23,007 nucleotides of DNA, taken from Folioceros fuciformis. Lineage: Eukaryota. Under the pieces are notes generated by a model. The model was given only the letters and a program-made list of their open reading frames with translations, was not told the DNA's origin and searched no databases. The number at the start of each line of letters is the position of its first letter. Positions within the stretch are counted from its first letter, which is position 1. Of this stretch, positions 1 through 23,007 are shown piece by piece. The position numbers and the translations under genes are program-made. The stretch lies in assembly GCA_049999805.1 (NCBI GenBank), contig JBNGIO010006285.1, forward strand, positions 62,001-85,007. The letters are read 5' to 3'.

Positions 1-1
1 A

Positions 2-3000
2 GCAGCGAGCTCCGTGTCATCAGATGGCGAGTGCGAAACGGAAAAGCGGCCTACCAACACCAGTCCACCTCCTTCCTTCCTTCAGCCGCAAGATCTGCAG
101 CAAAGGATTCCGGCCAGAGGCAAGCCCCAGTTCCCGCCCAGTTTCGAGCTGCTCAGCCAGTCTCGGGTGCTTGGTCAGAGACAACGGCCTGATGAGCCTC
201 CTCCGCGTCCTGCTGCGTTCCAGCGCGAGGAGGAAAGTAGGGAGGAGTCAGGAAGGCAGAGGTCGGAAAGGAGTGAGGACGAAGGGAGGGAGAGGGCAGA
301 TAGCTCTTCTTTACGGGAAGGAGTCGATGCTGCGCAATCTAAGGTGCTTGACCAGGCCAGGAGTAGGAAACTTGTGCATTTGCCTGCAGCTAGTCGGGAT
401 GATGTGGAAGTGGCTGGAGAATTCGAAGCAGGGTATGAGAAAAGGCACGATGTGGAGCAGGAGCAGAGATATAAGCGGCATGAACCTGAGACCACAGTCC
501 CTGATGTGGAACAGGTGAGCGACAAGGAGTGGGAGAAGGACATCGATCACCGGGATACGAAAGAGACTTCTGTAACTGCCATTCTTGTGGATGAAGGAGG
601 GAGGACACGGAATGAGCCTCCAGGAAGTGCACAGGGTCCTAGTTTTCGGTTCGATCCTGCTCTTCTTAAGATTGGTAGTATGGTGCCTCGCAGAGCGCCT
701 GTTCGCCAGGGCGTGAGGCAGAATCTTGGGCAATGGGGTGAATTGAGGCAAGGAGGAGCGTTGTCTCCTCCTCGTGGGTACGATGCCTCTTCATTGGGAT
801 TTTCATTTGAACCTCGTGCAGGTCAGGAGGTGCCTGAGCGTGAACGCCACACAGGCCGGTGGGATCATCATCCAAGTTCGTCCTCGTTGGTGTCGGAGTC
901 TGCTAGGAAAGAAGGCAGAACTTCTTACGAGCACGTCTACGAAGTGGGTGCTCAGGTGCCGGGGCACGGCAGTGAGATTCAGGTCAGTCCTGGTGGGGAG
1001 ACTGAAAGCCCTATGATGCCACTGCATGGAAAGGGCGATTCAGATCATGACGCTGATCTCGATAGGGAGCTTGCAGACTTAGAAGCTGAACTGGATGCAG
1101 ACTTAGCGAAGGGTGGGGAAGACGATGATTCGGAGATGCTCGCTGGTCGTCGTCTTCCGAATGTCAGTCGACTGTACAGTACTGCTGGACACGTCCGTTT
1201 TGCCGCCTCAGCAGATCCAGTCGTCGAACAACTGCCCACAAGCCTGTTCAACCTGCCAGCTGATTCAGAGGGGACTGCAGGGGAGAAGGAACTGGGCAAG
1301 CCGCAGGAACAGGGCTTGTCTATTCCTGTGGAACCTCAAGTTTCCCTTGATGCCTACGGATATGTACCTAAGCCTCCTGGAAGTGGGAAACCTGTCAAGG
1401 AGAAGAAGGAGAAGGTGAAAGACATAGTGAACCGAAGCACATCAGATGCTGTTGGTTCTGGAATTGACGTTTATGGGTATGGTTCTCGGGACAAGCCTGG
1501 CGAATTGTCTGGAGCATCCTCACAGGGCATGTCGATTCCTGGGGAATCTCCACTTCCCCTGGATGAGTTTGGAGATGCGCCTCTTGGAAGCGGGAAGCGT
1601 GTGAAGGAGAAGGTGACAGAAACCACGGCATCAGATGCCGCTGTTCCTGGAATTGATGTGTATATGTACTCTCGGGACAAGCCTGGTGAAGGGTATGGAG
1701 TTTCCTCACGGGTCGTGTCCATTCCTGGGGACGCTGAAGTTCACTTAGATGAATACGGTTTTGTTCCTACCCCTCCTGGCAGTGGGAGACTAGTGAAGGA
1801 GAAGGTGAACGATAAGCTGAAGAAAAGCACGACAGTAGATGTGGTTGCTTCTGGAGTTGATTTGTATGGGTTCAGTTCTCTGGACAAGCCTGGTGAATTG
1901 TACGAAGCTTCTTCACAGAGCGCGTCCATTCCTGAGGAGCCTCAAGTTTCTCTAGATGAGTACGGATATGCAGCTAACCCTCCTGGAAGTGAGAGGCCTA
2001 CGAAAGAGAAGAAAGAAAAGTTGAAAGATAAGGTGAAGAAAAGAACTCCATCGGAGGTCGCTGGTTCTGGAATTGATGTGTATGGGTTCGGTTCTTTGGA
2101 CAAGCCTGGTGAACTATGTGGATCTTCCTCACAGGGCGCGTCCATTCCTGGGGAGCCTCAAGTTCCCCTAGATGATGAGTGCGGGTATGATCCTGACCCT
2201 CGTGAAAGTGAGACACCTGTGAAGGATAGTGCGGAGAAGGTGGAAGGTAAGGTGAACATAATCTCGACATCAGGTGCCGCTGATTCTGGGTTAGATGCAT
2301 ACGGATATGCACCTAACCCTCCTCGAAGTGAGAGACCTGTGAAGCAGAAAAAGGAGAAGGAGAAGATTAAAAATAAGGTGAACAACAGCACAACAACCGA
2401 TCTGGCTGCTTCTGGTATTGATGTGTATGGATTTGGTTCTCCAGACAAGGCTGGTGAATTGTTTGGAGCTTCCTCACAGGTCGTGTCCATTTCTGGGGAA
2501 CCTCAAGTTCCCCTAGATGAGTACGGATATGCAACTGGCTCTCTTGGAAGTGAGAGACCTGTGAAGGAGAGGACGGAGAAGGTGGAAGATGAGGTGAACA
2601 TGAGCTCGACATCAGGTGCCGCTGATTCTGGATTAGATATGTACGGATATGCACCTAACCCTCCTCGAAGTGAGAGAACTGTGAAGCAGAAAAAGGAGAA
2701 GGAGAAGATAAAAAATAAGGTGAACAACAGCACAATATCCGAGCCGGCTGCTTCTGGTATTGATGTGTATGGATTTGGTTCTCCTGACAAGGCTGGTGAA
2801 TTGTTTGGAGCTTCCTCACAGGGCGTGTCCATTTCTGGGGAACCTCAAGTTCCCCTTGATGAGCACGGATATGCACCTGGCTCTCTTGGAAGTGAGAGAC
2901 CTGTGAAGGAGAGGACGGATAAGGTGGAAGATGAGGTGAACATGAGCTCGACATCAGGTGCCGCTGATTCTGGATTAGACGTGTACGGATATGCACCTAA

Positions 3001-6000
3001 CCCTCCTCGAAGTGAGAGACCTGTGAAGCAGAAAAAGGAGAAGGAGAAGATCAAACATGAGGTGAACAACAGCACAATATGCGATTCGGGTGTTTCTGGT
3101 ATTGATGTGTATGGGTTTGGTTCTACGGACAAGGCTGGTGAATTGTTTGGAGCGTCCTCACAGGGCGTGTACATTTCTGGGGAACCTCAAGTTCCCCTAC
3201 ATGAGCACGGATATGCACCTGACTCTCTTGGATGTGAGGGACCTGTGAAGGAGAGGACGGATAAGGTGGAAGATGAGGTGAACGTGAGCTCGACATCAGG
3301 TGCCGCGGATTCTGACTTAGATGTGTACGGATATGCACCTAACCCTCCTCGAAGTGAGAGACCTGGGAAGCAGAGAAAGGAGAAGATCAAATATGAGGTG
3401 AACAACGGCACAATATCCGAGCCGGGTGCTTCTGGTATTGATGTGTATGGGTTTGGTTCTCCTGACAAGGCTGGTGAATTGTTTGGATCGTCCTCACAGG
3501 GCTTGTCCATTCCTGGGGAACCTCAAGTTCCCCTACATGAGCATGGATATGCACGAGACCCTCCTGGAAGTGAGACACCTGTGAAGGAGAGGTCGGAGAA
3601 GGTGGAAGATGAGGTGAACATGAGCTCGACATCAGGTGCCGCTAACTCTGGGTTAGATGTGTATGGATATACACCTAACCCTCCTCGAACTGGGAGACCT
3701 GGGAAGCAGAGAAAGGAGAAGACGAAAAGTAAGGGGAACAACAGCACAATATCCGAGCGCAGTGCTTCTGGTATTGATGTGTATGGATTTAGTTCTCCAG
3801 ACAGGGCCGGTGAATTGTTTGGGGCTTCCTCACAGGGCGTGTCCATTTCTGGGAAGCCTGAAGTTCCCCCACATGAGTACGGATATGCTCGTGACCCTCC
3901 TGGCAGTGTGAAGGAGGAGGAGAAGCAGAAGAGGCAAGACAAGGTGAACAGCAGCGCAACATCAGGCCCGGTTGCGTCTGGAATTGATGTGTATGGGTTC
4001 GGTTCTCGGGACAAGCTTGGTAACTTGGTGAGAACTTCCTCGCAGGGCGTGTCCATCCCTGGGGACCCTCAAGTTCCCCTAGACGTGAATGGATGTCCAC
4101 CTAAAGCTTCTGGAAGTGAGGGACCTGTGAAGGAGGAACTGCATTCTGGAGAAGCCAAACTTTCCAACGTTTTGGAAGTCCCTCCGGAAGTTAAACGCTT
4201 CCCTAGCCTTCATTACCTTGATCACAGGAAGGCCGCCCGCGACAGAGCAGATCAAGACCAGATTGGTAGTACTCACAGTTTTCCGTTCTATGCTGATCAA
4301 TCAGCTGAAAAGATCGAAAAGAAGGACCAAGAGGGAGAGGTTCAAATAGGAAGGCTGCAGGATGGGAACCAACGGCCACCTAACGATTTTGGGCTTGACA
4401 GTAAGGAGCCACAGGCCGAGGTTCAACTGGAGAGGCCGCAGGACTTGAACCGGGGGCACGCTGATGTTTTATTGCTCGATGGAACTGCTCAATCGCGAAG
4501 GCAGAGTTTTGGAAGCGCTATAAATGTGAAGGACTCCAGAGAGGATCTTGCAGCCGAAGAGAATGTGGAGGGGACAAACCAGTCAGCCAATGACTTTCAG
4601 GGGAGTTTGTTGCACCGAGATGAGCAACATGCTTTTGCCTCTGCTAGTATTGCTTCATCTACATCTTTCCGTGTGTCCTCCCAGCTATCTCCAAACGTGG
4701 GAAAGCTGGTACACCGTCCCCAGGCCCACGATGGCCTCAGTGACGATGAACCAAAGGCAAACTACGTCAGTCAGCAGGTGGAAGAAGTCAAGGAGAAACA
4801 GAAGCCTTCAAGAGATTCTCAAGAAAGTTTTCACGACTCCTTTAACCCTTCTGCTTCAGTTTATGTGGAAATGTCTAGCTCTCTTCAGAGTCACACACAT
4901 GAGTCGGCCAGGATCCAGGAAGGAAAGGAACATAGTGAAGAAGTCGAGAAACCCTCTCTTACGCACCTTGATTCTTCTGCTCGGTTGCAACAGCAAACTG
5001 GTTTCACACCTTTCAGTCCCTATCCTGCCTATCACGCAGTCCTTGCATTTGGTGGGGAAGAGGCTCTGGACAGACTCAAGGAAGAGAGTGATGACAACTT
5101 GGCGGTTTCTGAACCAGCTTACCCTCCTATCATGCATCCCACGTTTGCTGTACCATCCGCCCCTCCTGAAGAACTGCTTCCTTCAGACAGTTCTCAATTT
5201 GGAAGTGTGTATCCTCCCCAGAGTGTTTATTCTCTTCACACCGCTTACCCTCCGCAGAATGTGTACCCCCCTACAAGTGTCTCGGCTGCCTATCCTCCTT
5301 ACCCAGCTCATCTAGCTGCCGTTGCCCAAACTCCCCCGCCTGTGTTTCCGGTTTCCAATGTGCTGTCTCCGAATGAAAGTGAGTCAGATTCTGATACTGA
5401 TGTTTCAACCTATCCTCCCCGTCGTCCAGTGGTGCAACAAGCATATCCTCCCAGCAAGCCCACTAGTGTTAGTGCTTCAGCTTCAACGTCATCCGGCAGT
5501 TTGACAAGGCCATCCTACGAGGGAGCAAGGCCTAACAGTATTGGAAGTAATGATGGGTACGCTGACATTGGCTTGGGAAATACATACGGCAGTGCTTATG
5601 TCAAGGATGAGAAGCGGAAGCAGCAGCAGCAAACATCAAGTTCCGCGTGGACAGTGGAGTATGCCGGAGCTCTTCCACCCTATCCTGGTGCATCACTCAG
5701 TGGTGGCGACTCTGGCTATGGTGCCTCAGCCCCCTCCTCCGATTATGGCAAGCATAAGGTGCAGCATATTCAGTTTGGCCAGCAGCAGCCTCACACTTCC
5801 GACTATCCCAAGCTGCATAGGCCACAAACTCCTGAGTATGGACAACATTCGACATCATCCTACAACAAGCCTGGATTATACCCTCCGGTGTACAGTCAGC
5901 CACAGGCACAGCCACCACTAAGGTATGAACAGGCTCAGGCTCAGGCGCCCCACTCAGGGTGTGCGCAGGTGGATGTGCCTCAGCAAGCTCAAGCACACGG

Positions 6001-6283
6001 TAATCCGTATGTGGTTGGTCCTCCGACGCAAGGCTACAGACCAACCTCTCCATGGCTACCGGCTACCCCTCAGCAAGCACAGCCTTATCAGAATTATGTC
6101 CAGCAACTCCCCGGTTACTCGTGGACAGTGCAACCAGCTGCCCCTGGGCATCATCAGCAGCCTAGTTATGGGTGGACAGGGCACCAATCCCATCCAAACC
6201 AGCACCAACGGCCTGGATATGCTGGAAGCAGGCCACCTTATGGACAACCCGGATATCCGCCACCCAACCCGTATTACTACTGA
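2..6283 (+). CDS. Very large intrinsically disordered repeat protein, 5'-truncated by the window (>2090 aa): acidic N-part, tandem YG-motif repeats, Y/P/Q/S-rich C-terminus; function unknown
   Basis: No stop in this frame from base 2 to TGA at 6281-6283. The GTG at 14 is not a real start because the frame is open upstream. All repeat-unit lengths are multiples of 3. No folded domain is recognisable by eye. Confidence 0.85.
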   Translation, partial: AASSVSSDGECETEKRPTNTSPPPSFLQPQDLQQRIPARGKPQFPPSFELLSQSRVLGQRQRPDEPPPRPAAFQREEESREESGRQRSERSEDEGRERADSSSLREGVDAAQSKVLDQARSRKLVHLPAASRDDVEVAGEFEAGYEKRHDVEQEQRYKRHEPETTVPDVEQVSDKEWEKDIDHRDTKETSVTAILVDEGGRTRNEPPGSAQGPSFRFDPALLKIGSMVPRRAPVRQGVRQNLGQWGELRQGGALSPPRGYDASSLGFSFEPRAGQEVPERERHTGRWDHHPSSSSLVSESARKEGRTSYEHVYEVGAQVPGHGSEIQVSPGGETESPMMPLHGKGDSDHDADLDRELADLEAELDADLAKGGEDDDSEMLAGRRLPNVSRLYSTAGHVRFAASADPVVEQLPTSLFNLPADSEGTAGEKELGKPQEQGLSIPVEPQVSLDAYGYVPKPPGSGKPVKEKKEKVKDIVNRSTSDAVGSGIDVYGYGSRDKPGELSGASSQGMSIPGESPLPLDEFGDAPLGSGKRVKEKVTETTASDAAVPGIDVYMYSRDKPGEGYGVSSRVVSIPGDAEVHLDEYGFVPTPPGSGRLVKEKVNDKLKKSTTVDVVASGVDLYGFSSLDKPGELYEASSQSASIPEEPQVSLDEYGYAANPPGSERPTKEKKEKLKDKVKKRTPSEVAGSGIDVYGFGSLDKPGELCGSSSQGASIPGEPQVPLDDECGYDPDPRESETPVKDSAEKVEGKVNIISTSGAADSGLDAYGYAPNPPRSERPVKQKKEKEKIKNKVNNSTTTDLAASGIDVYGFGSPDKAGELFGASSQVVSISGEPQVPLDEYGYATGSLGSERPVKERTEKVEDEVNMSSTSGAADSGLDMYGYAPNPPRSERTVKQKKEKEKIKNKVNNSTISEPAASGIDVYGFGSPDKAGELFGASSQGVSISGEPQVPLDEHGYAPGSLGSERPVKERTDKVEDEVNMSSTSGAADSGLDVYGYAPNPPRSERPVKQKKEKEKIKHEVNNSTICDSGVSGIDVYGFGSTDKAGELFGASSQGVYISGEPQVPLHEHGYAPDSLGCEGPVKERTDKVEDEVNVSSTSGAADSDLDVYGYAPNPPRSERPGKQRKEKIKYEVNNGTISEPGASGIDVYGFGSPDKAGELFGSSSQGLSIPGEPQVPLHEHGYARDPPGSETPVKERSEKVEDEVNMSSTSGAANSGLDVYGYTPNPPRTGRPGKQRKEKTKSKGNNSTISERSASGIDVYGFSSPDRAGELFGASSQGVSISGKPEVPPHEYGYARDPPGSVKEEEKQKRQDKVNSSATSGPVASGIDVYGFGSRDKLGNLVRTSSQGVSIPGDPQVPLDVNGCPPKASGSEGPVKEELHSGEAKLSNVLEVPPEVKRFPSLHYLDHRKAARDRADQDQIGSTHSFPFYADQSAEKIEKKDQEGEVQIGRLQDGNQRPPNDFGLDSKEPQAEVQLERPQDLNRGHADVLLLDGTAQSRRQSFGSAINVKDSREDLAAEENVEGTNQSANDFQGSLLHRDEQHAFASASIASSTSFRVSSQLSPNVGKLVHRPQAHDGLSDDEPKANYVSQQVEEVKEKQKPSRDSQESFHDSFNPSASVYVEMSSSLQSHTHESARIQEGKEHSEEVEKPSLTHLDSSARLQQQTGFTPFSPYPAYHAVLAFGGEEALDRLKEESDDNLAVSEPAYPPIMHPTFAVPSAPPEELLPSDSSQFGSVYPPQSVYSLHTAYPPQNVYPPTSVSAAYPPYPAHLAAVAQTPPPVFPVSNVLSPNESESDSDTDVSTYPPRRPVVQQAYPPSKPTSVSASASTSSGSLTRPSYEGARPNSIGSNDGYADIGLGNTYGSAYVKDEKRKQQQQTSSSAWTVEYAGALPPYPGASLSGGDSGYGASAPSSDYGKHKVQHIQFGQQQPHTSDYPKLHRPQTPEYGQHSTSSYNKPGLYPPVYSQPQAQPPLRYEQAQAQAPHSGCAQVDVPQQAQAHGNPYVVGPPTQGYRPTSPWLPATPQQAQPYQNYVQQLPGYSWTVQPAAPGHHQQPSYGWTGHQSHPNQHQRPGYAGSRPPYGQPGYPPPNPYYY
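1290..4140 (+). repeat. Coding tandem repeat array of about 10-11 units (short 62-72 aa units and long 112-115 aa units)
   Basis: Anchor GACAAG/GACAGG (DK/DR) at 1490, 1676, 1883, 2099, 2444, 2786, 3128, 3464, 3800, 4010; spacings 186, 207, 216, 345, 342, 342, 336, 336, 210 nt. Consensus SGIDVYGFGSxDKxGELxGxSSQGxSIxGEPQVPLDEYGYAxxPPGSERPVKE. Confidence 0.95.
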
Positions 6284-6476
6284 CGCTCGTCTCTGTGACG
6301 TTCCTGGTGCTTGTTGAGGGCAAATGTCTCTGTCCCCTTGAATCGTGAATTTCTCCAGCTTGTGTTGCGGTGCCACTGACCTGCTGTTTAGACTACTCTC
6401 ATCCAGAGTCCTGTTGTAATGTGCCGTATTCTAATGATAATCTCAAGAACAAATTCTCCAAAATTGGATGATCGGA

Positions 6477-6735
6477 TTTGGAATTCTTGCGGAGCTAGAC
6501 GGTAGGAAGTCTGCAAGCCAATTAAACGCGTAACACAGAATCTGTTCCGCCTCGCAGCACATCCGGCTGAAGGAATTTCCAACAAGCCGCGTGGATTGCA
6601 CTCTCGACTCGTCGAACTTGCTGTTTCCTGGACTCATAGTGACGGAGTTCAGCGCCTGTTACACAGCACGCAGATGCTGATGCAGCCGAAGCCTTACAAA
6701 ACCGAGTTCAGTGCAACAGCGAGGTTCAGCTCATG
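6477..6735 (-). pseudogene. Decayed partial duplicate of the neighbouring ENR gene (part of intron 2, exon 3, intron 3, start of exon 4)
   Basis: 6556-6735 aligns without gaps to 12072-12251 (offset 5516; about 136/180 identical by hand count). 6477-6514 aligns to 11992-12029. The exon-3 copy reads ALNSVTMSPGNSKFDESR versus [18 protein letters not shown], its donor is GC instead of GT, and the exon-4 copy has a TAG. Confidence 0.85.
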
Positions 6736-9700
6736 GATTGTGTGGCTGAAGCAAGTCTTGGCATAACCCTTCTGCGCTTTCCTTTTCGCACCATAGATGT
6801 AGCTGAATCAGGCAGCAAACGAGCGAAAAAGCTTTGGGGTTATGGAATGACGAGAAGGCTAGATGGTGTGAATGTGCGGGTGAAGCTGCAAATGCAAGTG
6901 GAAAGTCCTTGTTCCACTTCTACCTCGAGTGCACGGTATTTCCTCACTGCTTGCCTGTAGGCTCTCATGCGGTTGCTGCTGGATTAGCTAAGTGCTGACC
7001 GGTGATATCGACAGGGGCTTTAAGACGTTCTGCACCAAAGAATGGCTAGACGACGCTTTGGTTGCGTTGGTCCGAATGGACCAGCAAGGAAGAGTGCCAT
7101 CGGTGCTCATGTACAAGAAGCTGCTACAGGCCTGCATGAGAACCAAGGCCCTTGCTGAGACCAAGCAGGTACATGCCATTCTGAAAAAGCATAGATTGGA
7201 GTGCCACAGAGTTTTGGGGGAGCTTGTGGTGACCTCTCTGGTCAATGGTGGCAGCTTTGCAGACGGGTGTGAGGTGTTTCAAAGGTTGTCTCACCGATCC
7301 GTTTTGTCATGGACATCCGTAATTTCGGGCTACATCAACGTTGGACGACCCAGGGAGGCTCTTGCATGCTACGAACAGATGATACAGGATGGTGTGGAGC
7401 CCAACAAGTACACATTTGTCAGTTTGGTCAAAGCGTGTAGCAAGCTGGAAGATTTGGAGGAGGGCAGGCGGATTCATGTTGCCACTGTGAGACATGGATT
7501 TGAATCAGACATATTCGTTGCCAGCACTTTGGTTAGCATGTATGCCAAGTGCCGAAGCATTGGGGATGCACAGGTGGTGTTTGATGGATTGTCCCAGCGC
7601 AATGTGGTGGTTTGGAATGCAATCCTTGCAGCATATGGTCAGCAGGGCAGAGGAGAAGAGGCTCTGCAATTATATGAGCGAATGCGACGGGAAGGGCATG
7701 ATCCGGACTCGCGCACCTTTGTCAGTGCTCTTCAAGCCTGTGGCAGCGTTGCGGAAAAGGAGGAAAGTATGCTTCTGGACGGGCAACATTTGAAGGTGGA
7801 GGCTTTGCAGAAGGGGAAGGAAGTACATGCTGAAACCATCCGAATGGGCTTTCAATCAGATGAGTTTGTCGTAGGTACTTTGGTCAGTATGTACGCAAAA
7901 TGTGGGAGTTTCGTCGATGCCCAGCAAGTGTTCCATCTTGTGTCAAGAAACCAGGTGATAGCGTGGACCGCAATGCTCACAGCACATGCTCAGCAGGGCC
8001 AAGCGGAACTGGCTTTGCAAATATATCAACGGATGCGAGAGGAAGGGGTGAGGCTAGAGTCACGAGCCTTTATCAGTGCTCTCCAAGCATGTTGCACCCT
8101 GGCAGAGAGTGAGGAAGGTGTTCTGCTGGATGGACAAAAAGTGAAGGTGACATCATTACACGTGGGGAAGGGAGTGCATGCTGGAGCCACAGAAATGGGT
8201 TTCCAGGCAGACATCCTCGTTGGAAACACTTTGGTCAGCACGTTTGCAAAGTGTGGGAGCATACCTGATGCGTGCGAGGTGTTCAATGAACTGCCCAAAA
8301 AAGATGTAGTGTCATGGACTGCGATGATTACAGCCTTTGCTCAGCGGGGGCATGGAGAGCAAGCTCTGCTGCTATTCTGGACGATGCAATGCGAAGTCGG
8401 GATAAGTCCAAATGAATGGACGTTTGTCAGTGCCCTCCAAGCATGCTGCAGCCTAGCAGATACAGAAGAAGGGGTTCTAACATACGGGGAAAATGTGAAG
8501 GTGGATTCGCTGCAAAAAGGTAAAAAAGTACATGCTGCAGCTACTGAGAGTGGTTTTGATTCAGATGGATTTGTTGGTTGCTCTTTGGTCAGTATGTATG
8601 CAAAGAGTGGGAGCATCAGGGATGCCGAACAGATATTCGATGATACGGGCCAACGCAGTCTGGTATTATGGAATGTGATGATAACATCGTATGCTGAGCA
8701 CAACCAAGGAGCAAGGGCCTGGCAGACCTACTTACAAATGCAACAAGAAGGGGTGGAACCAGACGTTCGGACATTTGTCAGTGCACTCCAAGCATGTGGC
8801 TCCAATGCAGACTCTGAGAAAGGTGCTTATATGGACAGGCAAGTTGTGAAGGTAGATGCACTCAGGCAAGCCAAGGTGATCCACGCGAAAGCTGCAAGCC
8901 TTGGCGTTGCATCAGACATGTTTCTCAGTAGCGTGCTGCTCAGCACCTATGCAAGGTGCGGAAGCCTCAGGGATGCGGAACTGGTCTTTGACAGTTTGTT
9001 GCTGCGTGATGTGGTTTCATGGACGGTCATGATGGGAGCCTACGTTCAGCAAGGGCAAGGGCAGAAGGTGTTGCAACTCTATGCCGGGATGCAAGCAGCC
9101 GGTTTGCAGCTAGATGAGGCAACTTTTGTGGCTGTCCTGGAAGCCTGTAGCATCACAGGTGCCTTGGACATCTGCGTGCACACTCACCAAACGATCATAG
9201 AGACTGGATATGACTGCACAATGTCTGTGGCAAACAGCCTGATTCATGCCTATGGCAAATGTGGGAGCATGGTGGATGCACAACACGTGTTCGAGTCACT
9301 CTCTCACCCGGATGTGGTGTCCTGGACAGCACTGATTGCTGGGTACGCAAGACTAGGAGACTACAGCACCAGCAAACAACGCTTCAAGGAAATGTGCCTC
9401 GCAGGCACGAACCCAAATGCAGTCACATTTCTTGCACTGCTCAGTTCATGCAGTCATGCTGGCTTGGTGGACGAAGGGTTGCAGCTTTTTGAGAGTATGA
9501 CTCGCGACCATGGCCTGTCGGCCACCTTGGAGCACTATGCTTGTGTGATTGACCTTGTCGGTCGTGCAGGACTGCTGAGCAAGGCCGCAGAATTGCTTGT
9601 CCAAATGCCCATGCAGCCTGATCTGCCTGTATGGATGTGTCTGCTGGCTGCCTGCCGCAAACACGGCAACGCGGAGCTGGGAAGGCGAGCCTTTAATGCT

Positions 9701-10039
9701 GCAGTGGCATTAGAACCGACGCATGCTCCGGCTTACTTGCTCATGTCGAACATCTACGCTGATGCCGGCTTGTGGGAGCGTGCAAAGGAAATTGAAGACC
9801 TAAGGCGCAGATCTGTTCCCTGGCAGCAGCCCGGCAAGAGCTGGATCGAGCACGAGGAAGAGATGCACACATTCTTGGTACGAGACAAGAGGCACAGAAA
9901 GGAGGCATTATTGTATACCTTGCTGACAGATTTAAGCAAAGATGTGTACCTATTTCAATCTCGGAAACGACAAGTGAACGAACTGGCAACTTGTAATGAT
10001 CTCCAAATCGGCTTGATGCTACAAAATCCATCATGTTAG
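6733..10039 (+). CDS. PLS-class pentatricopeptide repeat protein with E1/E2 and PG-box/E+ end and no full DYW domain; putative organellar RNA-editing specificity factor. Model join(6733..6935,7015..10039), about 1075 aa
   Basis: P-L-S triplets (VVSWTAMI / TFVSALQAC / TLVSMYAKCGS), typical terminal TFLALLSSCSHAGLVDEG...HYACVIDLVGRAG, E motifs (VWMCLLAACRKHGN, AYLLMSNIYADAGLW) and PG box QPGKSWIE...HTFLVRD; no HxE/CxxC. The main ORF 6992-10039 is firm. Exon 1 is inferred from a 79-nt phase-matched GT..AG intron at 6936-7014 with a CTGAC branch-like motif; the alternative start is ATG 7076. Confidence 0.9.
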
Positions 10040-10537
10040 CTATCATGGTATAGCAATCTTTCTCTGAACATCTCCACTCATAAACTGAAATATGATATGT
10101 ACGTTTCAAAGTCAGTACAATCTAAAGAACATGTCTTTGAAAAAAGGAATCTTTTCCAATTTTCGTCTTTGTGGTTAATGGGAGATTGATAGGAATGCCC
10201 TTCTAGCCGCTCAGTGTCTAACTTAAGGACATCTTGTTTGAAACGAGATGGTGTTCTCATTAGAAAGACCTAGCTTGAAAGGGAAGGGTTTCTCGTCAGC
10301 CCCCGACCCAAAGGCAAAATGGAAAGGCGTAGGCTAGATTAGGGGGCAGAGAGGGCCGATATTATGTATGTTTCTGTAGGAAATACGGCCTCCATGGTTT
10401 AAAAACTTATACAAATCATTTAAAAGCAAAAGGCTACTATGGGGGTAGACTTGGTGTGCCATAAACAAACCGCTCAAAGGTGGGGGGTCACGTGGACAAA
10501 ACTGTCTTTCTCGAGACGAGAATTTGCACTCTCTTGT

Positions 10538-12726
10538 TTAAGCTGCGACCGTCGACTTCTCCGCAGATGGAGGTACCGCGACTTTGGACACAGTTGGGCT
10601 GTCCACTGCCAGACCCATAGCATGCAGACCGTTGTCCACGTAGATTACAGATCCGGTAATGGCAGATGCCAGGTTTGATGCAAGGAACGCTGCTGTATTT
10701 CCGACCTCATCTGTGTCATCAGTCCAAGTATTAGATAGCGTCACAAGAAAATTAACTCCAGAAAAGTGTTTTGCGTGCACATTTTGCGCTCACCAGCATC
10801 AAGCTCCTTCTGCAAAGGAGCATTCGCAGTGGAGTAGTTGATCATGTCATCGATGAAACCAATTGCTTTCGCTGCCCTACTTCGCAAAGGCCCTGAAAAT
10901 TTCAGCCATTGTCAAGCAACCGGGCACAACCACATTTAAAACTTCAAAATTACGTATCGTCTATTCGAATACCTGCCGATATAGTATTGACACGGATGTT
11001 GTACTTTCTCCCAGCTTCGAAGGCAAGCAACTGCAGAGCAAGGTAAATGCAATGAAGAAGCTCAATGTACCTGAAAGGTGAAGAGCCAAATACACAAAGA
11101 TTACATACCCTCGTGTCACTCTCCAAAGCTGCCTTTGCTGAGCTCATTCCACCCCCATATCTGCAGGCAGCTCAAAAACTTGGTAAGAACCAGAAGGCTT
11201 GCATTGGCTGGTGGAGGGGATGTGGGGGAGGAAGGGACAGTTGGGGGAGAAGGAGACGGGGAGCAATGGACTCCAAAGGACACTGACCCCGGAATAATCC
11301 GCTCGGAAGCAAGATAAGTGAGCGAGATGGACGCACCGCCTGTCGTAATCCCACAGGCATCACACTCGTTGCTGACAGCCTGAAGGACGTCTTTCACGAT
11401 CAAGCGCTAGGATTAAACAAATCTGCAAACCTGGGTTTATAAAGGGCGCAAAGTGCTTCAGCAACGACACGTATGAGTAACTCGAGGCGGAGACGGCCGC
11501 AAGATAGCCCTTCCTTGAAGTTTCGAGGAGGGGTTTGGTCACCTGTCCAGAAGCAGCCACATGAGCAGAAAGGCCCAAGACCGGAGAGTCACCAGATGCA
11601 AATCATGCAAGCAGGCTCACCTCTGGTCCGTTAGCCAATGAGTGCACCAGGATGTCAATGCTGCCATAATCCTTCTTCACCCGGTCAGCAACTTCCTACA
11701 CACATAGCACGCAACAGGACTATCATCAATCCTTCAAACAGCCCATGCTTCCGTGAAAGAGACTGGAATCAATACTATTCTTTTATGAGCACAAGAGTTC
11801 AGTTCCTGCACCCTCACCTGAACAGTCCAACCTTCCGCGCCAGCATATCTCTTGTTCTTCAAGATCTGAGAAACAGAAGCAGCACATTCAGATCTACCTG
11901 CAGCAAGATAGCAGGTGGAGAGAAGCTAACCTGCACCGACCTCTTCAGGCACGTCGTCCAGAGTATCAAACACAGCATCCAAGGGGTAGACTTTGGCAAT
12001 CTCTAGGAGCGACCCGTTAGCAAGCCTGCCAAAGGCACTCAAAAGCATGAGACGCCGTAACATCCCCCGAAAGCACCTTCCACTGAACCGATTGCCAACA
12101 AAATGCGTGGCTTACACTCTGGAGTCGTCGAACTTGCCGCGCCTCAGACTCGTTTCAAAGATATTCAGCGCCTGCAACACAACATGCCGATGCTGATGCA
12201 GCCCGAGCCTCGCAGAACCGAATTCAGTGCAACAGCGAAGTTCAGTTCATGCCACGCACAGGCACCCAGGTCCCGACAAGAATTTCGGCTCCAGCTGCAG
12301 CCAGGGCCTTGGCGATGGCCCATCCGAAGCCTTGATCGTCAGCGATGCCTGCAATGAAGGCCCTCTTGCCTACAGGTTCCCCGAGCCTGCGTGAGCCGGA
12401 CATGCATGCATGCACCAAACCACAACGAGCAGTAAGCGCGACAAGAGCAGCAAGATTTTGTCACCTCGCAGGTCGATTTGCAGCCCGGCCGGAGGCGATC
12501 CCGTGCCCGCCCCGTTGCCAGACGCCACCACCTGCAGCCGCGACTTGTGCTGCGCAGCTGCGGCGATGCTGCCTGTCGACCTCACCGAGGATTTGAGGGA
12601 CAGCGAGCCCGGGAAGATGGAGAGCTTGTCGGAAGACACAGCTGCCAGAACTCTGCAGCAGAGCTTCGGCTGAGTTGAGGCAGACGCAGCCAACATGGAC
12701 GACGACAATGCGGCTGCGGACGCCAT
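10538..12726 (-). CDS. ENR: Plastid enoyl-[acyl-carrier-protein] reductase (FabI/MOD1 type), 12 coding exons, 393 aa
   Basis: Exons 12726-12465, 12369-12260, 12171-12116, 12025-11941, 11865-11818, 11695-11621, 11542-11431, 11339-11288, 11160-11109, 11030-10973, 10892-10794, 10710-10538. All introns are GT-AG, 75-127 nt, and phases are consistent (1182 nt total). Motifs [82 protein letters not shown]. Ser/Ala-rich transit peptide. Possible 5'UTR intron at 12817-12728. Confidence 0.97.
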
Positions 12727-13771
12727 CCTGCGGCGCATCAGCAGCGGCGGCCCATCAGCTTTGCGTGTCCGCGCAGGTGAGCTCACAAGAAAATGCGGGC
12801 GCCCGGTTCTCGCTCACCCGCTACGGCGCTAGCTGGAAGATGTTGCTAACAAGGGACGCACAGCACACCACAGCACAGCACGGCGCAGGTGCAGGGGGCG
12901 CACTGGTGGAAAGCCGTTCAAAGCACTACTAGCATGGCATTCGCAATAGTCCATTCTCCTTCCCCTTCCCCGACTTGTCTACATCCGAAGAAAAATACAC
13001 ATCACCTACCTACGTGCGTGTCAATTCCATCAAAATCTCGCTTAGCGAGACACAAAAACACATCGTTTTATCATCCGAGTGAGCTTGAGGGAAAAGAAAG
13101 CAACATCTGGAGCTGAACATGAACATACTGTAGAACACAGGACATGGGTGGAACCAGGGTAAGTCAGCGCCTGAGAGTCGACTGTGTATTTCTTGCTATC
13201 CAGCAGGAAAGAAGCGACTGTGGATGCAGCACGACGTCGGAGTACAACAAAAAATGACACTGGAATCACGAGGAGAGGAAGCCTGGACACTGGAGAACTG
13301 AGGAAAAAAGAGTGGACGTCCTATTCTAGCTGGCTAATGGCTGCCCATGTGCTTGGGTCCACTCTCAGAGAAGGTTCTGATGCAGAGGCCAAGGGTGGGA
13401 CCGTGGCACTGGCGAAAGAAAGCAAGGCAGATAATCTCTCAAATGAGAACAGTAAGAGCCCTATGCCACCTCCAGACTCTTAAGCTGCAGTTTGATCCTT
13501 CAGTTGCAACTCATCTGTTCAAGTCATTGGCCAAAACATTGCATCCGGCCTGACTTCTCACATAAAACTGTCGTTGAGGTAAGTCAGGGCCTTCACGTGG
13601 TTGTAAGATGCACAAGGACGCACCCTCGAATGCAGACAAGGCTCAAGGGGCTGGGCCCTCCCGATTTTGTCAAAATAGCACTTGCCTTTGAACTAGGGGT
13701 CCTGGAAAAGATGAGATGTTCCATTTGCCTTCATCGATAAGGCTTCTAGGAGCAGGTCGGTCTCCATCAGC

Positions 13772-15360
13772 TCATGAGTGTACCACCAATCCGTTGTTGC
13801 CGGAAACGCTGCGGGAGTGATTGTGGTCGCCTTCATAAGTAACAATCAGCATAGAGGGATTTTCCAATGACCGCTCCACATGCTTTCGGGCAGGGCAGCC
13901 TCTGATGCTGCTGCACTTGTAATACCCTCTGCAAAAGAATATAGTAAAAGTGTTAAATGAGAAACGAAAACGGAAGCTTGCTGCTCTGTGACCCACTCAA
14001 GAGTGAAAGCGAAGTTTGCGCATCCCGACAAACGACATATAACAATGCATGGCATACAAGGGCATCCTACAACTAGATTTCCAGAGCCGCGCGAGAAGCA
14101 TTCAAGAAATGCAACAGATCAAGACAAGCCACAACTTCATTCAGCTACTTTTCTCGGACAAGCTGGCGGAGTTGCCGACTGACCTGGGATGAGGGGAACC
14201 CTTGATAGGCTTTTGACCATATTTCCTCCACGAGAAGTCATCCGGAGGGATGTCGGCAAGTTTGTTGCTGATTGCAGGGACGACTGTAGTTCGCTTGATC
14301 TTCTGCTTCCTGGAAACACAACCAAGAGTTAACAGATGAGGAGACGGTAGACAAAGACAGATAAGGGTCCAAACTAGAGGCGAACACAAGAGCTGGAACA
14401 GAGGACATAGAAATACACCAAACACCTAAGAAGGCAAATCTCAACAAATCCAGAAAAGGTAGGCGAGGAGATGACAAATGTGCAAACTGAAGCCACGAAA
14501 GGCAGGCAGAAGTACCTTCGCTTCGAGCAGTGGCAGCGTCCGGGAGTGGAACATTTGCCTCCGGCTTCATCCGACTTACCCATGCACTTCTTCTTGCCAG
14601 ACCCTTGACTGCTGCGGCCACGGCTAGGAGGCATGGCCGCCGAGTGGGACAGAAGTGGCTTGTCATTGGCAACACTGCCATCCATGCTAAGGGATGACAA
14701 GAACGACTTTGATGTGGTCGATAAAGGGTTTGAGGTCAGGGAGTGATCGAAGCTGAGAACCGGTTTCCCGGCCATCATGTCCTGCTGGGTATGCAATTGC
14801 GGGAATTGAATCTTGCGGGCCTGATTCTGCAACGTCATCTGCTGCATCTGATGGATATGCTGCAGCTGCTGCTGAAGATGCAGCTGCTGTAATTGAGAGT
14901 GCTGCTGCAATTGAGGATGCTGCTGCGCAGCTACCTCCGCAGCACCATTGCTTCCACCACCAGAAGAACAGCTCTGAGACGGCATAAACGGCAGTGCCTT
15001 CAGTGGAAGCACATCCGACGAGGTCGGGGAGTAAGGGGACGCCGCTAGCGTGTTCGCCGCCGGCTCCAGCTGCCCGAACTCCGATCCCTCAAACCCCGTC
15101 GACGGCGCAGCCTGCGGCCCCATGGGGCCCCGCCTGAAGCGCGCGTGCCCCGTTCTGCTCAACAGCGCCACCACCTTCTTGAACTTGGAGATGGCCGCCC
15201 CCGCAACTGTCCCGCAATCCTGCTGCAAATCCTGGTGTGGCCGCGCCTGCGACCATATTTGCAGCAGCCTCTGCGCACTCTCCAACCCTGCTCTCGTCGC
15301 CTCCTGCACATCCTGGACCCGCTCCGTCTTGCTGCTGCAGTAATACTCCATCACCTCCAT
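13772..15360 (-). CDS. WRKY: Group IId WRKY transcription factor, 3 exons (15360-14516, 14309-14184, 13928-13772), 375 aa
   Basis: N-terminal [12 protein letters not shown] (calmodulin-binding C-motif), [11 protein letters not shown] (HARF motif), polyQ tract, zinc cluster [45 protein letters not shown]...YEGDHNH, with the typical intron after PR. Confidence 0.97.
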
Positions 15361-16056
15361 CTCCAGTTGTCCTGCCTTGGCCTCCCTACACCTCCCGTCC
15401 GTTCATCCCTGCCGTCCTCCTCCTCCCACGCTCACCCTGGACAGCCACGCACCACCAGCACCGTTCAACAACCGAATACACATACATAATAACAAAACAA
15501 GCAAGAAGCACCGCAATTAGCATAGGCACCTGCCTCCCCGGGTTCCTTCAACCCAGCTTCACAAACAGCCCTCCTCCTCTTCCCCTACTTCTCCCTCCCC
15601 CTCTCCCTCTCCAAAGCAAAGCAAACAACTTACATTGCCTCTTCCTCTTCGTCTCCTTCTCGTCTTCTTTCAGGGCTCGGAGCCACGGCCATCAGGCCGC
15701 TTCCATGCAGGCGAAAGGCCCCAACCGCACCATAGCAGCGCCATAGCCGCTACCGAGCCCGAGACGCCTTGCAGAGCCAACAGCCTGTTGGGTGCAGGCC
15801 CGCTTCTTGCAACAAGCGCGTCTCCTTCGAGGAGAAGACGTCTCGAGACGTGAGAGGGCAGGAGGAGGAGGAGCAGCAGAGAGTAGAACAGAAACGTAAG
15901 GGGAATCCGAGAGAGCTCTCCGCTGATGAGAGGGAGCACAACGCTAGCCAGCCTCGCACTTTAGTCGCTCGCGCGGAGAGAGGAGGAGAGGGAGAAGGAG
16001 AGAGAAAGGTGTAGAAAGAGAAACCAAGAGCGTGTAGAGAGAGGAATGGTACCAGG

Positions 16057-16312
16057 AGTCAAAGCTTCCCCTGATAACGTAACGTCGTCATGGTGTGACA
16101 GGCACCGCCCACCCATCCCCCCGTTCCGGTTAAAGGAGACCCGACCGACTGACTGGCGTTTTATGAGATGACGGTGTCTCGTGTTTCCTGGTTCCATTGA
16201 TGCCGCGTCGACTGGCGTCCATGCCCGTTGCCAGACCAGGCCTGTGGAGTCCGGACAAGTCAACTGGAAGTCGAGTTTACCATGATGCGTTACGGGCTCT
16301 AACCTGGGTCAA
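16057..16312 (-). promoter_or_regulatory. Three W-boxes (TTGACY on the minus strand) in the WRKY / small-gene divergent promoter
   Basis: AGTCAA at 16057-16062, AGTCAA at 16258-16263 and GGTCAA at 16307-16312. Confidence 0.5.
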
Positions 16313-16340
16313 CTCGTCTTTTCGGAGACGAGCGCGAATT

Positions 16341-16349
16341 TTAGGGTTT
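16341..16349 (+). promoter_or_regulatory. Telo-box (TTAGGGTTT = AAACCCTAA reverse complement) just upstream of the small gene
   Basis: Exact motif about 50 nt upstream of ATG 16395; common near the TSS of plant housekeeping genes. Confidence 0.45.
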
Positions 16350-16394
16350 CAGTGTTGGTTGAGCGTCTGGCGTGCAGCTGCATCGAGGAGAGCG

Positions 16395-17033
16395 ATGGCG
16401 ATGGCGGCCGCGGAAGCTACGGGAACCGCGATGTCGCTTTGGGGGAGGATCAAGAGCCAGAAGCACAACATCCTCGGTATGACCATGATGTTGTCGTTTT
16501 TCGTCATGTCCACCAAGCTGCTGGACATGGACAAGGAGCTCACCAGGGTGAAGAAGGATCACGAGGATGCGCAGGTTAGGGTGCTGCTGCTGCTTCTGCA
16601 AGGTGTTGGATTGAATTCACGTGTTTTCTGTTGTGTGAATTGCTTTTGCGGATGGACGGGCGGGGTTGCAGGAGGAGGCTGATGAGCTGCGGCGGAAGGT
16701 GAGCGGGTTGAAGGAGTCAGTGTTACGGGAGGTTTCGAGAGCTGCTAGCGCCAGGGACAGTGTGGCCAATTTGAAGTCCAGGCTGCAGGTTTTGATGGAG
16801 GAGCGTATGGCGGACATGCATATTTCCACCGCCTCGGGGAAGCAGCAGTCTGGTTTGTGCTGGTGTTGTTTTGTCAGCTCACTTCAACTTTTTTTCCGGA
16901 GAAGTGGAATTGATGGTAAACCGGATTGACAAATTTTGATTTTGTGTGTGATCACTGTGTTTTGCTTGCAGGGAGCACTGCTGAATCGCAGCAGGAGCCG
17001 CAGCAGCAGAGCGGGAAGACGTTCATGGTGTAG
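16395..17033 (+). CDS. Small uncharacterised protein with one hydrophobic segment and a coiled coil; join(16395..16574,16672..16852,16972..17033), 140 aa
   Basis: Two GT-AG introns (97 and 119 nt) with matching phases join three ORF-track fragments: MAMAAAEATG...NILGMTMMLSFFVMSTKLLDMDKELTRVKKDHEDAQ | EEADELRRKVSGLKESVLREV...GKQQS | GSTAESQQEPQQQSGKTFMV*. Confidence 0.75.
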
Positions 17034-17710
17034 AGTTTGCGGAAGCTGGGCTTTTGGAGGCTTGTGTACTCAAATGAATTGTGCTTTGCGAATCTGGGAG
17101 ATCGATCATGCATCTGCCTAGCTGAGTTGCTAACTGGAACGGGAGCGGGTGCAAGAGCGGGAGGCGGACTGTCGTCGTTTGGTGGCACCCCTGCCACTTC
17201 CATTGCTGTGGACAAGAGGACTTATTAATGGTTTTGGATTCCAACACACTCCTGTACAAAGTCGCCAGCATGCGGCCAAAGTACGGCTTCCGTGATGATG
17301 ACATTGTGAATAGTATACTGAAGTGCTGAGAGCTTCTGACCGGTGCGCCTTGTCCGGGTCCATAGGAACTCTGGTCTTTTGCGGGGAGGAAGGTTCAGGA
17401 CACCTGTGCTGGTGGAGACCCGTGAAATAGATTACATATGCACCGCTGCCCCGAGAGAAGTTGGTTCGTGGGTAGTGTATAGCTGGCTCCTCTGCTGTCG
17501 TATGCAGTGCTGCTGACTTTGCATGATCTCCTCCTCGTTGTTTTTCGGAAAGATCCGTGTGACCCTCTCCCCGTCCACACATGTTCGCATGCCCAGATTA
17601 GGGATTAGGCTGGGCCGGGGTCAGCATTTGCCGAGTCTAATGCAGGTTTGATGGCTTGCTAATTCTGGCAGCGGTGGGATGCATGCGCAGGCGGCACCAG
17701 CCGCTTGTCA

Positions 17711-19029
17711 AGTCAAAGAAACGAGGAGGTAGAGGAGAGACAGGAGGAGCAGCGAGGAAGTAGAGGAGAACCACAGATGTCCAGACACGTGGGGAGTTAC
17801 CAGCAGGCAGACAAAGGCTTCAACTGTTTTGTCAGATCCAACTGGGCTATAGGCAGGTGAGAGACAAAACAAACAAAGCAACCCAAATCAGTCAGTCAAC
17901 TGGTGGCCATCAGGAATCTCCTTTCCTATTTCCAGCAATGCATACTGAATCCGTCGAAATCTTTGACGCTCTCCTAGCTGCATGTAAACCGGCCCTGTCT
18001 TGTCTGTGATTGGGTTGTGGGTGAAACCGTGAATGCAACGGCGCATGCTGCTTTACGTTACCACCAGCAGGAGTGGCATGTACTACCACCACCCTGAATT
18101 GAATGCATTGCAGGCCAGCTTCACCAACACGGCACCAAGTCAAACCCTAGCGTTTGATCCTGTGGCGTCCGGCGTGACGTAGTTAGTGGCATCTGGGGAT
18201 AAAGGAGTTTGACCCCGGTTTGGTAGGTGGGGTACATCCTGTGTGTACATACTTTTGTTCTCTCTCCTCCTCCCTTCCCTTTCCTTGTCTGCCCTTCTCT
18301 TCCCTTCCATTCCCGAATCCCCTCTCCCGCTTTCCATGTGCAGGACACTTGTGTGGAGGGTGTGCAGGTAGGGCCTCTCATCTTCCTTCACTCCCTTCAC
18401 GCAAGCCAAGTGTATAGCGTGGAGGTAAGGGCGGGTCAAACCGGCTTACGCGGTACAAACATTCTCCCGATTACCGTCCCGTCCGCTCCGGTACAATAAT
18501 AGTGGGCCACACACACATTGAAGGTATGGCTTCCTCATATTCCTCGCATGCCGAAATTGCCAAATGCCTCGTCTGCCTTTCTGGCCCCCATTTGTCGGGC
18601 GCTATCCACTGACATCACCTGGGTTTTGCAGCCGGACATGGGCAGGGCAGGGCAGGTCAGGCCAGGCCAGGCCAGGCCGGGTCAGGCCCTTTTATAGTCT
18701 ATTATTTCCATGACGCAAAACAATGACACGACTGAGGAGGCTTCTTGTTTGACAGCATAGACCAAGTGAGACTGGTACTCCACCGCCATGATGGGACGGG
18801 TACGTGTATGCAAGTTCCGTTGGTAATATATCTCCATTTAAATTCTTTTTTTCTCAAATAAATGTATTCATTCCAGGTATTCAACCATTGTAGAATTCGG
18901 ATATCAGAAGTCATGGATGATTAGAGATACAATCCACGGTGTGCCTCGTGAGCTGTATGCAGAACGCCGGCAGCGGCTGTTTTGTCGTTAGCGATTGAAG
19001 GGAAAGGAAACATTGGGGCCAAGTTGACC
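17711..19029. promoter_or_regulatory. Cluster of six W-boxes in non-coding DNA
   Basis: TTGACY or RGTCAA at 17711, 17894, 18138, 18209, 18434 and 19024; about 1 per kb is expected by chance. Confidence 0.4.
18331..18425 (+). other. Stem-loop, candidate miRNA precursor
   Basis: 18348-18368 pairs with 18385-18405 (17 Watson-Crick pairs, 2 G:U, 2 mismatches), with outer pairings ACACTTG/CAAGTGT and TTTCCATG/CGTGGAGG. Confidence 0.35.
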
Positions 19030-19074
19030 CAGGGCACACTCTCCGAGACCTCCCAGGCTACGTTGGCCTCATGA

Positions 19075-19209
19075 GGCGTTGGGAGCAGCACTCGGCGGTG
19101 GCAGTGGCAGGGCTTTGGGCGGGGCCGTTGGATGGTCGACGCCCATTCAATGCGACCACAACATTCACACCGCAAAGCCCGACACTGCCCCGCATTCTGC
19201 GCCACGCCC
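19075..19209. other. Long GC-rich imperfect hairpin
   Basis: GCGG/CCGC, GGCAGTG/CACTGCC, GGGCTTTG/CAAAGCCC, CGG/CCG, GTTG/CAAC and TGGTCG/CGACCA nest in order between 19095 and 19193. Confidence 0.4.
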
Positions 19210-19580
19210 GCCCGTAGCCTCCCCTCCTCCCCAACCAGCATCACCAATCGGTCGGGTGGGACCCGCTGCCTGTTGTGGCTGCACCATCAGGCATTCGCTG
19301 TACCAGTTGGCAACAACACAAGGCGGGCGAGCTGCACCTCTCGCACCGTCCGCCCACCTGCTCTCCATCTAACAGACTTTGTCAACGTACATATACGCGC
19401 ATCTCACCTACATGCTTTTCAATTTATTATCTATTTCATTTACTTTAAAAATCTTTCAACTAGAGTTAATATTATTAGTTCTAACTTTATTTTTCTTATA
19501 TAAATAAGAAAAATCAAGTAAGATTGAAAGTTAGTGGGAAGTTAACATAATAGATCCATCAAACACTCCAAGGCGAGGGT

Positions 19581-19658
19581 AATAAAGGCTTTATGGGTAG
19601 CCTTGATGGGTTTGAAAATAAAGGCTTTATGGGTAGCCTTGATGGCTTTGAAAATAAA
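19581..19658. repeat. 36-bp tandem duplication
   Basis: AATAAAGGCTTTATGGGTAGCCTTGATGG(G/C)TTTGAA at 19581 and 19617, and a partial third copy at 19653. Confidence 0.9.
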
Positions 19659-19712
19659 TTTCTTCTTAAGAGAAACGTAGTTGTAATTCTTGTGTTAAGA
19701 GAGAGACTTGTG

Positions 19713-20030
19713 AAGAGCTTGGTTAGTAAGTTTGTGGGTAGTAGCTAATTGGTATGTGCATTGCTATGCATCTTGATATAGTTCGCGAGTCATCAAGAGC
19801 CATGTGCTAGCAGCTATAAAGAGCTTAGTTAGTAAGTTTGTGAACGACTTAAAGGGTAGTAGCTAGTTAGGTGTGCACGCCAAACTCTTTATCATGCAAG
19901 CATTATGCATAAAGAGCAATATCTCAAGAGGTGGTTTGTGAGTGATTAGTATCCTTAGGCTCAGAGTTATCTAGAGCTTAGTTAGTGACTTTGTCATAAA
20001 GTTCAAGGCAATAGCCAATTGGGTGTAGAG
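19713..20030. repeat. Degenerate ~100-150 bp repeats, probably transposon-derived
   Basis: AGAGCTT(A/G)GTTAGT(A/G)A(G/C)TTTGT at 19714, 19820 and 19973, each followed by a GG(T/C)A(G/A)TAGC..TT.G.TGT-like motif. Confidence 0.65.
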
Positions 20031-20650
20031 CCCATTCACCAAATTGTCTAGAGATCCCTTTTAGAGATAGAGTGGTATGTAAGGATCATCCCATTTTCTA
20101 GCAAGTGTTTAGTTTAGGTTAACTTATGGGATAAAATTAGAGCTAGAGTGACATTCCTCGTTAAGCTTTGAGGATACTATGTGGTAAGACTTGAGTTAAA
20201 AGAGAAGTGGAGAGCTTAATTCCTATGTCTTTCAAAGAGTTCAGGGTCTATCTAGGCCCTTTCACATCCCTTTCATGAAGCAGGATTGAGTGCAGGGCGG
20301 CAAGGTGATTGGTGGTAGCGGGATTGAGTGTAAGGCGGCAGGGTGGTAGTCCAAGGCTGTGGGTGGCGAATTTACAAACTATGGTTGTGGTTGCAAGGTT
20401 GTGCTTGAAGCTACTAGGGACCGAAGTTCATGGATTGCAGAGCTCTGCCCATTGGGAACACTCGGAACATAGGGTGGCAATCCAAGTCTGTGGGCAGCAA
20501 ACTCCAAACACTATGATCACCACGTTGTGCTCGAAGCCGCGGGCCAGCGGGCTTGGTGGATTGTGGGGAGTTTGAGCTGCAGGACGGACTTTCTTGTCCC
20601 ATCCAGGACGTGGGATTTTCTTGTGCTATCTAGGAATTTTGTTTCGCAAT

Positions 20651-21781
20651 ATGCCGATTGCCGAGTTCAAGGCAAGTACTTTAGGACCCCAAGCGATTGA
20701 GTAGGATCTCGTATCTACAGATTCCCCATCATGCTCTGAGTCACAAGCCCCAATATCTAAATTGGCAAAGACCAAATATAAGCTGGAGCGAATGTTGAAG
20801 TCCCTGGTGGTAGACATCAAGCAGCTTCAATGTGACCTAAAGACCTCTCGGGATGAATTATAAGAACTCCAGTCGACATTTCAGAATTCGAAGCAACAGT
20901 ATGAGGATAAAATTCAATCGCAACAGAAAGAGATTGATGACTTGAGGCAAGTGCATGCAGTGGAATTCCCAATAATACAGGCTGATATCACGCAAAATAG
21001 GTACCAAATTAAGTCTATCCAGAAGTAGCTGCCGACATTTGTTCCCAAGCTTCATCTCCCTCAAATTCGATCAAATCTATGGGAACATCACCAGGAACAG
21101 ATGAATTGCCTTCAAAATGACTTGTCCACAACTTATATGCCCAAGACGAACATCCCAGAATTGTGGGAGGGCATTATGGACTATGTGAAAAAGGAGTTAT
21201 CGGGCGAGTGTATGCTTAACAAGGATGTCCCCATATTACGAGATGACATCATGCAAAGAGCCTCATGCCAAATGCGCAGCTTTAAAGCAATTTGTGCACG
21301 AAGAACTCAAGACAATAACTGGCAGATTGGCGGTCTCAAAACTTGAAGTTGCATATCACATCTCTGCGACAAAAGTGATTGTGCAACAAGAGGTCAGCAA
21401 GTTCATCAAGAAACAGGTTCAGCCCTCAACTCCGCTTGACGTTTCTAATTCCCAAAGATTGCTTGTCTTGCCTTCTAATACAGTCACTATCATGGAATCC
21501 CAAGAGCGATTGAGGCGCTCACTTGATTGAGGTTTGCAAGGTTCGAGAACTCCACAACAGGATGTATCTGACTTTCTTGCCACAAAGCTTCATCTCCCTG
21601 GGGTTCCTTTCCAAAATGCCTGGTTGGTTGGGAAGGATCCAGACCGCCCCTTGGTTTTTCTAATTCGATTTCACTCTGCTCAAGATAGGCTTCATATGTC
21701 AAAGGCTCGTACCAACCTTCGGGGTCAAAATATTTTTATTACTGATGATTTAACCAAGTTGTAGGTGAAGACCAAGCAAGC
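20651..21781 (+). pseudogene. Degenerate non-LTR retrotransposon (LINE) ORF1-like gene: coiled coil plus RRM-like domain
   Basis: The frame from ATG 20651 reads through stops at 20702, 20861 and 21026 as a heptad-rich coiled coil (LKSLVVDIKQLQCDLKTSRDEL*ELQSTF...QQKEIDDLRQ). After a frameshift near 21250-21290 it reads ERLRRSLD*GLQG...DRPLVFLIRFHSAQDRLHMSKARTNLRGQNIFITDDLTKL, the pattern of L1/Transposase_22-like ORF1 RRM ends. Confidence 0.7.
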
Positions 21782-21990
21782 TGTTAAAGCATATACAGCG
21801 AATTATATTTCGACTAATATATGGGATAAACTCAGACGAAACGGCGTGACCCTATAAAGTAAGTCGGGTAGATAGGATAATTAGTATTTAACTCACAACA
21901 CTGATAAAGGAAGACACTTTATTATTCAATCGAAAATACATAGGAGAATCGCTCAAAGAATCGCTACACTCCCTAATCTCATTGTTCTCA
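21782..21990 (+). mobile_element. Putative 5' LTR of a Ty1/copia retrotransposon (5' boundary uncertain, TG at 21782 or 21766)
   Basis: TG...CA segment ending immediately before the PBS, with an internal TATA-like CTATAAA near 21852. Confidence 0.6.
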
Positions 21991-22003
21991 TGGTATCAGA
22001 GCC
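21991..22003 (+). mobile_element. Primer-binding site complementary to the 3' end of initiator tRNA-Met
   Basis: TGGTATCAGAGCC directly after ...TCTCA. Confidence 0.9.
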
Positions 22004-22065
22004 ATGCTGAAACCCCCCGAAGAATCTTGGATCTTTCCTTACACACCCTAGCCCAACAACTAGTC

Positions 22066-22758
22066 ATGGCAGCATCGTCAAGCACACCTACCTTTACCTC
22101 ATAACTCAAAGAGAAGGATAGGTTCAAGGGGTCCGGCTACACTGTGTGGAGAGTTAGGATGAAGGCCACCTTGCTGGCCAGGGGAGTCTGGATCGTTGTT
22201 GATAGGACCTACCCCAAACTTAACCCCAACGCCAGTCCTACTCCCACAGCCGATGAAATTGCCAAGTGGGAACAACATAATGCCATTGCTCTTGCCCTGA
22301 TTATCGGTGGGCTGGACGCAGACTTGGTCCCAGAGGTAGAGTACCTCACATCTGCACATGGCATATGGGACCAGTTAGAAAAGACATACAAAATCCATAA
22401 CATAATGACACTATGTGTGGTCAGGCAAGAATTCTTCTCCCTCAAAATGAAAGAAGGAGAAAAGGTGTCCTCACATGTCAGCAGGTTTCAGCACCTACAT
22501 GCCCAGCTCACTCGATAACAGGATAGAAGATGTCAGAGGTGGACGCTATCGCCCAACTGCGGAGTAGCCTTCCTGCTTCCTACCAAACCTTTGTTACGAG
22601 CCAAAACGGCCCGATACGCGCTGTCGTAGCTGCCTCCGGTCAAACAGTGACTATCACCTTGGAGGAGGTGATTGGTGCACTATTCCAGGAGGAGCAGAGT
22701 CGAGCCTTCTCACATGCTTTCAGGAACAAGGGAGAGAAGGCATTAGCTACAAACTTCC
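22066..22758 (+). pseudogene. Ty1/copia gag (UBN2/Retrotran_gag_2-type) pseudogene, truncated before the zinc knuckle
   Basis: ATG 22066, stop at 22102, then FKGSGYTVWRVRMKATLLARGVW...SAHGIWDQLEKTY...FFSLKMKEGEKVSSHVSRF, a frameshift near 22515, then LRSSLPASYQTFV...TLEEVIGALFQEEQ. Confidence 0.85.
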
Positions 22759-23007
22759 TGTGAACGAAAAAAACTTTCGGAACCCCCATTTTGAGCGACG
22801 GAATGAGAAGGTTGTGATTTTTTGTGTGAAGGGACAGACAAATCGACTTAGTAGGTGAATAAGACCAGGGTGTTTATACCCAAAGTCCCCCTTGGGGCTT
22901 TGGGGTTTGGGGTGTACTGGAGACCGGGACAAGGAGAGTGAATGAGCGAGTGCCTCCTTGGCCCTCTGGTCATTGAGAACATTAAGGACCAGGTCTGTAG
23001 GTAGGTG
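22759..23007. mobile_element. Probable start of another LTR (or other insertion) interrupting gag
   Basis: Gag similarity stops abruptly and the new non-coding sequence begins TGTGAACG, a typical LTR 5' terminus; the other end is outside the window. Confidence 0.4.

Follow-up and report, generated by a model that had tools for sequence, protein, structure and literature searches.

Filler DNA, the templated patches left at repaired double-strand breaks, has been described at the maize p2/p1, wx, bz1 and R-r loci; in the part of that account available to us, plant filler is copied from sites near the break and measures 1-131 bp (PMC2686159). Nascent transit peptides can arise from an upstream alternative start or a new first exon, and in the available text upstream alternative starts account for 29.4% of the nascent plastid transit peptides, with exon shuffling discussed as well (PMC7456531). 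The expansion of the PPR family has been attributed to retrotransposition, in work cited in the accessible portion of PMC3858427. At the locus described here, a real copy of a fragment of a neighboring enoyl-ACP reductase (ENR) gene is reused as the 5' leader of a PPR gene.

The PPR genes of land plants have come to number in the hundreds, and every new copy has to be equipped with a promoter, a start codon and an import signal. To our knowledge, the source of the 5' parts of new PPR genes is rarely traceable, and for that reason single loci at which their origin can be followed are useful. Here the origin of a PPR 5'UTR can be given to the exact base, perhaps together with that of the first ATG, and RNA contigs confirm the exon. 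That stray duplicated DNA can be reused as a UTR or first exon, and that upstream ATGs can extend a protein at its N-terminus, are established ideas. The ENR/PPR locus illustrates them without changing them, and is a tidy rather than an unusual case of such reuse.

Like filler DNA, the ENR patch is a short copy (about 260 bp) of sequence near the insertion site (its source is on the same strand at a distance of 5516 bp), has no transposon ends, and is able to change the structure of genes. It exceeds the 1-131 bp given for filler and lies in a 5' leader, whereas the filler case described lies in an intron (PMC2686159, in the part available); we infer the filler mechanism here. As in the nascent transit peptides, an upstream in-frame ATG, at 6733, would add residues ahead of an organelle protein; unlike the cases in the available text, this candidate start can be traced to a dated fragment copy, a neighbor's intron read antisense (PMC7456531). 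Like the PPR genes attributed to retrotransposition (PMC3858427, as far as the accessible portion goes), the present one has a long intronless body needing a 5' end; its single intron lies right behind the leader exon. Nothing here shows that it is a retrocopy, and the ENR piece, which keeps its introns, is not one.

The ENR gene and its partial copy

The window, that is, the whole 23,007-nt stretch of Folioceros fuciformis DNA analyzed, contains an intact ENR gene on the minus strand (10538..12726; 12 coding exons, 393 codons, from RNA contigs), with its start ATG at 12724-12726 and a 5'UTR intron at about 12727-12816. Two sets of assembled contigs, not reads, were used, one from the same organism (X1) and one from a relative (X2). 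X1 is recorded as "RNA?"; that it is RNA is shown by its contig, which leaves out 11 GT-AG introns of the ENR coding region and one of the 5'UTR. The spliced ORF is intact and ENR-like along its length, which on sequence grounds assigns it to the plastid enoyl-ACP reductases of FabI type. The exon 2 peptide matches the plant ENR structures 1cwu, 1d7o and 1eno (2.3e-16 to 2.6e-16), and the last-exon peptide matches 1eno (1.9e-10).

An earlier note on this DNA had claimed that a diverged copy of ENR intron 2, exon 3, intron 3 and exon 4 lies upstream of the PPR gene, in ENR orientation and antisense to the PPR. Both points are confirmed. Gapped local alignment pairs 6477-6735 with 11992-12251; of the 253 aligned pairs 193 are identical (76%), and a global alignment of copy and source contains 60 mismatches and 13 gap letters besides these 193 matches. 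The core, 6556-6735 against 12072-12251, is ungapped over 180 bp and 75.6% identical (blastn, plus/plus, E = 7e-32), and is the single non-self match with E below 0.1 when 6300-7100 is compared with the whole window. Gapped local alignment lengthens this core to the full 6477-6735, with the left end where it had first been placed. The left extension (6477-6529 against 11992-12046) is colinear with the core and scores 24, a value reached by 2 of 300 shuffles (15.4 +/- 2.3). The copy lies on the ENR strand (minus), antisense to the PPR gene.

The exon borders given by the RNA contigs divide the source segment (11992..12251, minus strand) into 34 nt of exon 4 (11941-12025, source part 11992-12025), all 90 nt of intron 3 (12026-12115), all 56 nt of exon 3 (12116-12171) and 80 of the 88 nt of intron 2 (12172-12259, source part 12172-12251). 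In the copy these correspond roughly to 6477-6510, 6511-6599, 6600-6655 and 6656-6735. Since the introns flanking exon 3 are kept and the order is colinear, the copy was made at the DNA level, as had been proposed, and is not a retrocopy. We consider ENR the source because it is an intact 393-codon gene, while exon 3 of the copy has decayed to 38 of 56 identical positions.

Divergence between copy and source is roughly 0.29 substitutions per site. Within the core, identity is 31/44 in the intron 3 part, 38/56 in exon 3 and 67/80 in the intron 2 part, so that the intron 2 segment is unusually well kept (84%, against 68-70% elsewhere in the copy). One side possibility is that both copies have kept this segment as a functional element. 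An intronic small RNA was rejected as the cause, with folding z values of -0.24 to 0.98 over both copies and both strands, and an Rfam search of the whole window gave 0 matches. That the PPR leader might regulate ENR as an antisense RNA was also considered and judged unlikely, the longest exact run common to the copy and its source being 16 nt.

The spacer and the origin of the copy

Upstream of the PPR gene is a gene on the plus strand (2..6283) that consists of a single open frame of 2093 codons with its stop at 6281-6283. It contains about 5.8 tandem 342-nt repeats and matches no Pfam family above the cut-off. Its 3'UTR (6284..6463, plus strand) ends where the same-organism contig ends, at 6463; this contig (X1 record 1) has a depth of 182.8, and positions 5000-6463 are letters 1387-2850 of its 2854. 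From the end of the upstream transcript to the ATG at 6733 there are 269 nt, 256 of which are ENR-derived.

We think it probable that a patch of ENR was copied as DNA into the PPR spacer and is now transcribed antisense in PPR exon 1. About 260 bp of ENR, 5.5 kb away, were copied into the short interval that separates the PPR gene from the 3' end of the upstream gene; the copied stretch takes in part of exon 4, intron 3, exon 3 and most of intron 2, with the ENR orientation kept. The most likely route would be a templated "filler" patch during double-strand-break repair. Because the PPR gene is on the opposite strand, transcription now reads the patch in antisense, and the patch forms the 5' portion of PPR exon 1, which the RNA contigs show to be spliced 6935|7015 onto the long PPR frame. 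The patch makes up the known 5'UTR (6580-6732), would, judging by its position, probably contain the transcription start, and ends on the first in-frame ATG.

The same orientation and the near neighborhood of the source are also what a tandem duplicate predicts, and the fragment might be the last relic of a decayed whole ENR duplicate, the remainder of which is now filled by the PPR and upstream genes. We consider this quite improbable. The positions that exons 5-12 would occupy are taken by the 3'UTR and coding frame of the upstream gene, and those of exons 1-2 by PPR exon 1. Likeness is lost abruptly at the edges of the copy, with 1 of 7 positions identical just beyond 6735 and 28 of 110 across exon 2 at the same offset, and 6736-6935, on the 3' side of the copy, has no ENR similarity above chance. 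A weak match of 6745-6777 to antisense ENR exon 2, put forward earlier, is at chance level (score 11; shuffles 8.4 +/- 1.5, with 47 of 500 reaching it). Searches of the window with blastn and tblastx found no other ENR remnant at E <= 1 beyond chance-level matches.

Plant transposons capture gene fragments together with their introns, and in Pack-MULE and Helitron captures intron-containing gene pieces are moved at the DNA level and sometimes appear in chimeric RNAs. The fragment could accordingly belong to a dispersed family of this kind instead of being a local, one-off copy, and the window does contain mobile elements (a copia-type gag lies at 22144-22518). This origin is nevertheless very unlikely. 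Unlike a Pack-MULE or Helitron capture, 6477-6735 is bracketed by no terminal inverted or direct repeats and no target-site duplication, 6250-7050 having only 10-16-nt pairs at chance level. Only two copies of the ENR fragment are present within the 23-kb window, the one known counterpart being local, 5.5 kb off and in the same orientation, and in X1 a single contig (record 2, depth 3.93) lies on 6602-6868 at 85% identity or more.

The spliced 5' exon of the PPR gene

X1 record 2 (448 nt, depth 3.93) is colinear with 6580-6934, with 0 other letters in that span. Its remaining 93 letters are explained by the depth of 3.93 at 7052-7087, in exon 2; we infer the X1 joint 6935/7015 from this depth and the length of the record, the joint itself not being among the 15 listed, beyond which there are 203 more. 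In the relative, an X2 contig joins 6936 to 7020 and continues to 7744. X1 record 3 and X2 records 6, 8 and 9 are colinear with exon 2, and the X3 and X4 runs gave short PPR-motif pieces only. The contigs carry neither strand nor TSS, and the plus strand is assigned from the GT-AG borders. The splice 6935/7015 is present in two organisms.

The PPR gene (plus strand) accordingly consists of exon 1, which extends in RNA at least over 6580..6935 (X1 record 2), a 79-nt GT-AG intron at 6936..7014 (X2 joint and X1 record 2) with CTGAC 15-19 nt ahead of its acceptor, and exon 2 at 7015..10039, which encodes a PLS-type PPR array and an E motif. ATG 6733 lies within the X1 contig, its frame is open to 6935, the intron is in phase, and the spliced ORF has 1075 codons with a single terminal stop. 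The contigs and this ORF bear out the earlier claim that the exon opened by ATG 6733 splices in phase onto the PPR ORF. The 5'UTR at 6580-6732 derives from the antisense ENR copy, as had also been suggested, for the same-organism contig reaches back to 6580 within it.

A start at ATG 7076, downstream of the intron, had been named as the finding that would speak against this gene model. It is ruled out: the residues encoded by 7016-7075 find their counterpart in a conserved first PPR-like motif of the paralogs, and upstream of them the frame is interrupted by a stop codon (6989-6991). Among the 120 paralog alignments listed, 49 start at query residue 12 or earlier. The practical value of the analysis is this corrected gene model, in which the PPR gene has a spliced 5' exon and does not start at 7076.

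With the upstream contig ending at 6463 and the PPR contig starting at 6580, the copy is by position a plausible promoter of the PPR gene. Depth arithmetic in X1 assigns nothing to 6464-6579. Read-through from the strongly expressed upstream gene may also be the source of the long 5' leader.

Start codon, leader peptide and PPR protein

The first in-frame ATG (6733..6735, plus strand, context cagctcATGga) consists of the three bases with which the ENR copy closes, and the alignment indeed ends on it, as the earlier note had stated. A second in-frame ATG at 6847..6849 (plus strand, context tatggaATGac) would give a leader of 30 codons. Position -3 is a pyrimidine at 6733 and a purine at 6847. 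Ahead of both is an upstream ORF (6674..6766, plus strand) with ATGs at 6674 and 6680 (30 and 28 codons), both of weak context and both inherited from the antisense sequence of ENR intron 2; it is in a different frame from ATG 6733 and overlaps it. ATG 6842 opens a two-codon ORF of strong context that overlaps ATG 6847.

A full version of the original proposal would credit the patch with the promoter and 5'UTR of the PPR gene, with a working start at 6733 and with a targeting N-terminal extension, and would make it necessary for the function of the gene. The ENR origin of 256 of the 269 nt ahead of ATG 6733 agrees with this, as do the position of that ATG as the first in frame and the 67 codons open from it to the donor. 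Codon usage over 6733-6846 scores best of six frames, at 0.016 per codon, close to the ENR transit-peptide region (0.04), although stop-free frames score high by construction in this test and 7% of 54 non-coding windows reach the same value. In 47 of the 60 paralog rows listed, the first motif lies 0-65 residues from the N-terminus (the offset is not negative there), which is a loose range, many paralog models being intron-blind calls. The overlapping out-of-frame ORF and the pyrimidine at -3 argue against a start at 6733. Likeness of at least 85% to the relative's contig, moreover, begins only at 6833, 14 nt ahead of ATG 6847, although that contig has about 173 further 5' letters.

The 67-residue leader had been described as basic, Ser-rich and resembling a targeting peptide; it is mildly basic and Ser/Thr-rich (K/R 10, D/E 6, S/T 13), with four acidic residues among the first 25. 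So many acidic residues are uncommon in the targeting peptides of plants, and this counts against the full proposal. Flipped ENR DNA is rejected as the source of the transit peptide, since the sequence 3' of 6735 has no resemblance to ENR above chance; the leader peptide is therefore not ENR-derived. A protein search with the leader (67 aa) against longer-length targets gave 41 candidates, none at E <= 0.01, and comparison with paralog leaders gave only short chance-level matches (best E = 1.3). Taken whole, the full proposal seems to us unlikely.

A somewhat better, still tentative reading is that the patch fell into a pre-existing spacer or 5'UTR and is a functionless passenger, with translation starting at 6847 or some other ATG 3' of 6733. 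Likeness to the relative falls off sharply on the 5' side of 6833, which suits this reading, although that break, taken from a truncated table, could also stem from an indel or another exon and not from absent constraint. ATG 6847 has the better initiation context, its overlap with the two-codon ORF at 6842 notwithstanding, and the shorter leader opens Met-Thr-Arg-Arg with fewer acidic residues. In codon usage 6847-6933 scores clearly as coding (0.253 per codon, a value that none of the 54 non-coding windows attains); 6733-6846 is ambiguous. Against a passive patch, 69 codons are open upstream of 6847, for which the chance is about 4% under (61/64)^69.

As to the start codon itself, initiation at ATG 6733 is a real possibility that falls short of being probable, and we give initiation at ATG 6847 the same standing; use of both ATGs, or of another site, is less likely than either. 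That the patch holds the PPR transcription start and core promoter and also supplies the working start codon is, as a combination, distinctly doubtful. If it were true, an organelle-targeted PPR would owe its expression and N-terminal extension to a break-repair patch from the introns of a neighbor.

The earlier note saw in this locus a route for the birth of new editing factors, which goes further than the results allow: the searches turned up no orthologous site lacking the patch, and the protein has an E motif without the DYW deaminase domain. A search with the whole PPR protein gave 1904 matches at E <= 1e-50, with a best identity of 49% among the 120 listed; these included no orthologue, and the protein itself was absent. 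Residues 1-250 gave 23 matches among shorter-length targets (best 44%). In metagenomes, an exact 34-mer from PPR exon 1 had 0 matches, and the PPR protein had 16 pattern matches, 0 of them confirmed. The DYW cytidine-deaminase domain (PF14432) had no match in the protein at E <= 0.01, and no DYW-like frame was seen by eye in 9800-10900, around and downstream of the PPR stop (10039). The Pfam matches that the protein does have are PPR_2 (E = 3.6e-97), PPR (E = 7e-85) and, at residues 891-953, E_motif (PF20431, E = 2.9e-10). This order, a PPR array followed by an E motif, places it by its predicted domains in the E subgroup of the PLS class, and makes it a candidate organellar RNA-editing specificity factor.

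ENR-derived DNA beside the PPR gene

We found a single non-self match with E < 0.1 when 6300-7100 was compared with the whole window by blastn. This match joins 6556-6735 to 12072-12251 in the enoyl-ACP reductase (ENR) gene and is 180 bp long, ungapped, 75.6% identical, and on the same strand (E = 7e-32). Gapped local alignment lengthened the core to 6477-6735 versus 11992-12251 (193 matches, 60 mismatches, 13 gap letters; Jukes-Cantor distance 0.285), where the earlier note had placed a diverged ENR copy. The left extension is colinear with the core and scores 24, compared with 15.4 ± 2.3 for shuffled sequences, 2 of 300 of which reached that score. The right edge is abrupt: of the seven bases immediately beyond 6735 one is identical, and across ENR exon 2 the same offset gives 28 of 110. 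Searches of the window by blastn and tblastx returned no further ENR remnants.

The ENR gene occupies 10538-12726 on the minus strand, as located by RNA contigs and its spliced frame. Its exon borders are fixed by the introns missing from contigs of two sequencing runs, X1 from the same organism and X2 from a relative; for the same reason we take both runs, recorded as "RNA?", to hold RNA. X1 contigs omit twelve CT..AC intervals (GT-AG on the minus strand), eleven of them within the coding region and the twelfth in the 5'UTR, and X2 contigs omit the eleven coding-region intervals. The spliced frame is intact at 393 codons. Its exon 2 peptide matches the plant ENR structures 1cwu, 1d7o, and 1eno at 2.3e-16 to 2.6e-16, and the last-exon peptide matches 1eno at 1.9e-10. 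The 5'UTR intron, known from X1, is 90 nt long (12727-12816) and immediately precedes the ATG-bearing exon; the X2 contig has indels there.

Measured by these borders, the copy takes in intron 3 (90 nt) and exon 3 (56 nt) whole, together with 34 nt of exon 4 and 80 nt of the 88-nt intron 2. Since it retains introns, it is, as the earlier note proposed, a DNA-level duplicate and not a retrocopy, and since it keeps the orientation of ENR, it is antisense to the pentatricopeptide (PPR) gene. Exon 3 has decayed in the copy (38 of 56 identical), which identifies ENR as the source; of the encoded peptide, the ends alone are preserved. The part derived from intron 2 (6656-6735 versus 12172-12251) is the best kept, with 67 of 80 positions identical (84%; Fisher p = 0.024 in a single uncorrected test), and the intron 3 part has 31 of 44. 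Neither copy of the intron 2 segment gave a folding signal or an Rfam match on either strand.

The patch is most plausibly templated filler laid down during double-strand-break repair, which fits a short, intron-bearing copy from 5.5 kb away without transposon ends; no terminal repeats or target-site duplication were found around 6477-6735. The sizes quoted for plant filler DNA in PMC2686159, 1-131 bp, are smaller than this copy. Copy and source have diverged by about 0.29 per site, several times the roughly 5-9% by which PPR coding sequence differs between the window and the relative X2. The patch probably predates the split of these two organisms, so the relative would be expected to carry it too.

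First exon and 5'UTR of the PPR gene

The PPR reading frame occupies 6992-10039 on the plus strand, and a stop codon at 6989-6991 shuts it on the upstream side. In paralogs, a conserved first PPR-like motif lines up with the residues from 7016-7075; among 120 paralog alignments, the first query residue is 12 or lower in 49 and 29 or higher in 8. Both the paralog alignments and the stop support, independently of the RNA contigs, a protein start upstream of ATG 7076.

Three X1 contigs bear on the missing 5' part: the first (depth 182.8), on the upstream gene, extends to 6463; the second (448 nt, depth 3.93) matches 6580-6934 perfectly; and the third covers 7251-9271. The second has 93 letters beyond 6580-6934, and depth is exactly 3.93 at 7052, 7054, 7075, and 7087. 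These letters therefore belong on exon 2, giving a joint from 6934/6935 to 7015, which we infer from record length and depth and which is absent among the 15 joints listed, with 203 more beyond that list. In X2 a joint is seen directly, in a contig lying on 6833-6936 and 7020-7744 with four letters between (6936 to 7020); its PPR body differs from the window by about 5% (38 of 725 letters). The intron has GT at 6936, AG at 7013-7014, and CTGAC 15-19 nt ahead of the acceptor, and the joined frame runs for 1075 codons with one stop, which is terminal. The first exon and intron proposed earlier were thus correct.

The second X1 contig begins inside the copy, and at least 6580-6732 of the ENR-derived DNA is PPR 5'UTR, again as proposed. 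Bin-depth arithmetic left no X1 coverage on 6464-6579. The interval between the upstream contig end (6463) and ATG 6733 measures 269 nt, 256 of them ENR-derived. If the PPR gene has its own promoter with a transcription start site in this gap, that site, along with some or all of the core promoter, would by position lie in ENR-derived DNA, making an ENR-derived promoter plausible. The long leader could instead come from read-through of the upstream gene, whose X1 depth is about 47 times that of the PPR contig. Contigs of both runs carry neither start nor strand information, and a depth of 3.9 is too low to define a 5' end.

Start codon and protein class

The known first exon offers several ATGs on the plus strand. 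Those at 6674 and 6680, both descended from antisense ENR intron 2, are out of frame with 6733 and in weak context, and open uORFs of 30 and 28 codons to 6766. ATG 6733 is in frame, with a pyrimidine at -3 and G at +4. ATGs 6797 (one-codon ORF), 6842 (strong context, two codons), 6863, and 6872 (two and three codons) are out of frame; 6847, with a purine at -3, and 6892 are in frame.

A start at 6733 is possible: it is the first in-frame ATG, 69 codons of its frame are open upstream of 6847, and its codon-usage score, 0.016 per codon, beats those of the other five frames and is similar to that of the ENR transit-peptide region (0.04). However, 7% of 54 non-coding windows equal this score, and the test itself favours stop-free frames. 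A start at 6847 is also possible, its context being better than that of 6733. The stretch 6847-6933 has a clear coding score (0.253 per codon, reached by none of the 54 windows), and the X2 contig is at least 85% alike from 6833 onward only, despite about 173 more 5' letters, with a likeness in 6833-6936 (6 differences in 104) equal to that of the PPR body. Upstream of 6833 the relative may use another 5' exon, carry a deletion or other indel, or have simply diverged. The match ceases shortly after an AG at 6830-6831, leaving the roughly 173 letters without a position. Bins 6335-6601 and 6602-6868 hold a little X2 depth of unexplained origin, which could be another part of the same contig.

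The leader peptide encoded between ATG 6733 and the donor at 6935/6936 resembled neither the leaders of paralogs nor any entry of a large protein database, as expected of a fast-evolving targeting peptide and equally of non-coding sequence. The suggestion that a transit peptide came from ENR did not hold, as likeness stops at 6735 and the supposed echo of ENR exon 2 at 6745-6777 is at chance level (score 11 versus 8.4 ± 1.5 for shuffled sequences, 47 of 500 of which scored as high). Apart from this echo the earlier observation is confirmed, and its interpretation as a whole is partly supported. Nascent transit peptides are reported to arise commonly from upstream alternative starts (29.4%; PMC7456531), and the question of how new PPR copies acquire 5' parts is usually set against growth of the family by retrotransposition (PMC3858427).

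In the PPR protein, numerous PPR motifs are accompanied by an E motif; a Pfam search found no DYW deaminase domain in it, and no DYW-like frame was found downstream. By its motifs it is a PLS/E-type PPR and a candidate editing factor. This class includes editing specificity factors that need a trans-acting deaminase. Its closest named relatives, from a lycophyte and ferns, are at most 49% identical among the 120 matches listed, so none of these is an orthologue.

Neighbouring genes

The window is eukaryotic and plant-like in character, with GC near 0.5, the ENR and PPR genes, and GT-AG introns of 75-127 nt. The upstream gene (2-6283, plus strand) is a repeat-rich single exon of 2093 codons, open at the window start. 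A 342-nt unit recurs in it about 5.8 times in tandem (89% matches), and the tail of the frame is rich in Pro, Gln, and Tyr. Pfam gave no family above the cut-off for it. Its expression in X1 is strong (contig depth 182.8), but 5000-6334 is covered by no X2 contig of 85% likeness or more.

An unstranded X1 contig of 4948 nt is colinear from 9244, inside the PPR coding region, into ENR, crossing the PPR stop (10039), the ENR stop (10538), and then all ENR exons. Since one contig spans both genes (window 9244-10710), their convergent transcripts overlap or abut at the 3' ends. A minus-strand frame at 14374-15360 has a weak match, below the cut-off, to Plant_zn_clust (E = 2.1e-4), a domain that occurs in some WRKY factors, and 22144-22518 on the plus strand encodes a copia-type retrotransposon gag (PF14223, E = 2.4e-23).
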